A stretch of DNA of 63,983 nt, filler included, from Theionarchaea archaeon (GTDB lineage: Archaea; Methanobacteriota_B; Thermococci; Methanofastidiosales; SZ-28-30): the NCBI GenBank assembly GCA_018992565.1. It is 5 parts of 5 records of this genome, joined end to end, with 100 filler letters (N's around TTAATTAATTAA, not from the genome) between each part and the next. Parts side by side here need not be neighbours in the genome. Positions count along the whole stretch, not along the records: positions 48,619 to 56,788 come from JACVGW010000101.1; 4 more parts are not named here. One strand, given 5' to 3'. The notes below the pieces were generated by a model. That model was given only the letters and a program-made list of their open reading frames with translations. It did no database searches and had not been told where the DNA came from. Made by a program: the position numbers and the translations under genes. Below are positions 1 through 63,983 of this stretch, one piece after another (within the stretch, counting starts at the first letter, position 1; the number at the start of each line of letters is the position of its first letter).

Positions 1-840
1 ATACCGGGGATCATCAAGCAAATGGTGGAAGCACTCGTCGTGAGTATTGATGATACAGTAGCGTATCTGGTCCTTCTGGCTGTGCAAGAACGTCAGCAAC
101 TCCCAGAAGGCCTCTCTGGTTTCACAGATGAATTCTCTAACCCTGATGTCATTGATAACGAAATTCTCTGTTTCAGCCTCCTTGAACGTGAAGATGAGGT
201 AGCCCTGAATGGTGTCTCCTGCCTTGTATCCAACAATACGGGTGAGGGGATCGTCCATCAACCGCTCCACTTTCCTCTTACTGGTCAACTTCATCATCCC
301 ATGTGTTCTCATGGCATATCGGTTGTAGCAGTCCACCAGAGCGCTGGTATCTTTCGCAGACAAGAAGTGGATGTGTTCTCGTGTTCTGGCTGGCAGCTGG
401 TCAGGGTGAAGACGGTACTGGTGCAGTTTTGTTCCAAATCCAAATCCCATCTCCTTATAGAAGTCGGGACGAAATGGGTACAACGAAGTCAGAAAAGACC
501 CCTTCTTCTTATAGTAATCTAGGAAAAAGGAAATCATGTCTTTACAAATTTTTTCTCTCTTGTGAAGAAGGTCAACTGCCACCAGCCCAACTCCTCCCAC
601 CAGGGTGGGTATGGAAAATACAGTCATAGTAAAGTCATAGAGTATCATTCCGCCTCTCAAGATTCCATCCCTGTACACCCCATACATGTGGGATGTGGGC
701 TCTTCATTCTGAAGTCTGAGAAGGTGATTCAACGTTCGTTCTCTCTCTTCGGGGGTGGATAGGTTCATCCTGGGGTACGCATTAGCCACAATGGTCATGA
801 AATCAGGAAGATCTTTTTCTGGTATCAGTTGAATACTCAT
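1..840 (-). CDS. Eis-family GNAT acetyltransferase (runs off the window start; not in ORF track)
   Basis: Manual translation from ATG at 840: MSIQLIPEKDLPDFMTIVANAYP...GGVGLVAVDLLHKREKICKDMI...SLYPFRPDFYKEMGFG. The VAV and LYPF..FY..MGF motifs are typical of Eis-like GNATs. Confidence 0.8.
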   Translation of the reverse strand, partial: MSIQLIPEKDLPDFMTIVANAYPRMNLSTPEERERTLNHLLRLQNEEPTSHMYGVYRDGILRGGMILYDFTMTVFSIPTLVGGVGLVAVDLLHKREKICKDMISFFLDYYKKKGSFLTSLYPFRPDFYKEMGFGFGTKLHQYRLHPDQLPARTREHIHFLSAKDTSALVDCYNRYAMRTHGMMKLTSKRKVERLMDDPLTRIVGYKAGDTIQGYLIFTFKEAETENFVINDIRVREFICETREAFWELLTFLHSQKDQIRYCIINTHDECFHHLLDDPRY

Positions 841-981
841 GATGTATGATCATCCACCGCTTTTTAACTCTTGGCGTCATGAAAGTGGAGGCTCTAGGTT
901 CTCTCCAGCAGAGATGGCTCTGAGGTCATGATGACCTCATAGCGTCTGACGGGTGATAAACTCCAACGGCATGGCAGAGTG

Positions 982-2403
982 TTACCTTCTGAGTGCGTAG
1001 AACAGGAGCACTGCACCTAGTATTATCACCGCCACCACTGCAATTCCGCCTATCAGGAGGAGGGGAAGGCTCTGAGTTGCTTCAAAGGATACTGAGGCAG
1101 AATCCATGAGACGATTGTCGATTAGAAGCTGGAAGGCAACCTGATGAACTCCTTCTGTCAGGGGGGTCATGTTGATGTGTACTTCTCTAGATTGATTCCC
1201 AGGTACGAGAAGATCAGAAACAGGATCAACTTCCACATTCGCTGCTGAAGCGGTGAGCTGATACACTGTGTCGTACTGTCCTGTGTTTGTTATCAGCAAT
1301 ATAGCAAAGGTATTCTGGTCTGTTGTGATGTTTTCAGGAGGGTACAGTATCTCCAGCTGACCAGACACAGGTTTTTCCACGCGTATGTTGACTGCTGTTA
1401 CCCCCAGTGATTGACCTTCACTGGATAGTTCAAGTTCAATGGAGTACAACCCTTTCTCTTCTGGTTGAAATTCAACATCAATCTGGATGTATCCTGCTCT
1501 GGGAATAGTGACAATGTACATGGTCTGAGGCATGTAAATCTCAGAGGGGGCAGTAGCAACTAAGACAAAATCAGCCTCCTTCTGGCTTTTGTTTCGCACC
1601 AGGACCCGAATACGACCCTTTTCGTCCACGTTCATCATGTCAGGATGGGACAAGATCTCAAGAGTGCCCTCAGCAGTCAGGACAACGGATATCGTTGCAT
1701 AGTCTATAAAGGTACATTCAGAATCAGAGTAGTAGACTACGACACTGTAGTCTCCTTCGGGGATCGACGGCATTAGGTGGGTTTCTTCCAGAATTGTCTT
1801 GGTTTCTCCTGGTTTCACAAGGACATCTTTTTCCAGAGGTGAAGTGTTGCCACCCAGAATCCCCCAGTCAATCTCGAGGTGTCCTGCATCAAACTTCTTG
1901 TTGCAGTCGGCCTCCATGTTGTTGGTGGCTGTCACCATCATGGTAATGTAGTCTCCCGGGGAGACCTGCGTCTTGTCAATATCCACAGAAAAGGTCACAT
2001 CCTCACAATTGCAGGAAGGTCTGCCAGGTATCCATATGGAGCTGGCACAGCAGACAGTGTACTGGCACTGGTCAGTGGCAATGGCACCATCAGAAATCCG
2101 TTGCGCTTGAATGTTCATGATGTGAACTCCTATGGGTAATCCCATGTATCCACAGAAGTGATGAATGCCGGCTGTGTAGTACCGGGTGCCCCAGTGATAC
2201 CAGATGTTCCCGTTCTGATCTTCCACCCAGCGAGTAACCCAGGCATCATCAGAAACCACAATCTCACCGCACACTTCCTGGCCATACCAGTACTGCAGAC
2301 CACATCCGGGGAACAGGGTAACAGTTGCAGTAAATGGTTGAGATACTACGGTATTCGAACTGAACACAAGCAAGAGCAAGGCCAATACCACGTATTTCTT
2401 CAT
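982..2403 (-). CDS. Secreted/surface protein with Cys-rich N-terminal part, Ig-like beta-sandwich repeats and C-terminal membrane anchor
   Basis: Signal peptide MKKYVVLALLLLVFSS; repeated 'V.N.G...' CARDB/Ig-like segments; C-terminal hydrophobic helix followed by RR. Confidence 0.7.
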   Translation of the reverse strand: MKKYVVLALLLLVFSSNTVVSQPFTATVTLFPGCGLQYWYGQEVCGEIVVSDDAWVTRWVEDQNGNIWYHWGTRYYTAGIHHFCGYMGLPIGVHIMNIQAQRISDGAIATDQCQYTVCCASSIWIPGRPSCNCEDVTFSVDIDKTQVSPGDYITMMVTATNNMEADCNKKFDAGHLEIDWGILGGNTSPLEKDVLVKPGETKTILEETHLMPSIPEGDYSVVVYYSDSECTFIDYATISVVLTAEGTLEILSHPDMMNVDEKGRIRVLVRNKSQKEADFVLVATAPSEIYMPQTMYIVTIPRAGYIQIDVEFQPEEKGLYSIELELSSEGQSLGVTAVNIRVEKPVSGQLEILYPPENITTDQNTFAILLITNTGQYDTVYQLTASAANVEVDPVSDLLVPGNQSREVHINMTPLTEGVHQVAFQLLIDNRLMDSASVSFEATQSLPLLLIGGIAVVAVIILGAVLLFYALRR

Positions 2404-2608
2404 ATGAGTATATGAAACGCAGGTCTATTTAAGAGTTTCATCTTCCCTTGAGGATTCCAGTAATCATGCTCTGACTCAATCCAATTCTCCTCACTTTCCC
2501 CTAAGGAGTTCCCACTTCCTTTTCACTAGTCGAGAGAAATATTTCCTGCTGTCACCTGCCTTTGGGTGACCGGTGAATCAGACGTCGCTGCCCAGGATAC
2601 GTGCTCTC

Positions 2609-3889
2609 TCACTTCGTCTTTTTCAGCCACAGCACACCAGCTACAGCGACCGCCAACCCTCCTCCAATGAGGGCGAATACCCAGTACCCTGCATAACCAG
2701 TCTTTGTCTGGTTCTTGTCTGGTTCTTGTAAGAGCCCAGTCCTCTTATCGCAGAGGTCTATCCAGTTGCTGCACTTCTCAACCTTGTCCTGATCTTCCAG
2801 TAGGAGAAACGAGTTCAGTGCCTTCTCGAATTTTTCTCTGGCTTCACGGTACCGTGATAAGGATTCTTCTTGATTAGCAGCATTTCGAGCTGCTGTCAGG
2901 AATGTTAAGCCTTGATCGTACTCTTTATGAGCGCTCTGGTATGTCTCGCACATTTCAACCTTCTTCTCAACATCAGCCACCATGTCCACACTCCCTATTG
3001 TCTCAAATAGGACTATGGCTTTCTCATATTCAGGTTTTGCACTCACAAAGTCCTGGCTCTGGAAGAACCTATCACCGCGGGCAACATATTCTTCAGCCAG
3101 GGTTGAATAGCCTTCATGGATTTTCCTGCGAACCTCCTCCCTTCTGGCTTCATCGCCAAGGTACCTGTAGATAGTTTCAGCCTTTTCATACTGCTCAAGT
3201 GCTTCTTCAAGACTTCCCTGTTCCTTAAGTTCATCTCCCTCAGCAGATCTGGCTGCACCCTCCTCAAGTGAATGCAAGAGCTGCAGGTATGACTGAGTAT
3301 AGCCCACACTCACCTGCAGTGTAAGCCCGCGGAGGGGCTGGACGCACCCAGCATCCGAGATACATGGTTCACCGCACTCCCCGAACAAGTTCCATGGATT
3401 CTCGAGAAATTGAACGAGACGTATTTCAACTATGCAGGAGTCATCAGCAACTATTACAGGATTCTGTTCATCAAAGACCTCTCCAGCTTTATCTGCTCGG
3501 TTCTCACCTGCATGATCCCAAAACAGAAAGAAGGGAGACGTGACATCCGCACAGTCAGTGCGAGTACAGTTCAAGTGACTTACAAAATCTGCAGTTATAC
3601 GTCCTTCTGCATCAGTCATTGTCACTGCCACCAGCACCTTGAAGAAGACGTCTTTATAGGATCTCCCGTCAAACCCTGAATCCCACAACTGCGGAGTAAT
3701 GTCGATTCGCACCATATGATCTACACATTCGTACGTCGTGCCTTTCTTCTGGTAGATAAGAGTAACCACTTCAGATGAATAGCTACTGGGAGGCTCATTC
3801 AGAGTAGCAGTCTCGGTGAATGGCAGCTCATCCTGTGAGATCATTGCCGCCAATATCAAGACTCCACAGACCATCAAGCACTTAATCAT
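2609..3889 (-). CDS. Secreted TPR-like helical repeat protein with C-terminal membrane anchor
   Basis: Likely start MIKCLMV at 3889 with GGTGA site upstream; TPR-like 'A...YEKA...Y..LGD' repeats; C-terminal TM helix plus KKTK. Confidence 0.7.
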   Translation of the reverse strand: MIKCLMVCGVLILAAMISQDELPFTETATLNEPPSSYSSEVVTLIYQKKGTTYECVDHMVRIDITPQLWDSGFDGRSYKDVFFKVLVAVTMTDAEGRITADFVSHLNCTRTDCADVTSPFFLFWDHAGENRADKAGEVFDEQNPVIVADDSCIVEIRLVQFLENPWNLFGECGEPCISDAGCVQPLRGLTLQVSVGYTQSYLQLLHSLEEGAARSAEGDELKEQGSLEEALEQYEKAETIYRYLGDEARREEVRRKIHEGYSTLAEEYVARGDRFFQSQDFVSAKPEYEKAIVLFETIGSVDMVADVEKKVEMCETYQSAHKEYDQGLTFLTAARNAANQEESLSRYREAREKFEKALNSFLLLEDQDKVEKCSNWIDLCDKRTGLLQEPDKNQTKTGYAGYWVFALIGGGLAVAVAGVLWLKKTK

Positions 3890-4129
3890 ACTATCACCAT
3901 TTCCTGGACTTCTTACAACAATAAAAAGATTGGCTTCTGGCACACTTCGGATGTTTCCTGAGCAAGGTTCCCTCACCACTCGGGAGAATTACCATGAACC
4001 AATACGTGACAAGGAGCCAAAAGAGTGGGTTCCTCAACGGAGTTCAGGTCCCCGGGATTGTGAGACCTCGAGGGACCAGGAATCCCACAGCGACGAAAAA
4101 AAGCATCTCCACTGCCCACATCTCCAATA

Positions 4130-4327
4130 TTAATCTACATGCTCTTTGAGAACGTCATAGCATGCCCGCTCCTGTCCTGGTACACAAGTCCTGCAGACAC
4201 CCATGGCTATTCGGAAACAGCGGGGACATACCTTTTTCCCGCATAGAATGCATTCTCTCAAAGCTGGGGTGGTTCGTCCACAAATCTGGCATTTCTCCTT
4301 TTCCATGATTGTAAGTAAATGTTCCAC
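4130..4327 (-). CDS. Small zinc-finger protein (four CxxC pairs)
   Basis: CQIC...CILC...CPRC...CRTC in 65 aa. Confidence 0.7.
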   Translation of the reverse strand: MEHLLTIMEKEKCQICGRTTPALRECILCGKKVCPRCFRIAMGVCRTCVPGQERACYDVLKEHVD

Positions 4328-4464
4328 TTAAAAAGGTGTGGTTAGGCCCTTTCAAGAAGGTGGTTCAGAATAGAAGAATCTCAACCAGTGCAATCCTGAG
4401 ACGATGCGTGGCTTTGAACCATCTGAATCAGAAGGCTTTTAATTACTGAATCCGTGAATCATAT

Positions 4465-4638
4465 ATGAAACCTCAAGCACCCAAAACGGTGACCTTTGTC
4501 ATAGCCCTCATCTTGTTTCTCGTTGGTCTACTAGGTCTCTACACAGGCGTCATATCACTTCGTAACGATCTTGCCCAACTCTGCCTCGTGATCTCAAATG
4601 TCCTGCTTATTCTCGGTGTCCTGGTAAAAGGGCTATAA
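4465..4638 (+). CDS. Small two-helix membrane protein, 57 aa (not in ORF track)
   Basis: MKPQAPKTVTFVIALILFLVGLLGLYTGVISLRNDLAQLCLVISNVLLILGVLVKGL*; TATA-like TTTTAATTA ~25 nt upstream; T-rich tract downstream. Confidence 0.7.
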   Translation: MKPQAPKTVTFVIALILFLVGLLGLYTGVISLRNDLAQLCLVISNVLLILGVLVKGL

Positions 4639-4854
4639 ATTGTGTCTTGTTTCATCCTCTTTCTTTCCCTTTTTTTGTGGAGGAGAGCCACTGAATGACC
4701 CAGTAGTTCACATGGAGAAGAGGAATTCCATTTTATGAAGCAAATAAGGTATTTAGACTATATGATCATATTAACCTTTAAAAGTATTCTTTCCTCCATT
4801 TACACCGCACATTCATGGAAAACAGAAAAGGCGTGCTTGGATATAGATGATACA

Positions 4855-6348
4855 ATGATTGAACATTCATCTCCCATTGGGATAATAAATGAGAAATTTA
4901 ACAGAAACAACCTTTTTCTAACCACAGACTCTGTAGAAGTGCTTGCCAATCAGGAACCTGATAGCCTGGATCGATTCATTGAATATCTCAAGGAGAAAAA
5001 CGTTATATTCGTTGGAAAAGACCATATTGATTCATTCTTCTATCCTCAGGTTGAGGCAGAGACTACGTTTGAATATACTGGGGAAAATCTCCCTCTTGAC
5101 GAATTTGTCCCTTCCACTCCACTCACTGTGGATCATGACTTCAGGATTGTGAAGGACGTGACACGAAAGGCTCTGTCTGAAGGGACCTGTAAGAACTTTG
5201 TAGACATGTTCCAGAGCCGGTATCGCAAGGTGTCCAAGATGTTCAGAGCAAAGCCCACCATGCGCGATTTCCAGCCATTATCCATGGTTAAAAAGATGAA
5301 GATAAAAGACATGGTAAAAACAGTTGGCATAGTAACAGAATGTGCCACCACCCGCAATGGGCACACTATTCTGACTCTTGAGGACGAAACTGACTCGATA
5401 AAAGCGCTGCTCCACAGCAGGAATGAAGAGCTGACCGGGCAGGCCAGAGCGATTCTCACTGATGAGGTGGTGGGCATTTCAGGAGTCCTGGGACAGGATA
5501 TCATCTTTGTAAATCACCTTGAGGTTCCTGACATTCCCGGACGAGAACCCAACCACAGCCCGGAAGATATCTGGGTTGCCATCACGTCTGATCTCCATGT
5601 GGGAAGCAACAGCTTCATGGAGAAGGCATTCCTGCGGTTTATTCGCTGGCTGAACCTCAAGTACGACCACCGGGCAGAAATCGCCCGCAAGATCCAGTAC
5701 GTGCTGGTAGTCGGTGATCTGGTGGATGGGGTGGGCATCTACCCGGGTCAGGAAAACGACCTGGTCATTCCAGATATTAAAGAGCAGTACCGGAACCTGG
5801 CAACCCTTTTGAAGTTGATTCCGTCTCACATCACTTTGATCCTGGCACCTGGAAACCATGATGCCACACGCATTGCAGAACCCCAGCTCCCCATCCTGGA
5901 GGAATATGCCCCTGATCTCTACAGTATGGAAAATGTGAGAATGGTGGGGAATCCCTGCTTCTTGGATCTACACTCAGTAAAGGTCCTGCTGTACCATGGA
6001 GGGAGTCTTTTTGATTTTCTGGCTCTCCAGAAAGAACATGATGATGCATCCATCCCCATGATTGAGATGCTGAAAAAACGGCATCTCTGCCCTTTGTATG
6101 GAAATGTGCCTGTAGCTCCCTCTGAAGAAGACTTGATGGTGATTGAGGACGTGCCAGACCTGTTTATCACAGGACACATCCACGTCAATTCATACCAGAA
6201 TTACAGAGGAACCACTGTAGTGAATCCTGGCTGCTGGATGGAACAATCGGAGTATCAGAAGACTCGAAATATTAACCCTACACCATGTAAAGTCCCCATC
6301 CTGAACCTGAAAACCTATAACATGCTGGTGATGGACTTTGGAGCCTGA
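4855..6348 (+). CDS. polB: DNA polymerase II (PolD) small subunit DP1
   Basis: OB-fold plus calcineurin-like phosphoesterase motifs SDLHVGS, GDLVDG, PGNHD, YHG, GHIH; directly upstream of DP2. The ORF track start at 4735 is probably too early. Confidence 0.95.
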   Translation: MIEHSSPIGIINEKFNRNNLFLTTDSVEVLANQEPDSLDRFIEYLKEKNVIFVGKDHIDSFFYPQVEAETTFEYTGENLPLDEFVPSTPLTVDHDFRIVKDVTRKALSEGTCKNFVDMFQSRYRKVSKMFRAKPTMRDFQPLSMVKKMKIKDMVKTVGIVTECATTRNGHTILTLEDETDSIKALLHSRNEELTGQARAILTDEVVGISGVLGQDIIFVNHLEVPDIPGREPNHSPEDIWVAITSDLHVGSNSFMEKAFLRFIRWLNLKYDHRAEIARKIQYVLVVGDLVDGVGIYPGQENDLVIPDIKEQYRNLATLLKLIPSHITLILAPGNHDATRIAEPQLPILEEYAPDLYSMENVRMVGNPCFLDLHSVKVLLYHGGSLFDFLALQKEHDDASIPMIEMLKKRHLCPLYGNVPVAPSEEDLMVIEDVPDLFITGHIHVNSYQNYRGTTVVNPGCWMEQSEYQKTRNINPTPCKVPILNLKTYNMLVMDFGA

Positions 6349-8512
6349 ACAATACTTCTCAATGTTGGAAGAGCAGCTGGAAGAGCTGTACACTGTGGCT
6401 GAGAAAGCCAGGAAACAGTGGAAAGATCCTTCGCCCCACGTGGAAATCCCCAGAGCGAAAGACATGGCAGACAGAGTGGAGAGCCTGGTAGGTCCCAGGG
6501 GCATTGCTGATACTATCAGAACGCTGGACAAGGAAGGATTTTCCCGGGAAGACATTGCATTGAAGGTCATTGACCAGATAATTGAATCGGATTTCCAGGG
6601 AGAGAAAACTGCAGAGCAATGTATCAGAACCTCACTTGCCATTCTCACTGAAGGGATTGTGGCAGCTCCTCTGGAAGGGATTGCCAAGGTGAAGATCAAG
6701 TCCAACTTTGATGGCACCAAGTATATAGCAGTCTATTTTGCAGGCCCTATACGAAGCGCGGGAGGTACTGCTGCTGCCCTGGTAGTCTTGCTGGGAGATT
6801 ACATCAGGCGAAAACTCCACCTGGATGCTTTCAAGGCTTCCCAGGACGAAATTGAACGGTATATTGAAGAAATGGAGTTATACAACAGGATTACCCGCCT
6901 CCAGTATTTTCCCACCCCTGACGAAACTCGGGAAGCTCTGACACATATTCCTGTAGAAATAACAGGAGACCCCACAGAGAAAGAAGAAGTATCAGGACAC
7001 CGAAATATGGAGCGAATCGAGACTGACAGGGTGCGTGGGGGTGCTATCCTGGCTCTGGCTGAGAGTGTAATCCAGAAAAGCAAGAAAGTCTATAAATATG
7101 CAGTTAAGTTCAATATCCCTGACTGGGAGTGGTTGACAGATCTTCATACAGTATCTGCACAGGATACAACGGTGATTAGTGCCAATGAGAAGTATTTGAA
7201 AGATGTCATTGCAGGAAGACCTGTCTTCTCATATCCCATGCGGAGAGGAGGGTTCCGCATTCGGCTGGGACGATCCAGAAATACAGGGCTGGGTGCCTGG
7301 GGAATACATCCTGCCACCATGTCAGTGTGCAGCGGGTTCATTGCAACAGGTACGCAGTTGAAAACCGAAAGACCGGGAAAGGCCACTGCTGCAGCACCTG
7401 TGGATTCTATTGAAGGCCCTACCGTCTTATTGAAGAATGGAGATGTGGTCAGGTTAGAGACGTATGCACAGGCAGAAGACGTCAAAGACGAGATTGATGA
7501 GATTCTGTACATGGGGGATGCTTTGATATCATACGGAGATTTTCTGCAAAACAGCCACGTTATTCTCCCTTCTGGCTACGTCGAAGAGTGGTGGGTACAG
7601 GAGGTGCCTCTTGAGGTGGACCCATATGCTGTGAGTGAAGAGGAAGCTTTGGCCATCAGTAGAGAGCATAAGTGCCCTCTCCATCCCAGGTACACCTATT
7701 TCTGGAACTACTTGGAGAAAGAGGAACTCATGGCACTGGTAACCTGGGACAAGAAAACCTATTCCCGCCGTATGAAGGACATTCTTGAAGTTCTCGGAGT
7801 CCCTCACATGGTCAGGGAAGGACACTTCATTATTGAATCTCCAGCTTTTTTCGCCTGCTTGAATGAAGAGATGTTCAACCCAGATCTTCCTGTCCTGGAG
7901 GCTGTCAGTGAGATGGCAGGGTTCCCCGTCAGAGCAAAGTGCTGTTATACCGTAGGTGTGAGAATGGGCAGACCAGAGAAAAGCAAGTACAGGGTTATGT
8001 CTCCCCCTGTTCATGTGCTCTTCCCTGTAGGAACTCACGGTGGAAAAACTCGAAACATGGTGAAAGCAGGCCATCGCGTTATTGATGTGGATGTGGTCAA
8101 CCTGGAATGCCCCCGATGTGGGGAGATCACCTACAAGCGAACCTGTCCAAAGTGCGGATCAGTAACTGAGCTCTTCAAAACCTGCACCAACAGATCCTGT
8201 TCCGTAGACAAGATTAAAACTGAGTATGATCTGTGTCCTGCCTGTAATTTGCCACTGCAATTGTACTCACGCAAAAAAGTTAATATAGCTGAGGAATTGA
8301 GCCAGATTAAAGAGAAGGTGCCTGAACAGGTGAAAGGAGTCATTGGTATGACTTCAGCATATAAGTTCCCTGAACCTGTTATGAAAGGTGTTCTCAGAGC
8401 CCGAAACAAGGTGTATGTGTTTAAAGATGGCACCATTCGATTTGATGCAACTGATCTCCCGCTAACGCATTTCACCGCCAGGGAAATCGGAGTATCACTG
8501 GAGGAATTGAAG
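6338..8512 (+). CDS. polC: DNA polymerase II (PolD) large subunit DP2, truncated by gap
   Basis: YFAGPIRSAGGTA, GGFRIRLGRSRNTG, RMGRPEK, FKDGTIRFD motifs and CxxC zinc ribbons. Confidence 0.97.
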
Positions 8513-8612
8513 NNNNNNNNNNNNNNNNNNNNNNNNNNNNNNNNNNNNNNNNNNNNTTAATTAATTAANNNNNNNNNNNNNNNNNNNNNNNNNNNNNNNN
8601 NNNNNNNNNNNN
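8513..8612. other. Assembly gap with TTAATTAATTAA linker
   Basis: N run with all-frame stop linker at 8557-8568. Confidence 0.97.
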
Positions 8613-9010
8613 GGCAGAGAGTGGGGACAGGATACATTGAGTTCCACAATGTCAGCTCCCGATTCTTCCATCATTGCTGCTACCAGCGAAAACTCTTCTT
8701 GTGAACGCCCAAAAACAGAGGCAATAACAGGGACACCACCCTTTTTTGCCATTTCGATTTCCTCTGCGAACTGTCTGCATCCTGGGTTGGGTAACCCCAT
8801 GGCATTGAGCACAATATCCTCTGATATATGCAGTACGGTAGGGTTGTTGTACCCTTCTCTGGGCTCAACCCCGATGGATTTAGTGGTTACAGCTCCTGCA
8901 CCGCTTTCTGCCACACGCTGCAGGAGAGCCCCTTTCGTTCCCAGAATGCCAGATGCCAGTACTAAGGGATTCCTCAGGGGTATGCCGCACAGACGAGTAG
9001 ATACGTCCAT
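8613..9010 (-). CDS. pyrD: Dihydroorotate dehydrogenase (family 1B), 3' part lost in gap
   Basis: LRNPLVLASG, GAVTTKS, NAMGLPNPG, ELNVSCPH motifs. Confidence 0.93.
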
Positions 9011-9753
9011 TACATCTCCTTTATTACATTGTTGATAAGGGCTTGATAGTCGTGTGCCCGTTCTGCAGGGTTCTCATGAGTAATAATATCTCTGGATACA
9101 TTGACCATAGTCCTCTCTTTGAAAATCCTTACAATATCAAGTCCTCCACCCTGTGCCCCGACACCAGGAGCGAGGATTAGCTGTTTGGTGAGTATAGCAT
9201 GTATCTTTTTGATGTCCTCAACTTCACAGGTAGCCCCTACCACTGCTCCCAGCCCATTGGAGGCAGCCACCTGGTTGGCAGTGAATTCATAACCTGAAAT
9301 CCCCTGGACCACTCCCTTCATGAAATAGTCTGCTTCAGGGTTGGACATCAATGTCAGGGTAATGATCCCCAGCCCATAACGTTGAGCAACATCAATAGTC
9401 TCTCTGATATTGCCGGGGAAGGGACTGTAGGTCAGAGCATCAAATCCCATGCTGCTCAGCCAGAAAAGGGCAGCCCTGTTGGTGGACCCAATGTCTGACA
9501 GCTTGTGGTCTGAAATACTCAGACATCCTCTGCGATGTATGAGGTCATTCAATGCCTTGATCTCTGAAAATCCCATGGGCAACACATACTGAGTGTTGGG
9601 CTTGTAGCAAAAACAGAAATCTGATGTCTTTTCCACAATGTCAGAACAGAAATCCAGAAGGTCATCAGGGCCTCCTGTTTCAGGGGAAGGATCCAGCCCA
9701 ACGCACAGCTGGCTTTTTTTCTCTCTCATAGCTGCCATGAACTTCTCTCTCAT
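9010..9753 (-). CDS. pyrF: Orotidine-5'-phosphate decarboxylase
   Basis: LCVGLDP, YKPN, DHKLSDIGST, VVGAT, PGVGAQGG, NVSR motifs; probable leaderless start at 9753. Confidence 0.93.
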   Translation of the reverse strand: MREKFMAAMREKKSQLCVGLDPSPETGGPDDLLDFCSDIVEKTSDFCFCYKPNTQYVLPMGFSEIKALNDLIHRRGCLSISDHKLSDIGSTNRAALFWLSSMGFDALTYSPFPGNIRETIDVAQRYGLGIITLTLMSNPEADYFMKGVVQGISGYEFTANQVAASNGLGAVVGATCEVEDIKKIHAILTKQLILAPGVGAQGGGLDIVRIFKERTMVNVSRDIITHENPAERAHDYQALINNVIKEM

Positions 9754-9955
9754 GAACTGACTAGTTATTACAGCATTAAAAGGCTTTTTCTTTCTTTCCA
9801 GTACCAATGACTTCGTCACCTTCCGCAGTCCATGACATCTCACAGCACAGCTTTTTCCCTAATCAGTTGATGTGTAGGTTATAACTGGAAGGATTTCAAG
9901 AAAAAGGGAGATAAATCCAACGGTTCATTTATAAACACTGCAATCAATTAAAGGT

Positions 9956-10285
9956 ATGCGGGGAAGAAAACGATCCCTCAAAGGTTATCCTCCGTGCGAC
10001 CGGTGTGGAAGCTCAGCAGACGTGGTGGCCTATGGAAAGAGGGTAAACAAGCACGGTTCAAAACAGACGTACTTCTGCAGGAGTTGCGCGCACAAATTTA
10101 CCCCGGATGACGGGTTCAAAGGAAGACGCTTCCCCTCTGAGGTTATCAGGGCTACCATCAATCTCACACAGAAGGGATTGACCCTGAAGCAGGTAACAAA
10201 ACACATAAAGAATGAATTCGGTATAGGTGTGAGTGAATCAACTGTCCTTGACTGGATCAATGCTTATACTACAGGAAAAGAATGA
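9956..10285 (+). mobile_element. Transposase N-terminal fragment (Zn ribbon + HTH, IS6/IS1-like), no DDE domain
   Basis: CxxC...YG.R.....KQ.Y.CxxC...F then 'GLTLKQV...FGIGVSESTVLDWI'; stops before any catalytic domain; no terminal inverted repeats seen. Confidence 0.65.
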
Positions 10286-10352
10286 CTCTTTTTGTAACCA
10301 CTTGGTTAGAATAATGTTCTCCGACTTGAACAGCAAGCAACTATGTCTCGTG

Positions 10353-10787
10353 TCATGTGGGGGAGAGCCTGTAATGTATCGTCTTGGAAAAAGGTTGAAA
10401 CCCAGCTTTTTCATATAGTGTCCGGGCAACTATATTGCCCTCAGTTGTGCTGATGAAAATGGTCACAGGCCTGGTCCTCAGTTCATTTATTGCATACTCC
10501 AGCAAACGGGTCCCTATGCCCCTGTTCTGATAGTCTTCCAGGATATGCAGTTCTGTAATATAGGCGTACCGTTTAGTTTTTCTGTCAAACCATGGGTTTT
10601 CCCCAATGAACCAGTACAGGAACCCCGCGTAGTCACCATCAACTTCTGCTATCCTCAGTCCTTCCAAAGGGATTCGTTTCAGCTGCTCTTCACTCCCAAA
10701 TGGATCCCAGGGGCTGTCTCCTGGTCCAAAATGGGTAATAATATCCTTGAAATCATGGGGGTTCCCCTGTCTGATTGTCACTGTCAT
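10353..10787 (-). CDS. GNAT family N-acetyltransferase
   Basis: YQNRGIGTRLL acetyl-CoA motif and N..A..LYEKAGF. Confidence 0.9.
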   Translation of the reverse strand: MTVTIRQGNPHDFKDIITHFGPGDSPWDPFGSEEQLKRIPLEGLRIAEVDGDYAGFLYWFIGENPWFDRKTKRYAYITELHILEDYQNRGIGTRLLEYAINELRTRPVTIFISTTEGNIVARTLYEKAGFQPFSKTIHYRLSPT

Positions 10788-10964
10788 GCAATCATCTCAG
10801 TATGGATATCATGGTAAAGTGACCTGTGAGTTAAGAAGGTTTTGATCCTTGGTCAGTATCCTAGCTGGTTCCACCCCCTTCGTTCTGTCACTGGCTCACG
10901 AGCGTTCAGCTGGGTTGTAGAGTTCTTCTTTTCCTGATCCCACATTTTATAAGAGATACTGTGT

Positions 10965-13271
10965 ATGTGGTTCATGAACCTTTCCCACAGAAATCTGACC
11001 TTGCTTGATTACGCTGCTATTTCACTCATCATAGTGGAAACGGTGGTTCTGGTTCTGATGTGGGATTTTCTCCCCTCTGCAGAACTTGATACTCCCTACC
11101 ACCTCTTGATGGGGAAGATGTTCTCTGATCATGACGCCATCATGCTGTGGGACTATTATGAATATGCCCCTGCAGGAAGGCCCAACCTGTATCCTCCCCT
11201 GGAACATGTGATAGTGTGGTTGATGCATGGTGCAACAGGGGCAGAGTGGTGGGACGTTGGCCGCTTCATTTCCCTGATCCAGTACCCGCTGCCGTTGTTC
11301 ACTGTGTGGTTCTTCTCAAGAAAGCTATTTAACTCACTGACTGCTCTGGCTTCTGTGGTAGTGCTGTCCGCGACCAGCGATTTCTGGTACTGGCAGGTGT
11401 CCGTAGCTCCTACAGCATTAATCATATCACTGTATCCCCTCTTCTTATATACATTCTACAAGAAAAGAGTAATTGAGTCTATAGTGCTGCTGACTTCTTT
11501 CCTGTACCTTCACCTGGGGCTGCCGTATGTGATTATACTGAGTATGTTCATTTTCTCTGTAATCAGCCTGTACAAGACCAGGGAGTATCTGAAACAGGCA
11601 GGTATAGTCCTGGGAGCTGCTGTGCTGCTCTTTCTTCCGTGGATCATTCACATTGTCAGGTACCGGGAGTGGTTGAACGCAGGGTCGCCGGGGCAGCTTG
11701 ATGTGAGTTCTTTCTTGACAGGAGTCAACGTTGTGACATTCTTCTTTTTTATAGTTGGGGCGATCTCATGCATAGACAGAGCAAAGAAGGACCTCAAATA
11801 TGTGCTAGTACTGAGTGCTGTTGCTGGATTCCTTGTTATTGCTACGTATGGATGGCGTTACAGGATGCATTCTCCTATTATCAACTGTGTCATAACAGGT
11901 ATTGGATTTGAGACGGTTTACAGAAAAATCAGTTCTTCTGTGGTGAATTACAGAAAGGCGGGGGCTGTATTCCTGCTCCTCCTTATTCCACTTGGCACGT
12001 ACTCCCTCGTAGTGGCCCATGAGTCTCCTTTTGCTCCTGGACCCTCTCCGCAACTCCGTGTCCAGACACCTGGACTGCAGTCGTTTCAACGTCCACAGGT
12101 TCCCCAACCAGGAAATACCGATCAGGCTGCGCCTCCCGGCCTTCAGAGTAATATACAACCCCTGCAAAAGGATCAGCCCAGAAGGCCTGGCTCTTCTCTT
12201 TCTCTCCTCTCTGAGGTGACTCTCCGTGTGCAGACTTCGCCACTGCTGGATATGCTCAATTCATTGCGAACAGGCAGACGGCTGCCTCGAGTCTGGCAGA
12301 TCACCAATCCAGAAATTGACAAACTCATATCCTGGATCATTGCCAATACGTCGCCTGATGAGATTCTCCACCTGGATAATGGTATGCTTGCCGATTATCT
12401 GGCTTTGTTCACAGAGAGGAGAACAGATGCGGGAATGTACAGAGAAGTAACAGCTCCTGAGCTGCTACAGGCTGTCAGAGAAGGAAAGAAAAGTGGGATT
12501 TTCATAATTGAGCAGGGAAGGATGAGAGAACGTGGGATAACTCCAGAAATGACTGTTCTGGCGCAGTTCGGGGACTTACTGGTGATGCAGGGAACCAGAT
12601 CCCAAGAAGTCCCTCGGGAAATTCCTTTCCATTTGACAGAACTCCACATATTGTTCACCCAGCCGCAGAATATGGAGCAGTGGATAACCCTAGTCAGAGA
12701 CCTGGCTCCTCACAGGGTGTACGTGGGTGTGCAGCAGAAAGACCTTGGAACCCCCGACCTTCTCAACTTCATTACAAGGCTGTCCTCTCTTTCTGAGGTG
12801 GGACTGGCAATCACAGTGGATGATATCCACGCCCCCATGTCCCCTCCCCAAGTGGAGGCAATTCGATTACTCCTCCAACCTGAAAGGCTCTCAGTTGCCT
12901 ACGTACAATCAATACGTCAGAGCCTTGATCCTGGTACTGAGCTGGAAGTAGCCATTCTGGGACCGCCTATCTCCCAGAATTCATCACTGGTGAATACCTT
13001 GAAAGAAATTGCTCCTCTGACGAGCCGAATGGTGAGACATGTTTCGCCCAACGTAGAAGTTATCCACGCTGTTAGAGAAGAACAGGCTGTGCTCGGGATT
13101 CCCCTTTTCATCCAGATAGACATTCAACGGGGACGTTCTGCAATCACACCCCAGGAAGCCTACCTTCTCCTAGAAACAGCACACGGCATAGTCAGGAACA
13201 ACGTTATCATAGAGATTATGTATCCTCCCACTGATGTGCAGTTCATATCATTCCTGAAAGCAGTCTATTAA
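10965..13271 (+). CDS. Multi-pass membrane GT-C (AglB/STT3/PMT-like) glycosyltransferase-like protein with extra C-terminal soluble domain
   Basis: DTPYH...WDYYEYAPAGRPNLYPP early motif; about 11-12 TM helices; Pro/Gln-rich linker; WIIANTSPDEIL...RRT segment. Confidence 0.6.
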   Translation: MWFMNLSHRNLTLLDYAAISLIIVETVVLVLMWDFLPSAELDTPYHLLMGKMFSDHDAIMLWDYYEYAPAGRPNLYPPLEHVIVWLMHGATGAEWWDVGRFISLIQYPLPLFTVWFFSRKLFNSLTALASVVVLSATSDFWYWQVSVAPTALIISLYPLFLYTFYKKRVIESIVLLTSFLYLHLGLPYVIILSMFIFSVISLYKTREYLKQAGIVLGAAVLLFLPWIIHIVRYREWLNAGSPGQLDVSSFLTGVNVVTFFFFIVGAISCIDRAKKDLKYVLVLSAVAGFLVIATYGWRYRMHSPIINCVITGIGFETVYRKISSSVVNYRKAGAVFLLLLIPLGTYSLVVAHESPFAPGPSPQLRVQTPGLQSFQRPQVPQPGNTDQAAPPGLQSNIQPLQKDQPRRPGSSLSLLSEVTLRVQTSPLLDMLNSLRTGRRLPRVWQITNPEIDKLISWIIANTSPDEILHLDNGMLADYLALFTERRTDAGMYREVTAPELLQAVREGKKSGIFIIEQGRMRERGITPEMTVLAQFGDLLVMQGTRSQEVPREIPFHLTELHILFTQPQNMEQWITLVRDLAPHRVYVGVQQKDLGTPDLLNFITRLSSLSEVGLAITVDDIHAPMSPPQVEAIRLLLQPERLSVAYVQSIRQSLDPGTELEVAILGPPISQNSSLVNTLKEIAPLTSRMVRHVSPNVEVIHAVREEQAVLGIPLFIQIDIQRGRSAITPQEAYLLLETAHGIVRNNVIIEIMYPPTDVQFISFLKAVY

Positions 13272-13456
13272 GAGTAACCCAGGAACGAGGTACATATAGT
13301 ATCTCACTTTGCAGGAGGTGTGCCCCAACATTTAAAGGGTACCTCAATATGAGGATACATGGATTGTCCTTCCTCACTCTCTTCACCAGAATCCATTACC
13401 TCCACTAGTTGTCAATGGAGAGATTGCAGCCCTACTGAACTTCGGGGAGGAGTCAC

Positions 13457-15055
13457 ATGAAAGCTCTGATCTATCTGAACGTGCGCCTGCTGAAAAATAC
13501 TATAGTAGCTGCTCTTCGGAATCCTAAAGTAATCATGCCGTTTCTATTTCTGGCCACACTTCTGAGTCTTCCCATTCTCACTTTTTACTCACTGGATCTT
13601 CCCTCGTTTGCTCTCCCCTTCACAGCAAGGGGTGTAAGGACTGCGCTCTTTTCGTTTTTGACCTTCATCACATGGGCGACTGTCATTCATTCTACCACCA
13701 AGAGTACTCTCGTATTCTCTCTGTCTGAGATTGATCTTCTCTTCCCTTCTCCTCTGAAAAGGAAGACTATTCTCTTCAATCGACTCTTCATCAACTACGT
13801 GAAAATTATGGCTCAATACCTGCTCCTTGCTGGGTTAGGTCTGTTTCTGGTCTCTTCTGTCTTTGGAGTTATCATCTGGCCGCGAATTCTCTTTTTGTGG
13901 CTGGCAATCGTTTTAATTATGGTATTTGCGTCGAATTTGGGCGATCTGGTCTCCCTGGTCAGCTCTCACTATTCAGAACTCAGGAGAGCCAGGAATCGCA
14001 GGATATTCATGGGTGCAGGACTGCTCTTTCTGGGATTCCTTGCAGTACGTGCTCTGCTGGAAATAGCAAGGGGTGCACCCTTTTCTCGCGCTGTCATGGA
14101 GGTACTCAACTCCACAGTGGTGAAAACCCTCATGTATCCCATGGCAGCAGCTTCTGACGTTGCTGTGGCCTGGACCCTGACGGGCAGCATTGCTTTGAAA
14201 ATTCTGGTTCTTGTGGTTCTTTCTGGATCAAGTGTGTGGGCTGTTCTGTCTGTGGAGGCCCACTTCTACGAAGCATCAGAAGCTACCAGCAGAGAGCTGT
14301 GGGAGTCTCTCCAGAAAGCCAGGAGGCAGGAGGTGGTGGTTTCGGAATCATTTGTGAAGAAAATGCTCACCATCGCCCCTTTTGGTACAGGCTCCACTGC
14401 ACTGATCTGGAAAAACCTGGTGGGATTGCTGAGAGATATCAGGTCCCTAGTGCCCACCTTCATTATGGCTACCTTCTTTTTTTCCGTGATGGTGTTGAGG
14501 GGCGGCACCGGTAGTGAAGAGTTCTTCTTCGCATTGTTTATGTTGTTTTTCCTGATGTTCGTCACTGCGGGATACATTCGCTGGGACTTTAGAGAAGATT
14601 TAAGAAGAATAGAGATCCTTAAATTAGTTCCTGACTCAAATTTCAGAATAGTTGCTTCAGAAGTGGCTGTTCCTACCCTTTTTTCTACTGCAATTTCGTA
14701 TTTCTTTCTGGTAGTGAGTGTCTTTCTGTATAGAGGAGCAGAGCATCAGGGCATCCTGGTGGCATTCAGTGTGGTGGCTCTCCCTCTGTTTGGTGTGATT
14801 ATAGTCACACTCCTGAACCTGGCTGCACTGTACTATCCACCGCAAACGGGTAATCAGACTCTTCCGGGGATCTTGTCCATGATAGGGATGATGGCAGTAC
14901 TGACACCCTCTCTGTTAATAGGCCTGGTCCTGGTGGCTGCAGACAGGCTGTATGTGGCTCTCGGCGTGGTTTTCCTCATGAATGTAGTGATTGCAGTGGG
15001 ACTTCTCAAAGTGCTGGCCAGAAAGTATCACACATTTGACCTGACTTCCAGCTGA
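13457..15055 (+). CDS. Putative ABC exporter permease
   Basis: About 12 TM helices in two halves; EIDLLFPSPL and ALIWKNL motifs typical of putative ABC-export membrane proteins. Confidence 0.65.
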   Translation: MKALIYLNVRLLKNTIVAALRNPKVIMPFLFLATLLSLPILTFYSLDLPSFALPFTARGVRTALFSFLTFITWATVIHSTTKSTLVFSLSEIDLLFPSPLKRKTILFNRLFINYVKIMAQYLLLAGLGLFLVSSVFGVIIWPRILFLWLAIVLIMVFASNLGDLVSLVSSHYSELRRARNRRIFMGAGLLFLGFLAVRALLEIARGAPFSRAVMEVLNSTVVKTLMYPMAAASDVAVAWTLTGSIALKILVLVVLSGSSVWAVLSVEAHFYEASEATSRELWESLQKARRQEVVVSESFVKKMLTIAPFGTGSTALIWKNLVGLLRDIRSLVPTFIMATFFFSVMVLRGGTGSEEFFFALFMLFFLMFVTAGYIRWDFREDLRRIEILKLVPDSNFRIVASEVAVPTLFSTAISYFFLVVSVFLYRGAEHQGILVAFSVVALPLFGVIIVTLLNLAALYYPPQTGNQTLPGILSMIGMMAVLTPSLLIGLVLVAADRLYVALGVVFLMNVVIAVGLLKVLARKYHTFDLTSS

Positions 15056-15279
15056 GGGAGAAGGACGAACTCGATGGTTCTCAGATACATTGGTGGGCCA
15101 GGAGGAAAATACAAATTCTCAGATCGGGGGGGGGCAATCCAGCCATTCCAGCGAAAAGATCAAAAAATAGCCCATCTCCATTAACAGATAGAAGAAGCTG
15201 ATACAGTATTTTGAAGTGAATGTTGAAGAAAGATAAAATGGAATTCTGGATTTGGAAAACAAAAAAGAAAAAAAGAAAG

Positions 15280-17613
15280 TCACCTTTTCCTCCAGACTAT
15301 GAGGAAAAGAGTGCAGATGAAGAGGATAGCTAGGAAAGACCATATCTCCTGATCTTGAACAGCCATTCCACCAGCAGGTATCTCGAAGGTCTCGAGTACA
15401 GAATCATCAACATCACCATCCTCATTGAGATCTGTGCCCATCCAGCGTTCCCACACATAGTAGGTAATTGTGCCATCAAAGATGTCTGGCTCAGTTCCAA
15501 GCTTTCCAGTGCTGACTACAGCTCCTGTCCTGATGTTGTAATAGTGGATGACATTGCCCAGGATTTGTCCGTCCCCATTCAGATCCTTTTCTGCATCTTG
15601 CTCACTCACCGTAAAGGCAATGATGTCACCATATACCACAGGATAGAAGCCAGCGGCACCTGTATCCGAGATTTTCTGTGACTCCAGGTCGTAATAGCGG
15701 ATAACCACATCATCTGTGTCACCGTCGTTGTTAAGGCATTCTGAAACGAGAGATTCAGGAGTCTCGAACACAATGATGGTCTCGCAAATGTTGGCGTTCA
15801 TTCCAATAACAGGAGTAGGTGAAACAGTCTTGGTAGAAAGGTCGTAGATCTGAATCGTAGGACCGGGGGCAGCATGAAAGACGATTGTATCTTTCCATAT
15901 TGATGGTCTATCCCCTGAAATGTGTGTATCTGAGAGTATCCGAGTAGTCAAGTCGAAATAGAGAATCCTTCCCTCTGATGCAAAGGTAATGAAATTGCCG
16001 TAGACTGATGGATGGTGACCGGTTGCCCCAGTTTTTTCCACCTTGCCGGTGTCAAGGTCCAGGTACAGCACGTACGAATCCGGGGCTACAAAGGCAATAA
16101 TGTTCTGGTAGATGTCAATGGCATGAAAGCTGTCTGACACAAGCAGGTCTGTCTTTGAGACTTCTCCTGTTCTGAGATTCTTGTAGCACAGAACGATGCT
16201 GTCGGATTTTCCGCTGCTTCTCAGATTCGAATTTGGCTCTTCTGTGCCTGGAAACGCCATGAAATTTCCCCAAATAGGTGGGTCACGGTAAGTCGACTCG
16301 CTGCACAGCATGCATTCTTCGGGGTCAGGAAAAGGTTCTGTGCTGGGTTCGTAAGGAGGTATACTCGTTATAATGTCTGTAGCCTCGATGATATCAGTCA
16401 ACTCGACGCCCTTGCTCTTCAGAGGAACAGCTGACATATAGAGATTCCCCGGGGTGCTTATGACCGCTGTGCCTTTTCGTATCTCACGCAGGTTGATGGT
16501 GCCTTCTCTTGAGACTCGTATGTACACATCTTTTGTAGCTGTAATTGCTCCTCCCAGGTGCCATTCCATCGAAACCGAATTTCCAGCCGAAATGGAGACT
16601 ATGCGTGATGCTGAGATCTTCGCATTATTGCCAATGGTAACCACGCGATTTGCACTGATGACTACACCGTAGTCTGTATTAGTTCTCATGTCCTTGGTGA
16701 GTAGTTTCCTCACCTCGCTCTCAACCACTCCTTCAGAAATCACACCATCGTGAGTGATGTTTCCATGGGCCCTGATATCCACGCTACCACCAGGTCCATT
16801 CTTCTCGCACTTTCCTCCATGAATTTCCCCAGTATTCATGACGTTGTAATTGGCTTCGATTACAATACTGCCTCCACTGCCGCCCGATCTTGCGTTTCCG
16901 CCATCTATAGTGGAAGAATTTGTTATGTTTCCACCTGAAATAATGCGCACTCCTCCACCATCGCCATTCAATCCACCGTAGCCACCAGAAATCATGTGAC
17001 TGTTTGTAATACTGCCACGAGCAATGATTTCCACGTTTCCACCATGTTCATTCTCTCCGCCAATGTTCCCCTGGATGTAGCCACTGTTTGAAATGTAACC
17101 ATGTGTGGCGAAGATTGTTACACTCCCTCCCTTTGTATTCTCTTTGCCCATTCCGCCGAAAATCTCCCCACCGTTCTCAATGCATCCTCTTTCTGAACAA
17201 ATCTCAACGCTTCCCCCATCCTTTCCCATGGAACTGTCATAGCCACGTATCAGATTACCGTCGTCAATACGAATGTTCTCACAGGCTCTGATTATGATAG
17301 ACCTGCTGGACTCAGTTCCCAGGAGATTGGAATATCCAGCACCCATGATTAGGCTGTTGATCATCACTGGCCTGCCGACTGTAATATTGCCACCATTAGA
17401 TATTCTGACATTAGAACTCGCATCAGGAACTCTATTAGTACTCCAGTTTCCCGGAGTCTCCCATTTTCCATCCCCTGCATCACCAGTCCATACAACGTCA
17501 GTGCTTGACTGAGCTTCCACACGTGTCCAGGTGGCAACCACAACGGCTGCCAATAATATTGCCACAGCTATCCTCTGCAGGTTCCGAAAGCCATATTGCT
17601 TCCTTTTTTTCAA
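15280..17613 (-). CDS. Surface adhesin-like protein: Gly-rich beta-helix repeats, beta-propeller with DxNxDGD motifs, C-terminal anchor
   Basis: Signal peptide; WTGDAGDGKWETPGNWS; about six 'GGxVxIxAxGxIxNxGxIxGG' repeats; 'Y.DL.T....TG..G..P' repeats; terminal TM helix plus RKR; GGAGGTGA upstream. Confidence 0.7.
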   Translation of the reverse strand: MKKRKQYGFRNLQRIAVAILLAAVVVATWTRVEAQSSTDVVWTGDAGDGKWETPGNWSTNRVPDASSNVRISNGGNITVGRPVMINSLIMGAGYSNLLGTESSRSIIIRACENIRIDDGNLIRGYDSSMGKDGGSVEICSERGCIENGGEIFGGMGKENTKGGSVTIFATHGYISNSGYIQGNIGGENEHGGNVEIIARGSITNSHMISGGYGGLNGDGGGVRIISGGNITNSSTIDGGNARSGGSGGSIVIEANYNVMNTGEIHGGKCEKNGPGGSVDIRAHGNITHDGVISEGVVESEVRKLLTKDMRTNTDYGVVISANRVVTIGNNAKISASRIVSISAGNSVSMEWHLGGAITATKDVYIRVSREGTINLREIRKGTAVISTPGNLYMSAVPLKSKGVELTDIIEATDIITSIPPYEPSTEPFPDPEECMLCSESTYRDPPIWGNFMAFPGTEEPNSNLRSSGKSDSIVLCYKNLRTGEVSKTDLLVSDSFHAIDIYQNIIAFVAPDSYVLYLDLDTGKVEKTGATGHHPSVYGNFITFASEGRILYFDLTTRILSDTHISGDRPSIWKDTIVFHAAPGPTIQIYDLSTKTVSPTPVIGMNANICETIIVFETPESLVSECLNNDGDTDDVVIRYYDLESQKISDTGAAGFYPVVYGDIIAFTVSEQDAEKDLNGDGQILGNVIHYYNIRTGAVVSTGKLGTEPDIFDGTITYYVWERWMGTDLNEDGDVDDSVLETFEIPAGGMAVQDQEIWSFLAILFICTLFLIVWRKR

Positions 17614-17827
17614 TTCATCACCTCCATATACTTCTCCTACATCGAGAGGCTTCTTAACATTGAAGAATTTTGGGTTTGCAGGTTTTGTACAAACCTGGCA
17701 TCAATCTGAGAATGACTCTCTCCTGGCGGCTCGTGCACACTCCGCTCATAGAAGGCGAGGTTGTTCAGTTTGTAGAAGAAGTGCAGCTGTAAGCAAGGAC
17801 TGCTTTCAGAAGAACTCCGAATGCCTA

Positions 17828-18046
17828 TCATTTAATAGATATTGCATGTTGTGGGCAATGCTCCACACATTCATAACATTGTATGCAAAAGGAGGTCCAG
17901 ATGGGATCAACTACCCACTTTTCTGGATATGGCATATCGTCTTTCTCCGGGTGAATAGCAAAAACCTGGGGAGCGCAGACCTTGAGACATATTCCGCAGT
18001 ATTCCGGCTCAGAACACAGGGCGTGATCAATAGTAATCCTCATCAC
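17828..18046 (-). CDS. Ferredoxin-like 4Fe-4S protein
   Basis: C....CxxCxxxC and CxxCxxCxxxCP motifs in 72 aa. Confidence 0.85.
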   Translation of the reverse strand: MMRITIDHALCSEPEYCGICLKVCAPQVFAIHPEKDDMPYPEKWVVDPIWTSFCIQCYECVEHCPQHAISIK

Positions 18047-18540
18047 TACTCACCCTGAAGTCCAGGAATATCCTGGCGGGGAACGAGTCGAATAGCCCCC
18101 TCAGGGCACACATCCCTGCACAATCCACATCCAAAACATCGGGCGGGGTTAATATGTGCCTTCCCCATGGAATCAGAGAAATTCAATGCACCAAACTGAC
18201 AACGTGCTATACACGTCTTACATCCTACGCACGCATCATAATCCACCATGCACACATATTCAGCTTTTGAAACCACGGATACGTCAAAATCTCTCCTCAT
18301 ACGAAGCCCTGTACATGAAGGATAGTCACAGGCACATAGCCCTCCAATAAAGGGTACAGGTTCAAACCATACCGTGTGTACCCTCCCGCGAGAATTCATC
18401 TCTTTGACGAAGTCGAACGCTTGATCCACATCCAGCTTGATCACACCAGACTCTGGGATGTATCGGGGTATCCTGGTTGCGACCTCTGCCAGAACGCCAA
18501 AAGCAAGACAGTTGTATTCATCGATATTTCTGTTCATCTT
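18046..18540 (-). CDS. 4Fe-4S dicluster protein, C-terminal fragment (5' end in gap)
   Basis: GLCACD..SC followed by CVGCKTCIARC and CFGCGLCRDVCP. Confidence 0.8.
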   Translation of the reverse strand, partial: KMNRNIDEYNCLAFGVLAEVATRIPRYIPESGVIKLDVDQAFDFVKEMNSRGRVHTVWFEPVPFIGGLCACDYPSCTGLRMRRDFDVSVVSKAEYVCMVDYDACVGCKTCIARCQFGALNFSDSMGKAHINPARCFGCGLCRDVCPEGAIRLVPRQDIPGLQGE

Positions 18541-18640
18541 NNNNNNNNNNNNNNNNNNNNNNNNNNNNNNNNNNNNNNNNNNNNNNNNNNNNNNNNNNNN
18601 NNNNNNNNNNNNNNNNNNNNNNNNNNNNNNNNNNNNNNNN
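18541..18640. other. Assembly gap (100 N)
   Basis: N run. Confidence 0.98.
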
Positions 18641-21042
18641 CCTCTTGCAATGAACAGCCCCAGTCCAGTCCTCCCATCCATCCTGGCATACTCTGTGCCG
18701 CTCGGCACTATGTAGAATTCCTCAAAAATCTTCTCAGAATGCTCAGGAGGAATTCCACAACCCTGGTCTATCACCATGCACTCAATCTCTTCAGGATACT
18801 CTACAAGTTTGATCAAGATTTCAGAGTCCTGAGGTGAATACCTGATTGCATTGTCAACTAAATTGCTCATCATGGTAGACAGGGCTTTCCTGTCCCCTTT
18901 CACCAGTGACAAATCACGAGGGCTTTCAATGAATACACTCTGCCTCTTGATCTCCCACAGGGGACGCAGTTGATCAACCACATCAGATGTAATCTCCAGC
19001 AGGGAAACCGGCTTTTTCTCCAGTACAAGTTTATTCTTGAGTAGCCTGGATGCAATCAACGTTTGATTTATGATATCTTCAAGCCTGCTGACACCTTCTT
19101 CCATGACCTGCATCCTCTTTTTCAATGAGTCTGATAGACGCCCATACTTCTCCAGGCTCATCATCTGTAAGTACAGTTTTAAGGTAGTAAGGGGGGTTCT
19201 CAACTCATGAGAAGCAATATCAATAAATTCAGATTTCATCTGATCCAATTCCTTCACTTCTTCCAGAGAATAGCGCAATTTAGACTCTGTATCAGATTTT
19301 GCAATAGCTATGCCCACCTGATCCAAGAAGTATTCCAGATGAGCGAAATCTGCCTCGGTGAGAGGATTCTGATGACCTAAAAATAGAACACCAATAATAT
19401 CATCTCCATATGGCAATGGAGCTACCATTATGTATGTTTCTTCATTTATCCCGATAGTATCAGATAGATCATCAGCAAGAGCCCGTATTACTGATTGCAT
19501 TTCAGGAACGGGAATCTCACTGACAAGTCCATCAATTCCTTTGAAGATGAGGCAGGCCTTTTGAGTTATTACCTTGTGGAGAGATCCATCTTCAACAATG
19601 GGATATTCAAAGTCCTGCAGAGAAATCCCTAGGGATTCCTGTACCTTTCTTTCCATCTCAGCAGTTGCCGGCAGATTAGAAAATTCCAAGAATCTCCTGG
19701 ATGGATCCAGCAAGAAAGTGAGGGCAAAGCGATAGTGGAAAATCTCCTTTATACTCCAGGAGATCTGGGTCAAGATCTCTTCCAGAGGAGCCCCTGTATT
19801 CAGCAAGGTATTGATTTTCTGGAGTGCTCGCAATTCCTGCATGGTTTTGTTAAGCTTTTCAGCCTGGAAAATGCGTTCCATGGCTCCAGAGACCATTTCC
19901 GCCACCGTCTTAATCAGGACGAAATCCTCTTCTGAGAAAACACCCTCACTGGCAACAGCCAGCATCCCCACAGTACGCCGTTCTACCACTATAGGGAAAA
20001 CCATCATTGATTCAAAGGGCAAAACTCTGGCAATATCTTTGACAACCTTGTGATGCTTCTTGCCGGCAGGGACAATCCCGGCATAGATTTCAAAAAGATC
20101 TGCTTTCACTACAGTGTATCCGGGTATGACGACATTGGAGCTTACCAGCGGTAGGGTTCCATCAAAAAAGGCGTGGTAGATGCTGTTAGCCTCTGTAAAG
20201 GGAATTCTATGCCCGTCTATGGTCCATCCAGGCGCCACTGACCCGGCCATTCGTTCCACTGTCTTCAACAAAGAGGAATCCATGTTGGTTCTGACAATGG
20301 TGGCATGAGTTTTCTTCTCAGTGAGCAGAGACATGGCTGAGAAGAATCCTCCCAGGCGATAGATGCCTTTAACGGCAGCATCCAGGACGTCGTCCCGCGA
20401 TGCGGCAAGAAATAGACTCGTGTTCAATTCTCCAAGTGCCTGCTGTTCTCTCAGTTTTCTGGCCAGCTCCCGAGTCCTCTGCTCACTTTCTGCCCGGAGC
20501 CTCATGTTCTCAAGGCATGCTGAAACCTGGTTACTGACAAGCTGGATTAAAGGAATGTCTTCCTCTGAAATCCTGTGAGAAACGGCAACCAGAATACCTG
20601 CTGATTCACCGTCTACAAGCAAAGGGACTGCTATCACGTTTTTCCCAGTAATATTCACTTCTTCTAACATGCCCATGAGTTCGGGAGGGACCAGCATGTG
20701 AAGCGACGTTCTCACGTTCTCTATAAAGAAGGGCTCTTTCTTCTTGATTATGGTCTTGTGCAGACGAGAATTCATGGCGAAAGTGCATTCCATCAGGCTC
20801 TCTGTCACCTGTTTGGGTAATCTCCTTGACTTCGTAAGATAGGCAGCTCTTCCTGATGACAAATTCCTGTCCAGTACCACAAAGACCACAAAAAAATCGA
20901 ACCGCTCAAGTTCCCGAGCCGCAACGGTGAAGACCTCTTCCTGTGTGGCGGATTGCCGAATGTAAAACCCTGCCTTATTCAGTGATTCTATCAGGTGTTG
21001 CGATTTCTTGCCAGCAGCTTTTTTCAGCACCATCACCCTCAT
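18641..21042 (-). CDS. Multi-GAF sensor histidine kinase (last residues lost in gap)
   Basis: Three GAF-like segments; H-box SHELRTPLT; N-box NLVDNAIRY; DQGCGI and GLGL boxes. Confidence 0.9.
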
Positions 21043-21360
21043 CTGTCTGTCTTACTATTTAAGTCTTTACCGCCTTCACAAGAGCACCTGGCATGCAATG
21101 CTCTCTTTGTTTCGTTTTCCTCGCAATTTGACATTACAGCTTCCGGCTCAGAATCTTAACAGGACAATCCTCGAATCTGTACTAGGAGAAGTCGGAGCCT
21201 CCTGAAAGAAAAGGTGCCAGAATGTGGTTCCTATTCCAAGTTCAGGAAAAATGAGCGAGAACAATGCCGGTCTCCTTTGGAAAATTCAAGAGAGATTGTG
21301 TTTAATATGAGAATCAACCAGCATGCTCCAGAGAGCCTGGTTTCCCTGTGGCTATCGAGA

Positions 21361-21420
21361 ACCTATATGCCTATAGTCTTCCTATATACGAATATAGTCT
21401 ATGTCGAAAAGATATATATT
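21361..21420 (+). promoter_or_regulatory. pst operon promoter with tandem CTATAT/CTATAG-like boxes before BRE/TATA
   Basis: cctatatg-cctatagtc-cctatatac-aatatagtc-ctatgtc at roughly 10-nt spacing, then GAAAAGATATATA. Confidence 0.5.
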
Positions 21421-21452
21421 GTCTGCATCGAACGGGAATCAGGTGAAGTACT

Positions 21453-22292
21453 ATGAACCTGAAAGCAGTGATTCCAGTTGCAGTCATTGTGGTTGTAATC
21501 ATCGGTGCGTATACAGGTGGACTCTTCGGAACCGGAGACCGCAGTGAAATTCAAACGCTCTCGGTGCAGGGATCCACCACTGTCCTACCCATCGTCCAGA
21601 AGGCTGCAGAAAGATACATGGACCTCCACGCAACCGTGAATATTCAGATAAGTGGTGGAGGTTCCAGTGTTGGAGTAAAATCAGCAGGGGAAGGAACAGT
21701 TGATATTGGAATGGCATCACGGGAGTTGAAAGATGCCGAGAAGAATGAGTATCCTGACCTGAAAGTCATTACAATAGCCAGGGACGGAATTGCCCTGATT
21801 GTGAACCTGTCAAATCCCATTTCTGGAGTGACTGTTGAGGAAGTAAAGGGAATCTATGATGGGACATATACGAACTGGAGCGAACTTGGCGGGGACGATG
21901 TGGACATTGTTGTGGTGGGAAGAGACAGTGCTTCTGGCACCCGGGAGTTTTTCTGGGAACATGTCATGAAGAAAGAGGATTTTGTGGCAGGAATGCTGGA
22001 GAAAAACTCTAATGGTGCAGTGAAGCAGACAATAATCCAGACTCCTGGTGCTGTGGGGTACGTTGGACTGGGATACATTGATTCCACAATCAAAGTACTC
22101 ACTGTCAAAGTGGGAGATGAGGAAGTAGAACCCACCATAGAGAATGTGAAGAATGGGTCGTATCCCATATCCAGAAATCTCTATCTCCTGGTTAAGGGCG
22201 GACCTGAAGGACTGGCAAAAGACTTCATTGATTTCATCTTGAGTGATGAAGGACAGTCAATTGTCCAGGAAGAGGGATTCGTCCCCGTGTAG
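21453..22292 (+). CDS. pstS: Phosphate ABC transporter substrate-binding protein
   Basis: GSTTVLP, GGGSSVG, DIGMASRELK, RDSASGTREFF, YPISRNLY motifs. Confidence 0.95.
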   Translation: MNLKAVIPVAVIVVVIIGAYTGGLFGTGDRSEIQTLSVQGSTTVLPIVQKAAERYMDLHATVNIQISGGGSSVGVKSAGEGTVDIGMASRELKDAEKNEYPDLKVITIARDGIALIVNLSNPISGVTVEEVKGIYDGTYTNWSELGGDDVDIVVVGRDSASGTREFFWEHVMKKEDFVAGMLEKNSNGAVKQTIIQTPGAVGYVGLGYIDSTIKVLTVKVGDEEVEPTIENVKNGSYPISRNLYLLVKGGPEGLAKDFIDFILSDEGQSIVQEEGFVPV

Positions 22293-22331
22293 CTGCTAAT
22301 CATTCTTTTCCCCCTTTTTTCTTGTTTCGGA

Positions 22332-24338
22332 GTGGGAAGGTTTAAGAACCTGTTGAGGTCCAATAATCCAGAGGTTGATAGTGTGCCTGAAGAAAATGGA
22401 GAACCTTCCTCTATGAGAGGGAGTAGACACAAGAGTGCAGAGAGAATAATTGAAAAGCTGTTGCTGGCAAGTGCGACTATTGCAGTCATCATTGTTTTTT
22501 TCATAATTCTCTACTTATTCAGAGATGCATATCCTGCCTTCAAGGAGGTCGGGCTGGTTAAGATTCTCACCGGCATGAAGTGGAACCCAGTAGGGGAACC
22601 CCCATCCTACGGGGCATATCCACTGGTTGTAGGGACTGTGCTGGTGACTCTTGGTGCAATGGCCTTCTCCATTCCGCTGGGTATTGGATCTGCCATCTTC
22701 ATCAGTGAAATAGCACCTTCCCGTCTGAAACCAGGGTTCAAGTTTCTGACAGAACTCCTCTCAGGCATACCGTCTGTGGTTTATGGGTTTTTTGGGCTGG
22801 TAGTCATGACAACCTGGCTTCGAATCACCTTTAATCAGCCTACGGGGGAATCCTGGCTTGCAGGCTCCATTCTGTTGGGGATTATGGCCTTGCCTACAAT
22901 TATCAGTGTATCAGAAGACGCCATAAGCTCGGTACCCACGGATTACAAAGAAGCCTCTCTGGCCGTGGGGGCTACCAAGTGGCAGACTATCAGGAACGTG
23001 GTGGTCCCTTCTGCTCTGTCCGGAATAACTGCTGCCATCATCCTGGGCATTGGGAGAGCTATTGGAGAAACCATGGCTGTCATGATGGTCACGGGGAATG
23101 CGGCAGTATTACCTGAACCCATAACAAACGTCTTTTCACCTATCAGGACTATTACAGGCACTCTTGGAATTGAAATGGGAGAAGTGGCAGTGGGAAGCAG
23201 CCACTATCACGCACTATTTGCCCTGGCTGTGATCCTGTTCGTCATTGTGCTCCTGGTGAACAGCTCTGCACTGGGTGTCCTGATGAAACTCAACGAGAAA
23301 TTTAACCCCACGGAAAAAAAGAGCCGGGGTTGGATTCCCAGGGCTGCTGCATCCCTGTTGAGAAGAGCCTTCTGGGGTGCCATAGTCGTGGTTATCCTGT
23401 ACTTCGCATATTGCAGGTCAGGAGTAAGGGGCAGTCTGGAGGCAGGACTGGTGCTGGCTTTCTTTTCAGTTTTCGTGATCATCCTGGCACACCATCCTTT
23501 TCCGAGACATGAGCAGACTGCTTTCTTTGCAGCAATTTCTGGCTCAGCAGTAGTGGTTTTAATTCTCCTGGGAGTAATACTCTACTACATTGTGTCCAAA
23601 GGAATCCCCGCAATCTCCTGGGAGTTTTTGACACAGCCTCCACGCGATCTGGGAAGGGGAGGTGGAATTTTCCCCGCGATTGTAGGCACCTTATACCTCA
23701 TAGGAGGAGCGATGCTGATTGCTGTCCCTCCAGGAGTAGGTGCAGGCATTTATCTCTCCGAATATGCCAGAGAAGGGAAAATAACCCGACTTATCCGGGC
23801 TGGTATTGATAACCTAAACGGAACCCCGTCCATTGTTTTTGGATTGTTCGGGTTTGCCTTTCTTGTATTATACCTCAATTTCGGCATTTCCTTGCTGGCT
23901 GGAATGATAACCCTGGGGGTCATGGTCCTCCCTACCATTGTGAGAACCACTGAAGAGGCTGTGAAGAGCGTCCCCCAGTCTTTGAGAGAAGCCTCTCTGG
24001 CCGTGGGGGCCACCAAGTGGCAGACTATCAGGAACGTGGTGGTGCCTCCTGCTGCCCCGGGCGTCATTACAGGAATTATCCTGAGTGTTGGGAGGGCTGC
24101 AGGGGAAACCGCACCTATCATGTTCACAGCTACTGTCTTCAGCCAGCGGTTTCTCCCTCATTCCCCCCTGGACCCTGTAATGGCACTCCCGTATCACCTG
24201 TTCGTCCTGACCACGAGTATTCCCAACTCAATTCAAAATGCATATGGGACAGCTTTGGTGTTGCTGGTAGTAGTCCTGCTGATCTATGCTGCTGCCGCCA
24301 TGATACGGTTCCGGTACAGGAGGACTGTGAGGTGGTAA
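22332..24338 (+). CDS. pstCA: Fused phosphate ABC permease PstC-PstA
   Basis: One 668-aa ORF with a PstC half ([16 protein letters not shown]) and a PstA half ([16 protein letters not shown]), each with an EAA motif. Confidence 0.9.
22949..23005 (+). repeat. 57-nt direct repeat, copy 1 (EAA loop of PstC half)
   Basis: agaagcctctctggccgtgggggctaccaagtggcagactatcaggaacgtggtggt; matches 23987-24043 at 56/57 nt. Confidence 0.9.
23987..24043 (+). repeat. 57-nt direct repeat, copy 2 (EAA loop of PstA half)
   Basis: Identical to 22949-23005 except gcc versus gct. Confidence 0.9.
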
Positions 24339-24339
24339 C

Positions 24340-25125
24340 ATGGATATGAATATGGGTGCAAATATGAACAACCAGACTGTCATCAGGACTCAAGATATCA
24401 ACCTGTGGTATGGCACAACCCATGCCCTCACAGATATTACCATGGAGATCCAGAAGAACAAAGTGACTGCTCTCATAGGGCCGTCAGGATGTGGTAAGTC
24501 CACACTAATCAGGGTATTTGACAGGATGAATGATATTATCAATGGATGCAGAATTGAAGGGAAGGTCTTCTTCAACGGCAAGAATATCTACGACCCTGAC
24601 ATAGATGTCATAGAAATAAGGAAGAAAATCGGGATGATTTTCCAGAAGCCCAACCCCTTTCCCATGTCTGTGTACGATAACGTGGCCTACGGTCCAAGGA
24701 TCCACAATGTTACCAAGAGAGCACATCTCGAGGAGATAGTAAAGAAGAGCCTGAAGCTATCAGCACTGTGGAACGAAGTGGAAGACAGACTGGGTCAGTC
24801 GGCCCTCGGGCTCTCTGGAGGTCAGCAGCAGAGGCTGTGCATCGCTCGAGCCCTTGCTGTAGAACCCGAGGTCATCCTCATGGATGAGCCCACCTCTGCT
24901 CTGGATCCTATAGCTACAGCAAAGATTGAAGACCTGATCACTGATCTCAAGAAGCAGTACACGGTGGTCATTGTCACCCACAACATGCAACAGGCAGCAC
25001 GGATATCTGACTACACGGGGTTCATGTACCTGGGAAAACTCATAGAATTCGGAAAAACGGTGCAGGTTTTCGAGAGGCCAGAGCAGGAGCTCACCGAAAA
25101 TTATATCACAGGACGGTTTGGATAG
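24340..25125 (+). CDS. pstB: Phosphate ABC transporter ATP-binding protein
   Basis: [39 protein letters not shown]. Confidence 0.97.
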
Positions 25126-25133
25126 GTGGTACA

Positions 25134-25784
25134 ATGGTTGAGAGATTCCATGTGAAACTTGATGATATGAAAGAAGAAGTCCTGAAAATGGGATTTTTGG
25201 CAGAAGAAATGCTGGAGAAGTCCGTCATTGCTCTGAAAGACCAGGATCCAGAATTGGCAGAAGAAATCATCTCAAAGAAAGAGAAAATAGCCGCTCTGGA
25301 CTTTAACATTGAGAAAGATGTCCTTCGCCTGGTCCCGCTGTACCAGCCAATGGCAAAGGACATGAGGACAATTGCATGTATCCTGAAAATGATCACCTAC
25401 CTTACCCGGATTGGACGGTACGGCAAGGACATAGCCAAGGTGGTACCTGAACTGATCCAGGAAGCACCCCTTTGTAAGCTGGTGAATATTCCGTACATGG
25501 CTGAGATTGTGGGCAGCATGATTCATGATGCGCTAAAGGCGTTTGAGACAGAAGACCTTACCCTGATTGCAGACTTCGATGAGCGTGATGACAAGGTGGA
25601 TGCCTTGAGATACTCCATCTTCAGGGAATGTATTTCCTACATGACAGAAAATCCCAGAAATATCACTCAATGTGCCCATTACATAATGATTGCACGCTAT
25701 CTGGAGAGATGTGCAGATCATGCCTGCAAGATTGCAGAAAAGATCCACTACATGGTCACGGGTGAACACATTGAAATCGGGTGA
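25134..25784 (+). CDS. phoU: Phosphate signalling protein PhoU
   Basis: QPMAKDMR, DDKVD, LERCADHA..IAE motifs. Confidence 0.93.
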   Translation: MVERFHVKLDDMKEEVLKMGFLAEEMLEKSVIALKDQDPELAEEIISKKEKIAALDFNIEKDVLRLVPLYQPMAKDMRTIACILKMITYLTRIGRYGKDIAKVVPELIQEAPLCKLVNIPYMAEIVGSMIHDALKAFETEDLTLIADFDERDDKVDALRYSIFRECISYMTENPRNITQCAHYIMIARYLERCADHACKIAEKIHYMVTGEHIEIG

Positions 25785-25888
25785 TTCGGGTGCCTGATAT
25801 ACATACCATGAGTAACCCCCTCTTTTGCTGACAAAAGGTCTCACAGAAAACCTTAATAAAGCAGTTCAACAACTATAACAGGATTCTC

Positions 25889-26893
25889 ATGGAGATCAGA
25901 AAAGTCCAGGTGACAGGCGGATCATCATTTGTTATAACCCTCCCCAAAGAATGGATAAAGTCACTGAATATCAAGAAGAATGATTCCCTGGGATTGATTG
26001 TGCAGTCTGATGGGACCTTGTTGATCACTCCAAGAATTGCAGGAGAACCCTCTCACCGCGTGAAGGAGTTTACTGTAGATAACATTGATGATCCAGAATA
26101 TGTATTCAGACTTCTTGTGGGGGCTTACATCATGGGCTACTCAAGTATCGTGGTCAGGTCACCCGAAAGGATTCCTCCCTTTGTCATGGACTGTGTTGCC
26201 AGGTTTACCCAGACAGCTGTAGGCCCTGAAATTATTGAGGAGACCATGGATTCCATTACCGTGAAAGACTTGCTGAACCCTGTAGAAATGCCTTTTGAAA
26301 AGACCATCAAGAGGATGTCCATCATTCTGAAAACGATGCACGAAGATGCCATTACTGCTCTCAGGGACAGAAACAGGAGCATGGCAGAAGACGTCATGTC
26401 CAGAGACAACAATGTGGACCGGTTACAGTGGCTGGTGGCTCGCCAGTCCAACCTGGTACTTCAGAATGTAACACTGGCAAGGAAAATGGGAGTGACCCAG
26501 GAAGAAGCCACGTACTACTTTCTCATCAGTCGAATCATGGAGCGTATAGGGGATCATGCTGTCAGAATAGCAGAAAATGTGTCCTATATTACTGAAACAG
26601 CACTACGTGAAGATGTTGTAGAATCAATTGGTGCGGCCAGCACCCTGGCACTGGAGATTCTCTCCAAGAGTATGAAAGCATGGACCAGAAGAGATATCAA
26701 TGCAGCCAACAGAAACATTGAGGAAATTGAGAAGCTGATCTCTCGCTGTGAGGAGGTAAACAATAATGCATTGAATATAAAAGGGAGGTCTTCCATTTCA
26801 ATTGGATATATCGCAGAGAGTATCAAGAGAACGGGAGAATATGCAGCTGACATTGCTGAATTGGTGATTAACCACCTGGTGAATGAAGAATAG
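25889..26893 (+). CDS. Archaeal phosphate uptake regulator (AbrB-like N-terminus + PhoU domain)
   Basis: MEIRKVQVTGGSSFVITLPKEW N-terminus; ERIGDHA PhoU motif. Confidence 0.9.
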   Translation: MEIRKVQVTGGSSFVITLPKEWIKSLNIKKNDSLGLIVQSDGTLLITPRIAGEPSHRVKEFTVDNIDDPEYVFRLLVGAYIMGYSSIVVRSPERIPPFVMDCVARFTQTAVGPEIIEETMDSITVKDLLNPVEMPFEKTIKRMSIILKTMHEDAITALRDRNRSMAEDVMSRDNNVDRLQWLVARQSNLVLQNVTLARKMGVTQEEATYYFLISRIMERIGDHAVRIAENVSYITETALREDVVESIGAASTLALEILSKSMKAWTRRDINAANRNIEEIEKLISRCEEVNNNALNIKGRSSISIGYIAESIKRTGEYAADIAELVINHLVNEE

Positions 26894-26919
26894 ACCATTG
26901 AGAATGGATTGCTGGGTGA

Positions 26920-28029
26920 TTACCCTTTCTGGGGATCCCATTCCACCACAAACTCACAGAATCGACCTCCTCGCTTCTCGCATTCAGTCTCTGTGACTGA
27001 ACATTCATACCCAATATATTCCATGGCACCCATCAGAATGCCTTTCACTCTTTCACACGTATCCCCTTCATTCTTCACGCGCAGCGCAATTCTTCCTTCT
27101 GTATCTTCTTCAATCCACCTTTCACCGTAATTTGTGCAAACACTCCACGCCGCCTGGGCAACTCGAGCAAGCTTGGAAGGGGTATCTGCATTACCCAGGA
27201 AGAACACGAGACGGCCGAGTACAGACTTCTTAAAATCAGAATATGCCAGTTTCCCCAGCTCAAAGTCAGTACAGCCTAGAAGCTGGCCTGCAATTTCAGA
27301 AGCTCTCAGAAATTCTTCAAGGGGATACATGATAAGATCGAAGTACCCTGAACGGCCCATTCTCCTGTCAAAAATGGAGAGTGCTTCATCGCCCTTCTCC
27401 TCCCTTATGTGAGATCTCAAAGTGTTAATGAAAAACCCTCGTACTTTCATTTCAGATATAGGAATACTTTCCTTAAGAGACTCCATGGATTCTATAGCAG
27501 AGTACACCACGATTTCAGGCGGGTTGATTTCTGTCATCTTCATAATACCATCCAGTGCATCTGTACTGGATGTGATCTTCCCTCCATTTGAGCAGAAGGC
27601 AGTCTCAGGTATGCCCTCCATGAGAAAAATGAGACCTTCTCCTTCTGAGGTCGTTACCTCGATGGTACCTGTGTGGTTCCTGTTAACCAGTTCCACCAAC
27701 AGACTATTGAGAGGCATCCCATCAGTTGTGAGAGGAGACTCCTTTTTCAGATATCCTATGTAACTGGCAAAGACCTTTTCATCTACCGTAAACAGTGAGA
27801 GTTCCCCATGGTCAGCGCGGCCCAGCAAGAGGTCCAGATCTGCCGAGAGGGGACCCAATACAGTAACCAGCCTTCCCTGTTGAAACACAACGGTATAGTC
27901 GCCTTCAGGAAGATAGACCACAATGCACCCTGTGGCTCCGAGTTCCTTCATGCGTTCAACAGAGTCCTTGAGCAACTTTTCTGTTGCTTTAGACCTTCTC
28001 TTGAGAATCTCCTTGCTAGGATGAAGCAT
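26920..28029 (-). CDS. Hypothetical protein with duplicated N-terminal domains and C-terminal V4R domain
   Basis: C-terminal C...KG...G.........VTETECEKRGGRFCEFVVEW is the V4R signature. Confidence 0.7.
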   Translation of the reverse strand: MLHPSKEILKRRSKATEKLLKDSVERMKELGATGCIVVYLPEGDYTVVFQQGRLVTVLGPLSADLDLLLGRADHGELSLFTVDEKVFASYIGYLKKESPLTTDGMPLNSLLVELVNRNHTGTIEVTTSEGEGLIFLMEGIPETAFCSNGGKITSSTDALDGIMKMTEINPPEIVVYSAIESMESLKESIPISEMKVRGFFINTLRSHIREEKGDEALSIFDRRMGRSGYFDLIMYPLEEFLRASEIAGQLLGCTDFELGKLAYSDFKKSVLGRLVFFLGNADTPSKLARVAQAAWSVCTNYGERWIEEDTEGRIALRVKNEGDTCERVKGILMGAMEYIGYECSVTETECEKRGGRFCEFVVEWDPQKG

Positions 28030-28289
28030 TACAGACTATTCTTCAAATGCTGTATATAAATCTTTTGATGGTTTCATCTCAAGAAAGAAGACTAGAACTG
28101 AAATCGCGGCTCTTTCCAGCAAGAGAGGGGCAGAATATAGCAAAAAGAACTTATAACCAACTCCACCCCGAGATATGAAACTAATAGGGAACCTCTGATG
28201 ACATTGGCCAACGCCCCATTCTGAATGTCATCCTTTCCGGGCTGAGTCACCGGGATGTTCAGCCCAGAGCAGCTGTGATTCTTTCTTTT

Positions 28290-28553
28290 TCACAGCTTTC
28301 CCATGAGAATCAGAATACCTGCCAGGATAAAGATGACACCGGATACTTTCTGGATGATGTCCTCTGAAAGGTGCTGGCTCAATGTCTGTCCAGCAGCAAC
28401 AGACAGACCATTTACCAGTCCCAGTCCAATAAGAGCGCCCACAAAGACTATCCATGGATTATACTTTGCTGCCAGGGCAAGAGAGGAAAGCATTGTCTTG
28501 TCACCCAGTTCCATGACGAAGTACAATCCTATGATGTAGAAGATTTCTTTCAT
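28290..28553 (-). CDS. UPF0016 (TMEM165/GDT1) family half-size cation transporter
   Basis: ELGDKT motif, three TM helices, 87 aa from MKEIFY. Confidence 0.85.
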   Translation of the reverse strand: MKEIFYIIGLYFVMELGDKTMLSSLALAAKYNPWIVFVGALIGLGLVNGLSVAAGQTLSQHLSEDIIQKVSGVIFILAGILILMGKL

Positions 28554-28699
28554 GCAGAAGGTTCTGCATCCCTGCTTAAGTAAGTTTGTGATCTGTAATC
28601 GTTTCGTGGTATCTACATTGCTGGTGGTAGAGCGTCCTATCACTATGTGGCTCTCACAGTCTGCTCCTCTCAGTCACACAGCAGATTCATCATGCATCA

Positions 28700-30067
28700 T
28701 CAATCTGGGATTTCTCCGAGGTTTTTCTCCAACTCCTGTAGAATGCCAAGGGCCTGCGAGTACAGTTGGCAGGACCTGATGGCAAAGTAGTTACCCGCTA
28801 CCGCGTTTCCAGACGATATCATAGCAGTTGACTGCAGGCAGCAGCCATGGCCCTCCTCAAGTAATGCGAGAGCTTCTTTGTACTCAGGTGTCGGTTCAAG
28901 AATCCCTTCCAATCTATCCAGAAGCTCCCTGGCGATCTCCTGGTTTCTCTGGCAGCACTCAGTATAGTTATACTGGGCCAGGCTTGTCATTTGCTGCTGG
29001 ATTTCTCTCTCTGTATTTCGAAAAGGGGTTCCCCTCTCTTCTCTGAGAGCCAGACATCCTTCAGCATAACCAATAGCCCTGGATCCTCCATCATCCCCTG
29101 AAAACCACATGCAGAAGCACGTGTACGTTCCCCGCACTCTCGCAAGTACGGAGGGAGTATAGCATCTCACCGATCTCCAGGAATCACCATCTGAAATATG
29201 AAAAAGGGGATCAGGAGCCTTTTCCCACGTAATGCCATCCAGTGAAAATGCATATCCAATGCCTTCATGCATGCTGCTCTGTCCTCCAGAATAGAAGAAA
29301 TGGAATCCATCGGTGCAGGGAATCACACTGCCAAACCCTGCATAACTTGAATCCCATGCTCCTGCAGTAATAGGCAGAACCGGTAGGTTTCCATATCGCT
29401 TCCAGTGCAGTCCATCAGCCGAGTAGGCCAGCCCCACCTGTTCAGTTCCTCCCGTTGTGCAATCATAGTACATGACATACTTATTCTTCCATATGTCTGA
29501 ATCTTCTGGGACAGAAGATCCCCCTGGGTTGTAGAAAACATCTACAGGCCCGTATGTGCCCCTGTTCCAGTCCGGGTGCACACCAGTTACGAGAGGGGAT
29601 GTTGCATCCTGGGATAGTGGCGATACGCTCCAGTTCACACCATCACTGGATTGTGCATGCTTGAGTGCAGACAAAGTATAGATACTGGCAGATGTATCCC
29701 AGAACCACATTTTGTACTGAATTGAAGTTCCTCCAAATCCATTGGGGTCATATACAACATGGGCATGGTGGGCGGAAACCAAGCCTGAGACAGGCCCATA
29801 CTGATACCAGATCATTCCGTCTCCCGAGTAAGCCATATCAATGCCAGAGCTGGAGGAGTACCACATCTTGTAATAGGGGATTCCGTGAGCATAGACGTCA
29901 CTGAAGTGCTGTAGATCATAGATGACAGTGGGATAGTAGGCTCTCCCTGGAGAAAAAACCGGATTGGCTCCGTACTCAGCAAAAGAAGGCACTCCATTCT
30001 GTGGAGAGCAGAATATCACCAGCGTCATCACCAACACCAGACCCAAGACCATTCCTCTGGTCTTCAT
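28700..30067 (-). CDS. Secreted five-bladed beta-propeller glycoside-hydrolase-like protein (GH32/43/130-like) with helical C-terminal tail
   Basis: Signal peptide; repeated YKMWY/F and 'IG.A.S.DG..W' blade motifs. Confidence 0.7.
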   Translation of the reverse strand: MKTRGMVLGLVLVMTLVIFCSPQNGVPSFAEYGANPVFSPGRAYYPTVIYDLQHFSDVYAHGIPYYKMWYSSSSGIDMAYSGDGMIWYQYGPVSGLVSAHHAHVVYDPNGFGGTSIQYKMWFWDTSASIYTLSALKHAQSSDGVNWSVSPLSQDATSPLVTGVHPDWNRGTYGPVDVFYNPGGSSVPEDSDIWKNKYVMYYDCTTGGTEQVGLAYSADGLHWKRYGNLPVLPITAGAWDSSYAGFGSVIPCTDGFHFFYSGGQSSMHEGIGYAFSLDGITWEKAPDPLFHISDGDSWRSVRCYTPSVLARVRGTYTCFCMWFSGDDGGSRAIGYAEGCLALREERGTPFRNTEREIQQQMTSLAQYNYTECCQRNQEIARELLDRLEGILEPTPEYKEALALLEEGHGCCLQSTAMISSGNAVAGNYFAIRSCQLYSQALGILQELEKNLGEIPD

Positions 30068-30391
30068 AGTACACCTTCATATATGAGTATAAAAGGATTT
30101 CCCCTTGAATTGAATGGTGGGTTGTAGGAGTAGATCGTACTGCACACCAGCTCCCTTCTGCCCATTGCACGTTCTGGAATAGTCCATTAACGTGTATACC
30201 ATGTGAAAATCGATACTTCTATGAGAATACAAAGGGTGTAATCGTGCAGCTAGGATTCAGTGCTGAGACCTGATCCCCATGCTGTGGAGTCTGAGGACTC
30301 CAGGTTGCAGATTTCCGCATACTCCAAGCCCCGCTGTTCTTCATGAAACCCCCCTGGGACCACTGTCCTGTCAATTCCCTTCTGGTCTGTT

Positions 30392-32578
30392 CTACCCCGA
30401 TTCAAGGATGCTGAATTCCTTTTCCAGTATGGAGTACTCCTTGATGGAGACTGTCCCTCTGTGCAGCGGGATAATCAACCGTGCATTATTCAAAGCAGTA
30501 ATGTCTCGCAACTCGTGAAGATGTCTCAGAACAGTGGGAAAGCCAGTCTGTGACATGAGGTATTCCAGTCCATCCAGTAAAATGACAGATTCTTCAGTTT
30601 TCCTGGTAAAATCATCCACTATTCGCACAAGTCGGGGAAGATCGTCAGGGCTGAGAGTATTCTCAACACCCGAGCGAGAAAGCCACAGCATGGGTGTGCG
30701 AACCAGCTTATGACGCCTGCTGACTTTTTCGGGATGTTCTCTGGTGATGATGAATCCCGGAATGCCATGAGTAACCAGATCAACAAATATCTCGTAAGAC
30801 ACCTTGGGACGTTTCTCTGTAATGATATAACACTCAGAGGATTCCAGACCGTATTTTACCCCTGTCTTTAAAGTCTTCTCAGGAACGGGATCAATGAATA
30901 CCCTTGTCCGATCGATAAAGGCTGCACACATCCCTGCCAGGATTTCAAGGTCCTTGACGTCCTCTTCTGTCACCACTGCATTACTCTTTACATTGTCTGC
31001 TGCCAAAGCCGCAAAGGCCTCATCCTGCACCACAATAGGTACCCAAACAAAAGAACGGGCTGGGGTAGCAATGTGGAGTCCCTGGACGGTGCTGGAATCT
31101 GTGATGTGGACAGTCTTTTTTTCTACAACGCAGGATACTCCGAAGTATTGGGGATTTCTCAAGGAGGCTGCTGCTCCCACTTCTGGCAATTGTATTCCCC
31201 GCCCGAAGTGGAAATCCAGTGTTTTTCTTCTGGGATTTACCAGAAAAACACCACATCGTTCAAATCCCAGCTTCCTCATACTCTCCACAATAATGCTCAA
31301 CCCTTTTTCCCAATTCCTTTCAGCCTGAAGAGCCTGCCTAGCACCGAGAATAACCTCTATACGCTTTGAACGCAGTTCAATCTTCTTCTCCAGCTCCTGG
31401 CCACATGTTCCAACCTCGTAACGCAATTCTGCGTTCTTGAGCGCAGAGGAAAACACTTCACTGAGAACCTCTAAAACAGCAACGTCGTGCTGGGTGTATT
31501 TCTCTGTGCTGCTTGAAGTGAAAAGGGCTCCCACACACTGGTCCTCAACAACAAGAGGAACAGCAATCTGAGATGTATGTTCTTTGAAAGAGTGCTCTTT
31601 GGCCAGATCTTCAAACAAGAGGACTTCTCTGTTCTGAATGCAGTGTGTCACAAGGCCCTCCTCGTTCTGCACTTCTTCAGTCTCTTCTGTTCCTACCGAA
31701 TATGCTTGAGACATTTCTCCGTCAGAAACCAGGAAAATATCAAACCGATCAAATCCCACCAGCTGCTGAATGGAGTGAGAGGCTATGGCAAAGATTTCAT
31801 CTCGATCCATGGTCGAATTCATTAATCTGCCTGCCTCAAAGAGGGTTCTCATCTGCATTCTGGAACGGTATACCGTCTCTTCAACGTGTTTCTGTTCAGT
31901 TGTATCTACAGCTATGATTCGCATACCTCTTTGAGCATCCTTTACAGGGGAAAAGTACACGTCGGCAGGGAACGTCGTGCCATCTTTTCTCAAGGCAATA
32001 TACTCAGCTCTTTCTACAGGAATACTCTCAAGCACTTTCATCAGATTCTTCTTAATTCGCTCAGATTCTTCAAAAACAAGCATGTCCTGTATGTTAAGTC
32101 CTTTCTCAAGATCCCTGTCTGTGTATCCAAATCCTTCCAGGGCTGCGGAATTTGCAAAGGTAAGAGTCCCCTTCTCATCTGTTTCCAAAACGATGTGAGG
32201 AAGAACACGTGCGGCTTCCCGGAAATATCTTTCAAACTCATCTCCTTCATTCCGGATGAGTACGCTCTTCATCAGGAGGGGCAGCTGGGAATCTGAAAAG
32301 GGTGCCATGAAGTGCACGGTTCCCGTTCCATCTGCCTCGAGGACTGCCAGCAAGACAGGAATCCCCATTTCCATTACGGGCCGAACATCTAAAGCAACAT
32401 TTCCTTCTTTCTGCAAAGAAGTGAGAACCAGGACTACATCAAAAGACTCATCTCCCAGTACATGAAGGGCCTCCTCCACAGAAGGTACTACGCCTGTGAC
32501 CTCAAGACCCTGTGGAGCCACCATCTCCCTGATCTTTTCACCACTCTTCTCATCTCCAACCAATAACACACATGCCAT
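30392..32578 (-). CDS. Signalling protein: degenerate REC, PAS, two GAF, DUF835
   Basis: REC-like N-terminus; PAS (RKDGTTFP); GAF segments; DUF835 motifs ITREHP, LWLS, VILLDGLEYL. Confidence 0.85.
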   Translation of the reverse strand: MACVLLVGDEKSGEKIREMVAPQGLEVTGVVPSVEEALHVLGDESFDVVLVLTSLQKEGNVALDVRPVMEMGIPVLLAVLEADGTGTVHFMAPFSDSQLPLLMKSVLIRNEGDEFERYFREAARVLPHIVLETDEKGTLTFANSAALEGFGYTDRDLEKGLNIQDMLVFEESERIKKNLMKVLESIPVERAEYIALRKDGTTFPADVYFSPVKDAQRGMRIIAVDTTEQKHVEETVYRSRMQMRTLFEAGRLMNSTMDRDEIFAIASHSIQQLVGFDRFDIFLVSDGEMSQAYSVGTEETEEVQNEEGLVTHCIQNREVLLFEDLAKEHSFKEHTSQIAVPLVVEDQCVGALFTSSSTEKYTQHDVAVLEVLSEVFSSALKNAELRYEVGTCGQELEKKIELRSKRIEVILGARQALQAERNWEKGLSIIVESMRKLGFERCGVFLVNPRRKTLDFHFGRGIQLPEVGAAASLRNPQYFGVSCVVEKKTVHITDSSTVQGLHIATPARSFVWVPIVVQDEAFAALAADNVKSNAVVTEEDVKDLEILAGMCAAFIDRTRVFIDPVPEKTLKTGVKYGLESSECYIITEKRPKVSYEIFVDLVTHGIPGFIITREHPEKVSRRHKLVRTPMLWLSRSGVENTLSPDDLPRLVRIVDDFTRKTEESVILLDGLEYLMSQTGFPTVLRHLHELRDITALNNARLIIPLHRGTVSIKEYSILEKEFSILESG

Positions 32579-32647
32579 TATTTCACCTTTTGAATATGCT
32601 CTCCTTTCATACCAGCACCAATGTCCAGGAGACAACTATCATGCATG

Positions 32648-33115
32648 TCATCCAGGTGTCCCGTCACTTCTACTTCTGATTTTCTGTTCCACCATCTCCA
32701 GGCTCACTGACTTCAACCTCTCAAGATAGTCTTCCAGGTTTGCTGCGGTCCTGGCCAAGACCGCATCCACGATGTCAGTCTTAGCTTCGTTGTCGAGAAC
32801 AGCTCCAAGCACGAAGTTCTCTGTAACATGTACTACAATTCGTCCTTCAAGGCCTTCTATGAGAATCCGTCCCACAGAAGATTTCTTGGACAAGGTAAAA
32901 ATGAGGTATCCCAAATTTCTCTGCACATGATCCCCAGACATCAGTGTGCTCACTCTGGGGACAACAATGGTTCTCATGATTCCGCGGATTGACTCCTCTT
33001 CAGTAACCAATTGACTGATGGATTCTCCAGAGAAATTACCCACAACTGAATACAGGATGCCCTCATTTCCCTCTGGTCTCCTGCATTGATCAAAATCGGG
33101 ATGTGTTTCTATCAT
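32648..33115 (-). CDS. Roadblock/LC7 (MglB-like) domain protein
   Basis: GILYSVVGNFSG...RILIEGLEGRIVV...FVLGAV pattern; GGAGGT upstream of ATG at 33115. Confidence 0.6.
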   Translation of the reverse strand: MIETHPDFDQCRRPEGNEGILYSVVGNFSGESISQLVTEEESIRGIMRTIVVPRVSTLMSGDHVQRNLGYLIFTLSKKSSVGRILIEGLEGRIVVHVTENFVLGAVLDNEAKTDIVDAVLARTAANLEDYLERLKSVSLEMVEQKIRSRSDGTPG

Positions 33116-33429
33116 ATGACCTCCAACTTTCTCTTTGATAGCCACTTAGTCCTTGCTAGCCGACTCTTTGCTAACCCCTGCACAACTACGGACGATTGGG
33201 CTAAAAGGACACTACTCTTACATGAATAAAAGGATACGGGAATAAATGTGTCAATATGTGTTTGGAATCATCAATTGATGATAATGAGAGCCCCATCCCT
33301 ATGGCTTTTCTTGCATTCTTTTTGGAATAATGAAGACTTCTCGGCCAGTAGAATCAAGGGATCATGGTAGAAAGGGTTACATATGATAAAATAGGAAAAG
33401 CTCTTAAAGGCACGGAGCCATGTTCAGGC

Positions 33430-34839
33430 ATGGGAACTCTGCTCATCGTAGATGATGACAAAAACCTGTTGAAAGTCCTTCAGCAAATCCTGGAAGAAGC
33501 AGGGCATGAAGTATCAGCAGTATCCAGTGGAAAAGAGGCTCTCATTGAGTTATCAGGCCGCGATTTTGACTTGGCTGTAGTAGACTTAAAGCTTGAAGAA
33601 GTGTCTGGTTTTGATCTCATAGACGCTATTAAGGAGACGTATCCTAGTGTTGTGGTGATTATTTCTACGGGGTTTGCTTCTTTGGATTCTGCTATCAAGG
33701 CACTCAGGATGGGTGCTTACGATTTCCTGCAGAAGCCACTCAAACCAGAACTCTTGATCAAAGCGGTGGAGCGAGGACTGGAGAAAAAACAGCTAAAAGA
33801 CCTGGCAGAAGCTGTGATAAAGAAGATGGATGAAGGCATTGCGCTGCTGGATTCAGAAGGACTCATTGATTTTGTCAGCAAGAGATTCTGTGAGATATCA
33901 CAGTACACTGCCGATGAGTTGACAGGAGGCCTCCTTCTTTCACTGGTAGCTCCAGAGTATGAGAACCTCACTGTAGAAAACCTCAGAAAAGCCTGGGAAG
34001 GCAGCTCCAGACGGTTTCAGGCTTCCATGATCCGCAAAGATGGAAAGGAACTGACAGCGATTATCAGTCTCACCAAAGCGGGAAACAGGGTCTTGGCAGT
34101 GGTCAGTGATATAACTAAGATTACAGGAGCCCCTGTTATCAAGAGGGAACTCATGTATAAGATACAGCCAGGTTCAGTGTATCTGATCACAGAAGAAAGC
34201 ACAGATAAAGCAATGGAAGCACTTGAGGATTTGCTGCAGGCAGGATACGGAGGTCTCATGGTCACCCGGGACCACCCTGATGAAATCAAGAGCACGTGGA
34301 ATACTGATGCCACTGTGCTGTGGCTTACTGACGATGTGGCTGGAGAATCTACCATGTTTCCCAATATTGCTCTCCTGGAAAGGAAATTGCAGTCCTATCT
34401 TTCCCGCAACAGGGTCATTCTCATAGACAGGTTGGATTACCTGGTTTCAAAGAATTCCTTCGAGTCAGTACTTGGTCTGGTGCAGAGACTCAATGATCTG
34501 GCTTTTACCAAAAAGAGCATTATCTTGCTATCTGTGGATCCACGGACTCTGACAGAGAGAGAGTTTTCTCTCCTGGAGAAGGAAACACGTCCTCTTGTGC
34601 CGATAAACAGGTCGGAACTCCCCGAAGATCTGTCCGAATTGCTGAGATACGTCACCCAGCGGAATGAAGTGGGTGGAAAACCGTCTCATAAGGAAATTGA
34701 AAAGCGATTTGATATCACCCGCACCACTGTACGGAAAAGACTGAATCAACTCGAAGAAAAGGGCATGATCGTGGAGAAGAAGAAAGGGAGAATGAAGGTA
34801 ATTGAAATAACAGAAAAAGGCAGGAAATCGCTGGGATGA
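33430..34839 (+). CDS. Response regulator: REC, PAS, DUF835, winged HTH
   Basis: LLIVDDD...DLAVVD...KP receiver; PAS; DUF835 (VTRDHP, LWLT, ILIDRLDYL); C-terminal 'TVRKRLNQLEEKGMI' wHTH. An alternative start at 33364 is possible. Confidence 0.88.
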   Translation: MGTLLIVDDDKNLLKVLQQILEEAGHEVSAVSSGKEALIELSGRDFDLAVVDLKLEEVSGFDLIDAIKETYPSVVVIISTGFASLDSAIKALRMGAYDFLQKPLKPELLIKAVERGLEKKQLKDLAEAVIKKMDEGIALLDSEGLIDFVSKRFCEISQYTADELTGGLLLSLVAPEYENLTVENLRKAWEGSSRRFQASMIRKDGKELTAIISLTKAGNRVLAVVSDITKITGAPVIKRELMYKIQPGSVYLITEESTDKAMEALEDLLQAGYGGLMVTRDHPDEIKSTWNTDATVLWLTDDVAGESTMFPNIALLERKLQSYLSRNRVILIDRLDYLVSKNSFESVLGLVQRLNDLAFTKKSIILLSVDPRTLTEREFSLLEKETRPLVPINRSELPEDLSELLRYVTQRNEVGGKPSHKEIEKRFDITRTTVRKRLNQLEEKGMIVEKKKGRMKVIEITEKGRKSLG

Positions 34840-34911
34840 ACAGAAGATATCTGTCCCTTGCGTAACCTTATTGCAACATTTAAAAAGTTCCTTGTATAAG
34901 AGTGTTGACAG

Positions 34912-37311
34912 TTGATGAAAATGACCCGTACTGCTGGCAATCCTCCAAGACAATCTGGCAACGAATTGATCCGTGTTCTGCATGTAGATGATGATCCGGC
35001 ATTTCTGAAGATTTCAAAACGATGTCTGGAGGAAGGAAGAGAATTCGTGGTGGACTGTGCCACCTCAGCAGAGGAAGCCATGAGGAAACTGGGGAACTCT
35101 CAGTATGATGTGATTGTATCAGACTATTTAATGCCAGGAGTATCCGGCCTGGAGCTCTTGAAGCAGTTGAGAGGCCAGGGAATTGGAACCCCCTTCATTC
35201 TATTCACTGGCAAGAGCACAGAGGATGCTGCCGTGGCCTCATTAAATCTGGGAGTAGCCTTCTACCTGAAGAAGCATGGACAGACTGATGCAGTATTCTC
35301 GGAACTGTCCGCCTCTATTCGTAAGGCAGCCTGCCGTGCGACCAACAATATGCAACAGAAGGAATCAGGTCAGAAAAGTGGCTGCAGTAAGAATGAAAGG
35401 GAGAATGAGAGTACACTGTCTCCAAGAGACGTGGATAGGGGCATTAGTACAGATGCAGGGCTCCCGTGTGAAAGGCAATATGCAACATTGGCTGAACTCC
35501 TCCCTGATTCCATTGTCACCCTGGATCTGGATGCACAGGTGACTTCCTGCAATTCTGCCACAGTAGCTATGACAGGGTTTACCAGAGACCAGATGATGGG
35601 AAAGCGGTTCTCTGATTTAGGGTTCCTGAGAAAAGAGGATCAGCCCCACTATGAAAAGCTGTTTCATTCTGCTCTCGATGGAAAAACACCTGATCCTTTT
35701 GAGGTTATCTGGAAACACAAAGAAGGGACTTTTTACCTGGCAGAAGTCAGAATGGGCTTACTCATAGAAAAAGGAGTAGTTGCCGGAGTCTTGGTAATAG
35801 CCAGAGACATCACACAGCGCAAACAGGCTGAAAGAAGACTGCAGGAGAGCGAACATAAGTTTCGAAGTATTGTAGAGCAATCCACTGATGGTATTGTTTT
35901 GCTTGATCAGCAGGGAACAATAGTGGAATGGAACAAGGGACAGGAATCCATTACAGGGTTGAGTAGAGCGGACGTCATAGCCAAGCCTGCATGGGACGTT
36001 TATTTCACTCTGAGATCGGAAGAGAAGAGGACTCCCCAGGCATACCAGCAGATCAAGACCCAGATAATGGAATTCTTACAGAATCAACAACATTCTCGAG
36101 TTGAAACACTACGAGAACAGGAAATCAGAAAGCTCACTGGAGAAAAAAAAGTTATTCAAATCTTGGTCTTCCCCATCCATACAGATCAGGGGATAATGAC
36201 AGGGAGCATCTCACGAGACATCACTGAAAAAAAAGAAGCGGAACTGGCTCTACAATCTGAAAGGGACAAACTGAAAGCTCTCATGGACGGGTTGGACCGC
36301 ACTGGGATTGGAATTGATATTGTGAGCATTGACCACAAAGTTCTGCTTCAGAACGCTGTACTGAAAGAGGAATTTGGGGACCTGACTGGAAAGCTGTGCT
36401 ACAATGAATACATTGGGTTGAATGAACCCTGTAGAGACTGCCCCATGATGCGAGCTATCAGGAGCAATGCTGTGGAGAGCAGTCAATTTGTCAATATCCA
36501 CGGGAAGCACATGGAGCTTATTTCTGCCCCCCTGCCGAATCTTGACGGCACGGTGGACAAGGCAATTGAGGTGGCCATTGACAATACAGAGAGAGTGAGA
36601 GCGGAGAGAATACTGAATCAGACCATGGAAAAACTGGAGACAATGAATGAAAAATTACGTGTGGTAGGCAGTATGACCAGGCACGATGTCCGAAACAAGA
36701 TCTCGACTATTACAGGAAGCATCTACCTCATGAAGAAGTCCCTATCACTGAATAAAGATGTCCTGAGTCATCTTTCGGAGATCGAAGTAACCTGCCGACA
36801 GATAGAGAGGATATTTGATTTTGCCAAAACATATGAGCAAATCGGGATAGAAGATCTCACCTTCATTAGCGTGGAAGAAAGCCTTGAGGAGGCATTGATG
36901 CTGTGCGGCGAGCTAAAAGATGTAGATGTGAGCAGCGAATGTGGTGAGTTGAGGGTTTTGGCAGACTCCCTGCTCAGTCATGTACTTTACAACCTGGTGG
37001 AGAACTCTATGAAACACGGACAGACAGTGAAAGAGATCAGACTGCACTACCAGATGAAAGATAGTATCCTGACCCTGATCTACGAAGATGACGGTGTTGG
37101 AATCCCTCACTCAGAAAAAAAGAGAATCTTTGCGGAAGGGTACGGAAAAGACACTGGTTATGGACTCTACATCATCTGCAAGATCTGTGAAACATATCAC
37201 TGGACAGTGGAGGAGCGGGGAGAACCAGGCAAGGGAGTTCGCTTTGAACTGAGTATTCCTTCCAGCGGAAACGGCAGGCGAGGATACCTACTTCAGGCTC
37301 AAGAGATATGA
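34912..37311 (+). CDS. Hybrid sensor histidine kinase (REC, multiple PAS, HisKA, HATPase)
   Basis: VLHVDDD...DVIVSDYLMP; three PAS domains; RHDVRNK H-box; NLVENSMKHG, DDGVGI, TGYGL. Confidence 0.92.
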   Translation: MMKMTRTAGNPPRQSGNELIRVLHVDDDPAFLKISKRCLEEGREFVVDCATSAEEAMRKLGNSQYDVIVSDYLMPGVSGLELLKQLRGQGIGTPFILFTGKSTEDAAVASLNLGVAFYLKKHGQTDAVFSELSASIRKAACRATNNMQQKESGQKSGCSKNERENESTLSPRDVDRGISTDAGLPCERQYATLAELLPDSIVTLDLDAQVTSCNSATVAMTGFTRDQMMGKRFSDLGFLRKEDQPHYEKLFHSALDGKTPDPFEVIWKHKEGTFYLAEVRMGLLIEKGVVAGVLVIARDITQRKQAERRLQESEHKFRSIVEQSTDGIVLLDQQGTIVEWNKGQESITGLSRADVIAKPAWDVYFTLRSEEKRTPQAYQQIKTQIMEFLQNQQHSRVETLREQEIRKLTGEKKVIQILVFPIHTDQGIMTGSISRDITEKKEAELALQSERDKLKALMDGLDRTGIGIDIVSIDHKVLLQNAVLKEEFGDLTGKLCYNEYIGLNEPCRDCPMMRAIRSNAVESSQFVNIHGKHMELISAPLPNLDGTVDKAIEVAIDNTERVRAERILNQTMEKLETMNEKLRVVGSMTRHDVRNKISTITGSIYLMKKSLSLNKDVLSHLSEIEVTCRQIERIFDFAKTYEQIGIEDLTFISVEESLEEALMLCGELKDVDVSSECGELRVLADSLLSHVLYNLVENSMKHGQTVKEIRLHYQMKDSILTLIYEDDGVGIPHSEKKRIFAEGYGKDTGYGLYIICKICETYHWTVEERGEPGKGVRFELSIPSSGNGRRGYLLQAQEI

Positions 37312-37682
37312 AATGACCAGGACGCAGTCTCAAATGAGATTAATTCTCTATTTCTATCAAAATAGTGTATTTTATCTTTTTTTCGCACCCAAACCTTTTT
37401 AAATATGAAAATGGTAGGAGTATTGCGCCGTTGAGGAGAACGGAGATACTCCCACCGGGCCATGGAGACGAAAGATGCATCTCTTACCTGGAAATATGTT
37501 CTCTTGCTCTCGAGGTAATCATCCTGTTATCATGAGAATGCATGCGTTCCGGAAGAACACTGGACACGTTCGGTCCCTGTCATGCGAGAGAGTAAGTAAT
37601 CGCGGTTTCCGAGAGAGAACTTTATCTTCTTTTGGTATTGAAAGTTACATATCCTGCTATTTATATCTTCTGGGGTGAACAA

Positions 37683-38615
37683 GTGAGCATTTTCACGAAA
37701 GAACAACAGACTAATTTGATTCGTGCTCTCTATGAAATCCGCCTGAAAGAGCCTCGCCTCAGTATCCAGGAAATGGCCCGGTCAATGGGGACAGCTCGGA
37801 ACACTGTCTACCGGCATCTCAACTCTGCTCTGGAGAATGGCATTCTGTTCAATCCCCAATTGAGGCTGAAGATGTTTCACGATGTCAAAGAATACGTCTA
37901 TGCTGTCTCCTCAAATTCGGCCCATGAAACATTCCAGACATTGAAGGACAGAACGTCAGTGTGCTATGAGCTCTTTGCTACAGGGTACATTGATCTTCTC
38001 ATGATTTCCGACACGCCTCTTTCCCAGAGAGACATGAAGGAACTGGGGGATATCAGAATAGAGGGATCTAGGAGTGATTTTGTCTACCCTGTGGTACCTG
38101 CTGTTGATTATCCCACCGCTCTGCATCAGATAAGAAGATATATTCAGAGGGATTTTTGTCCCAGCCGATGGAGAGTTGAGTACCCTCCCCGCAACGTCAT
38201 ATGGAAAGATCTGGATTATGAACTGTTCTCTCTGCTGCGCTATGACATGACCACTAAGTACACCGTCCTGGCGAGATCAGCCCGGATGTCTTTTGATGGG
38301 TTCAGATGGTCCCTGGATCGGATTCTGGCAAATACCCAGGTTGTCGTTCCTTACTACCCTGAAGGGTATTCTCACTATATGAGGTTCCTCTTGATGTTCA
38401 AGAGTCAGTATGAGGAAATGCTCATGGAGCTTTTTTCCCTTGTACCGTGCTGCACAACCCTGTACAAGGTCGCTGATTGGATACTTGTGCATTTCAAAAT
38501 ACTCCCTCTGGACCTTACCGGTCAGTTTTTCAACATATTGTACAGCCTTCAGGACTCAGGGTACATCGATTGCATAAAGACTGCTGTGCCTATTCTGCAC
38601 TGGCGTCCCGGCTAG
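37683..38615 (+). CDS. HTH transcriptional regulator (two HTH-like units, Lrp/AsnC-like architecture)
   Basis: SIQEMARSMGTARNTVYRHL HTH; second unit 'YTVLARSARMS'; GGGGTGA before GTG at 37683. Confidence 0.7.
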   Translation: MSIFTKEQQTNLIRALYEIRLKEPRLSIQEMARSMGTARNTVYRHLNSALENGILFNPQLRLKMFHDVKEYVYAVSSNSAHETFQTLKDRTSVCYELFATGYIDLLMISDTPLSQRDMKELGDIRIEGSRSDFVYPVVPAVDYPTALHQIRRYIQRDFCPSRWRVEYPPRNVIWKDLDYELFSLLRYDMTTKYTVLARSARMSFDGFRWSLDRILANTQVVVPYYPEGYSHYMRFLLMFKSQYEEMLMELFSLVPCCTTLYKVADWILVHFKILPLDLTGQFFNILYSLQDSGYIDCIKTAVPILHWRPG

Positions 38616-39053
38616 CCTGGAAAGGGACCATCTCCATCTCCACCGCCTACAGAAGGATCTTTCAACGGTTCAAAAAGATACCCTTTCAGCACGTTCATCC
38701 AACTCACCTCTTGTCGATTGATTTGCTACCAACAAAATAGTTGGGTTCATGATGAGAGAAAGCTTTACTTATTTAACTTTTTCTATCTTTGTTTCTATCC
38801 AGGTTCATCATGGCATGAGCCTTCAACGGGAGAACTTTAAAGAGTCTTCATCCATGGGGACCGTTACTTCTGATGTGTGGAAGTGCGTGACGTGTCTGAG
38901 ACGTATTTACACCTGTTCCCGGAAAGTCATGACCCCAGGCGTCTTCAGATTCTCTGTATTGGAGAATTATAATACCGAAAGAATATTTTCCAATGCAGAG
39001 AGTGAGGATTTTGTTTCTGAATCAACTAAGAAGTATTACAGGTACTTCTATGA

Positions 39054-40195
39054 CTATATCATCCAGAATCCATGACTGGAGTGTACGATGACGCCTGGGG
39101 AGTACGGGACTGGCTCCACCCACATGTCGAGCGCTCTGCAACTCACAAAGGGTATAAACCCCAGAGAGCGCGCCGTGTTGTAGACCCAGGCAATATTTGC
39201 TGGATCTTGAGCATAGTCCACCGTGAAGATGAGTTTCCCCTTGCTCTTTGCAACCAGCAAAAATGTGACGTATTCCTCACTGCTAGTATGGAGCGTACCA
39301 TCAGGATAGGAATCATAGTAATCACGGCAACCTCGAGATAAGGAAGACCGATATTCATCAGTATCCACATCAAACTCAGTAAGAGGCAAAGGGCAGTCCC
39401 CTGGTGGATCATTTTCAGCTCCTCCATCAAACCAGATTTGTTCCTGAGCGATTGCATCTATGAGAGACAGGTACTCATCATATACAGCGAGCTCAGCTGC
39501 ATTCTGACCTATAATGATGAATGCAGGATCTTTTGAACGAGTGAACAGATTTATGTCGTTGATGAATCTAATCATCTCCTGAAGCGGGTTTACTCCCTCT
39601 TTTTCTGCACGTGCTATGACATTCTCGTCAGAATATGCTTCCACCCAGTCCAGGTATATGCCATCAAACCCTGCGTCAATGATGCGCTGAAGATAGCCAT
39701 CTTCGCCCAGCCATACAGAACGCCATTCTTCATACCAGAAGGCCACAGGATAGTTGTCTTCCCACCCGTCGGGATCGCCTCCCACTATCCATGCAGGGTC
39801 TCCTACATGCCAGTGGGGCTGCCAGTATGTGCGGTAGGACTCAGCTTCCCCAATGTCAATGTAAGCCAGAACGAGTTTTGCACGGGAGGATTGATGCAGA
39901 CGCATGATAACGTCTTCCATGGGGTAGTCTGTGCTGTCACTCTCAGAAGAAATGAAATCCAAGACTACAAGATCATACTGAGAGGCGGCAATTCTATCCA
40001 CCATGTCCGAATCCAAGCCCGTGTCAAGGAAATAGAACCACGTTACAACATGTGCGAGACGCTGCTGGGAGGAAGAGGTCGACTGCGAAAAAAGGAACCC
40101 TGTGACATTTTCGCTTGTGTAAAAGGTTGAGGGGCGCACTGTGTTGTAAGCCCAGTATGAGGTGATGACTCTCAAGAGATCATTATCAACTTCTC
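39054..40195 (-). CDS. GH114/TM1410-like endo-alpha-1,4-polygalactosaminidase family protein (5' end in gap)
   Basis: YDLVVLD, LAYIDIGEAESYRTYW, GFDGIYLDWVEAY, IIGQNA, VDYA motifs; the frame stays open into the gap. Confidence 0.85.
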
Positions 40196-40295
40196 NNNNN
40201 NNNNNNNNNNNNNNNNNNNNNNNNNNNNNNNNNNNNNNNTTAATTAATTAANNNNNNNNNNNNNNNNNNNNNNNNNNNNNNNNNNNNNNNNNNNN
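40196..40295. other. Assembly gap with TTAATTAATTAA linker
   Basis: N run with linker at 40240-40251. Confidence 0.97.
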
Positions 40296-40842
40296 TCGTC
40301 TCTGAGCCCCTCAACTTCTGGAACAGCAGTCCTTCCACATCGTCCAGAATCTGATCATCACCATCCTGGTCGATAAGAGCAGCACTTCCTCTCTGCCCTG
40401 CTCCACCAGCATCCCGTTTCTGAGACAGTGCTCCCAGAATAATGGGTGCCAGCATGACAATGATCTTCATGGCTGTGCCCTTGTCTATGTTAAATCTGCT
40501 GGACATCATGTCGGCTGCCTGTATACCAGAGTCTCCAAGCAGGCCACCCAGTCGCGGATCAGGCTTTCTCACTCCAGCTTTGGCCTGTAACTCCTCACCC
40601 ACGTGGTCAAGGACACTGGCACTTCCGTACTTATTGAGAATATGGTTTACCCTGGCAGCCCGGGCCTGTTCATCACTTCCACCGTGCTGTTCCATCTGAC
40701 GTTTCAGTCCACCGAGTATCATGGGAGCTACCACAGGGATCATCTCGAGAGCAGTCTCCTGCTTGATACCCACCGTTGAAGAAAGCTGCTTGCTCACATC
40801 TCCTCCATACTGCTTCAAAAACTCTTCCAGAAAGTCTACCAT
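40296..40842 (-). CDS. DUF937-like protein (3' end in gap)
   Basis: LAPIILGAL and LIDQDGDDQILDDV motifs. Confidence 0.7.
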
Positions 40843-40865
40843 CAAATCCCTCCTTCACCTCAGAA

Positions 40866-41105
40866 CTAGAAAGCACCCTTGCCGGGCTTCCCTTTCTCTT
40901 CAGTCCTGGATGATCTGTACTGAGCCTCTTTCTTTTTCATCTGTTCTTCCATGTCTTCTAGAGTCCTCTTCAGATTGTCAATTTCCTTTCGAAGTTCATC
41001 TATTTCAGCTTTCAGCTCTTTTTTCAGTTCTTTTCCTACTTTCTTCATCCATTCTGCCTCAATATCCTTTGCTTCTGCTCGCATTTCTCTTCTCTCTTCT
41101 CTCAC
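40866..41105 (-). CDS. Small charged coiled-coil protein
   Basis: E/K-rich heptads; AGGAGGA ribosome site; operonic spacing with neighbours. Confidence 0.6.
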   Translation of the reverse strand: MREERREMRAEAKDIEAEWMKKVGKELKKELKAEIDELRKEIDNLKRTLEDMEEQMKKKEAQYRSSRTEEKGKPGKGAF

Positions 41106-41125
41106 ATGATCTCCTCCTTACATTC

Positions 41126-41323
41126 CTACTTCTTACTGACCTCTTTAACATCTTCCACCCTGGCCTTGGGTGCATTCGCCTTTGTACTCTCGATGCCGTT
41201 CAAGCATGCTGCTCTGGAGGTATATCCCTCGCTGGTAGCTATGGTCTTTCCATTGGGTGCAATCAATCGAAACCTGAATTCGCCTTTCGAATCCTTGAAT
41301 ATTTCAAACCGTGGTTCTGCCAT
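41126..41323 (-). CDS. YegP/DUF1508 (UPF0339) family protein
   Basis: FEIFKDSKGEFRFRLIAPNGKTIATSEGY..RAACLNGIES.K.NA. Confidence 0.9.
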   Translation of the reverse strand: MAEPRFEIFKDSKGEFRFRLIAPNGKTIATSEGYTSRAACLNGIESTKANAPKARVEDVKEVSKK

Positions 41324-41633
41324 TCTATCACCACTTTCCATATGTCTCAAGATCATATAAGCTTTTCCTGCCTGCCGGGCTGATTACAGGCACCCAGAAA
41401 GTGCCCGCAGTCATGAGCAGGGTTGGGAGGACCTCTGCTAGTTGTATTCTCTCCCGCCCTGTCCTGATGAATGAGGTGCCAAGCTTTCAACCCCAACCAT
41501 CTCAGGAAAAACACAAATCTTAAGAGTCTCCCTTCATAGAACACATCATGTATAGCAGGAGCCTGACATCAGAAGATATGACCACGTCATTACGGAACTC
41601 ACGTTCTCACGAGGTGATAGTATCAACCAGCTA

Positions 41634-42069
41634 TTGATGATTCTGAACCCTCTCACAGCCGGGGAGGCTTTCAAAAAAAGAGCTGCTGAGGAAAAATGGA
41701 GACTGCCGCTGGCCCTTGTCCTCATTACAGGAGTGCTCTCTGCAGCGGGGATAGCCCTGGTATATGAGAAATCAGAAGGTCTCAGATCGCTCTACCTGGC
41801 AGAAGAAATGGGTGTAACACTGCGAGATGAAATATGGCCCATCATGACAGTGACTAAATTCGTAACCTCCTTGCTGATGGTATTCCTGGGATGGGGAATA
41901 AAGTCTTCTGTCTTTCATGGTATGGCAAGCCTTTTCAAAGGAAAACCAGCTTCTATCTCTTCTACAGTGCGTCTGATAGGATACACGTATCTCCCCCTCA
42001 TTTTCAAGGGGTTAGCCGACGTGTACAGGGGGTTAACATATGAGATACCTTCTTATGAAGAATATGTGA
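41634..42069 (+). CDS. Yip1-family membrane protein (truncated by gap)
   Basis: LNP..AF start, hydrophobic helices, 'GYTYLP' motif. Confidence 0.65.
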
Positions 42070-42169
42070 NNNNNNNNNNNNNNNNNNNNNNNNNNNNNNN
42101 NNNNNNNNNNNNNNNNNNNNNNNNNNNNNNNNNNNNNNNNNNNNNNNNNNNNNNNNNNNNNNNNNNNNN
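42070..42169. other. Assembly gap (100 N)
   Basis: N run. Confidence 0.98.
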
Positions 42170-42287
42170 ATCAGGCTCCCGAAGCCTGGAGGATGGACCA
42201 AGCTACCCTACGGCCCCATGTTCATCTATCTGGTATGAGAATGAATATAAAGGTATGCACAACTGCATGAACCATCTCTTCATGTCA

Positions 42288-43568
42288 TCAAAAATCAGTA
42301 AGGGTCTTCTGTCCTACATCTTTTTTCTCTGACTCCTGCTTCCTGCTTTCTCTCACTGAGCTCTCAGGTTTCTCCCTTGCGGGAGTCTCCAGGACTTTCA
42401 AGACCTTCTCTCCCTTCCTGAATATATACAGGATCTCATCTTCATCCAGACCAAAAAAGCGGCACAATCCTGCTGCTTTCTCGGGGTTCGTCTCCAGGGC
42501 CTGCATCACGATAACATATTCTCCAGCCTCTGAAGAGGAGCAGTGGCACTTCTCACTGATTTTCTGATGAATTTCCTTCCTCATGGTCCTGTCCTTTTTT
42601 GACCTGGCCAGAGCGGTGAAATAGGAAGGACTCCGAAATCTCTGGAAGTGATACCGTGACTCGCGTGCCACAGAAACCCCCGATGTCATGAGATCAGACG
42701 CATATCCCCAGAGTTTGTAGTACTGGTTTCTGAATGCCCGTCCCAAAAAGATGTCTGCCCGGGACAAATAATAGTACGCCCTGGCAGTGTCCTGGGGTTC
42801 ATACACTAAAGGCATGTTCTCTGCAATCCATAGGAGCACATCCCGGGGTTCCTGGTCCAAGTTGAAGAATTCCTTCCTCACATCAGCTGAATGTAATCTG
42901 AATACACTGGATAAGGCCTGGAATATGGAAGTCCGGGTATCCCGGGGGTTGTAATACTTCTCGCCGGTGACAGACTCCAGATCGTTGAGAGCTGCCCTCA
43001 AATCCCCGTTCACACCACTGGATATTTCCTGCAGAACCTCATCAGAAACCTCAAGACCTTCTGTATCTGCGACTTTCCTCAGGACTTTGACAATGGAGGC
43101 AGGCAGTAAGGTTCTGAACTCGATCATCTTTGATTTATTCCGGATTCCTGGAGGGATTTCCCAGTACTCATTGGCGATCAGTATGATGGGATTCCTGGTC
43201 TTATCAATGATGTGGGATAGGGCCTGGTTACCTCCTTTATCTTCTCTCCCGTAGATGTTGTCTGCTTCATCAAGTAAGATGATCTTCTTTTTGCCGTCCA
43301 GTGTGGAGCTGGTGGCTGCATTTCCAACAATCCTGTCAATGACATCCTTATTCCTCTGATCAGAAGCATTGAGCTCAATCAGATCTGCATTGAGTTCATT
43401 GGCAACGGCAATGACAGCAGACGTCTTCCCCACACCTGCTCTACCATAGAGGACAGCTACCTTTTTCTGTTCGGGCCAGGTGTTGAACCATGAGACCAGC
43501 TCTTTTAGGGCCTTGGGCTGGCCCACAATTTCCTCCAGTTTCTGAGGACGGTAGGTCTCAGTGTACAT
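42288..43568 (-). CDS. rfcL: Replication factor C large subunit
   Basis: YRPQ, GRAGVGKT, IELNASDQR, ILLDEAD, GDLRAALNDLE; C-terminal PIP-box-like QKTLTDF. Confidence 0.95.
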   Translation of the reverse strand: MYTETYRPQKLEEIVGQPKALKELVSWFNTWPEQKKVAVLYGRAGVGKTSAVIAVANELNADLIELNASDQRNKDVIDRIVGNAATSSTLDGKKKIILLDEADNIYGREDKGGNQALSHIIDKTRNPIILIANEYWEIPPGIRNKSKMIEFRTLLPASIVKVLRKVADTEGLEVSDEVLQEISSGVNGDLRAALNDLESVTGEKYYNPRDTRTSIFQALSSVFRLHSADVRKEFFNLDQEPRDVLLWIAENMPLVYEPQDTARAYYYLSRADIFLGRAFRNQYYKLWGYASDLMTSGVSVARESRYHFQRFRSPSYFTALARSKKDRTMRKEIHQKISEKCHCSSSEAGEYVIVMQALETNPEKAAGLCRFFGLDEDEILYIFRKGEKVLKVLETPAREKPESSVRESRKQESEKKDVGQKTLTDF

Positions 43569-43701
43569 TCATGGAGGATTGATTCAGAGCAATAAAAAGG
43601 TTCGGTTCACAATCCGGGACACGACACGCCTGCCAGCTGTGCCCGAAATACTCGCGACTCCACAGCAGGAAGGAACCCAACTCCTGATACAGCCAGTGAC
43701 A

Positions 43702-44985
43702 TCAGGATACAGCCTTCCGTTCAGTGGAGAACTGCTCATATTCCCTGCTATCTACAATCTCTTTCAAGTACTGGACTACCTGCCAGATTTCGTGATAGGT
43801 AGTGTATAACGGCATGGGGGCCACTCTAATGATATTGGGGGGACGAAAATCAGGAATGACGCCCCGGGTTCTGAGAGCCTCGCAGATTCTCAAGGCTTCC
43901 TCATGTTCTAAAGCCACATGAGCCCCTCTCCTGGAAGGTTCGCGAGGAGTTCCAATGTTGAAATTGTAAGGATCCCCAGACAGCACCTCATCCACCAGGT
44001 ACATGAGGTATGAGGTCATGAGGAGAGACTTTTCGCGAATAGTCTCTATCCCTGCCTCCAGTGTGATAGCCAGTGCACCTTCTAAAGGAGCTGCAGACAG
44101 AATGGAAGGTGAAGATATTTGCCACCCTCCTGCAGAGGATGCAGGTTCAAACTCCAGCGACAGGTCGAATTGTCGTTCTTTCACATTTCCAAACCACCCT
44201 GAGAGGGCAGGCTTTCTCTGGAAGTGGGCCCTATTGACATACAGGAAGGCTGTGCTTCCTGGTCCCCCATTCAGGTACTTGTAACTGCACCAGACGGCAA
44301 AATCCACACCCCACTCATCAAAAGAGTGAGGAACGACACCGACAGAATGAGAACAATCGAACCCAATGGTAATCCCCCTGTTGTGAGCCTCTTCTGTCAA
44401 GTACGGAATATCCAGGAGCTGACCACTGCGGTACAGAACACTGGAAAGACACACGAGAGCCACTTCATCTGTCATCAATTCTACAATCGCGTGTTCGTCC
44501 AGAAACCTTCCGTCCCTGCTGGGGGCCAGTATCAGATCACGTTCCGGGTTAAACCCCTTCAGTTCTATCTGGCTCTGTAATGCATAGACATCCGTGGGGA
44601 AGTCGAGCTCATCTGCCAGGATCTTAGTTTTCCTGCCATGAGGGGTATAGAATGTACCCACCAGCGAATGCAGGTTACCAGTGGTGGTGCCCGTGGCTAC
44701 TACTTCCTGGGGGAGGGCCCCAACTAACCTGCTTGCTGTGGCACCCAGGGATTCAGCATAGTAAAACCAGGGAGGATCACCTTCCAGCCACCCTCCAATT
44801 CCCAGGGTCTTCCACTCATCCAGTACTTTCTGGACACACTGCCGGGCATCCTGTGACTGAAGTCCAAGAGAATTGCCATTGAGGTAGATAGTCGATGCTG
44901 GAATGAAAAAGCGATCCCTGAACGACAGTGAATCATTTCTATCCAGCGTCCTGGCACACTCCTCGTCTGTTGTGAACTGGACCAT
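43702..44985 (-). CDS. kynU: Kynureninase
   Basis: YLNGNSLGL, DFPTDVY, FAVWCSYKYLNGGPG, GWFG, DFRPPNIIR.AP.PLY. Confidence 0.93.
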   Translation of the reverse strand: MVQFTTDEECARTLDRNDSLSFRDRFFIPASTIYLNGNSLGLQSQDARQCVQKVLDEWKTLGIGGWLEGDPPWFYYAESLGATASRLVGALPQEVVATGTTTGNLHSLVGTFYTPHGRKTKILADELDFPTDVYALQSQIELKGFNPERDLILAPSRDGRFLDEHAIVELMTDEVALVCLSSVLYRSGQLLDIPYLTEEAHNRGITIGFDCSHSVGVVPHSFDEWGVDFAVWCSYKYLNGGPGSTAFLYVNRAHFQRKPALSGWFGNVKERQFDLSLEFEPASSAGGWQISSPSILSAAPLEGALAITLEAGIETIREKSLLMTSYLMYLVDEVLSGDPYNFNIGTPREPSRRGAHVALEHEEALRICEALRTRGVIPDFRPPNIIRVAPMPLYTTYHEIWQVVQYLKEIVDSREYEQFSTERKAVS

Positions 44986-45012
44986 ATCTACACCTCTACA
45001 GTTGTTAGAGGC

Positions 45013-45477
45013 TCACACTCTCTTCTGCTGCTGGCGGAGGGGACACATATCCACAAGAGCGCAGTGGGAACAAATGTCCTGACTGAGCTGTCTGGGCAGC
45101 CACAATAAGGAGGCCACGAATCCAACAAGGCAGATCACTGCCACCACAGAGAAGTTTACAAAGAAGGATACCACAATCCCTATGACAGGTACGAGCCATA
45201 CAACGAATATTCCCATTCCCCACTTTTTCATAGCTTCTGTGTGGACAGCAAGATACTGTTCCTCCCACTCTTTGAGATCACAATCAGTCCTGAAATAACA
45301 GTACTTACACAGTGTTGAAGGCATGATCACAAAGAAATATGCCAGAAACAGCACAATAAATGCCACGCTTGCCCAGATGCTGAGATACGAGAGACCAAGT
45401 GAGCCACATACTACCATGATCAGGTTGATGAAGAACCGTGACTTCGAAGCAGCTGCAGGACATTTCTTTTCTGTCAC
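45013..45477 (-). CDS. Four-TM membrane protein with CxxC motifs
   Basis: Hydrophobic helices with CKYC and CSHC...CP. Confidence 0.65.
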   Translation of the reverse strand: MTEKKCPAAASKSRFFINLIMVVCGSLGLSYLSIWASVAFIVLFLAYFFVIMPSTLCKYCYFRTDCDLKEWEEQYLAVHTEAMKKWGMGIFVVWLVPVIGIVVSFFVNFSVVAVICLVGFVASLLWLPRQLSQDICSHCALVDMCPLRQQQKRV

Positions 45478-45600
45478 ATTCTCACCTTGTACTGGTTCTG
45501 ACTAATAAGGTTATGGGTTTGAGTCTGAATGCAAATCCGGGTAGGCTCTGGGCCAGTTCAGTTCAAGACAGAGAGACTGCACCACCTGGTGCATCTATAA

Positions 45601-46812
45601 TCAGAATCTGAAGGTTGACCTCCCCACAACGTCTCGTATTCCTTCAGAAATGAGGAAAGCACCTAAAACCATGTAGGCGATGGCCAGTCCTGGAGGGAGA
45701 ATAGTCCACCAGGTCATGGTCCGCTTTGTTGCCACAAAGGTGAAAGAGAGCATCTGGCCCCAGGTCAGGACATTCACATTTCCCAGCCCCAGAAAGTTGA
45801 CCGTGGCTTCCAGTGAGAGGGCAAAGGCCACTCCAATGGTCATGTACAAGAAGGTCAGATGCTGTACATTGGGCAGTATGTGCTTGAAAATGATGCGGGT
45901 GGGGCCTGCTCCACTGACCTGGGCAGCTTCAATGAAGGTCCTGGTTTTCAGGCTCTTCACTTCTGCCCGAATAGCCCTGGCAGCCGTGGGCCACAGACAG
46001 ATGGAGACTCCAATGATGAGAGCCAGGTTAATCTCTGTGGGTCCCCAGGAGTGGACAATCAAAGCTACAAACGGTATGCTGGGAAAGAGAAGAAACGTCA
46101 CACTAATGCGCTGCAGAACCATATCCACCGCACCTCCATAGTATCCTGCAACCAGCCCGATCAACGTCCCGAGAAGCCCTATGGCTCCAGCTGAAGGAAA
46201 TGAGATCAAGACTGCATTGCGGAACCCCCATATAATCTGGCTGTACACGTCTCTCCCCAAGACATCAGTGCCCAGGGGGAACTCCCAGGTGGGAGGATGG
46301 TTGACAAATGCAGAATCTTCCACCAGGTATCGAATGGGATCATGCAGAACCAGGTATGAAGAGAATACTGCCATTATGACTGCTGCAGTGAGCATGGCAA
46401 CTCCTATCATCCCTTTCTTATTATGTACGAATCGCCTCAGCAACCCCACCTGTTCATACTCCACTCTCAGGGGGCGACCATCCACAATGGTGAATCTGGG
46501 AGCCAGCTCCCTGTAAGAAGGAGGTGCTTTTCTGGAATCTGTATCAAAGAAAGGAACTTCAATATCCATTTCGCGGTCAGACCACTCTGGTTTTCTGACC
46601 TCCCTGGGCAAGAACCGGGTCACCTTGTAAGGATGAGGCTCCCCCCGCACCATGCGGAAGAGCGTCGTCTCTCTCTTACAGACAGGGCAGTTCTTGTGGC
46701 GGTATAAATGCTCCCGTATGCATCCTGTGTGGAAGGTAGCCTGGCAGTAGCCACAGTGCCTCATGTCCCCTTTATCAACAATTTCAACGCCGCATACCCT
46801 GCATTTCATCAA
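45601..46812 (-). CDS. dppC: Peptide ABC permease DppC/OppC with N-terminal C4HC3 RING/PHD-like zinc finger
   Basis: PLGTDVLGRDV and FIEAAQVSGA...IIFKHILPN motifs; N-terminal C-x2-C-x12-C-x2-C-x4-H-x2-C-x10-C-x2-C. Confidence 0.85.
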   Translation of the reverse strand: MMKCRVCGVEIVDKGDMRHCGYCQATFHTGCIREHLYRHKNCPVCKRETTLFRMVRGEPHPYKVTRFLPREVRKPEWSDREMDIEVPFFDTDSRKAPPSYRELAPRFTIVDGRPLRVEYEQVGLLRRFVHNKKGMIGVAMLTAAVIMAVFSSYLVLHDPIRYLVEDSAFVNHPPTWEFPLGTDVLGRDVYSQIIWGFRNAVLISFPSAGAIGLLGTLIGLVAGYYGGAVDMVLQRISVTFLLFPSIPFVALIVHSWGPTEINLALIIGVSICLWPTAARAIRAEVKSLKTRTFIEAAQVSGAGPTRIIFKHILPNVQHLTFLYMTIGVAFALSLEATVNFLGLGNVNVLTWGQMLSFTFVATKRTMTWWTILPPGLAIAYMVLGAFLISEGIRDVVGRSTFRF

Positions 46813-47804
46813 CTCACCCGCGGATCCAAATATGCACTCACGACATCTGTCACAAAGAGCAGCACCAGTAACGTCACCGTCAGGAGGAAGATGCAGCAGG
46901 AGACCACAGGGCTGTCCAGGTACTTTAATGCCTCAAAGAGAGCCATTCCAATACCGGGCCATGAAAACACATACTCAATGATAATCCCGCCACTGACAAT
47001 CAATGCCAGGTTCACTGCAGCATCATTCAGCAGTGGGAGCAGAGCACATCTGGCAATATGCTTTGAATACACCTGATTCTCAGTCAATCCCTTGGCCCTG
47101 GCTGTCATGACGAAGGGTTCCTGAGCCAAAGTTGCCATCTGCTCCCTGATGAGAAGCAGGGGTCTGGCCAGTCCCACCACCACGAGAACACTCAAAGGCA
47201 AAACCATTGAGGGGAGCAGTGAACCCAGATTCCCAATGAATCCCAGATTACCTGCGCTGCGGACATGCCCGTCAATGAAAGAAATAGACACCCCCACAGG
47301 GGGCAGTAACCCATATCTGAACACCAGCCAGGTCTTCAGGATGATGGCCAGCACAAAGACAGGGAGTGCATATAATGCGATGGAGGTTGCTGTTATGACT
47401 GTTTCCACGTACTTATTCTTCCGGGCCAGAACACGGATGCCCACCAACGTGCCGAGCACATACGTAAGAATGGTGGCTGTTCCAAAGAGGAGGAGCGTAT
47501 AAGGAAGGAGCGGCAGCAATAAATCTGTGGCTGTACTCTCCTGGCCTGCATAGAGCCTGTAATTGAAGGTGAACACGTTTTTCATGTACAAGACATACCT
47601 CTCATGGAGGGGTTTCGTCAGGCCCCATGCTTCCCGTATCTGGTCCTGCACCTCCTTGGAGGCCAGCCCATATCGCCGTAAAACAGGGTCTCCCCCGGGG
47701 ACAGAATTCATCAAGAGAAACAAAATAGTCATAATGAGGAATATGGTAATCACGCTCCCTGCTGCTTTCTTTCCGGCGAAAACGAGAAGTCTTGACCAGC
47801 TCAT
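46809..47804 (-). CDS. dppB: Peptide ABC permease DppB/OppB
   Basis: PGGDP, FVMTARAKGL, IIIEYVFSWPGIG, YLDPRV. Confidence 0.9.
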   Translation of the reverse strand: MSWSRLLVFAGKKAAGSVITIFLIMTILFLLMNSVPGGDPVLRRYGLASKEVQDQIREAWGLTKPLHERYVLYMKNVFTFNYRLYAGQESTATDLLLPLLPYTLLLFGTATILTYVLGTLVGIRVLARKNKYVETVITATSIALYALPVFVLAIILKTWLVFRYGLLPPVGVSISFIDGHVRSAGNLGFIGNLGSLLPSMVLPLSVLVVVGLARPLLLIREQMATLAQEPFVMTARAKGLTENQVYSKHIARCALLPLLNDAAVNLALIVSGGIIIEYVFSWPGIGMALFEALKYLDSPVVSCCIFLLTVTLLVLLFVTDVVSAYLDPRVS

Positions 47805-48033
47805 TCAGGTACATTACCCGCATTTCTTATATAAATCTTGTTATTACAACGGGTAATAGCTACTAAGTGCTTGTAGTATCATCGGGACAAAGATGCGATC
47901 TCGCGACACTTATGAAGGAGGAACACCTGCCCGGGGATTTATGCCTGGGAAGAGCCCTGTCCTGCTCTCAGGCACAGGACTGGACCAGTTCTGTTACCAC
48001 AAAGTGTTAAAACTCCTGTACTCAGGTGGAGGT

Positions 48034-48518
48034 ATGGAGAAGTACAACCTCCAGGGACTGTCCTGTGCAGACTGTGCATTCACCCTGGAAAAAGAGCTGT
48101 CGCAGATGGATTCAGTCACTACTGTCCACCTCAATGGTGCCACAGGCACTCTCTCTATAGACTGCGAAGATATAGATGAAGTTGCAAGAAAAATCAAGGA
48201 GCTGGAACCTGGGGTAACCATCACGAAATCGGAAGAGCCATCTCCCCATAGAACCCGTACCATCATCATTCTCGCTCTCATTTTCTTTTTGTTCGGATTA
48301 CTCTTCAGGGAACCCCTTCATGAGACTGTGTATTCATGGGCAGAATATGCCGTGTTTCTGACAGCCTACCTCCTGGTGGGGAGAAATGTGCTCAGGAAGG
48401 CTGTGCTCAATACTGTGAAGGGCCACATATTTGATGAGAATTTCTTGATGACAGTTGCCACTACAGGTGCTATCCTCATTCATCAGCTGCCAGAGGCTGC
48501 GGGAGTCATGCTCTTCTT
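48034..48518 (+). CDS. Heavy-metal P1B-type ATPase (ZntA/CadA-like), N-terminal part only
   Basis: GLSCADCA metal-binding domain; FDENFLMTVATTGA..I...PEA..VMLF; GGAGGT upstream. Confidence 0.88.
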
Positions 48519-48618
48519 NNNNNNNNNNNNNNNNNNNNNNNNNNNNNNNNNNNNNNNNNNNNTTAATTAATTAANNNNNNNNNNNNNNNNNNNNNNNNNN
48601 NNNNNNNNNNNNNNNNNN
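48519..48618. other. Assembly gap with TTAATTAATTAA linker
   Basis: N run with linker at 48563-48574. Confidence 0.97.
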
Positions 48619-48674
48619 GGGATTACCTGTATTAGGCCCCAGATTCTAAGATGATGAAGACGGAGGAGAACCCC

Positions 48675-50018
48675 ATGAGTGATATCAGTATAGTCAACGC
48701 CTCGCAAGTGGAGCACGGGCAGGGTGCGATTCCTGTTGGTCCGCTGCTCATCAGTGCTGTCCTCGAAGATCATGGATACAGCACTCGATTCAAGGACTAT
48801 CAAACCTTCCAGGCCCAGAAAAAGCTCAGCTTCAAGACCTTCTATAAATTCATCCAGGGCACGGAAAGCGTCATAGGAATAAGTGCTATTAGCAGCGATC
48901 TCCCTACCACGCTAGGCGCAATCACGCAGCTAAAGGAGGAACATCCAGAGAAAATTGTGATCTTGGGAGGACCCGGTCCAACAGACATTCCCGCAGAGAT
49001 ACTGGAGCACTTCCCGGTGGACATTATTGTGGTAGGTGAGGGCGAAGAGACAATTGTGGAAGTAATGCAGGCCCTTGATAAGAAAGAGAACCTTGAGGGC
49101 ATAGAGGGCATTGCGTACCGGGACAACGATCGCATTGTCATTTCTCCTCGGAGGAAGCGTATCCAAAATCTTGATTCTTTGCCATTCCCCGCTTACGATA
49201 AAATCGAATTCAAAGACTACAACTATTTAGGAGGAGTAATGACAATCAGGGGATGCCCCTACAGATGTACATTCTGCAGCGCTCATTCGGTATGGGAAAG
49301 AGAGATCACTCAGAGAACCGTGGAGAATGTCATAGAAGAGCTCCAGATCCTGAAAGAAAAGAGAGTCAGGAACATGTTCATCTATGATGACACCTTTGTA
49401 ATAGATTCACAGCGAGTCAAGAGGTTTGCTGAGCAATTTCACCAAGAATCAATTGATATTCCGTGGACCTGCTACGGAAGAATCAACCTCATGACGTCAG
49501 AGCTGCTGGAAATCATGGGGAAGAATGGGTGTAAAGAGATACTGTATGGAATTGAATCTGGTTCAAATAATGTTTTGAAGAGAGTGAACAAAAAATTCAC
49601 TATTGAAGAAGCATCAAGGATTGTGGAGAAGACAACACAGTACACAGATGTTGAAACGTCATATATCTGGGGATACCCCTTTGAAACTCTCGAAGATTTC
49701 TACGACACACTGATGGTAGTTTTCCACCAGACACACCTCCCTCGTGTAAGGCCACGGCTTGCTCTGCTTTCGCCTTTGCCAAAATCCGCTATTTTCTTGG
49801 AATATAGGGCCCAGATTGCATTTCCTGACGATCCTGAAATTGCACATCGTCTTGGATTTCTCCTGGGCAGAGAAAAACTCCTTGAATACCCTGAGGTAGT
49901 CGCACTGGTGAAGAGACATCCCGGGCTCTTCCCATCCTTCTATTACTTCTCTCATGATTTGCTAGAGCAGAAGCTGGAGCTATTCAAAACCATGGAGCAG
50001 AACCTATCACGGGCTTGA
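48675..50018 (+). CDS. Cobalamin-dependent (class B) radical SAM enzyme, putative RiPP methyltransferase 3
   Basis: B12-binding Rossmann domain (ILGGPGPT, VVGEGEET); RGCPYRCTFC; GIESGS; GGAGGAG before ATG at 48675. Confidence 0.9.
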   Translation: MSDISIVNASQVEHGQGAIPVGPLLISAVLEDHGYSTRFKDYQTFQAQKKLSFKTFYKFIQGTESVIGISAISSDLPTTLGAITQLKEEHPEKIVILGGPGPTDIPAEILEHFPVDIIVVGEGEETIVEVMQALDKKENLEGIEGIAYRDNDRIVISPRRKRIQNLDSLPFPAYDKIEFKDYNYLGGVMTIRGCPYRCTFCSAHSVWEREITQRTVENVIEELQILKEKRVRNMFIYDDTFVIDSQRVKRFAEQFHQESIDIPWTCYGRINLMTSELLEIMGKNGCKEILYGIESGSNNVLKRVNKKFTIEEASRIVEKTTQYTDVETSYIWGYPFETLEDFYDTLMVVFHQTHLPRVRPRLALLSPLPKSAIFLEYRAQIAFPDDPEIAHRLGFLLGREKLLEYPEVVALVKRHPGLFPSFYYFSHDLLEQKLELFKTMEQNLSRA

Positions 50019-50134
50019 GAGTCCTGACTTCCAGGTCCACCTGGAATCCAGAAATGGATCAGAGATGGCACCAGTGGAATCAACCTAGCTTTCTCTTGAA
50101 ATCCTGCTGCTCTTATCTGATTTCGCCACACATT

Positions 50135-50152
50135 GAAAAAGAAAAAAAAGAA
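50135..50152 (-). terminator. U-tract terminator after MFS gene
   Basis: Plus-strand gaaaaagaaaaaaaagaa reads as a poly-T tract on the minus strand about 15 nt after the stop at 50167. Confidence 0.6.
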
Positions 50153-50166
50153 GTCAGTGACTCCAA

Positions 50167-51414
50167 CTAGAGTTCTCTGATGCCTGGCACGAGAGAGATG
50201 CTGATTCCCCCAATGATCAATGCAGTGCCGGAGATGAGCAGCATGGTAACAACAGATGTCAAATCAATGAGAGTGCCCATGACTGCATATGATAAGGGGA
50301 CCAGGGCCATGGTCATGGTAACATAGACGCCAAAGACTTTGCCACGTTTCTCATTTGGGGTCAGCGTTTGCAGAAGAGTAATAATAACGATCTCTCCAAA
50401 CCCGCTGATGATCCCCTGAATAGCCATGAGAGCCATAGCAAAGTAGAAGTTTATCACCGTGCCAATTCCCAGCAGAGTCACCCCTGCCACAATAGGGAAT
50501 AAGATGAGAATTCTAGATTTATTTTCTATCTTCGGCTTAACAGCAAGAATGAAGGTCGATACCAGAATGCCCAGAGAATCCGCACTAATGAGGAGCCCGT
50601 ACGCCAGATCACCCATATGATAGTACGTTTCAGACAGAATCTTGAACACGATCACCAGGGGTGCTGCAAAGAATGTCATTGCTCCCAGGACTATGATAAT
50701 ACCCAGGATGGGCTTTTTCTCCAGAATGAATCCAAATCCTTCCTTCATATCGGCGAGAACGTGCTTTTCCGGACCTTCACGTCTGACAAGAGGTATTGTA
50801 ATGAAAGACTCAGAGAACGCAGAGAACAGAAATGATATTCCATTGATTATGAAAGCTAAAGGAACTCCGAGGGTTACCACCAGAATGCCTCCGATTGCAG
50901 GTCCTATAACGCCAGAAATCTTTGAAGTGATTCCTATCAGACTATTCGCACGATTTAGCTCCTCTTCAGGGACAATAGTTGGAATAGATGCTCTCAGGGC
51001 AGGATTGAAAAACACCTGAGCTATCGACATGATGACTGTTCCCACGTAGAGAACAGGAAGTGTCAAGGTGTCACTGATGACAAGCCATCCCAAGTACAGG
51101 ACAACGATTCCTCGCACTGCATCCATCCACACAATGAGGTTCTTGCGGCTCCACCTGTCTGCGTAACTTCCTGCTATGGGCCCCAAAAAGACCTGTGGGA
51201 TTACCATCATCATCAAGACAGTTCCTGTTACCGCGGCAGACCCTGTCTCTGCAATGACAAGAGAGACCAGAGCAAGGAGATAGATCCAATCTCCCGCCTG
51301 AGATACCCCCTGTCCTGCCCACAGGAGCAAGAAGTTCTTGTCCCTGAGAATACTGGATTTTTTCTTCTCTTCTGTTCCTTCTTTGTTTGGATTTTCTACT
51401 CCCGTAGAATCCAT
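50167..51414 (-). CDS. MFS exporter (DHA3/MefA-like)
   Basis: NFLLLWAGQGVS..GD, GSYADRWSRK, 12 TM helices, RGKVFG. Confidence 0.9.
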   Translation of the reverse strand: MDSTGVENPNKEGTEEKKKSSILRDKNFLLLWAGQGVSQAGDWIYLLALVSLVIAETGSAAVTGTVLMMMVIPQVFLGPIAGSYADRWSRKNLIVWMDAVRGIVVLYLGWLVISDTLTLPVLYVGTVIMSIAQVFFNPALRASIPTIVPEEELNRANSLIGITSKISGVIGPAIGGILVVTLGVPLAFIINGISFLFSAFSESFITIPLVRREGPEKHVLADMKEGFGFILEKKPILGIIIVLGAMTFFAAPLVIVFKILSETYYHMGDLAYGLLISADSLGILVSTFILAVKPKIENKSRILILFPIVAGVTLLGIGTVINFYFAMALMAIQGIISGFGEIVIITLLQTLTPNEKRGKVFGVYVTMTMALVPLSYAVMGTLIDLTSVVTMLLISGTALIIGGISISLVPGIREL

Positions 51415-51416
51415 GA

Positions 51417-52295
51417 TTACACCTCCTTTGAACTGGCAGGAATTGAGAAAACTCTGCCTCCTCTCGTATACATGGTCATCTCATGAGGAGCATTCCCAGA
51501 TAGATGGAGAGTGAGGGAATCCTGCTCAAAGTCGCGCATTAAAAACATGATACCGTGTGGTACGTCAAATGCCAAAAACCCCTTATGGGTTGCCTGTGAG
51601 ACGTCCAATCCTTCAATGAGAATCCAGTAGGTGGTCTCAATTGCACGTCTGAGATGTATCTCTGTTACAATGTCCAGTGATATGGGGCTGCCTTCCTCCA
51701 CATTGACAATCACATCATCCTGGACTTCAATTGCAGTTGCCAATGTGCGTACATCTGAATCTCCTGTGGTTGGAGACAGAGAAGTAGCTCCTTGAGAACC
51801 GAATCCCTGAAGAAAGGCGAGATAACTGAGAAATGCACTACTATAGTATATGGAAAGTGCGAGAAAGAGCACGTTCAGCAAAATGTTTACCGCAATCCCT
51901 GAAAGTCCACGTCTCAGAAGGAACGTAGCTGAAGAATGGACGGGATGATCCTCTGCTATTTCCGTACGCATATTAAAGAGCAACAGGGGGTTATGGTAAT
52001 TATACAAGAGCTGTGTTTTTGTCTTGCATCCCATGGATCGTAAGACAACAACATGTCCCATCTCATGCAGAAAGGCTGCCAGAAAAAGACCACCATATGT
52101 CACTGGGATCACCAGCAATAACCTAGAGAGAGACGGTGTTGAAAAGGAGGAGACGATCTGAAATAGCATAACGCTCAAGGGTATTCCCATGAGGAGGACA
52201 CCTGTTGCTTTGCCGTATACAGGATGCGAGAGAAAAGAAGCTATTAAAATCATTACTCTAATGTGGAAAGGATACTTCCCGGCGGTGTAGTTCAT
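51417..52295 (-). CDS. Membrane zinc metallopeptidase-like protein (M50/site-2-protease-like) with C-terminal soluble domain
   Basis: LHEMGH after a TM helix; SGIAVN where M50 has 'AGP..N'; downstream P...DSD. Confidence 0.65.
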   Translation of the reverse strand: MNYTAGKYPFHIRVMILIASFLSHPVYGKATGVLLMGIPLSVMLFQIVSSFSTPSLSRLLLVIPVTYGGLFLAAFLHEMGHVVVLRSMGCKTKTQLLYNYHNPLLLFNMRTEIAEDHPVHSSATFLLRRGLSGIAVNILLNVLFLALSIYYSSAFLSYLAFLQGFGSQGATSLSPTTGDSDVRTLATAIEVQDDVIVNVEEGSPISLDIVTEIHLRRAIETTYWILIEGLDVSQATHKGFLAFDVPHGIMFLMRDFEQDSLTLHLSGNAPHEMTMYTRGGRVFSIPASSKEV

Positions 52296-53692
52296 TCCTC
52301 TGATCCCCCTTTTCCCTCAAAGTTCTGCTTCTTCTCCAGAAGTTCTTTCTCACTTTCAACCTCCCAGATTTTCCAGTCTATTTTTGAAATTGTCTCCAAT
52401 TTCTGTCTGAACTCCGGGTGATCATAGTAGTAGAAACTTGAAAAAACCTGCGGATATTCCTTGATCATTTCAGTGACATGAGGATAGCTCTTCAAAGACT
52501 GTTTAATTGGCAACCCCCCTGCTCTGGATTGAATTGAGGGGTCAAACCGTATGAGGTGGCTGTACTCCTGGAAAATAGGTGAACTGGGCAATGGAGAGAG
52601 AAGTGACATCTGGGTTACTGCTTTCTTCAGGCGAATGTCTTCTCCCATGGACATCAGGGTATCATAGAACTCTTCGAGTGACGAAAATGGAAATCCCCAG
52701 ATATATGAAGTCCGCACTCGTTCAAAATCGTAGGTCACTGTCTTCCGTATGACCTCCCGTGCCTGTTCTATAGTATGCCCTTTATGCAGTTTCTGGAGTA
52801 CTCTATTTGATCCCGACTCAACACCATAAAAGAGCTGGAAACATCCTGTTTCAGAGAGCTTGGTTAAGAGCTCATCATCCATTAACGTTATTTTTCCATT
52901 GCATGTATACGGAAGATCCACTCCTTCGCCACGGATTGCATCTATAATATCCATGGCACGGGATTTCTGTATGACAAATGTGTCATCAAGGAATCCAAGC
53001 ATGATGGAATCATCTGCCACCTGGAGGACTTCTTCAACAATATTCTCCACTGACCTGTACTCCATGTGACGCTGCCAGATTGAATGCGCACTGCAGAACC
53101 CACAGTCATAGGGGCACCCACGGGCGCTCATGATGCAAGCAAGCCGCTGATAGTCAGCAAAATTGACGTGATGATATGCAGGGAAAGGGAGTGAATCCAG
53201 GTCCTTGATTCTCTCTCGTGGTGGAGTAGTTATGACCTTGCCATTGTCTCTGTATACGATACCCTTAACCGTGTCCAGGGGAGTTCCCTCCTGCAGGGCT
53301 TCCATCAATTCTACAGTTGTGTATTCACCTTCTCCCATCACGATAACGTCCACGGGATACTCCTCCAAGATGCTCCCTCCTACATCCGTTGGAGCAGGTC
53401 CTCCCAGAATCACCAGCGTATCCGGGTGTTCTTCCTTCAGCTTCACCACAGCCCCAAGAACTGTGGGAAGCGCATTGCAGATGACGCTGATTCCCACGAT
53501 GTCTGAGGTGGGGTTCATGAAGGAATAGAATTCATTGGGGTCAGGGTGGCGTGTGGGGTCATGGAGCTGATAGTCTCTAAAATCCACCGAAAACCCCTTC
53601 TCTTCCAGAATGGAGACTATTCTCAGGGGTCCAATAGGAAGACCTGGCCGATATTCACCAAATCCAGAGTTTAAAATTAATATATCACTCAT
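52292..53692 (-). CDS. Cobalamin-dependent radical SAM enzyme, putative RiPP methyltransferase 2
   Basis: ILGGPAPT, VMGEGEYT, RGCPYDCGFC, GVESGS. Confidence 0.9.
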   Translation of the reverse strand: MSDILILNSGFGEYRPGLPIGPLRIVSILEEKGFSVDFRDYQLHDPTRHPDPNEFYSFMNPTSDIVGISVICNALPTVLGAVVKLKEEHPDTLVILGGPAPTDVGGSILEEYPVDVIVMGEGEYTTVELMEALQEGTPLDTVKGIVYRDNGKVITTPPRERIKDLDSLPFPAYHHVNFADYQRLACIMSARGCPYDCGFCSAHSIWQRHMEYRSVENIVEEVLQVADDSIMLGFLDDTFVIQKSRAMDIIDAIRGEGVDLPYTCNGKITLMDDELLTKLSETGCFQLFYGVESGSNRVLQKLHKGHTIEQAREVIRKTVTYDFERVRTSYIWGFPFSSLEEFYDTLMSMGEDIRLKKAVTQMSLLSPLPSSPIFQEYSHLIRFDPSIQSRAGGLPIKQSLKSYPHVTEMIKEYPQVFSSFYYYDHPEFRQKLETISKIDWKIWEVESEKELLEKKQNFEGKGGSEE

Positions 53693-55026
53693 GAAGATCC
53701 CTCCTTCTTCTCTCTTTCCCTTATTTTATCAATCATTTTGCATTTTTCCTCAAATCCTTCATTCTCATAGTAGTAGAATGAGCTGAAAACGTCTGGATTT
53801 CTCCTCACCAGATCTTCCAGTTCAGGGTAACCTCTCAGTCTTTCAGGAGGAGGCAGTGTAGAGCCATTATATGTATTGTCCAGCATGAACTTGAGTGTAT
53901 GAGAATACTCACTGTACAGTGTTGTGGACTGAAATGGCGTCACCAGCGTCATTACCGGCTGGACTCCTGACATCTGGACATCTTCCATCTGAAACATCAC
54001 AGTATCATAGAAATCATCCAGAGACTCTCCAGGAAATCCCCACATATATGATGTGTAAACTCGATCGAAATGTTGATTCGCCCTTACAATGTCCTGTCTC
54101 GCCTCTTCTGGCTTGAATTCTTTCCGTATCTTCTTAAGGATAGAACTAGACCCTGATTCTATTCCCAGAAAGAGAGTATCACACCCGGCATGACTCATGG
54201 ATTCCATGAGCGAGTCCGGCAACATACCGACTCTGCCAGTACAGGACCAGTTCTTATCAATGCCTTCTTTCTTGAGGCTCTCGCAGAATTCCACCACCCG
54301 TTCTTTTTCTAGAACGAAGGTGTCATCAGACAAATTGATCCTGTCAATCTTATCCTCGATTTGCAGCAATTCATCTATAACATTCTCAACAGAGCGTAAC
54401 GTCTTTCTGCTCTTCCAGATGGACTTGACACAGAACGTACACTGGAATGGACAACCCCGGGCAGTAATGACATTTGCCTCTTTCCTGTATTCTCCAAAAT
54501 CGATATGATGATAGGCTGGAAAAGGCACAGAATCCAGATCGACAATTCGCTGCCGCTCCGGTGTGGTCACAATGTTGCCGTTGTCTCTATAGCAGATACC
54601 ATTCACAGAGCTGAGGGAATCTCCCCTGTCAAGAGCCTCCATGATCTCCACAATAGTCCTTTCACCTTCACCCACAACTGCTATATCAACCGCGGAGAGT
54701 TCCAGAAGGCGTTCAGTACTCACCGAGGCAGCTGGTCCTCCAAGTATGACAGTAACATCATGGCTCTCTTTCAGAAGACTCACAGCCTTCAGTACGGAAG
54801 GTAGTGCATTGCAAAAGACACTGATACCCAGAACAGGCGCAGAAGATTCCATGAAATGTGAGAGCACTTCCGGATCTGCCTTTCTTTTCACATCTTCGTT
54901 CTGATAGTCTGTAAATTCAACGGAATACCCGGCTTCTTCCAGAGACGCTGCAATGTACAGGAGGCCAATGCCCAACTGCCCTCTGCCTGCACCAATCACT
55001 GAATTCATCAGAGTAATATCTGTCAT
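53689..55026 (-). CDS. Cobalamin-dependent radical SAM enzyme, putative RiPP methyltransferase 1
   Basis: ILGGPAAS, VVGEGERT, RGCPFQCTFC, GIESGS; likely start MTDITL at 55026 (ORF track gives 55047). Confidence 0.9.
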   Translation of the reverse strand: MTDITLMNSVIGAGRGQLGIGLLYIAASLEEAGYSVEFTDYQNEDVKRKADPEVLSHFMESSAPVLGISVFCNALPSVLKAVSLLKESHDVTVILGGPAASVSTERLLELSAVDIAVVGEGERTIVEIMEALDRGDSLSSVNGICYRDNGNIVTTPERQRIVDLDSVPFPAYHHIDFGEYRKEANVITARGCPFQCTFCVKSIWKSRKTLRSVENVIDELLQIEDKIDRINLSDDTFVLEKERVVEFCESLKKEGIDKNWSCTGRVGMLPDSLMESMSHAGCDTLFLGIESGSSSILKKIRKEFKPEEARQDIVRANQHFDRVYTSYMWGFPGESLDDFYDTVMFQMEDVQMSGVQPVMTLVTPFQSTTLYSEYSHTLKFMLDNTYNGSTLPPPERLRGYPELEDLVRRNPDVFSSFYYYENEGFEEKCKMIDKIREREKKEGSS

Positions 55027-55047
55027 TCCTATCTCCTCTTTCTTCAC

Positions 55048-55323
55048 TCAGACCGTCACAAGACTCTTGTTTTTCAAGTCCTCAATCAATTCTATGGTGT
55101 CAGCCAGGACTTCATCAAACGAGGGAGCACCCTCAATCGTGGTGTGAATCTCCTGCGCAATCTCTCTGATGGTGCGATCACCAGTGCACTGGTTCCATAT
55201 TTCGCGTCCCACTTCGTTAACCACAAAATACTGGGCAGTCATCACGTTGAAGAGGGCCAGATCATCCCCCTGTTCACGTGGCCGGACATGTGCAACTCTT
55301 TTTGGTTTGGCTGTATCTTCCAT
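55048..55323 (-). CDS. Stand-alone PqqD-family RiPP recognition element (RRE)
   Basis: 91 aa; 'YFVVNEVGREIWNQCTGDRTIREIAQEI...DTIELIEDLKNKSLV' fits the PqqD pattern N..G..IW...dG..T..EI...L....L. Confidence 0.9.
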   Translation of the reverse strand: MEDTAKPKRVAHVRPREQGDDLALFNVMTAQYFVVNEVGREIWNQCTGDRTIREIAQEIHTTIEGAPSFDEVLADTIELIEDLKNKSLVTV

Positions 55324-55328
55324 TCATT

Positions 55329-56435
55329 TCACCTCATACACTCTATTTCCTCACAGATTCTCCCGACAGGATAGTCTTCACAAATCTCTGCGTATTCCTT
55401 CCCTGGATCCATGGCCGCTATGGGACATGGCACACATTCCTTGGGGAAAAAATCACATTCGTCACACCTGGGGAGATATTCTGCTATCACATTTGGAGAC
55501 TGCATATAAAACAATCGTTCAAAATCCTCAGAACATAAAATATCGACAATTCCATTCTCCAGGAGACTGCTGCCACGACTGACATATACATCATGATTCT
55601 TGAGGGTGAGGTCCGGGAGAGCACCTTTACAAGGAAAAGCAGTCCCGTCAGCACGGATGAAGATGGTTGACGTGGTCGCCCCACATTTCTTTGGTTCTAT
55701 TGGCAGGTGGATGCCATACTTCTCATTCAAATATTCAATCAAAGGGGGCATGGCAAATAACATAGTGACAAATTCACAATTCATATCAAGTTCAAGAAGG
55801 GTCTCAATAACAGTTTCAGCAAGATGGATGAATTCCAGAGGAGAAAGGATGACACTCCGTTCCATGGTAGCTGCATTTCCCTGATATGACAGCATCTCCA
55901 AAATGACACGAGTGAAATTCATGTCCTTTGCCATTTTGATAAGTGTAGTAACCTCATGAACATTCATTTTGGAAACAACCACATCCATCACCAGTGAATC
56001 CAGAGAATGCGTGGCCACAGCTGAGACATTTCCCACTACCTTGTCGAAATTACTTCCCCTGCGAATGTATGAATAGGTCTCTCTAGAAGCTCCATCAATA
56101 CTCACTGCAACGCCCTTGAGCCCTGCCTCAATAAGAGACTCCAGCAACTCCTCAGTGAGAAGGAGTCCATTCGTGATAATAAACGGGGCTGAATTCCTGT
56201 TCTTTACCTGCCTTACTATCTGTGGAAGGTCTTTCCGAAGCAGCGGTTCGCCTCCGAACATTCCCACATTCGCGATTGGTAGAATACACAGGTTTTCCAG
56301 AACACACATCATGTTCTCTGTGGACAGCTCTGTTTGGTTTCCTCTATACAGAGACGTTGCATAACAATGCCTACAATTAAGGTTACAACGTGGAGTGACA
56401 TCCCAGTCTACAAAGCTCAATCCACCTTTGGCCAT
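55329..56435 (-). CDS. Radical SAM/SPASM-domain peptide maturase
   Basis: CNLNCRHC, GGEPLLR, TNG, VSIDG; SPASM cysteines CGA...IRADG..FPC and CDEC......CVPC plus distal Cys. Confidence 0.9.
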   Translation of the reverse strand: MAKGGLSFVDWDVTPRCNLNCRHCYATSLYRGNQTELSTENMMCVLENLCILPIANVGMFGGEPLLRKDLPQIVRQVKNRNSAPFIITNGLLLTEELLESLIEAGLKGVAVSIDGASRETYSYIRRGSNFDKVVGNVSAVATHSLDSLVMDVVVSKMNVHEVTTLIKMAKDMNFTRVILEMLSYQGNAATMERSVILSPLEFIHLAETVIETLLELDMNCEFVTMLFAMPPLIEYLNEKYGIHLPIEPKKCGATTSTIFIRADGTAFPCKGALPDLTLKNHDVYVSRGSSLLENGIVDILCSEDFERLFYMQSPNVIAEYLPRCDECDFFPKECVPCPIAAMDPGKEYAEICEDYPVGRICEEIECMR

Positions 56436-56514
56436 TACATCACTTTCTTTCGCTTTCTAATCCGTATCTTTGGCGTTCAAAGAATCCTTTGTCAGTGAAT
56501 ACTTCTCTTTGCAT

Positions 56515-56540
56515 AAATAAAAAAAATAGAAAGTAAAGAA
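56515..56540 (-). terminator. U-rich terminator/attenuator between precursor and maturase genes
   Basis: Minus strand reads TTCTTTACTTTCTATTTTTTTTATTT about 20-45 nt after the precursor stop. Confidence 0.55.
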
Positions 56541-56557
56541 GTACTACATTGGTTGAT

Positions 56558-56644
56558 CTAGTATGGCACGGCAGGCAGGCTGATGAGCCACTTGTCTGCT
56601 GTAATCCTTACAGTAATTTCTTCTAATCTGGGCTTTGCGTACAT
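56558..56644 (-). CDS. Putative RiPP precursor peptide, 28 aa: MYAKPRLEEITVRITADKWLISLPAVPY (not in ORF track)
   Basis: ATG at 56644 to TAG at 56558; AGGAGGTGA ribosome site 6 nt upstream (56651-56659); YxxPxL leader motif; first gene ahead of the SPASM and RRE genes. Confidence 0.85.
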   Translation of the reverse strand: MYAKPRLEEITVRITADKWLISLPAVPY

Positions 56645-56713
56645 AAGTATTCACCTCCTTTCATTTTGTACTACAGAATCTAAGACTGATTCTGTTGTTA
56701 GAATTACCCTAAA

Positions 56714-56730
56714 GTATTTATAAGCTTTTC
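56714..56730 (-). promoter_or_regulatory. BRE/TATA promoter for precursor and RiPP operon
   Basis: Minus strand GAAAAGCTTATAAATAC about 70 nt upstream of the precursor ATG. Confidence 0.65.
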
Positions 56731-56762
56731 CATTATTTACAGGATTAATCTCCTTTTATATA

Positions 56763-56780
56763 GAAAAAGGTTTATAGATA
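56763..56780 (+). promoter_or_regulatory. Divergent BRE/TATA pointing into the gap
   Basis: GAAAAAGGTTTATAGATA immediately before the contig end. Confidence 0.45.
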
Positions 56781-56788
56781 ATTCAAAG

Positions 56789-56888
56789 NNNNNNNNNNNN
56801 NNNNNNNNNNNNNNNNNNNNNNNNNNNNNNNNTTAATTAATTAANNNNNNNNNNNNNNNNNNNNNNNNNNNNNNNNNNNNNNNNNNNN
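56789..56888. other. Assembly gap with TTAATTAATTAA linker
   Basis: N run with linker at 56833-56844. Confidence 0.97.
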
Positions 56889-57013
56889 CATTCAGCAGCC
56901 TTTTCTACTCTGAGGGCACCTTTTTCGTCAACAAAGTCCTTTTCCATGTCATTTATCATCAATACTCTCATGAAAACCACAACCTTATTATATCACCTTC
57001 ATATATAAGGTTT

Positions 57014-58192
57014 ATGAGCAAACTTTTCTTCGTGGCATCAGATGAAGAAATCAAGAATGGAAAAACTACAGATATTTATTTTGAGAGAACAGAAGAGATT
57101 TTGAGGAAAAAGGCCATTTCAAAATCCGTGGCAGCAGAAGTGACATGTGGAGGTATCCCCAATTCATGGCCGTGGGGTATATTCTTGGGGACAGAAGACG
57201 TGGCCCGCCTGTTCGAAGGAATTCCTGTCACTGTTTATTCATTGAGAGAAGGTACCTTTTTCAGGGCAAAAGATGACCAGGGAATCAGGACCCCTGTGGT
57301 ACTCATTGAAGGAGATTATGCGTCCTTCTGTGTTTATGAGACTCCCCTATTAGGGTTCATCTGCCAGGCATCCGGGATTGCCACAGCAGCTGCCCGGGTG
57401 AAGAAAGTTGCAGGAGAGAAGACAGTGCTCTCTTTTGGGGCGCGCCGGATGCATCCCTCAATTACACCGATGATTTCCCGGGCCTGCTACCTTGCTGGGT
57501 TTGATGGCGTTTCAGCAGTGATCAGTGCTGACATGCTCCACATCCCTGCAACAGGGACCATGCCTCATGCCTTGGTCATTATCATGCAGGACCATGCTAA
57601 AGCATGGAAAGCCTTTGACGAGATCGTGGACAAAACTGTGAGCAGAGTGGCCTTATGTGATACGTATCTGGATGAAAAACTGGAAACATTGATGGCAGCT
57701 ACTGCTGTAAAAGACCTGTCGGGAGTGAGGCTGGATACTCCTGGTTCCAGGAGAGGGAACTTCAAAGAGATTATCCAGGAAGTCAGGTGGGAGCTCAATC
57801 TGAGAGGATACTCACATATTAAGATCTTCGTTTCAGGAGGACTGGATGAAGACAGCGTACAGGATTTGAAGCCTTTTGTGGACGGATTTGGAGTGGGGAC
57901 CTACGTATCTAATGGAAAGACTATTGATTTCTCCATGGACATTGTGGAGATGGAAGACCAGTATGTGGCAAAGAGAGGCAAGTTCAGCGGGAAAAAGCAG
58001 ATCTACCGGTGTAAAGAATGTTTACGGGACGTTATTGTGCCCTGGAATTCCAGGCCCCCTGAGTGCCATGGCAAGATGGAGCCACTGCTTGAACCACTGG
58101 TGGAAAAAGGAACAATTGTCCAGAAATTCCCATCAGCTTCAAAGACGAGAGACCACGTTCTGGAGCAGGTCAGTCATCTGGACCTGTTCTAG
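57014..58192 (+). CDS. pncB: Nicotinate phosphoribosyltransferase (archaeal type)
   Basis: TTDIYF, SFGARRMHP, GTMPHA, GVRLDTPGSRRG, SGGL, FGVG motifs. Confidence 0.93.
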   Translation: MSKLFFVASDEEIKNGKTTDIYFERTEEILRKKAISKSVAAEVTCGGIPNSWPWGIFLGTEDVARLFEGIPVTVYSLREGTFFRAKDDQGIRTPVVLIEGDYASFCVYETPLLGFICQASGIATAAARVKKVAGEKTVLSFGARRMHPSITPMISRACYLAGFDGVSAVISADMLHIPATGTMPHALVIIMQDHAKAWKAFDEIVDKTVSRVALCDTYLDEKLETLMAATAVKDLSGVRLDTPGSRRGNFKEIIQEVRWELNLRGYSHIKIFVSGGLDEDSVQDLKPFVDGFGVGTYVSNGKTIDFSMDIVEMEDQYVAKRGKFSGKKQIYRCKECLRDVIVPWNSRPPECHGKMEPLLEPLVEKGTIVQKFPSASKTRDHVLEQVSHLDLF

Positions 58193-58230
58193 CAGGCAAT
58201 GCTCAGGGATATTCTGGCAGTCGTGCTGAA

Positions 58231-58917
58231 TTACCGTGGCGAGTTCCGGTCAGGGCCTCGCATACTTTCTGGAACATCTCCTGCGTTGGAGTATCCCCGT
58301 GACTCCCAGTATCCTTCATAGTCATAATCCACAACTTCTATCTGCACCACCCACTTGACCCATTTGTAACCCACTTTATCCGGGACTACCAGCCGTAGCG
58401 GATACCCATGTCCCAGGGGAAGGGTGACTCCATTTATCTTATAGGCCAGAATAGTGTCTTCTTCCAATGCCTTTTCGATGGTGATACTGGAAGAGTAGTC
58501 ATCTGCTGCATAAAAGATAACACTGACTGCTTTCTCAGAATATCCCGCTTTCTCCAGAATGTATTTCACAGGGACTCCTGTCCACTCCCCGGTGGCATCG
58601 AGTCCTGTCACACAGTATAAGTAGGTAACCTGGGTTACTGAGGGAAAGGACAGGATATCATCATATGTCAATGAAAGGGGGGTATTCACCAACCCTGTCA
58701 CTTCCAGGGTCCACTGCGTGGCATCAATTTCCGGTTTAATCCCCAGATCTACTACAAAGAAATCTTCCAGAGGCGTAATCTCTGCTGGTTCTGCTGGTCC
58801 ACTTCCTTGTTCCTGGTATTCAGGATTCACTTCCACTCCCTTCTCAGGCTGTTGTCCAATACATCCTGTGAGAAGAGAAGCCAGAAGAAGGAACAAGAAA
58901 TACTTCATATAGTTCAT
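58231..58917 (-). CDS. Molybdopterin-dependent oxidoreductase (sulfite oxidase/MsrP family), lipoprotein
   Basis: Lipobox LLTGC; W.LEVTGLV, LYCV, HGYPLRLVVPDKVGYKWVKWV, GYWESRGY. Confidence 0.88.
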   Translation of the reverse strand: MNYMKYFLFLLLASLLTGCIGQQPEKGVEVNPEYQEQGSGPAEPAEITPLEDFFVVDLGIKPEIDATQWTLEVTGLVNTPLSLTYDDILSFPSVTQVTYLYCVTGLDATGEWTGVPVKYILEKAGYSEKAVSVIFYAADDYSSSITIEKALEEDTILAYKINGVTLPLGHGYPLRLVVPDKVGYKWVKWVVQIEVVDYDYEGYWESRGYSNAGDVPESMRGPDRNSPR

Positions 58918-59036
58918 ATATCTCTTGATGATTGAAAATATATAAAGTCTTTATTTTTGAACAAAAGTGATAATAAAAGATATCCCTATACTTCATTAGG
59001 AGATGATCCTGCAGATTCTCAGCTCTCACCAGGGCA

Positions 59037-59354
59037 CTACCGGGGGACTCTCCCATCCACATAGAATGCAGACAGCCCCAGCACAATCCCCAGAATCAAC
59101 AAGAAAATGTCCACGGTCTTTCCTTTGATGTGAAACCTCATTAGTTCAATCCGTAGAGCTAAAACCACGTGGACAATCAGGAGGAGTATCAAGGGGAGTT
59201 CGAGCTGAATATGCAGGTCATAGGCCCTTCCTCTGTTCAGGACCTGGAGGTTCCTGGTGTAGGAGTATCCTGTGATGATGACCGCTGCCATGAGAGGCAC
59301 AAGCAGCCATGATACCACCCTGTGAATCTTAAACATGTATCGGTTCAGGTTCAT
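59037..59354 (-). CDS. Three-TM membrane protein with His residues, possible heme-b partner of the oxidoreductase
   Basis: KIHRVVSW, DLHI, IVHVV His-containing helices; adjacent to the MsrP-like gene. Confidence 0.55.
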   Translation of the reverse strand: MNLNRYMFKIHRVVSWLLVPLMAAVIITGYSYTRNLQVLNRGRAYDLHIQLELPLILLLIVHVVLALRIELMRFHIKGKTVDIFLLILGIVLGLSAFYVDGRVPR

Positions 59355-59471
59355 ACTATCCTCCGTGATGTCCCCTATTGAATTGAATCTTTAAATAGCT
59401 TTCATTGAACCTGAAAGTGAAGAAATACTAGAACTCCATTTCCATCTTTTTGTTCTAACAGTACCTCTGAA

Positions 59472-61118
59472 TCAGTAGATGGCAGGTTCCTCATACTCTC
59501 CATAGACCTCTCTCAATACCTGACACACCTCGCCCAGTGTGGCATGATTCTTCACAGCCTCCATGAAATACGGCATCATGTTCTCCTGACCATTTTCGGC
59601 TGCCTTTTCCACGTCTCGCAAGACCTTCTCTACCTTGGATGCATTTCTCTCTTTCTTCAACTTCTGGAGCCTTCTCACCTGCTTCTTTTCCAGTTCAGGA
59701 TCAACCTTCAACAATGGTATAGCAAGTTCTTCCTCAGACGTGAAGTCATTGACTCCCACCACTGTTCTCTTCTTTTCATCAATCTGCTTCTGGTACTCGT
59801 AAGCAGCCCTGGCAATTTCCTGCTGGAAGAACCCCTTCTTTATGGCAGGGAGAACACCGCCAAGGGTTTCAATTCGATCGAAGTACTTTAGCACTTCCTC
59901 TTCCATGTAATCTGTCATGTACTCCACAAAGTAGCTCCCTCCCAAAGGATCAATGGTGTTCACCACACCAGACTCATGGGCAATAATCTGCTGGGTCCTC
60001 AATGCGATGGTTGCTGCTTTCTCTGAAGGTAGAGCGAGGGCCTCATCCATTGAATTGGTATGCAGTGATTGCGTACCTCCCAGAACGGCAGCCAAAGCCT
60101 GTATGGTGGTTCTTACAATGTTATTCTCCGGCTGCTGGGCAGAGAGCGAACACCCTGCAGTCTGCGTATGGAACCGCAACCAGCATGATCTATCCTTCGC
60201 CCCAAACTCTTCTTTCATGATTTTGGCCCAGATTCGCCTGGCTGCTCTGAACTTGGCGATTTCCTCGAAGAAGTCATTGTGACAGTTGAAGAAAAAGGAC
60301 AGACGCGGTGCAAAATCGTCTACATTCAGTCCCCTTTTCACTGCTTCTCGCACATATTCTCTGCCATCTGCCAGGGTGAAGGCCAGCTCCTGAATAGCAG
60401 TTGACCCTGCTTCCCGGATGTGGTACCCGGATATGGATATAGTATTCCAGTAGGGGACCTTCTGAGAGCCAAATTCAAACGTATCAATGATCAGCTTCAT
60501 GGATGGTTCAGGGGGAAATATGAAGGTCTTTTGGGCAATATATTCCTTGAGAATATCGTTCTGAATTGTCCCTGATATTTCTCCTAGAGATGCCCCCTGG
60601 TTCTGGGCGCACACAAGGTATAAAGCCCATACAACGGCTGCGGGGCCATTGATGGTCATGGAGGTAGTAACCTGGTTCAAAGGTATTCCATTGAATAGTG
60701 TCTCCATGTCCTCAAGTGAGGAGATGGCAACACCACACCTTCCAACTTCTCCCTGAGCGAAGGCATGATCTGAATCATATCCATATAACGTAGGAAAGTC
60801 AAATGCAACACTCAACCCTGTATTACCATGGGCCAGAAGGTATTTATACCGCTGGTTAGTCTCTTCTGCAGTTCCAAAGCCCGAAAACAGTCGCATGGTC
60901 CATAATCTTCCCCTGTACATGGTGGGGTGGATCCCCCTGACAAAGGGATACTGGCCAGGAAAAGACAGATCTTTTGCATAATCAAAATGATCAATATCTA
61001 ATGGGGTATATAACCGGTCAATTTCTGTTGATGAAGTGGTGAAAAATCGTTCTCGACGCTCCTTGGGTGTGGAGCTCTCTTCCCACTCTTTTTTCTTATT
61101 TCTCAAGTTGTCCAGCAT
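59472..61118 (-). CDS. Methylmalonyl-CoA mutase, N-terminal (substrate-binding) subunit
   Basis: PGQYPFVRG, GLSVAFD, QNDILKE, ISISGYHIREAG, GGTQSLHTNSMDEAL, DPLGGSY. Confidence 0.95.
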   Translation of the reverse strand: MLDNLRNKKKEWEESSTPKERRERFFTTSSTEIDRLYTPLDIDHFDYAKDLSFPGQYPFVRGIHPTMYRGRLWTMRLFSGFGTAEETNQRYKYLLAHGNTGLSVAFDFPTLYGYDSDHAFAQGEVGRCGVAISSLEDMETLFNGIPLNQVTTSMTINGPAAVVWALYLVCAQNQGASLGEISGTIQNDILKEYIAQKTFIFPPEPSMKLIIDTFEFGSQKVPYWNTISISGYHIREAGSTAIQELAFTLADGREYVREAVKRGLNVDDFAPRLSFFFNCHNDFFEEIAKFRAARRIWAKIMKEEFGAKDRSCWLRFHTQTAGCSLSAQQPENNIVRTTIQALAAVLGGTQSLHTNSMDEALALPSEKAATIALRTQQIIAHESGVVNTIDPLGGSYFVEYMTDYMEEEVLKYFDRIETLGGVLPAIKKGFFQQEIARAAYEYQKQIDEKKRTVVGVNDFTSEEELAIPLLKVDPELEKKQVRRLQKLKKERNASKVEKVLRDVEKAAENGQENMMPYFMEAVKNHATLGEVCQVLREVYGEYEEPAIY

Positions 61119-61404
61119 TTTTCTACCTCCTTACCGTCCTATTGTATTGAGGATTTAAATGTTATGGTAGGGTGAGGGATGGGATGCTGGTAAGGAGTTT
61201 CCTACCAAACCGTGCTGAGCTAGACTTTCACTGTGGGTTTCTCGTTGGAGTCCACTGAAATGGTTAGTATTCTCATGTGAATTGACCACTCAGAGCCAGG
61301 ACTAATCCGTAGTGCTTTTCTTCGGTGGGGCAGCATTTGAGAAACAAAGAGCTCGAAAGGGTTAGACCCCATATTCTTTCATTGAACTTGCCATCATGTA
61401 TATA

Positions 61405-61450
61405 AATTATCCACCGTAAATCGAACAATCATATTCTGCGGTGGATAATT
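61405..61450. repeat. Perfect 12-bp inverted repeat with 22-nt spacer next to a TATA box
   Basis: aattatccaccg (61405-61416) and cggtggataatt (61439-61450); TATATAAA at 61399-61406. Confidence 0.75.
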
Positions 61451-61515
61451 CATCTCACCCCATTAGGTTTATATGGATTGAGTAATCTCTATGAGAGAGG
61501 TGGAATCATGGGCAT

Positions 61516-61615
61516 NNNNNNNNNNNNNNNNNNNNNNNNNNNNNNNNNNNNNNNNNNNNNNNNNNNNNNNNNNNNNNNNNNNNNNNNNNNNNNNNNNNNN
61601 NNNNNNNNNNNNNNN
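61516..61615. other. Assembly gap (100 N)
   Basis: N run. Confidence 0.98.
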
Positions 61616-63208
61616 GAAGAGTGTCCCTCAGGGTATATGTGCAGGCACGAGCAGTGGGTGCCTTCAGTCTATATCTTTTCAAATCCGATCTGGGTATTTG
61701 GGATTAGAAATGAGCAGCAGATAGGAGGTATTCTTAATTTTCGCCCCTATCCTGACTATGACTGTCCTGAACATTGTACCGAAGACATTCCCATCGTGTA
61801 TATGGCAGAAGTGGTGTATGTCAATCCTGCAGACCCTGATTTTAACATTGAAGATGTCCCCCTGACATATATACTGCCTGGGAAGTATGTGGTGACTTCT
61901 CCTTCCTTCTTGATCGGATGCAACAATACCTTATGGTACTTTCCAGATGATGGCAGAGGTGCCCGCCACATGCGCGCCGATTTAAAGACTGACAAGTCAA
62001 AATATGGGGGGGAAGAGCTCTGTGCTATACTGACCCTGGAGATCACAGATGAGGAGACGGGAGAACGTATACAAGCTGACAGCATTGAAGGGAGTATTAA
62101 CCTCCCTGACTCTACACAGAAGACCCTTACACGTGAGGACTGGTCATGGAATCCTCGCACCAATTTATATTACTATGAATGGGATTTCTGTAATGATGAC
62201 GGTGGTACAGCTGACCCAAAAGAGGGGTTCTATACTGCTCATGTCTATGTGAAGAAGAGGTTTTATGAAGATGTCCAGGCATCTACAGAGTTTGGTGTCT
62301 GTTACCACATAACGCTCACCCTCGAATTTGACAGAGATCCTCCTGAATATGAGGAGGGAGAACAGGTTCATCTTACGGTGATAGCAGTTGACGAACATGG
62401 TGAACCTGTGAGCGCGGGAGTGAAAAGTGTCATATCCCTTCCAGATGGTGCAGTAGACACAGATCTTGAGTGGGATGAATCAGATCCAGGTGTCTATTCT
62501 GCCTGTTACCTCATTGAACAGAGAGGACATTACCAGATAACAATAGAAGTTGGAGGAGAGACCGTCTGTTATGTAGAGGAGATATCTAGTTCATTCCATG
62601 TGGAAGAGTGTGATGAGGCATTCATAACAGTGGAGATAGGAGATACCCTCCAGGATGAGCCTGCAGAGGTTGTTCTCTCAATTGAAAATGTCCTGGGAAC
62701 TCCCCTATCGGGAGCAGAGATTGAATGTGAGGTATGTGTTCCCACCGAACCTCCGTACACACTTCCCCTGCCCTTTATTGATAATGATGACGGTACGTAT
62801 ACTGCTGAATTCACTCCCCATGCACTGGGACGGTACTTGATGTCGGGTAGAGTCTTTGTTCCAGGTGCGGACATGTGCTTCAAAGGTTCATGTGAGATTT
62901 CTTTTGTTGTGGTTAAGAGTTACTACCCCGACCTTGAGATTAGGGATACGGATATCAAAGTTTCCCCTGCTGAGCCAGAACCCGGGGACGAGGTTATCAT
63001 TTCAGTAACGGTGAGAAATGTCGGGGAGGCAGATGCAGAGAATTTCTGGGTAGCAGTCTTTATTGATGGCCAGGAGTTTGATCGCCGGTTTGTGGAGAGG
63101 TTAGGTGCGCATGCCAGTGTTATCCTGGAATTCCGGTGGAAAGTCCTGCATTCTGATACGTACTTCATTGTTGCTGTAGCTGACGTGGGAAGGAGGGTGA
63201 TACAATGA
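61616..63208 (+). CDS. Acidic extracellular protein with Ig-like repeats and C-terminal CARDB domain (5' end in gap)
   Basis: PDL.I....I..SP.EP.PGDEV.ISVTVRNVG..DA.NF.V CARDB motif; 'DNDDGTYTA' Ig-like motif. Confidence 0.75.
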   Translation, partial: EECPSGYMCRHEQWVPSVYIFSNPIWVFGIRNEQQIGGILNFRPYPDYDCPEHCTEDIPIVYMAEVVYVNPADPDFNIEDVPLTYILPGKYVVTSPSFLIGCNNTLWYFPDDGRGARHMRADLKTDKSKYGGEELCAILTLEITDEETGERIQADSIEGSINLPDSTQKTLTREDWSWNPRTNLYYYEWDFCNDDGGTADPKEGFYTAHVYVKKRFYEDVQASTEFGVCYHITLTLEFDRDPPEYEEGEQVHLTVIAVDEHGEPVSAGVKSVISLPDGAVDTDLEWDESDPGVYSACYLIEQRGHYQITIEVGGETVCYVEEISSSFHVEECDEAFITVEIGDTLQDEPAEVVLSIENVLGTPLSGAEIECEVCVPTEPPYTLPLPFIDNDDGTYTAEFTPHALGRYLMSGRVFVPGADMCFKGSCEISFVVVKSYYPDLEIRDTDIKVSPAEPEPGDEVIISVTVRNVGEADAENFWVAVFIDGQEFDRRFVERLGAHASVILEFRWKVLHSDTYFIVAVADVGRRVIQ

Positions 63209-63983
63209 AGAAGACAGCTTTTAGTGTGATCTTGTTCCTCTTTGTCGCTCTGGGTGATTTTCCCCTGTTCTCTCAACCTGAAAATGAAGATTTATATCGC
63301 CAGTACAATGAGTACCGTGAATCTCTTCTCGATCTACAGGAAGAGGCAGCAACTGTCACCCTTGAAGTGAAACAGAATCCCAATTCTCAGGTTGTCTACA
63401 ATCACCTCCTCAGAATTGTAGAGAAAACTGGTATACTTATAGGGAAAGCAGAGTTAGCCTCTCAGAATGCCTTTGAAGGATTCCAGGGGAGCCTCAAGGG
63501 ACGTCTCGAGATATTGCTTGAGTTTGGGTTCTCCGAGAATCAGAGAGCGGATCTCCTGGCTTTGGGATACACAGAAGAAGACCTGACAGAGCTCATGAGA
63601 GCACTGGCGTACTACAATGATGATTACTACCACGCAGCAAATGGATTCACTGAAGAAGAGAGGGCATGGCTCCACTCACTGGGATTAACGGATTCAGATA
63701 TGGCTAAAATACAGGCTTCTATGAAAGATACGTATGAGGAAATTCACAGGATGAGAGAAGAAATCAAGAAGCAGCAATCAGACCTACTGTATATCCAGCT
63801 GTCACTGTCAGCTGCTGCCCTACGCTGTCTCATGGATACCAAGGTTGAGGCAGAAAAGAAAGCGGGTGATCCAAGGAGTCTTGAACCTGCTGAAGAGAAG
63901 CTCCTCAAAGCCATTCAGGAAGTATCAACGGATCAATCTTCTCTTGAACGGGTGAAAGCATGTGCAAAGCAGGTATACAAGGC
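63205..63983 (+). CDS. Secreted helical protein, runs off the window end (not in ORF track)
   Basis: ATG at 63205 overlaps the upstream TGA, with GGAGGGTGA upstream; MKKTAFSVILFLFVALG signal peptide; 'LLALGYTEEDL' and 'LHSLGLTDSDM' repeats. Confidence 0.7.
   Translation, partial: MKKTAFSVILFLFVALGDFPLFSQPENEDLYRQYNEYRESLLDLQEEAATVTLEVKQNPNSQVVYNHLLRIVEKTGILIGKAELASQNAFEGFQGSLKGRLEILLEFGFSENQRADLLALGYTEEDLTELMRALAYYNDDYYHAANGFTEEERAWLHSLGLTDSDMAKIQASMKDTYEEIHRMREEIKKQQSDLLYIQLSLSAAALRCLMDTKVEAEKKAGDPRSLEPAEEKLLKAIQEVSTDQSSLERVKACAKQVYK

Follow-up and report, generated by a model that had tools for sequence, protein, structure and literature searches.

What does the run of genes that fills contig C73, a whole 8,170-bp contig (48619-56788) from an archaeal genome bin of 154 contigs, make? 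The window, the 63,983-nt stretch of DNA that was analysed, is a chain of contigs (C69, C70, C72, C73 and C88) linked by N/TTAATTAATTAA spacers, so the genes flanking C73 are not true neighbours, and an HMA-domain gene (47893) and a NAPRTase gene (57014) were ruled out as part of the cluster neighbourhood, both being on other contigs. All eight ORFs lay where the original prediction had placed them, in a minus-strand run from a precursor gene to an MFS transporter with a third B12 radical SAM gene converging on it. Its packing was also as described, with ATGA overlaps at 53689-53692 and 52292-52295 and measured gaps of 5 nt, 2 nt and 21 nt, the last before the ATG (55026) of the first B12 gene. 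We consider it highly probable that this operon is a pathway for a RiPP of an unnamed family, which is not restricted to archaea. From their sequences, the cluster enzymes probably take a 28-residue peptide through methylation and further modification to trimming and export.

The precursor gene (56558..56644, minus strand; 28 aa, MYAKPRLEEITVRITADKWLISLPAVPY) is recognised by its ORF call, ribosome-binding site, codon changes and homologues. The Shine-Dalgarno octamer GGAGGTGA (56651..56658, minus strand) lies 6 nt upstream of the start, and at the DNA level four of four loci (the window, L001, L002 and L005) have the same octamer 5-7 nt before the start codon. Compared with L001, a Theionarchaea relative, 13 codons differ, 11 of them synonymously and only 2 non-synonymously, a sign that the reading frame of this ORF is under purifying selection. 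The gene is present in one copy in the genome, and its homologues adjoin the same enzymes in L001, L002, L005, L020 and L023; judged by its sequence, the 28-codon ORF is a real gene. An alignment of ten distinct family peptides, 27-30 aa long, has Y2, P5, D17, K18 and S22 invariant; each opens with a lasso-type RRE-binding motif, YxxPx[LIV] (YxxPxL here), and carries D17-K18 and S22 within the peptide. Loss of the small ORF from homologous clusters had been set beforehand as grounds for abandoning the RiPP interpretation, and it is retained throughout these. The description of the precursor as Cys-free holds for the C73 peptide and fails for the family, other members having Cys at non-conserved places.

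Five other locus types contain this gene set together with a homologous small ORF, which is more than chance would give, the seven-part cluster recurring in all five of the loci in which the precursor homologues adjoin the enzymes. Three genomes of Bacillota and a metagenome lineage carry the cluster with related peptides, hence the label archaeal is correct as to where this cluster was found and incorrect as a restriction. True orthologues were present in 2 of 133 genomes of the phylum and in 2 of 401 in each of two Bacillota samples, a sporadic distribution typical of secondary-metabolite clusters. The claim that the pathway is largely complete takes its support from these relatives, because C73 is cut at both sides and both cluster ends are contig ends; the precursor-side edge lies 144 nt upstream of the precursor gene, and the cluster may therefore include additional genes. 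In L020 the cluster is bounded by crisp housekeeping flanks.

Downstream of the precursor, a SPASM-type radical SAM enzyme (55329..56435, minus strand; 368 aa) has a C-terminal Cys-rich domain and no RRE domain of its own. Pfam detects Radical_SAM and Fer4_12, with SPASM just below its cut-off (19.8 vs. 21.5); the CxxxCxxC motif is at residues 17-24, and seven further Cys (C269, C324, C327, C334, C337, C352 and C361) are invariant in 15 sequences, which form a monophyletic family (support 100/100). Its structural model (pLDDT 87.4) has SkfB and SuiB as best full-length fold matches, then BlsE, PqqE and CteB, with anSME also near. The adjacent gene encodes a discrete PqqD-type RiPP recognition element (55048..55323, minus strand; 91 aa; Pfam PqqD 44.6 bits, cut-off 23.4), whose profile finds the lasso RRE TbiB1 first (E 4.3e-4) and PqqD next (0.022).

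Pfam B12-binding and Radical_SAM domains are both present in each of the three B12 enzymes (48651-50018 on the plus strand, 52292-53692 and 53689-55047 on the minus strand), and CxxxCxxC is kept in all 13 cluster B12 enzymes. Orthogroup a (53689..55026, minus strand) is 445 aa from ATG, extendable to a GTG at 55047 in the ORF listing, and carries CPFQCTFC; orthogroup b (52292..53692, minus strand) is 466 aa. Each is found in five loci (support 100/99), and both are older than the archaeal/Bacillota split of the cluster. The convergent third gene, group c (48651..50018, plus strand; 455 aa), has its start only 33 nt inside the end of the contig, has an orthologue at the same position in L001, is absent from the three Bacillota loci and groups weakly with the in-operon paralogue 5 of L005 (83/85); it is specific, and accessory, to the archaeal lineage. 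The best curated family for all three is the aminopyruvatide enzyme ApyD (NCBIfam NF050148; 167-172 bits, cut-off 750 bits), ahead of BchE, HpnJ and QCMT (110-138 bits). ApyD is described as a peptide C-methylase making beta-methyl-Tyr (preprint 10.1101/2023.10.30.564719), but is a 645-aa protein with its own RRE, whereas the enzymes here are 445-466 aa without one, and C73 has neither the P450 nor the MNIO enzymes of the apy cluster. B12 radical SAM enzymes are also described as catalysing non-methylating chemistry (preprint 10.1101/2023.10.30.564719). A grouping with lipid or cofactor methyltransferases, which would have counted against the RiPP interpretation, was not observed, ApyD being best for the B12 enzymes and SkfB/SuiB for the SPASM fold. 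Every cluster enzyme scores far below the cut-off of each named NCBIfam family among the matches listed, which leaves homology no basis for assigning a reaction, and a family name was not found among the curated models or the literature searched; the enzymes fit general families and no named one.

The last two minus-strand genes encode a putative processing and export module. The membrane protein (51417..52295; 292 aa) resembles site-2 proteases (M50), with a divergent core and a C-terminal beta-sandwich (~189-292). This assignment rests on the agreement of four weak lines: a sub-threshold Pfam Peptidase_M50 match (20 bits vs. 27.2, E 4.8e-4); alignment of its model (pLDDT 80.3) by VIA-align to RseP (7w6z, Z 9.4; 9j83, Z 8.2), SpoIVFB (8vjl, Z 9.2) and MjS2P (3b4r, Z 8.1), where Z 8-9 is middling by VIA-align's own note; an atlas match to M50 of 0.87; and HExGH (77-81), N137 and D181, invariant in ten sequences. 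We propose that it is the leader peptidase, though it could instead be an immunity protein. The MFS transporter (50167..51414; 415 aa; MFS_3/EntS-like; Pfam MFS_1 1.3e-40, MFS_3 1.9e-26) matches TIGR00900 (237 bits) and EntS (129 bits), both below cut-off, and is proposed as the exporter of the product. RiPP precedents for M50 proteases are found in epipeptides and pearlins (PMC10885120) and in daptides (preprint 10.1101/2023.03.08.531785), and YxxPxL leaders have theirs, which makes the components more ordinary than the original prediction implied.

In the pathway we favour, the RRE would bind the N-terminal Y-x-x-P-x-[LIV], as lasso-peptide B1 proteins do, and present the peptide to enzymes that lack an RRE. 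B12 enzymes a and b, with c in the present archaeon, would each methylate unactivated carbons of conserved aliphatic residues, and the SPASM enzyme would make one more radical change within the conserved 17-23 segment, for which a cross-link comes a little short of an even chance, epimerisation is a good deal less likely, and other changes take the rest. The intramembrane metalloprotease would then take off the leader and the MFS transporter would export the product. YxxPxL covers positions -17 to -12 in lasso leaders as described in PMC10368454, and with Y at -17 cleavage would fall after the invariant D17-K18, leaving a hydrophobic 10-mer core (WLISLPAVPY); we prefer this boundary, at evenly balanced confidence. 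The strongly conserved 10-23 stretch could alternatively be the core, with the invariant K18 inside the product. The discrete RRE and the extreme N-terminal motif recall lasso peptides and LPPs ([Y/W]xxPx[L/V/I/F/A] with a discrete B1-type RRE), and LPPs, a non-lasso family, are described as having the same motif, then a long conserved leader, and a non-B2 peptidase (PMC13381572); the C73 cluster likewise has a long conserved stretch behind the motif and encodes a peptidase other than B2. In contrast to both, the C73 cluster has no lasso cyclase, B2 protease or Thr at -2, and no kinase, nucleotidyltransferase or SipW-type peptidase, and uses radical SAM chemistry instead. Daptides similarly combine an intramembrane site-2 protease and an RRE with short precursors in which branched aliphatic residues abound, but there the RRE and the protease form one fused protein, the leader carries ELExMEAP and the C-terminal Thr does not vary, and the passage drawn on here names no radical SAM enzymes (preprint 10.1101/2023.03.08.531785).

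The alternating pattern of the peptides, hydrophobic in 9/9 sequences at positions 7, 10, 12, 14, 19, 20 and 21, in none at 8, 11 and 15 and in 2/9 at 13, raises an alternative that we regard as unlikely, a miniature proteusin- or epipeptide-like pathway in which residues 1-9 are the leader, the core includes the conserved 10-23, a SPASM epimerase makes D-residues at i, i+2 and i+4 (I10, V12, I14), B12 enzymes methylate their side chains, and the product is a short membrane-active peptide. [quoted passage not shown] The epipeptide genes of Bacillus subtilis (epeXEPAB/yydFGHIJ) comprise a small precursor, a radical SAM epimerase with extra Fe-S, a dedicated transporter and an intramembrane metalloprotease of the M50 family, to which cleavage and a part in export are ascribed (PMC10885120, PMC8326336), the M50 match here being sub-threshold. 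The alternation, however, equally fits a leader beta-strand bound to the RRE or protease, and nine residues would make an uncommonly short leader. A single auxiliary cluster is present in EpeE, against seven C-terminal Cys kept here, and no epimerase family was found among the best 25 of 79 NCBIfam matches, EpeE and PoyD being compared by description only. Epipeptide clusters moreover lack an RRE and B12 radical SAM genes, their transporter is of the ABC type and not MFS, and their leader is 32 aa long; proteusins have long nitrile-hydratase-like leaders, against whole peptides of 27-30 aa here, PoyD is described as having its own RRE and no SPASM domain (PMC8326336), and C73 has no LanM-like, N-methyltransferase or hydroxylase gene.

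It is very improbable that the locus is composite, the SPASM enzyme and PqqD alone acting on the peptide whilst the B12 enzymes modify an MFS-exported lipid or small molecule. By sequence, the SPASM profile matches the archaeal lipid enzyme GDGT-MAS best among PDB entries (101 bits), the B12 enzymes match HpnJ, HpnR and ladderane-lipid families (77-135 bits), and their gene number varies from 2 to 5 across loci; yet GDGT-MAS reaches a fold TM of 0.48, well below the 0.6-0.7 of RiPP maturases, and all lipid-family scores are far below cut-offs. Through the ATGA overlaps, translation of genes a and b is coupled to that of the other genes, and both are co-inherited with the peptide in five loci across two domains; in L005 four B12 genes, not the SPASM gene, come directly after the PqqD gene. 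A cytoplasmic cofactor as product is scarcely credible: a small peptide with a PqqD-type chaperone and SPASM enzyme follows the logic of PQQ (PqqA/D/E) and mycofactocin (MftA/B/C), PqqE ranks high in both the sequence and the fold comparisons, and the V-P-Y end loosely resembles the C-terminal V-Y of MftA, but equivalog scores are far below cut-offs (PqqE 101 vs. 381 bits, MftC 79 vs. 265, PqqD 21 vs. 46), a C-terminal Tyr occurs in only 2/10 family peptides, cofactor-tailoring genes (PqqB/C or MftD/E/F-like) were not found in any locus, and the membrane protease and MFS exporter are conserved in all.

Candidate regulatory elements, all on the minus strand, frame the operon. A TATA-like box (56714..56723, CTTATAAATA), within a 60-nt block near-identical to L001 in the DNA alignment, is its putative archaeal promoter. 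An 8-bp inverted repeat in the 5' leader (56673..56695, ACAGAATC ... GATTCTGT) has an ordinary folding energy (z -0.3 and -0.75); its stem is retained in L001, where one A-to-G change gives G-U, and its loop differs. After the precursor stop codon, a conserved block (56514..56554) ends in a T8 run (56519-56526), right after which conservation with L001 falls, and is likely a partial transcription terminator between the precursor and enzyme genes. A hairpin with a T-run (50141..50164), directly 3' of the MFS stop codon, is the likely end of the operon.

The cluster fills contig C73 exactly (8,170 bp, 48619-56788), in a genome bin of 154 contigs and 2.8 Mb that is 88% complete with 1.6% contamination. 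As the window is a chain of contigs, gene neighbourhood across its joints is meaningless: spacers of 44 N, TTAATTAATTAA and another 44 N lie at 8513-8612, 40196-40295, 48519-48618 and 56789-56888, between C69, C70, C72, C73 and C88, and additional 100-N gaps occur within C70, C72 and C88. An HMA-domain gene (47893) and a NAPRTase gene (57014) thus belong to other contigs and are not neighbours of C73. G+C content in the C73 region (0.44-0.46) equals that of the rest of the window, the stretch is covered by DNA contigs from four runs, and C73 matches over its full length, with 0 differences, a public contig of 13.7 kb from a separate assembly; this demonstrates that C73 is no chimera and that its assembly is continuous, a result that says nothing on expression.

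The minus-strand run opens with a 28-codon precursor ORF (56558-56644), followed by a radical SAM/SPASM gene (55329-56435), a PqqD gene (55048-55323), two B12-binding radical SAM genes (a, 53689-55026; b, 52292-53692), a gene for a 292-aa membrane protein with an HExGH motif (51417-52295) and an MFS transporter gene (50167-51414), with a hairpin and T-run directly 3' of the MFS stop codon. A third B12-binding radical SAM gene (c, 48651-50018) converges on this run. The tight packing claimed in the original prediction is borne out at each junction, with two ATGA overlaps and gaps of 5, 21 and 2 nt.

Several features show the small 28-codon ORF to be a gene. It has a Shine-Dalgarno sequence, GGAGGTGA, 6 nt upstream, and the identical octamer precedes the precursor homologues in all four loci inspected at the DNA level; an in-frame GTG within the Shine-Dalgarno of the homologue in a Theionarchaea relative (L001) would give a 31-aa reading there. 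The window and L001 precursors differ in 13 codons, 11 of them synonymously (including the stop codon) and two not, while the two other sense frames gave 0/12 and 0/13 synonymous changes; the antisense frame with common wobble positions gave 9/13, as geometry predicts, and has no ribosome-binding site. A TATA-like block conserved between the two loci upstream of the precursor would be a promoter, and a conserved block 3' of the stop codon, which ends in T8 and beyond which similarity to L001 collapses, a candidate partial terminator. The 5' leader also carries an 8-bp inverted repeat (56673-56695, minus strand) with a conserved stem and a loop diverged from that of L001; its folding energy is unremarkable. 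The ORF occurs as a single copy in the genome.

The family of the SPASM protein is small: 15 database clusters score 248-736 bits (the next scores 156), and they are monophyletic against the next-best matches (support 100/100). Pattern matching of genome contigs yielded 16 stretches, two of which were confirmed, L001 (82%) and L002, from a Clostridia MAG (34%), whilst metagenome contigs contributed four near-identical loci (L003-L006, 43%), of which L005 was annotated in full and the other three were read for the precursor. Whole-genome sampling around the genome of L002 added two further Bacillota loci, L020 (G287) and L023 (G809). All five fully annotated relatives (L001, L002, L005, L020 and L023) share a small ORF, SPASM and PqqD genes, at least two B12-radical-SAM genes, an HExGH membrane protein and an MFS gene, and four of them keep the gene order; in L005 the PqqD gene comes after the precursor, with four B12 genes ahead of the SPASM gene, and in L023 the MFS gene is upstream. 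Housekeeping genes flank L020, which defines a minimal cluster of seven genes. The search proposed in the original prediction, for the same gene order with a short YxxPxL ORF, returned five other locus types with the full set of parts, and the small ORF, whose loss from homologous clusters would have spoken against the prediction, is kept in six locus types including the window; ten distinct peptides have five invariant residues in common.

The distribution is sporadic. Of the 133 genomes in the archaeal phylum, three had a match at E <= 1e-50 (two of them true orthologues), as did 2/401 of a Bacillota order sample and 3/401 of a Bacillota phylum sample (two of them true). Two matches above this threshold belong to other systems. 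The first (G131, 195 bits) corresponds to L017 in a genome of the same class (G131:C36, ca. 6611-10406), where a purine-biosynthesis operon contains inserted genes for a radical SAM protein of 473 aa, a FemAB-like protein and an MFS transporter, a different module from the present cluster. The second (G755, 188 bits) corresponds to L024 (G755:C46, 9721-11208), a 495-aa radical SAM protein with a PqqD domain fused at its C-terminus and adjoining a 723-aa beta-propeller protein; no small ORF of the family type was found nearby. Archaeal ownership is indicated by three independent bins, namely L001, G032 (a genome of the same genus) and a Methanofastidiosia contig of 142 kb. Proteins that are identical or 67-76% identical are encoded on contigs of 283 kb and 142 kb. 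The description of the cluster as archaeal holds for its presence in the three bins, but not as a restriction, since it also occurs in the Bacillota loci L002, L020 and L023. That archaea and Bacillota both carry it suggests inter-domain transfer.

A profile built from five precursors and run against 1.84 billion representatives returned seven matches at E <= 1e-3, six of them peptides of 27-51 aa; the seventh, P0128, a 1,721-aa LPXTG surface protein with DUF5978 repeats, was dismissed as spurious. NCBIfam models found no family for four precursors at E <= 10. Ten distinct peptides align without internal gaps (numbered by position in the window's precursor), with Y2, P5, D17, K18 and S22 invariant and E9 and A16 nearly so. 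The leader motif YxxPxL, scored as Y2, P5 and [LIV]7, is present in 10/10 peptides, its Tyr preceded by 0-2 residues in every one, and in a nine-peptide alignment positions 7, 10, 12, 14, 19, 20 and 21 are hydrophobic in 9/9. Two subtypes, ITADKWL[ILV]S[LI] in archaea and Bacillota and [IV]KADK[IL]xMS in the L005 clade, parallel the two main clades of the SPASM tree.

The SPASM protein carries CxxxCxxC at residues 17-24 (C17/C21/C24), without an N-terminal RRE, and seven C-terminal cysteines that are invariant in 15 sequences (Gx4C, CxxCx6CxxC and two more); it combines the radical SAM motif with the cysteine-rich C-terminal auxiliary-cluster domain of SPASM/twitch enzymes. The Pfam SPASM model scored 19.8 bits in the window protein (cut-off 21.5) and 25.7 in the L001 orthologue. 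The structural model (pLDDT 87.4) is nearest in fold to SkfB, SuiB, BlsE, PqqE, CteB and anSME, and by sequence the best PDB match was GDGT-MAS, then PqqE, MoaA and SkfB. Its best NCBIfam scores, to MoaA (109 bits), PqqE, MftC and Tes (76 bits), were all far below the cut-offs. The PqqD-type RRE scored 44.6 bits against PF05402 (cut-off 23.4), and a PqqD-like domain is encoded in all five other locus types; its profile comes closest to TbiB1, a lasso RRE (E 4.3e-4), with PqqD second (0.022). The cluster has two general features of an RRE-dependent radical-SAM RiPP locus, a conserved adjacent short precursor ORF and an RRE.

All three B12 enzymes exceeded the cut-offs for PF02310 and PF04055 and have the class B arrangement, in which a B12-binding domain at the N-terminus precedes a radical SAM domain carrying CxxxCxxC, a motif found in 13/13 cluster B12 paralogues. 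The best-scoring family for each was ApyD (NF050148; 167-172 bits, below the cut-off of 750), a tyrosine C-beta methylase of a RiPP pathway according to a preprint (10.1101/2023.10.30.564719), which also places non-methylating enzymes within the B12-radical-SAM family. A tree of 17 cluster paralogues resolved two orthogroups, a and b (support 100/99), each with members in archaeal and all three Bacillota loci. Gene c was seen in the window and L001 alone; its grouping with a paralogue from within the L005 operon is weak. The tree left out an unrelated 629-aa enzyme of L001. This enzyme, a B12-radical-SAM protein without a CxxxCxxC match, lies upstream of the L001 cluster (L001:58-9248), together with a SPASM fragment, two GNAT proteins, a PAS histidine kinase and an unknown 458-aa protein, and a subtilase gene lies downstream; these flanking genes may be a second cluster, or accessory genes beyond the short C73.

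The 292-aa membrane protein may be a divergent site-2 protease, a tentative assignment on which four weak lines agree. PF02163 (M50) matched at 20.0 bits (E 4.8e-4), below the gathering score of 27.2, and Pfam gave no match to the orthologues in L001, L002, L005, L020 and L023. HExGH (77-81), N137 and D181 are invariant in 10 sequences, D181 being the putative metal-ligand Asp of the site-2-protease type. VIA-align of the model (pLDDT 80) gave as top rows RseP (Z 9.4), SpoIVFB (9.2), RseP (8.2) and M. jannaschii S2P (8.1; 24% identity), all over residues 55-192 and with middling Z values, and the Atlas lead was M50 (0.87). Residues 189-292 are modelled as a beta-sandwich; a Foldseek search of the PDB with this model returned nothing at E <= 0.001, and its weak generic matches were to the sandwich only. 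The family is tiny, with five clusters by word search including the window's own. Published accounts describe M50 proteases in RiPP maturation, EpeP in epipeptides and TglG/TmoG in pearlins (PMC10885120), and an RRE-S2P fusion in daptides (preprint 10.1101/2023.03.08.531785).

From the observed gene set, its co-inheritance and the conserved peptide, a pathway can be drawn. The RRE would bind the precursor motif Y-x-x-P-x-[LIV], which occupies positions -17 to -12 of lasso leaders (PMC10368454); LPPs, a family outside the lasso peptides, have the same motif, with a long conserved leader after it (PMC13381572). If Y2 is -17, cleavage would fall after the invariant D17-K18 and release the core WLISLPAVPY, and the same boundary in the relatives would give cores of 8-12 residues in which position 4 is an invariant Ser; we put the chance of this boundary at about even. 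Enzymes a and b (and c in the window archaeon) would C-methylate aliphatic residues, the SPASM enzyme would add one further radical modification, the S2P-like protease would cut off the leader in the membrane and the MFS protein would export the product. The main alternative, a short leader followed by a core that is both epimerised and methylated, draws on the i, i+2, i+4 aliphatic pattern of the precursor and on epipeptide and proteusin precedents (PMC8326336), and we consider it rather improbable. A cofactor pathway is unlikely: PqqE (101 vs 381 bits), PqqD (21 vs 46) and MftC (79 vs 265) all fell below their equivalog cut-offs, PqqB/C genes are absent from every locus, the C-terminal Val-Tyr of mycofactocin is not conserved, and a C-terminal Tyr is present in 2/10 peptides. 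A composite locus is likewise unlikely.

With leader recruitment of the lasso type, we tentatively propose a possible new RiPP class of Theionarchaea/Methanofastidiosia and a few Bacillota, whose hydrophobic peptides of ~8-12 residues would carry several C-methyls and one further radical-SAM change and be freed within the membrane by a protease of the site-2 type. The product may be membrane-active or a signal. The latter is suggested by L002, where the gene for a 436-aa HTH_3 and TPR regulator (L002:543-1853, minus strand) lies divergently beside the Clostridia cluster; among solved structures, this regulator is nearest to the peptide-pheromone receptors ComR and PlcR (E 5e-6 to 3e-5). A quorum-sensing role was set aside, as this resemblance is weak and L020 and L023 have no counterpart.

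The cluster combines separately known elements, yet is a member of neither the lasso, proteusin, epipeptide nor daptide class. It resembles lasso peptide clusters in its RRE and leader motif, but the cyclase (C) and B2 cysteine protease are absent from the genes of C73 and the five other locus types, as the original prediction held for the cyclase. Multiple B12-radical-SAM enzymes are shared with proteusins, whereas the NHLP leader is not; the putative intramembrane protease would be shared with daptides and epipeptides, judged by their published architectures (for epipeptides EpeE, EpeP and EpeAB), the cluster differing from the latter in having no ABC transporter. These differences, and the failure to reach any equivalog cut-off, place it outside the named classes. 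The earlier statement that it fits no nameable RiPP class also stands, as literature searches and curated models gave no description of the family, although supplementary tables, such as that of the rSAM compendium PMC10288494, might list these proteins. The cluster appears to be a new RiPP family with predicted chemistry; the family has good support and lends itself to experiments. RiPP families of this sort are a frequent yield of genome mining, and nothing in the cluster breaks a rule.

To our knowledge, few archaeal RiPPs have been characterised so far, and B12-radical-SAM peptide methylases of known substrate are rare. With a 28-residue putative substrate and between two and five paralogous putative methylases in clear orthogroups, the family is a compact system for studying the evolution of C-methylation site selectivity. 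It would carry the lasso-type RRE/leader code over to a radical-SAM pathway and adds a further, here putative, case of a site-2-type protease in peptide maturation. Should the proposed C-methylated class prove true, it would give archaea their first assigned radical-SAM natural product with multiple C-methyl groups.

Across the whole genome, the radical SAM/SPASM profile matched 62 times and the PqqD domain 22 times (17 above the Pfam cut-off), often in rows of adjacent genes, for example at C119:10900-15490 and on C13, C110, C30, C140 and C28. This load of candidate peptide-modifying clusters seems unusually high for an archaeon, and the genome may be a wider source of such pathways. On C72, an OppC-type ABC permease (45601-46812, minus strand) matches a RING-like zinc finger at its N-terminus (zf-RING_2, residues 3-46, E 5e-5, below cut-off), which would be an odd fusion if real.

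Follow-up and report, generated by a model that had tools for sequence, protein, structure and literature searches.

The window analysed here is a stretch of 63,983 nucleotides from the genome of a Theionarchaea archaeon. One 8.2-kb contig in it is filled by an operon encoding a precursor peptide, a radical SAM/SPASM enzyme, a PqqD-family protein, three B12-radical SAM enzymes, a site-2-protease-like protease and an MFS exporter, with intergenic spacings of -4 to +5 nt. Contigs of 13.5-13.7 kb reach past its ends; one of them, of 13.7 kb, is identical to all 8170 bases, but it may be the source of this DNA and is not independent.

The same gene set was found in a related archaeon, in two Clostridia and in a high-GC metagenome lineage. 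Seven other loci were examined (L001, L002, L016 and L003-L006, the last being four near-identical contigs of one lineage), which represent four independent lineages besides the window. All seven contained the genes for the SPASM enzyme, at least two B12-radical SAM enzymes, the S2P-like protease and the MFS transporter, and the number of B12-dependent radical SAM enzymes varied from two to five per cluster. ORF reading located the PqqD gene in all seven as well, combined with tblastn for L001, L003-L006 and L016 and with alignment for L002. A homologous peptide adjoins the maturase in every locus examined, and the peptide, PqqD and the maturase are kept together in five lineages and two domains of life.

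The precursor gene (56558..56644, minus strand), recognised by its ORF, by homologous peptides beside the maturase in the other loci and by a profile search, lies 122 nt upstream of the maturase gene and encodes the 28-residue peptide MYAKPRLEEITVRITADKWLISLPAVPY. The peptide has no Cys, as the initial annotation had stated, and thioether formation is therefore excluded for it. Sequence reading revealed a Shine-Dalgarno-like GGAGGTG (56652..56658, minus strand) 7 nt before the precursor ATG, which is kept in L001. Further upstream, GGAAAAGCTTATAAATAC (56714..56731, minus strand) is identical in the window and in L001 although the surrounding intergenic DNA has diverged; it is predicted to be an archaeal BRE/TATA-like promoter element. 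Past the stop codon of the precursor gene lies a tract rich in T (56515..56540, minus strand), which is conserved between the window and L001 and may act as an archaeal terminator or attenuator of the oligo-T kind. The contig runs that cover the precursor gene listed no differences within it.

The gene at 55048..55323 (minus strand) starts 5 nt past the stop codon of the SPASM gene and encodes a discrete PqqD-family peptide chaperone (RRE) of 91 residues (Pfam PqqD, E 1.8e-11). B12-binding radical SAM enzyme 1 (53689..55047, minus strand; Pfam B12-binding and Radical_SAM domains) is a presumed C-methyltransferase and shares 38-39% identity with its nearest counterparts in L002 and L016. The gene of enzyme 2 (52292..53692, minus strand; assigned by Pfam, NCBIfam and locus comparison) overlaps both neighbours by 4 nt. 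Enzyme 3 is encoded in divergent orientation (48651..50018, plus strand; Pfam and NCBIfam), and has an 80% identical counterpart at the same place in L001.

A site-2-protease-like membrane metalloprotease (51417..52295, minus strand) with the sequence HEMGH and a C-terminal beta-sandwich domain is presumed to be the leader peptidase. It was assigned by Pfam, alignment and fold. The Pfam M50 score (PF02163, 20 bits) is below the cut-off of 27.2; residues H77, E78, H81 and D181 are invariant in all nine sequences compared. Residues 55-192 of the AF2 model (pLDDT 82.5) gave modest fold matches to RseP (Z 9.5), SpoIVFB (9.2) and the M. jannaschii S2P (7.9). The last gene (50167..51414, minus strand) encodes an MFS efflux transporter, the presumed exporter (Pfam MFS_1, E 1.3e-40; TIGR00900, 237 bits, below the cut-off of 319.6). 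None of the proteins of the gene set reached an NCBIfam cut-off.

The maturase gene (55329..56435, minus strand; assigned by ORF, Pfam, NCBIfam, AF2 and fold comparison) encodes a protein of 368 residues, which begins directly with the radical SAM core and has no fused RRE, PqqD being encoded by a separate gene. The cluster motif C17-x3-C21-x2-C24 (CxxxCxxC) and the Pfam Radical_SAM domain (PF04055, E 1.7e-24, 87 bits against a cut-off of 29.5) place the predicted protein in the radical SAM superfamily. The score of the Pfam SPASM domain (PF13186, 19.8 bits) is slightly below the gathering cut-off of 21.5; the close homologues P0001 and P0003 carry a precomputed SPASM domain. The canonical SPASM seven-Cys signature is CX9-15GX4C ... 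CX2CX5CX3C ... C. The pattern found here is C251-x12-G-x4-C269 ... C324-x2-C327-x6-C334-x2-C337 ... C352, plus C361, with the middle block spaced x6/x2 instead of x5/x3. Cysteines 269, 324, 327, 334, 337, 352 and 361 are kept in all 17 family members, C251 in 13. Judged from this alignment the SPASM cysteine set is real despite the Pfam score, as had been proposed for both cysteine motifs in the initial annotation, and the seven invariant C-terminal cysteines would be enough for two auxiliary clusters. The 17-member alignment did not reveal any further conserved Cys outside the radical SAM motif and the presumed ligands.

The AF2 model of the maturase was of high confidence (pLDDT 93.8) and aligned with SuiB, anSME, ChlB and PqqE over about residues 1-362 of 368, the alignment covering the SPASM regions of SuiB and anSME. 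The best fold match was SuiB (Z 28.9, rmsd 3.2, 318 aligned residues, 14% identity), followed by SkfB (Z 25.9), anSME (25.6), ChlB (24.7) and PqqE (24.0), with lower values for TigE (20.9) and the epimerase EpeE (17.9). The profile search of the PDB ranked GDGT-MAS first (101 bits), then PqqE (81 bits), with SuiB at 40 bits; the nearest relative thus differs by method, GDGT-MAS by profile and SuiB by fold. A search of the ESM Atlas yielded generic radical SAM clusters only.

An enzyme making D-residues is unlikely. Such an epimerase, whose reaction is mass-neutral, would together with the B12-dependent C-methylations give a proteusin- or epipeptide-like product, and several B12-radical SAM methylases combined with a radical epimerase are the logic of polytheonamide. 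The aliphatic core of the precursor would suit this reaction, and EpeE/YydG is detectable by profile (E 6e-5) as well as by fold, but its Z value lies well below those of the two-electron oxidising SPASM enzymes (24-29). The family also retains the full two-auxiliary-cluster cysteine set, and apart from the 7-8 presumed ligands no Cys is conserved that could act as hydrogen donor. The last point is not decisive, because C352 or C361 could be free.

The maturase family is small. Among 5.8 billion proteins it comprised 14 clusters at 90% identity with E <= 5e-68 (15 rows, P0002 being the product of the window itself in a shorter reading), and the next match dropped to E 3e-40. At class level, four of the 133 genomes searched gave a match with E <= 1e-40. 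A full orthologue was found only in the genome of the window and in G032; in G033 a contig terminates in a piece of the maturase (105 residues, 49% identical). Matches in G131, G032 (contig C3) and G033 (contig C98) were left out of the family as other SPASM paralogues (26-36% identical). An order-level search around the Clostridia member gave matches in 2 of 401 sampled genomes. A full-text literature search, with the 'Bioinformatic Atlas' on radical SAM RiPPs lying outside its scope, found no description of the cluster or of the precursor motif.

The profile search with the precursor yielded six matches among 1.84 billion proteins (50% representatives), and P0123, P0125 and P0126 are known from this search alone. 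The precursor ORF is more than a chance reading frame, because it is conserved beside the maturase in all homologous loci examined. From the comparison with L001, where a manual count in the alignment gave about 10 synonymous changes against 2 non-synonymous ones, we conclude that the peptide is under purifying selection. An NCBIfam scan of seven precursors at E <= 10 matched no family; together with the Pfam and NCBIfam results for the other proteins this shows that no curated family fits, and the earlier view that known substrate motifs are not matched is borne out. The precursor N-terminus may resemble that of PqqA. The PqqA model matched neither the genome of the window nor any of 14 control genomes, which makes that search uninformative.

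The eight distinct precursors are 27-32 residues long. Tyr2, Pro5, Asp17, Lys18 and Ser22 are invariant in all of them, and the tail after Ser22 is hypervariable in both length and sequence. In the window the core, which is aliphatic and rich in Ile, Leu and Val, reads K18-W-L-I-S22 followed by L-P-A-V, with Trp adjoining Lys. Position 19 is Ile or Leu instead of Trp in three of the eight. Cys occurs at non-conserved positions in three precursors, and two of the three Trp-less ones have a tail Cys.

The invariance of Ser22 and Lys18 would also suit an anSME-like dehydrogenation of Ser22 to the aldehyde (formylglycine), with or without an imine to Lys18. The anSME fold is among the top matches (Z 25.6 over residues 4-367), and S-L-P of the window peptide resembles the sulfatase motif, Ser/Cys-x-Pro/Ala-x-Arg. 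We nevertheless consider this reaction quite improbable: S22-L-P-A-V of the window departs from that motif, the third position of S-x-? is Pro, Lys, Ala, His, Ser or Asn among the precursors, Arg is absent after it, and the profile match to anSME is weak (E 1e-3).

Similarly improbable is aliphatic C-C chemistry, in the form of a cyclopropane as made by TvgB/TigE or of an sp3-sp3 link like the one that GDGT-MAS, an archaeal lipid enzyme, forms. It would agree with the Ile/Leu/Val-rich core, which in P0125 lacks any aromatic residue, with the matches to TigE (Z 20.9, E 1.3e-13) and with GDGT-MAS being the best PDB sequence match (E 1.6e-17 with the single protein, 4.5e-28 with the profile). The GDGT-MAS match, however, spans no more than residues 8-269, and the shared core may explain it. 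By fold SuiB, anSME and PqqE all outrank TigE, and the TVGG or TIGSVS-type repeat of such substrates is absent.

A model of the complex formed by the maturase, PqqD and the precursor was built with the L001 proteins (82-93% identical to those of the window), using shallow self-made alignments and the 31-residue GTG reading of the L001 peptide. The score was 0.82, the best of three controls giving 0.53; of 157 solved complexes 116 attain the mark applied, as do 2 of 215 mismatched pairs. At least 78% of the contacts agreed between runs, and the partner pLDDT was at least 59. In the model precursor residues 4-10 pair with PqqD residues 31-39, and the peptide up to residue 21, Trp19 included, lies in the enzyme barrel and contacts barrel-strand residues. 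Residues 22-28 were not confidently placed. PqqD and the leader account for much of the signal, because the score was still 0.53 when the enzyme was replaced, and the pass may reflect memory of the solved look-alikes SuiB-SuiA and ChlB-ChlA leader. The model scores no small molecules, SAM included, and is silent on which residue faces SAM. The interface residues of the enzyme showed no clear specificity pattern in their conservation between W-type and I/L-type clades.

The terminal V-P-Y of the window peptide had been proposed as a target, and this now appears unlikely. An MftC-like decarboxylation or cross-link there, or a PqqE-like bond to the Tyr, would be consistent with a peptide ending in Tyr, with a weak match to the mycofactocin maturase model and with the discrete PqqD partner, which PQQ and mycofactocin systems share. 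That match (TIGR03962) scores 79 bits against the MftC cut-off of 265, Tyr is the last residue in only two of the eight precursors (window and L001, of one genus), the tails elsewhere differ in length and end in Asp, Lys, Gln, Asn or Cys, Thr and Ala, and the tail has no confident place in the complex model. We regard C-terminal Tyr chemistry as very unlikely. The case for the other proposed target, Trp19, is weakened: it belongs to the stretch modelled in the barrel, yet it is replaced in three of the eight precursors, and an arene cross-link therefore is not the general chemistry of the family. The earlier list of targets omitted the invariant Asp17, Lys18 and Ser22.

That the enzyme serves cofactor or lipid metabolism and the small ORF is fortuitous is extremely unlikely. 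MoaA, a halophile pseudo-SAM family, PqqE and NirJ are its top NCBIfam scores, but these are 3- to 7-fold under the cut-offs: 109 bits against 325 for MoaA, 98 against 515 for NirJ, and 101 against 381.35 for PqqE (TIGR02109, alignment over residues 12-278). AhbC (92 against 650), AhbD (91 against 500) and StsB (78 against 625) are likewise below theirs. The joint conservation of peptide, PqqD and enzyme across the two domains, the purifying selection on the peptide and the complex model, which passes its controls, also speak against it. These results support a peptide (RiPP) maturase, as initially annotated.

From the 28-residue peptide the cluster most likely makes a modified natural product that belongs to an undescribed family. 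On balance we favour the view that the enzyme is the radical SAM/SPASM maturase in a rare RiPP pathway outside the curated families, working as follows. Precursor residues 4-10 (K-P-x-L-x-E-I) would bind to PqqD by adding a beta-strand to it, and in the model the conserved stretch up to residue 21 would then enter the enzyme barrel. Within the invariant D17-K18 region, the 5'-deoxyadenosyl radical would take a hydrogen off an sp3 carbon, the second electron would be accepted by the two auxiliary clusters, and a new intramolecular bond would form to a nearby acceptor, here the Trp19 indole (C-C) or the Ser22 oxygen (ether). Aliphatic residues of the hydrophobic core would be C-methylated by the B12 enzymes, the leader removed by the membrane protease, and the short lipophilic product exported by the MFS pump.

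Because of the precursor conservation and the complex model, we think it somewhat probable that the enzyme acts on the invariant D-K-x-x-x-S centre, although Asp17, Lys18 and Ser22 could instead be recognition or cleavage determinants. The type of reaction (cross-link, oxidation or epimerisation) is purely inferred. Trp19 is a possible acceptor in this subtype only, and the tail Cys could be an alternative acceptor in Trp-less precursors. Tentatively, and with some doubt, we suggest a cross-link not seen before in RiPPs: a Ser22 ether to an sp3 carbon of Lys18 (KxxxS ring) or a reversed Asp/Lys-to-Trp cyclophane, with a thioether in the Trp-less members having a tail Cys, the substrate being a short, multiply C-methylated lipophilic peptide.

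Radical SAM/SPASM enzymes are a main source of new peptide cross-links, and to our knowledge few archaeal RiPP pathways have been studied; we know of no other archaeal pathway combining radical SAM/SPASM and B12 enzymes that has been characterised, and this one would be the first. The small family spans archaea and Firmicutes, and its invariant D-K-x-x-x-S matches no known substrate motif. With a SPASM enzyme, two to five B12-radical SAM enzymes and an intramembrane protease, it is a compact, testable system of seven genes and a 28-residue substrate. Either a new linkage or a new way of making polymethylated lipophilic peptides could come out of it. Should the chemistry prove to be of a known type, the cluster would join the other orphan RiPP clusters.

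Among known systems, sactipeptides and ranthipeptides need a substrate Cys, which the window peptide lacks. MftC/MftB/MftA resemble the present set by the discrete PqqD-type chaperone and, in the window, by a peptide ending in Tyr; unlike in mycofactocin, this peptide ends in P-Y and not in Val-Tyr, and no other mycofactocin genes are present. PqqE/PqqD/PqqA share the radical SAM/SPASM enzyme of about 370 residues, the discrete PqqD and a peptide shorter than 30 residues. Unlike the PQQ substrate, however, the eight precursors have no conserved Glu-x-x-x-Tyr pair, the enzyme scores far below the PqqE model, and genes for PqqB, PqqC and PqqF are absent from the locus. The triceptide synthases ChlB/XyeB, which form three-residue cyclophanes, are similar in fold (ChlB over residues 4-368), and W-L-I in the window peptide is an aromatic-x-x triplet; unlike in triceptides, the aromatic residue is missing in three of the eight precursors, there are no repeated motifs, and the ChlB profile match is E 1e-5.

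StrB/SuiB, which make the Lys-Trp cross-link of streptide, are the best fold match, with a full SPASM domain and an RRE-guided peptide. In the streptide motif, K-x-x-x-W, the Lys has the same spacing to the second invariant residue as Lys18 has to Ser22. The i+4 residue is Trp in streptide but Ser here, the sole Trp adjoins the Lys and is missing in three of eight precursors, and the RRE, a fused N-terminal domain in SuiB, is a separate PqqD protein. Neither the Lys/Trp pair four apart nor the fused N-terminal RRE of KxxxW maturases was thus found. Unlike StrB/SuiB, the maturase is accompanied by B12 methylases, an S2P-like protease and an MFS pump.

The B12 enzymes score 167-172 bits against the ApyD family cut-off of 750, ApyD being the best NCBIfam match of enzyme 1 (167 bits); the product of ApyD, which was studied with cobalamin and the btu uptake genes, is described as beta-methyl-Tyr (PMC11117315). 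The present cluster has no YcaO, NHLP leader or PoyD-type epimerase, unlike bottromycin and proteusin clusters, and has a SPASM enzyme and PqqD instead. In bottromycin and proteusin pathways several B12-radical SAM C-methylases act on one short peptide, and the clusters described here resemble them in having two to five class-B radical SAM enzymes, one short hydrophobic peptide and an MFS exporter.

The 28-residue candidate precursor (window 56558-56644, minus strand) reads MYAKPRLEEITVRITADKWLISLPAVPY and lies 122 nt upstream of the gene for the radical SAM/SPASM enzyme (55329-56435, minus strand), with a GGAGGTG motif 7 nt ahead of its ATG. As the initial annotation had stated, the peptide contains no Cys and matches none of the known substrate motifs. 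A homologous small ORF heads every related cluster examined: it is directly upstream of the enzyme gene in L001 (a MAG titled Theionarchaea), L002 (a Clostridia MAG) and L016 (genome G287, same order as L002); in L003-L006, four high-GC metagenome contigs that are nearly identical, it precedes the PqqD gene. The enzymes of these loci are 82, 34, 31 and 43% identical to that of the window, respectively. Some 10 synonymous and 2 non-synonymous differences separate the precursor ORFs of the window and L001, and both a BRE/TATA-like element 5′ of the precursor and a T-tract past the stop codon are kept. A 24-aa ORF between the precursor and enzyme genes (56440-56514, minus strand) is probably not a second precursor, because conservation is low there and the alignment with L001 shows a 7-nt indel.

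Search of 1.84 billion representatives with a precursor profile matched six proteins. Five are peptides of 27-51 residues, three of them new (P0123, P0125 and P0126). The sixth, the 1721-aa repeat protein P0124, was left out of the precursor set; 12 separate stretches of it match profile positions 3-15 (E 9.7e-10), and its repeats resemble the leader segment K-P-x-L-x-E-I-x-V. Eight distinct precursors were compared, the three new ones being included on their profile match. Y2, P5, D17, K18 and S22 (numbering of the window peptide) are common to all eight, and every second position from 10 to 14 (10, 12 and 14) is hydrophobic. The invariant D-K...S had been overlooked in the initial annotation, which proposed W19 or the C-terminal Tyr as the target. 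Position 19 is Trp in five precursors and Ile or Leu in three, so W19 is a possible target for the window subtype but is not conserved. Chemistry at the C-terminal Tyr, a rival reading, is not supported; only the window and L001 precursors end in Tyr, and the tails past S22 (4-7 residues) are unrelated in sequence. Cys occurs in three of the eight at non-conserved positions (13 in L002, 26 or 27 in the L005 type and P0126). A tail Cys is present in two of the three Trp-less precursors vs none of the five with Trp, an association that with n = 8 is only a hint.

The enzyme, an ORF of 368 aa, carries C17-x3-C21-x2-C24. Pfam Radical_SAM matched with E 1.7e-24 and Pfam SPASM with 19.8 bits, slightly below the 21.5 cut-off. 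C269, C324, C327, C334, C337, C352 and C361 are invariant in an alignment of 17 family members, and C251 is present in 13. As in the initial assignment, the C-terminal cysteines are of the SPASM type; their spacing is slightly atypical. NCBIfam scores of the enzyme (bits/cut-off) were 109/325 for MoaA, 101/381 for PqqE, 98/515 for NirJ, 92/650 for AhbC, 91/500 for AhbD, 79/265 for MftC, 78/625 for StsB and 77/650 for WgkB. The cut-offs were reached by none of the family members or near outgroups, and no NCBIfam match was found for the precursors and the protease; by these profiles the enzyme is an orphan. Among PDB sequences its profile matched GDGT-MAS (101 bits), PqqE (81), MoaA (81), SkfB (78), TigE (54), CteB (51), SuiB (40), ChlB (28), EpeE (25) and anSME (21). 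The AF2 model (pLDDT 93.8) matched the folds of SuiB (Z 28.9), SkfB (25.9), anSME (25.6), ChlB (24.7), PqqE (24.0), BlsE (23.6), CteB (23.2), TigE (20.9) and EpeE (17.9). The nearest neighbour differs between sequence and fold, and neither assigns a chemistry.

On the same strand, the gene for a PqqD protein of 91 aa (Pfam E 1.8e-11) starts 5 nt past the enzyme stop. It is followed by two B12-binding radical SAM enzymes (53689..55047 and 52292..53692, minus strand; 0-nt gap and 4-nt overlap), a 292-aa HEMGH membrane protein and, last in the minus-strand series, an MFS transporter; a third B12-binding radical SAM gene (48651-50018) is divergently oriented. The membrane protein has a weak M50 match (20 bits vs 27.2); H77, E78, H81 and D181 are invariant in all nine homologues. 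In its AF2 model (pLDDT 82.5), which also shows a C-terminal beta-sandwich domain, residues 55-192 align with known site-2 proteases (Z 9.5 for RseP, 9.2 for SpoIVFB, 7.9 for archaeal S2P); as these values are modest, we term it site-2-protease-like, not a proven member. All related loci carry SPASM, PqqD, B12-binding radical SAM, site-2-protease-like and MFS genes, with three B12-type genes in the window and L001, two in L002 and L016, and five in L003-L006. A non-peptide role of the enzyme is an unlikely rival; the initial proposal that it is a peptide maturase was upheld. About 6 kb upstream of the L001 cluster, a 584-aa protein (L001 26-1780), 27% identical to the second B12-type enzyme of the window, looks like a C-terminally extended RiPP C-methyltransferase.

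Among 5.8 billion proteins the enzyme search returned 15 rows at E <= 5e-68 (33-100% identity), the following match dropping to E 3e-40. Discounting P0002, a shorter reading of the window's own product, leaves 14 other clusters; one family member bears the source name Candidatus Methanofastidiosia archaeon. In the window's class 4 of 133 genomes match at E <= 1e-40, two of them with only paralogues or a contig-end fragment, and the full orthologue is restricted to the window's own genus. In the order of the Clostridia member the enzyme occurs in 2 of 401 sampled genomes. The window's genome itself has 41 places matching the enzyme at E <= 1e-5, among them places outside the window on contigs C119, C110, C28, C140, C133, C49, C4, C24 and C13. 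At several of them two or three SPASM-like genes lie in tandem (e.g. three on C119, three on C110), which suggests additional peptide-maturase clusters in the same archaeon.

The cluster occupies all of contig C73 (window 48619-56788, 8170 bases). The window consists of MAG contigs chained through N...TTAATTAATTAA...N linkers and is not a single molecule, so genes beyond 48619 and 56788 are not true neighbours. The source MAG has 154 contigs; N-runs span 8513-8612, 18541-18640, 40196-40295, 42070-42169, 48519-48618, 56789-56888 and 61516-61615, and several junctions hold the TTAATTAATTAA all-frame stop linker. Contigs from public runs X10 (13.7 kb) and X9 (13.5 kb) extend past both ends of 48619-56788, thus the DNA 5′ of the precursor is present in public data. 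Most of the cluster (51419-56767) is covered by a 5.3-kb contig of run X1 whose mean word depth, about 929, may be an artefact of the contig depth figures; depth is 23.5 for the other long X1 contig touching the stretch and 20 for the spanning X10 contig. Cluster DNA was found in metagenomes of marine sediment, mangrove and soil (6 studies), 17 of the 20 data sets that contain it being possible sources of the DNA itself; no RNA run is among them, which has no bearing on expression.

A complex of the L001 enzyme, L001 PqqD and a 31-aa reading of the L001 peptide was modelled in the presence of SAM. It obtained a partner score of 0.82, vs 0.53 for the best of three controls. In the calibration, which included no small molecule, 116 of 157 solved complexes attained this mark, as did 2 of 215 mismatched pairs. 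Contacts agree to 78% or more between runs, with a partner pLDDT of 59 or higher. The tightest pairs join peptide residues 4-10 (numbered as in the 28-aa peptide) to PqqD residues 31-39, peptide-touching enzyme residues lie on barrel strands, and the last confident contact is at residue 21; the model thus places the leader on the RRE and the conserved centre in the barrel. It was built on our own shallow alignments. Similar complexes have been solved (SuiB-SuiA, ChlB-leader), so the model may have passed by memorisation, and because the control without enzyme still scored 0.53, much of the signal is PqqD plus leader.

We propose that the enzyme would abstract hydrogen at an sp3 carbon at or beside D17-K18 and form a new bond to a neighbouring acceptor, the auxiliary clusters taking the second electron. 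Candidate acceptors within reach in the window peptide are the indole of W19 and the hydroxyl of S22. With three of eight peptides lacking Trp, and one any aromatic residue in the core, arene cross-linking cannot be common to the whole family and may be a local version, with Cys as acceptor elsewhere. Oxidation of Ser22 and aliphatic C-C chemistry are less probable rivals. The B12-binding enzymes are probably C-methyltransferases that act on the conserved aliphatic positions 19-21 and 23. The hydrophobic core would be released by the intramembrane protease and exported by the MFS pump.

Full-text literature searches found no published description of the cluster, and a prior listing in the main radical SAM RiPP atlas is possible. 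The kind of pathway is already known from RRE-dependent radical SAM/SPASM RiPP pathways. On profile and modelled fold the enzyme groups with full-SPASM enzymes that perform two-electron oxidations of peptides. It is more distant from the epimerase EpeE, which has one auxiliary cluster; peptide epimerisation is a less probable rival. The streptide KxxxW motif has i, i+4 spacing, and K18...S22 of the window peptide has the same spacing.

Follow-up and report, generated by a model that had tools for sequence, protein, structure and literature searches.

A 28-residue peptide gene of a Theionarchaea archaeon as the likely precursor of an undescribed radical-SAM-modified peptide family

A short open reading frame (ORF) in the window (the whole stretch of DNA analysed, 63,983 nucleotides of joined MAG contigs from a Theionarchaea archaeon) was found to be a real gene under purifying selection, and it is likely to encode the precursor of ribosomal peptides that radical SAM (rSAM) enzymes modify, an undescribed family present in a few archaea and bacteria. 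In three genomic backgrounds that differ greatly, the peptide is accompanied by the same kinds of genes, namely for an rSAM/SPASM enzyme, a discrete PqqD, two to five B12-binding rSAM enzymes (B12-rSAMs), a membrane protease resembling site-2 proteases and an MFS transporter. No description of this peptide gene set was found in the literature searched, and neither Pfam nor NCBIfam offers a fitting model for the peptide, the SPASM enzyme or the protease. Modelling indicates that the first twelve residues of the peptide probably dock on PqqD as lasso-peptide leaders do.

The peptide gene and its signals

Both the 28-residue ORF and the ribosome site read in the preliminary description were located, with 144 nt between the ORF and the end of contig C73 (Table 1). 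The claim that the gene has a promoter-like box of its own and a downstream U-tract also held, as the box, the ribosome site and the T-tract were all retained in G001, a genome of the same genus. The T-rich tract is likely, from its sequence, to be a partial archaeal terminator, and it was kept in G001 despite the low identity (59.7%) elsewhere in the spacer that leads to the next gene. The arms of the inverted repeat were kept there as well (one A to G change, with a G-U pair still possible), and the loop differed. At the position equivalent to the ribosome site, GGAGGTGA was found in G001, the Clostridia locus, the metagenome loci and G002. A box similar to GAAAAGCTTATAAATAC, GAAAGATTTATAAG, stood ahead of two other precursor genes in the same genome, and two of the peptide homologues (P0021 and P0022) are included in JGI gene calls.

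The comparison of the ORF with its counterpart in G001 gave 10 synonymous and 2 non-synonymous sense-codon changes without indels, and the ORF was therefore regarded as a gene. Third positions accounted for 13 of the 16 substitutions, and the identity to G001 was 81.6% in the ORF and 75.9% in the promoter region. Across lineages, 4-8 identical peptide residues per pair were encoded by different codons.

Reads from four sequencing runs were assembled onto the stretch, none being placed for X17. One strain variant from X19 carried 7 differences in the spacer (56453-56511), and a single contig over the ORF was identical, which is too thin to be counted. There was no RNA run containing this DNA among the runs listed (20 DNA runs from 6 studies of marine sediment, soil, mangrove and unspecified metagenomes).

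Table 1. Features of the peptide locus, in positions of the window
Feature	Position	Strand	Details
Precursor peptide gene, 28 aa	56558..56644	-	Translation MYAKPRLEEITVRITADKWLISLPAVPY + stop (56558-56560)
Precursor peptide parts			Residues 1-12, predicted PqqD-binding leader; 13-23, conserved segment; 24-28, variable tail
BRE/TATA-like promoter box GAAAAGCTTATAAATAC	56714..56730	-	A/T-rich; read from sequence; putative promoter
Inverted repeat CAGAATC-N7-GATTCTG	56674..56694	-	In presumed 5' untranslated region; read from sequence
Ribosome-binding site AGGAGGTGA	56651..56659	-	6 nt ahead of peptide ATG
T-rich tract	56511..56531	-	T8 at 56519-56526, 31 nt past peptide stop; putative terminator
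Radical SAM/SPASM enzyme, 368 aa, without fused RRE	55329..56435	-	Pfam Radical_SAM 1.7e-24; SPASM 19.8 bits vs 21.5-bit cut-off
Discrete PqqD-type RiPP recognition element (RRE), 91 aa	55048..55323	-	Pfam PqqD 1.8e-11
B12-binding radical SAM enzyme 'a', 452 aa	53689..55047	-	Pfam B12-binding + Radical_SAM; best NCBIfam ApyD, 167 bits vs 750-bit cut-off
B12-binding radical SAM enzyme 'b', 466 aa	52292..53692	-	Pfam, NCBIfam, orthology comparison
Membrane metalloprotease, site-2-protease-like core (HEMGH), C-terminal beta-sandwich	51417..52295	-	Candidate leader peptidase; Pfam M50 E 4.8e-4, below cut-off
MFS transporter, probable exporter	50167..51414	-	Pfam MFS_1 1.3e-40; equivalent position in Clostridia and metagenome loci
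Third B12-binding radical SAM enzyme 'c'	48651..50018	+	Convergent with operon; 32 nt from contig start

The gene set and its distribution

The gene order was identical in the window, G001 and the Clostridia locus (peptide, rSAM/SPASM, PqqD, two B12-rSAMs, membrane protease and MFS transporter), and in the metagenome loci the peptide gene lay 6 kb from the rSAM/SPASM gene, directly before PqqD. The rSAM/SPASM enzyme has C17, C21 and C24 (CxxxCxxC) and seven C-terminal cysteines that were invariant in 15 homologues; it reached no cut-off among the NCBIfam equivalogs. B12-rSAM copies 'a' and 'b' were each orthologous to their Clostridia counterparts, across two domains. An equivalent of the convergent gene 'c' was present in G001, and this conserved convergent position is what suggests that 'c' belongs to the pathway.

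The protease scored 20 bits against the 27.2-bit cut-off of Pfam M50, and its H77, E78, G80, H81 and D181 were invariant in 4/4 homologues. In a wider fold search with the structure model (pLDDT 80), residues 55-192 resembled RseP (Z 9.4), SpoIVFB (Z 9.2) and the M. jannaschii S2P (Z 8.1), with an rmsd of 3.0-3.6 over 119-133 aligned residues, a range where helical folds can match by chance. Foldseek against the PDB gave a weak match for the C-terminal beta-sandwich only, the S2P core being seen in the wider search.

The search for short motif-bearing ORFs beside homologues of the rSAM/SPASM gene, suggested in the preliminary description, recovered a related peptide at 8/8 fetched loci encoding a 34-100% identical rSAM homologue (the window's own, G001, G002, Clostridia and four metagenome loci), in hosts of 30%, 47% and 63% GC. 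The peptide motif patterns were found at 0/18 loci with more distant rSAMs (L004-L021). Among 133 genomes of the phylum, the peptide was detected at E <= 1e-13 in only 3, all of this genus, and six further matches (E 0.019-0.094) covered only part of the peptide profile. Of 400 sampled Clostridia genomes only G133 encoded it. Protein databases, queried with the family alignment reordered to have the 49-aa G002 sequence first, added P0021-P0025 and nothing else convincing; P0026 and P0027, matches of the representative search, were regarded as outside the peptide family. The family is thus tiny and all statistics rest on few lineages. The G002 copy, on a truncated contig, has AGG where the homologous ATG is expected, and this may point to an upstream GTG start or to decay. 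Scans of 5 peptides against Pfam and NCBIfam at E <= 10 gave no family match (HMMER filters can drop weak ones), with weak rows at chance level only (SiaC, 0.18; DUF5972, 0.13 over 8 residues).

Peptide segments, proposed pathway and competing explanations

The YxxPxL motif read in the preliminary description was confirmed at the family level, as Y2 and P5, together with E9 and S22, were invariant in 11/11 family sequences and residue 7 was L or I in all. Binding of Y2-P5-L7 to the neighbouring PqqD, put forward in the same place, was also predicted by the complex model, in which peptide residues 1-12 contacted PqqD residues 31-39 and 63-88 and residues 13-28 remained free of PqqD. The peptide-PqqD ipSAE was 0.69 (0.70, 0.67 and 0.69 in the runs) against 0.03 for the best control, at least 85% of contacts agreed between runs and the partner pLDDT was 57-60. 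The mark for this score was met by 58/80 solved complexes and 2/110 mismatched pairs in a calibration covering chains of 30 or more residues, and the alignments behind the model were shallow (5 and 6 rows, 4 counted for PqqD). The score may mirror a resemblance to RRE-leader complexes of known structure. Among sequences with a solved structure, the lasso chaperone TbiB1 came closest to PqqD (E 4.3e-4).

The view that a lasso-style leader has been reused here was upheld in part. The motif and the TbiB1-like PqqD fit it; the motif is, however, general to discrete PqqD-type RREs, with a non-lasso precedent in the linear polyphosphorylated peptides (LPP; in the accessible part of PMC13381572), and it recurs in this genome in a second cluster with rSAM and PqqD genes. 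[Y/W]xxPxΦ is better seen as a motif that discrete PqqD-type chaperones recognise in general. Above the Pfam cut-off, 17 PqqD genes were counted in the host genome, with leaders starting M-Y in at least three clusters; in a third cluster the leader frame is retained, with Ser replacing Pro. The raw motif count is not evidence, since 32 of the 1034 small ORFs with [YW]xxPxΦ in the genome lie near PqqD genes, about the number expected by chance. Motif-bearing candidates on contigs C62 and C13 were dropped as they lay inside longer ORFs. In the C4 cluster, a 289-aa protein was rejected as a relative of the operon protease (hhalign probability 0.07%), and the PqqD had no BLASTP similarity to the operon PqqD.

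Beyond the leader, residues 13-23 (including ITADKWLISL) were conserved above the enzymes, and variation was confined to the C-terminal tail, which ranged from 3 to about 26 residues and shared no fixed residue. Between the window and Clostridia, 15/22 positions of Y2-L23 were identical (68%), against 34% for the rSAM, 38% for PqqD and 29% for the protease. The conservation of residues 13-23 could reflect enzyme recognition rather than a core. At the T15 column, four of the 11 sequences had T, six K and one S; A16 was T in P0025, and at W19 five sequences had I and one had F. As W19 is replaceable and no conserved Cys was found in the family peptides, none of the known cross-link types could be assigned.

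In the pathway proposed here, residues 1-12 (M-Y-x-x-P-x-L/I-x-E-I/V-x-V/I) would form a strand against beta3 and alpha3 of PqqD, the standard RRE binding mode, also used by lasso leaders. PqqD would hold the leader, and the free segment from about residue 13 would be passed to the enzymes. The SPASM enzyme may introduce one change based on hydrogen abstraction, a cross-link or an epimerisation, most likely in the conserved [IV]-x-A-[DS]-[KR]-Φ-Φ-x-S, and the B12-rSAMs may methylate unactivated carbons. The variable tail would either belong to the product or act as a follower. The membrane protease would cut off the leader and the MFS transporter export the product, and the T-tract past the ORF might yield more peptide message than enzyme message.

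It is possible, and is advanced tentatively, that this amounts to a new class of RiPPs in Theionarchaea-like archaea, a Clostridia bacterium and a high-GC lineage, in which one discrete, lasso-like PqqD would present a peptide of 27-30 residues to a SPASM enzyme and to two to five B12-rSAMs in turn, giving a poly-C-methylated, cross-linked or epimerised product matured by a site-2-type protease. Such intramembrane proteases are not known to act in RiPP pathways, and few archaeal RiPPs have been characterised. The peptide conservation across domains exceeds that of the enzymes, which suggests a product with a conserved target; if so, the tighter hold on ITADKWLxSL than on its own enzymes would point to a conserved molecular target or to a signalling or cofactor role. 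The genome would also offer a natural system for how many near-identical leader/RRE pairs can stay separate within one cell. The set is compact (a single peptide of 28 aa, its chaperone and four or five rSAM enzymes) and bears on the way a single discrete RRE serves several radical enzymes, on the reach of the [Y/W]xxP recognition code past lasso peptides and on the action of multiple B12-rSAM enzymes on a short aliphatic peptide.

Competing explanations differ mainly in where the core lies. According to one, residues 1-23 are all leader, read first by PqqD and then by the enzymes, and the core is the variable C-terminal stretch of 3-7 residues (PAVPY here), heavily tailored at its C-terminus as in mycofactocin or aminopyruvatide into a very small product. 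The pairing of a conserved N-terminal part with a hypervariable C-terminus is typical of leader and core, most tails contain an aliphatic V or L, and the NCBIfam family that the B12 enzymes match best, ApyD, acts on a C-terminal pentapeptide, whose penultimate Tyr it methylates according to the available text of PMC10635010. The high identity of Y2-L23 relative to the enzymes would, however, be unusual for a pure leader, the tails vary in length and have no residue in common on which two to five enzymes could act, and the model leaves the whole of residues 13-28 off PqqD. The explanation was thus considered rather unlikely.

The preliminary description had placed the core differently, with a lasso-type leader ending at T15-A16 and a cut before D17 freeing DKWLISLPAVPY, which rSAM enzymes then modify. 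The conserved YxxPx[LI], the kinship of PqqD with TbiB1 and the modelled docking of residues 1-12 are in its favour, and the absence of lasso machinery noted in that description was corroborated. Neither a lasso cyclase nor a B2 protease appeared among Pfam/NCBIfam matches at the window's own cluster, G001, Clostridia or the metagenome loci, and the best match to PF13471, searched for the B2-type protease in the 88% complete genome, scored 19.6 bits against a 26-bit cut-off. The cleavage site itself did not withstand comparison. The full lasso motif is YxxPxLx3Gx5Tx, which puts Thr two residues later and needs a Gly, and neither fits. The penultimate leader Thr rule of lasso peptides (as given in the consulted portion of PMC10368454) is at odds with the K or S at the T15 column in most sequences and with the absence of the protease that reads it, the cluster protease being a site-2-protease-like membrane enzyme. 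Moreover, A16, D17 and K18 lie in the most conserved block (ADKW..S), unlike a leader-core junction before a variable core, and variation is seen only in the tail. Such a cleavage is consequently quite improbable.

Slightly less credit still was given to the operon making a peptide-derived cofactor for its own cell (PQQ- or mycofactocin-like) instead of a secreted peptide. PqqA begins aromatic-x-x-Pro, and the present peptide is PqqA-like in format, being very short with an aromatic-x-x-Pro start and conserved positions 16-22; it is very strongly conserved and its rSAM is PqqE-like at a distance. In the part of PMC10906245 that was available, Glu16 and Tyr20 of PqqA are cross-linked, its N-terminal leader binds PqqD and its C-terminal part enters the rSAM barrel. 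Here, by contrast, there is no E-x-x-x-Y and W19 gives way to I or F, no PqqA family match was obtained even at E <= 10, and the rSAM scored 101 bits against the 381-bit cut-off of the PqqE equivalog. A dedicated MFS exporter in every cluster and the sporadic distribution (3/133 and 1/400 genomes) also speak against a cofactor, the latter fitting an accessory secreted product.

Hardly credible is a chance frame or regulatory upstream ORF in which translation and not the product matters, for although the ORF is short and flanked by a conserved hairpin and T-tract, its amino acids are kept across the three GC backgrounds with many synonymous differences and the gene stays directly before PqqD even where it is remote from the rSAM/SPASM gene.

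Comparison with known systems

The radical-SAM-modified precursor preferred here was set against the systems that it most resembles. For its macrolactam, a lasso core has an acidic residue at position 7-9, which is absent from DKWLISLPAVPY, where L, P and A occupy these positions. With the lasso leader and discrete B1 RRE of TbiA/TbiB1 (PDB 5V1U/5V1V) the peptide shares the [Y/W]xxPx[L/V/I/F/A] motif (as set out in the accessible text of PMC13381572), the small discrete PqqD-type chaperone and the predicted strand docking on beta3/alpha3. It differs in having no cyclase, no B2 protease and no conserved Thr(-2), in the Tyr at residue 2-3 without an N-terminal extension and in downstream enzymes that are all radical SAM.

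LPP (LppA/LppB, Nat Commun 2026), whose name refers to polyphosphorylation, comprises non-lasso RiPPs of Bacillota in which a discrete lasso-like RRE reads a YxxP leader (YxxPxVLxHQxIxFETxxS), with a SipW-type signal peptidase and precursors of 35-200 aa, as far as the available part of PMC13381572 describes them. Judged against that part, only YxxPxΦ is common to both: the present set has rSAM/SPASM and B12-rSAM enzymes, a precursor of 27-30 aa and a site-2-protease-like protease, and Pfam and NCBIfam revealed no signal peptidase in the cluster.

The PQQ pathway (PqqA/PqqD/PqqE) shares the very short precursor, the discrete PqqD and the SPASM rSAM, PqqE being one of the closest relatives of known structure found for the rSAM. 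Here, in contrast, a Glu/Tyr pair is lacking, PqqB/C/F give way to B12-rSAMs, a protease and an exporter, and PqqD scored 21 bits against the 46-bit cut-off of its equivalog.

B12-rSAM C-methylation of RiPPs is represented by the bottromycin and polytheonamide methylases, and the presence of several B12-rSAMs in one peptide cluster is shared with the operon studied here. All three copies here had ApyD (NF050148) as their best NCBIfam match, with 167, 170 and 172 bits against the 750-bit cut-off, over profile positions of about 26-436 of 645 and with the RRE-bearing part unmatched. ApyD is a peptide C-beta methylase of aminopyruvatide, whose partner enzymes are a P450 and an MNIO in the portion of PMC10635010 consulted; here the partner is a SPASM enzyme, and the B12-rSAMs 'a' and 'b', of 452-466 aa, have no RRE, whereas ApyD, with 645 positions, has a fused one.

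SkfB of the sporulation killing factor pathway, one of the SPASM RiPP systems with a membrane protease, was another of the closest structurally solved relatives of the rSAM, and a SPASM rSAM, a membrane-embedded protease and an exporter are common to both systems. SkfC, the membrane protease of that pathway, is of the CAAX type; the protease here is S2P/M50-like, no Cys is conserved for a thioether and the B12 enzymes are additional. With RRE-dependent rSAM/SPASM RiPPs in general, the locus has in common the CxxxCxxC motif, the Cys-rich C-terminus (Radical_SAM and PqqD passing their Pfam cut-offs and SPASM falling just short, Table 1), a PqqD-type RRE and a small, adjacent, conserved precursor, which is the presumed substrate for modification.

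The peptide gene and its family

The open reading frame (ORF), ribosome site, A/T-rich box and T-tract seen in the preliminary description were confirmed (feature table). The whole cluster is located on the 8170-bp contig C73 (window 48619–56788), one of the MAG contigs chained by N, with the ORF 144 nt from the contig end, so that its upstream neighborhood in its own genome lies beyond the contig.

A same-genus MAG (G001) was the sole close relative among the genomes compared, with an rSAM gene 82% identical and the same ORF in the same place. Codon by codon, the two ORFs differed by 10 synonymous and two non-synonymous sense-codon changes (R6M and V26L) and in the stop (TAG in the window, TAA in G001); 13 of 16 substitutions fell in third positions and no indels were found. 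The identity was 81.6% for the ORF, 75.9% for the promoter region and only 59.7% for the spacer to the next gene. Also retained in G001 were the TATA-like box, the ribosome site, the T-tract and the arms of the inverted repeat, whose loop was altered; this repeat in the 5′ UTR may bind a regulator or form an RNA hairpin. Judged by sequence comparison, the ORF is a gene. In a second strain contig (run X19), seven differences were noticed in the 59-nt spacer between the peptide and rSAM genes (56453–56511), and the single contig of this run covering the peptide gene was identical to the window.

Features of the peptide cluster and related loci
Feature	Location	Strand	Remarks
Peptide gene	window 56558–56644	minus	MYAKPRLEEITVRITADKWLISLPAVPY + stop
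Ribosome site AGGAGGTGA	end 6 bases 5′ of ATG	minus	read from sequence
A/T-rich TATA-like box GAAAAGCTTATAAATAC	70–86 nt 5′ of ATG	minus	read from sequence
T8 run	3′ of ORF stop	minus	read from sequence
7-bp inverted repeat CAGAATC-N7-GATTCTG	window 56674–56694	minus	between TATA-like box and ribosome site
rSAM/SPASM	window 55329–56435		368 aa; fused RRE absent
PqqD	window 55048–55323		91 aa
Membrane protein			292 aa; HEMGH motif
GNAT acetyltransferase	L023 (G001:C10:27000–42000) 736–1755		339 aa; upstream flank of G001 cluster
S8 subtilase	L023 10817–12385		522 aa; beyond third B12-rSAM in G001
G002 peptide copy	L022 (G002:C31) 328–480	minus	
C24 precursor MYKPPMMVDLISPDKMVANTCSNGSGSDNSCSNGDDGGFVY	L052 (G000:C24:29700–37000) 1421–1543		41 aa; preceded by GGAGGTGA
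C4 tandem precursors MYIKSEIEEISMEIDQCMCC..., namely MYIKSEIEEISMEIDQCMCCAAAPIDNIGVVA and MYIRSEIEEISMEIDQCMCCAVIVD	L053 (G000:C4:3500–13500) ~3891–3968, ~4265–4363	minus	

Relatives of the rSAM/SPASM protein were few: 15 at E ≤ 5e-68 among 5.8 billion proteins, its own protein included, with the next matches ≤30% identical; one relative was labelled Candidatus Methanofastidiosia by its source. Searches based on an alignment of this family yielded loci for 2 of 16 pattern matches in the genome collection and 4 of 85 in the metagenome collection. A six-frame motif scan of 30 loci and the window showed that each locus with a member of the window rSAM family also has a related small ORF, and the motif patterns were absent from all 18 loci with more distant rSAMs (L004–L021). 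Among 1.84 billion representatives, the convincing peptide matches were four short peptides among six rows at E ≤ 0.001. Of 133 genomes from the phylum, three had the peptide, all of a single genus and with one copy each, as did 1 of 400 sampled Clostridia genomes. The three host backgrounds had GC contents of 47%, 30% and 63%, and shared residues often used different codons. No Pfam or NCBIfam model matched any of five family peptides, even at E ≤ 10.

Members of the peptide family
Source	rSAM identity	Peptide
Window, own genome	100%	MYAKPRLEEITVRITADKWLISLPAVPY
G001	82%	with R6M, V26L
G002, further genome of the genus, partial gene at contig end	49%	49-aa form, long tail
Clostridia MAG	34%	end ...ITADKWLLSLKQLAD
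Four metagenome contigs	43%	end ...NIKADKILMSIHVC or ...HVCN
P0022 (protein database)	not applicable	end ...HVAE
P0023 (protein database)	not applicable	MYAKPMVKEVSISITADKWLISLSESQVQ
P0024 (protein database)	not applicable	MKYRTPALEEVEVTVKADKIVMSTSAVCA
P0025 (protein database)	not applicable	MEYKKPEINEISISISTDKWLVSLAPVAAK

In the G002 copy, AGG occupies the start-codon position of other members; translation might begin at a GTG or TTG inside a stretch resembling a ribosome site, and S, F, Y and C are frequent in the tail of ~26 residues. The rSAM gene of G002 is truncated at the contig end. In P0026 (142 aa) of the representative library, a segment similar to LLEVSVKATxWLMSL is repeated four times in tandem; it resembles peptide-profile positions 12–24 (E 2.7e-4), and the repeats could reflect chance or a multi-copy precursor.

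Predicted leader recognition and leader design

Y2, P5, E9 and S22 were invariant in all 11 family sequences; A16 was replaced by T in one, residue 7 was L or I, and the Tyr was always residue 2 or 3. The modelled PqqD–peptide complex passed its controls, scoring 0.69 (runs 0.70, 0.67 and 0.69) against 0.03 for the best of them. In calibration, 58 of 80 solved complexes attained the mark, as did 2 of 110 mismatched pairs. The runs had at least 85% of their contacts in common, with a partner pLDDT of 57–60, and the interface comprised peptide residues 1–12 with PqqD residues 31–39 and 63–88, corresponding to the β3 strand and α3 helix. As like complexes had already been solved and the calibration set held no chain <30 residues, the model indicates likeness to known RRE–leader complexes and is not proof of binding. 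In profile searches, TbiB1, a lasso chaperone, was the nearest solved relative of this PqqD (E 4.3e-4), and a true PqqD came behind it (E 0.018). Within the reach of computation, the complex model, the TbiB1 match and the conservation of the motif support the proposed binding of Y2, P5 and L7 to PqqD.

The leader had been regarded as a lasso-type one reused by a radical SAM pathway. A passage of one article gives [Y/W]xxPx[L/V/I/F/A] as the discrete lasso RRE motif and also describes LPP, a non-lasso family whose YxxP leaders bind a lasso-like RRE (PMC13381572); of the 13 motif groups given in another, the lasso one is YxxP (PMC12710340). In the host genome itself (G000, a 2.8 Mb, 88% complete MAG), 22 PqqD-domain matches were detected, 17 of which passed the Pfam cut-off, and the rSAM/SPASM query matched at least 32 times, on contigs including C4, C13, C24, C30, C49, C62, C97, C110, C119, C133, C147 and others; the density of RRE-dependent rSAM clusters is unusually high. 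On C24, the precursor gene lies directly 5′ of a PqqD gene (product 29% identical to the window's), followed by two rSAM/SPASM genes. The C4 precursors each have their own TATA-like box, GGTGA ribosome site and T-tract, in the layout of the window gene, and are accompanied by three rSAM genes (two with SPASM) and MFS, PqqD and methyltransferase genes. The YxxP position is Pro on C24 and Ser on C4. Since related leaders stand beside other PqqD genes of G000, an M-Y start followed by Φ-x-[ED]-Φ is a recurrent design of leaders in PqqD-dependent rSAM clusters in the host archaeon and not a one-off lasso loan.

Gene set, leader cleavage and proposed modified segment

The window gene order is peptide, rSAM/SPASM, PqqD, B12-rSAM a, B12-rSAM b, membrane protein and MFS transporter; a third B12-rSAM gene, starting 32 nt from the C73 edge, is convergent with the operon. 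The G001 gene set equals that of the window, with a GNAT gene before it and a subtilase beyond, either of which could be a pathway member; the equivalent window regions are outside the contig ends. The order in the Clostridia MAG was exactly that of the window, with two B12 enzymes, and in the metagenome loci it was peptide, PqqD, four B12-rSAMs, rSAM/SPASM, a fifth B12-rSAM, membrane protein and MFS. For both a and b, the archaeal and clostridial copies are orthologues, which argues that the operon moved as a unit.

H77, E78, G80, H81 and D181 of the membrane protein were kept in all four homologues. In its model (pLDDT 80), residues 55–192 aligned to the site-2 proteases RseP (Z 9.4), SpoIVFB (Z 9.2), Aquifex RseP (Z 8.2) and M. 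jannaschii S2P (Z 8.1, 24% identity), such Z values not being proof for helical folds. Given these fold matches, the metal motif and a sub-threshold Pfam M50 match, this protein is probably a leader peptidase.

The gene and recognition motif of the preliminary interpretation stood; its cleavage site and core did not. The Thr(-2) rule behind cleavage after T15-A16 belongs to the lasso B2 protease, absent here in Pfam/NCBIfam scans of the cluster and, above the cut-off, in a genome scan. Among the 11 sequences, six have K in the column of T15, four have T and one has S. Residues 13–23 matched the leader in conservation, and variation was confined to the last 3–7 residues (~26 in G002). This variation would suit a core formed by the tail, a reading considered unlikely though still worth weighing. 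Between the window and the Clostridia MAG, Y2–L23 of the peptide was identical at 15 of 22 positions, compared with 34% identity for rSAM, 38% for PqqD and 29% for the putative protease. Were this stretch purely a leader, it should have drifted along with the proteins that read it; the reading favoured from the sequences is therefore a variable tail preceded by a conserved segment, around A-D-K-Φ-Φ-x-S, that would carry the modification. No conserved Cys or aromatic residue fitting any known cross-link type was found in the family peptides.

Comparison with known radical SAM peptide systems

Literature searches, covering mostly non-subscription main texts, revealed no description of YxxPxL, PqqD and radical SAM together, no relevant context for four six-letter peptide strings and only general rSAM-RiPP papers on the broader topic; an earlier bioinformatic listing of the family is possible. 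The best match of the three B12 enzymes was ApyD, far under its cut-off; ApyD is described in part of one source as performing C-β methylation of Tyr in a peptide (PMC10635010). Among solved proteins, the SPASM enzyme came closest to GDGT-MAS, PqqE, MoaA and SkfB, all distant. Membership of the PQQ family was also tested by Pfam/NCBIfam family scans of the peptide and enzymes, and failed.

By these comparisons, the peptide and its cluster form a new family of a kind already known, the RRE-dependent radical SAM RiPPs, notable for its unusual enzyme set and its presence in both archaea and bacteria. The layout of the window peptide recalls that of PqqA, in which, according to a section of PMC10906245, the N-terminal leader binds PqqD and the cross-linked residues are Glu16 and Tyr20.
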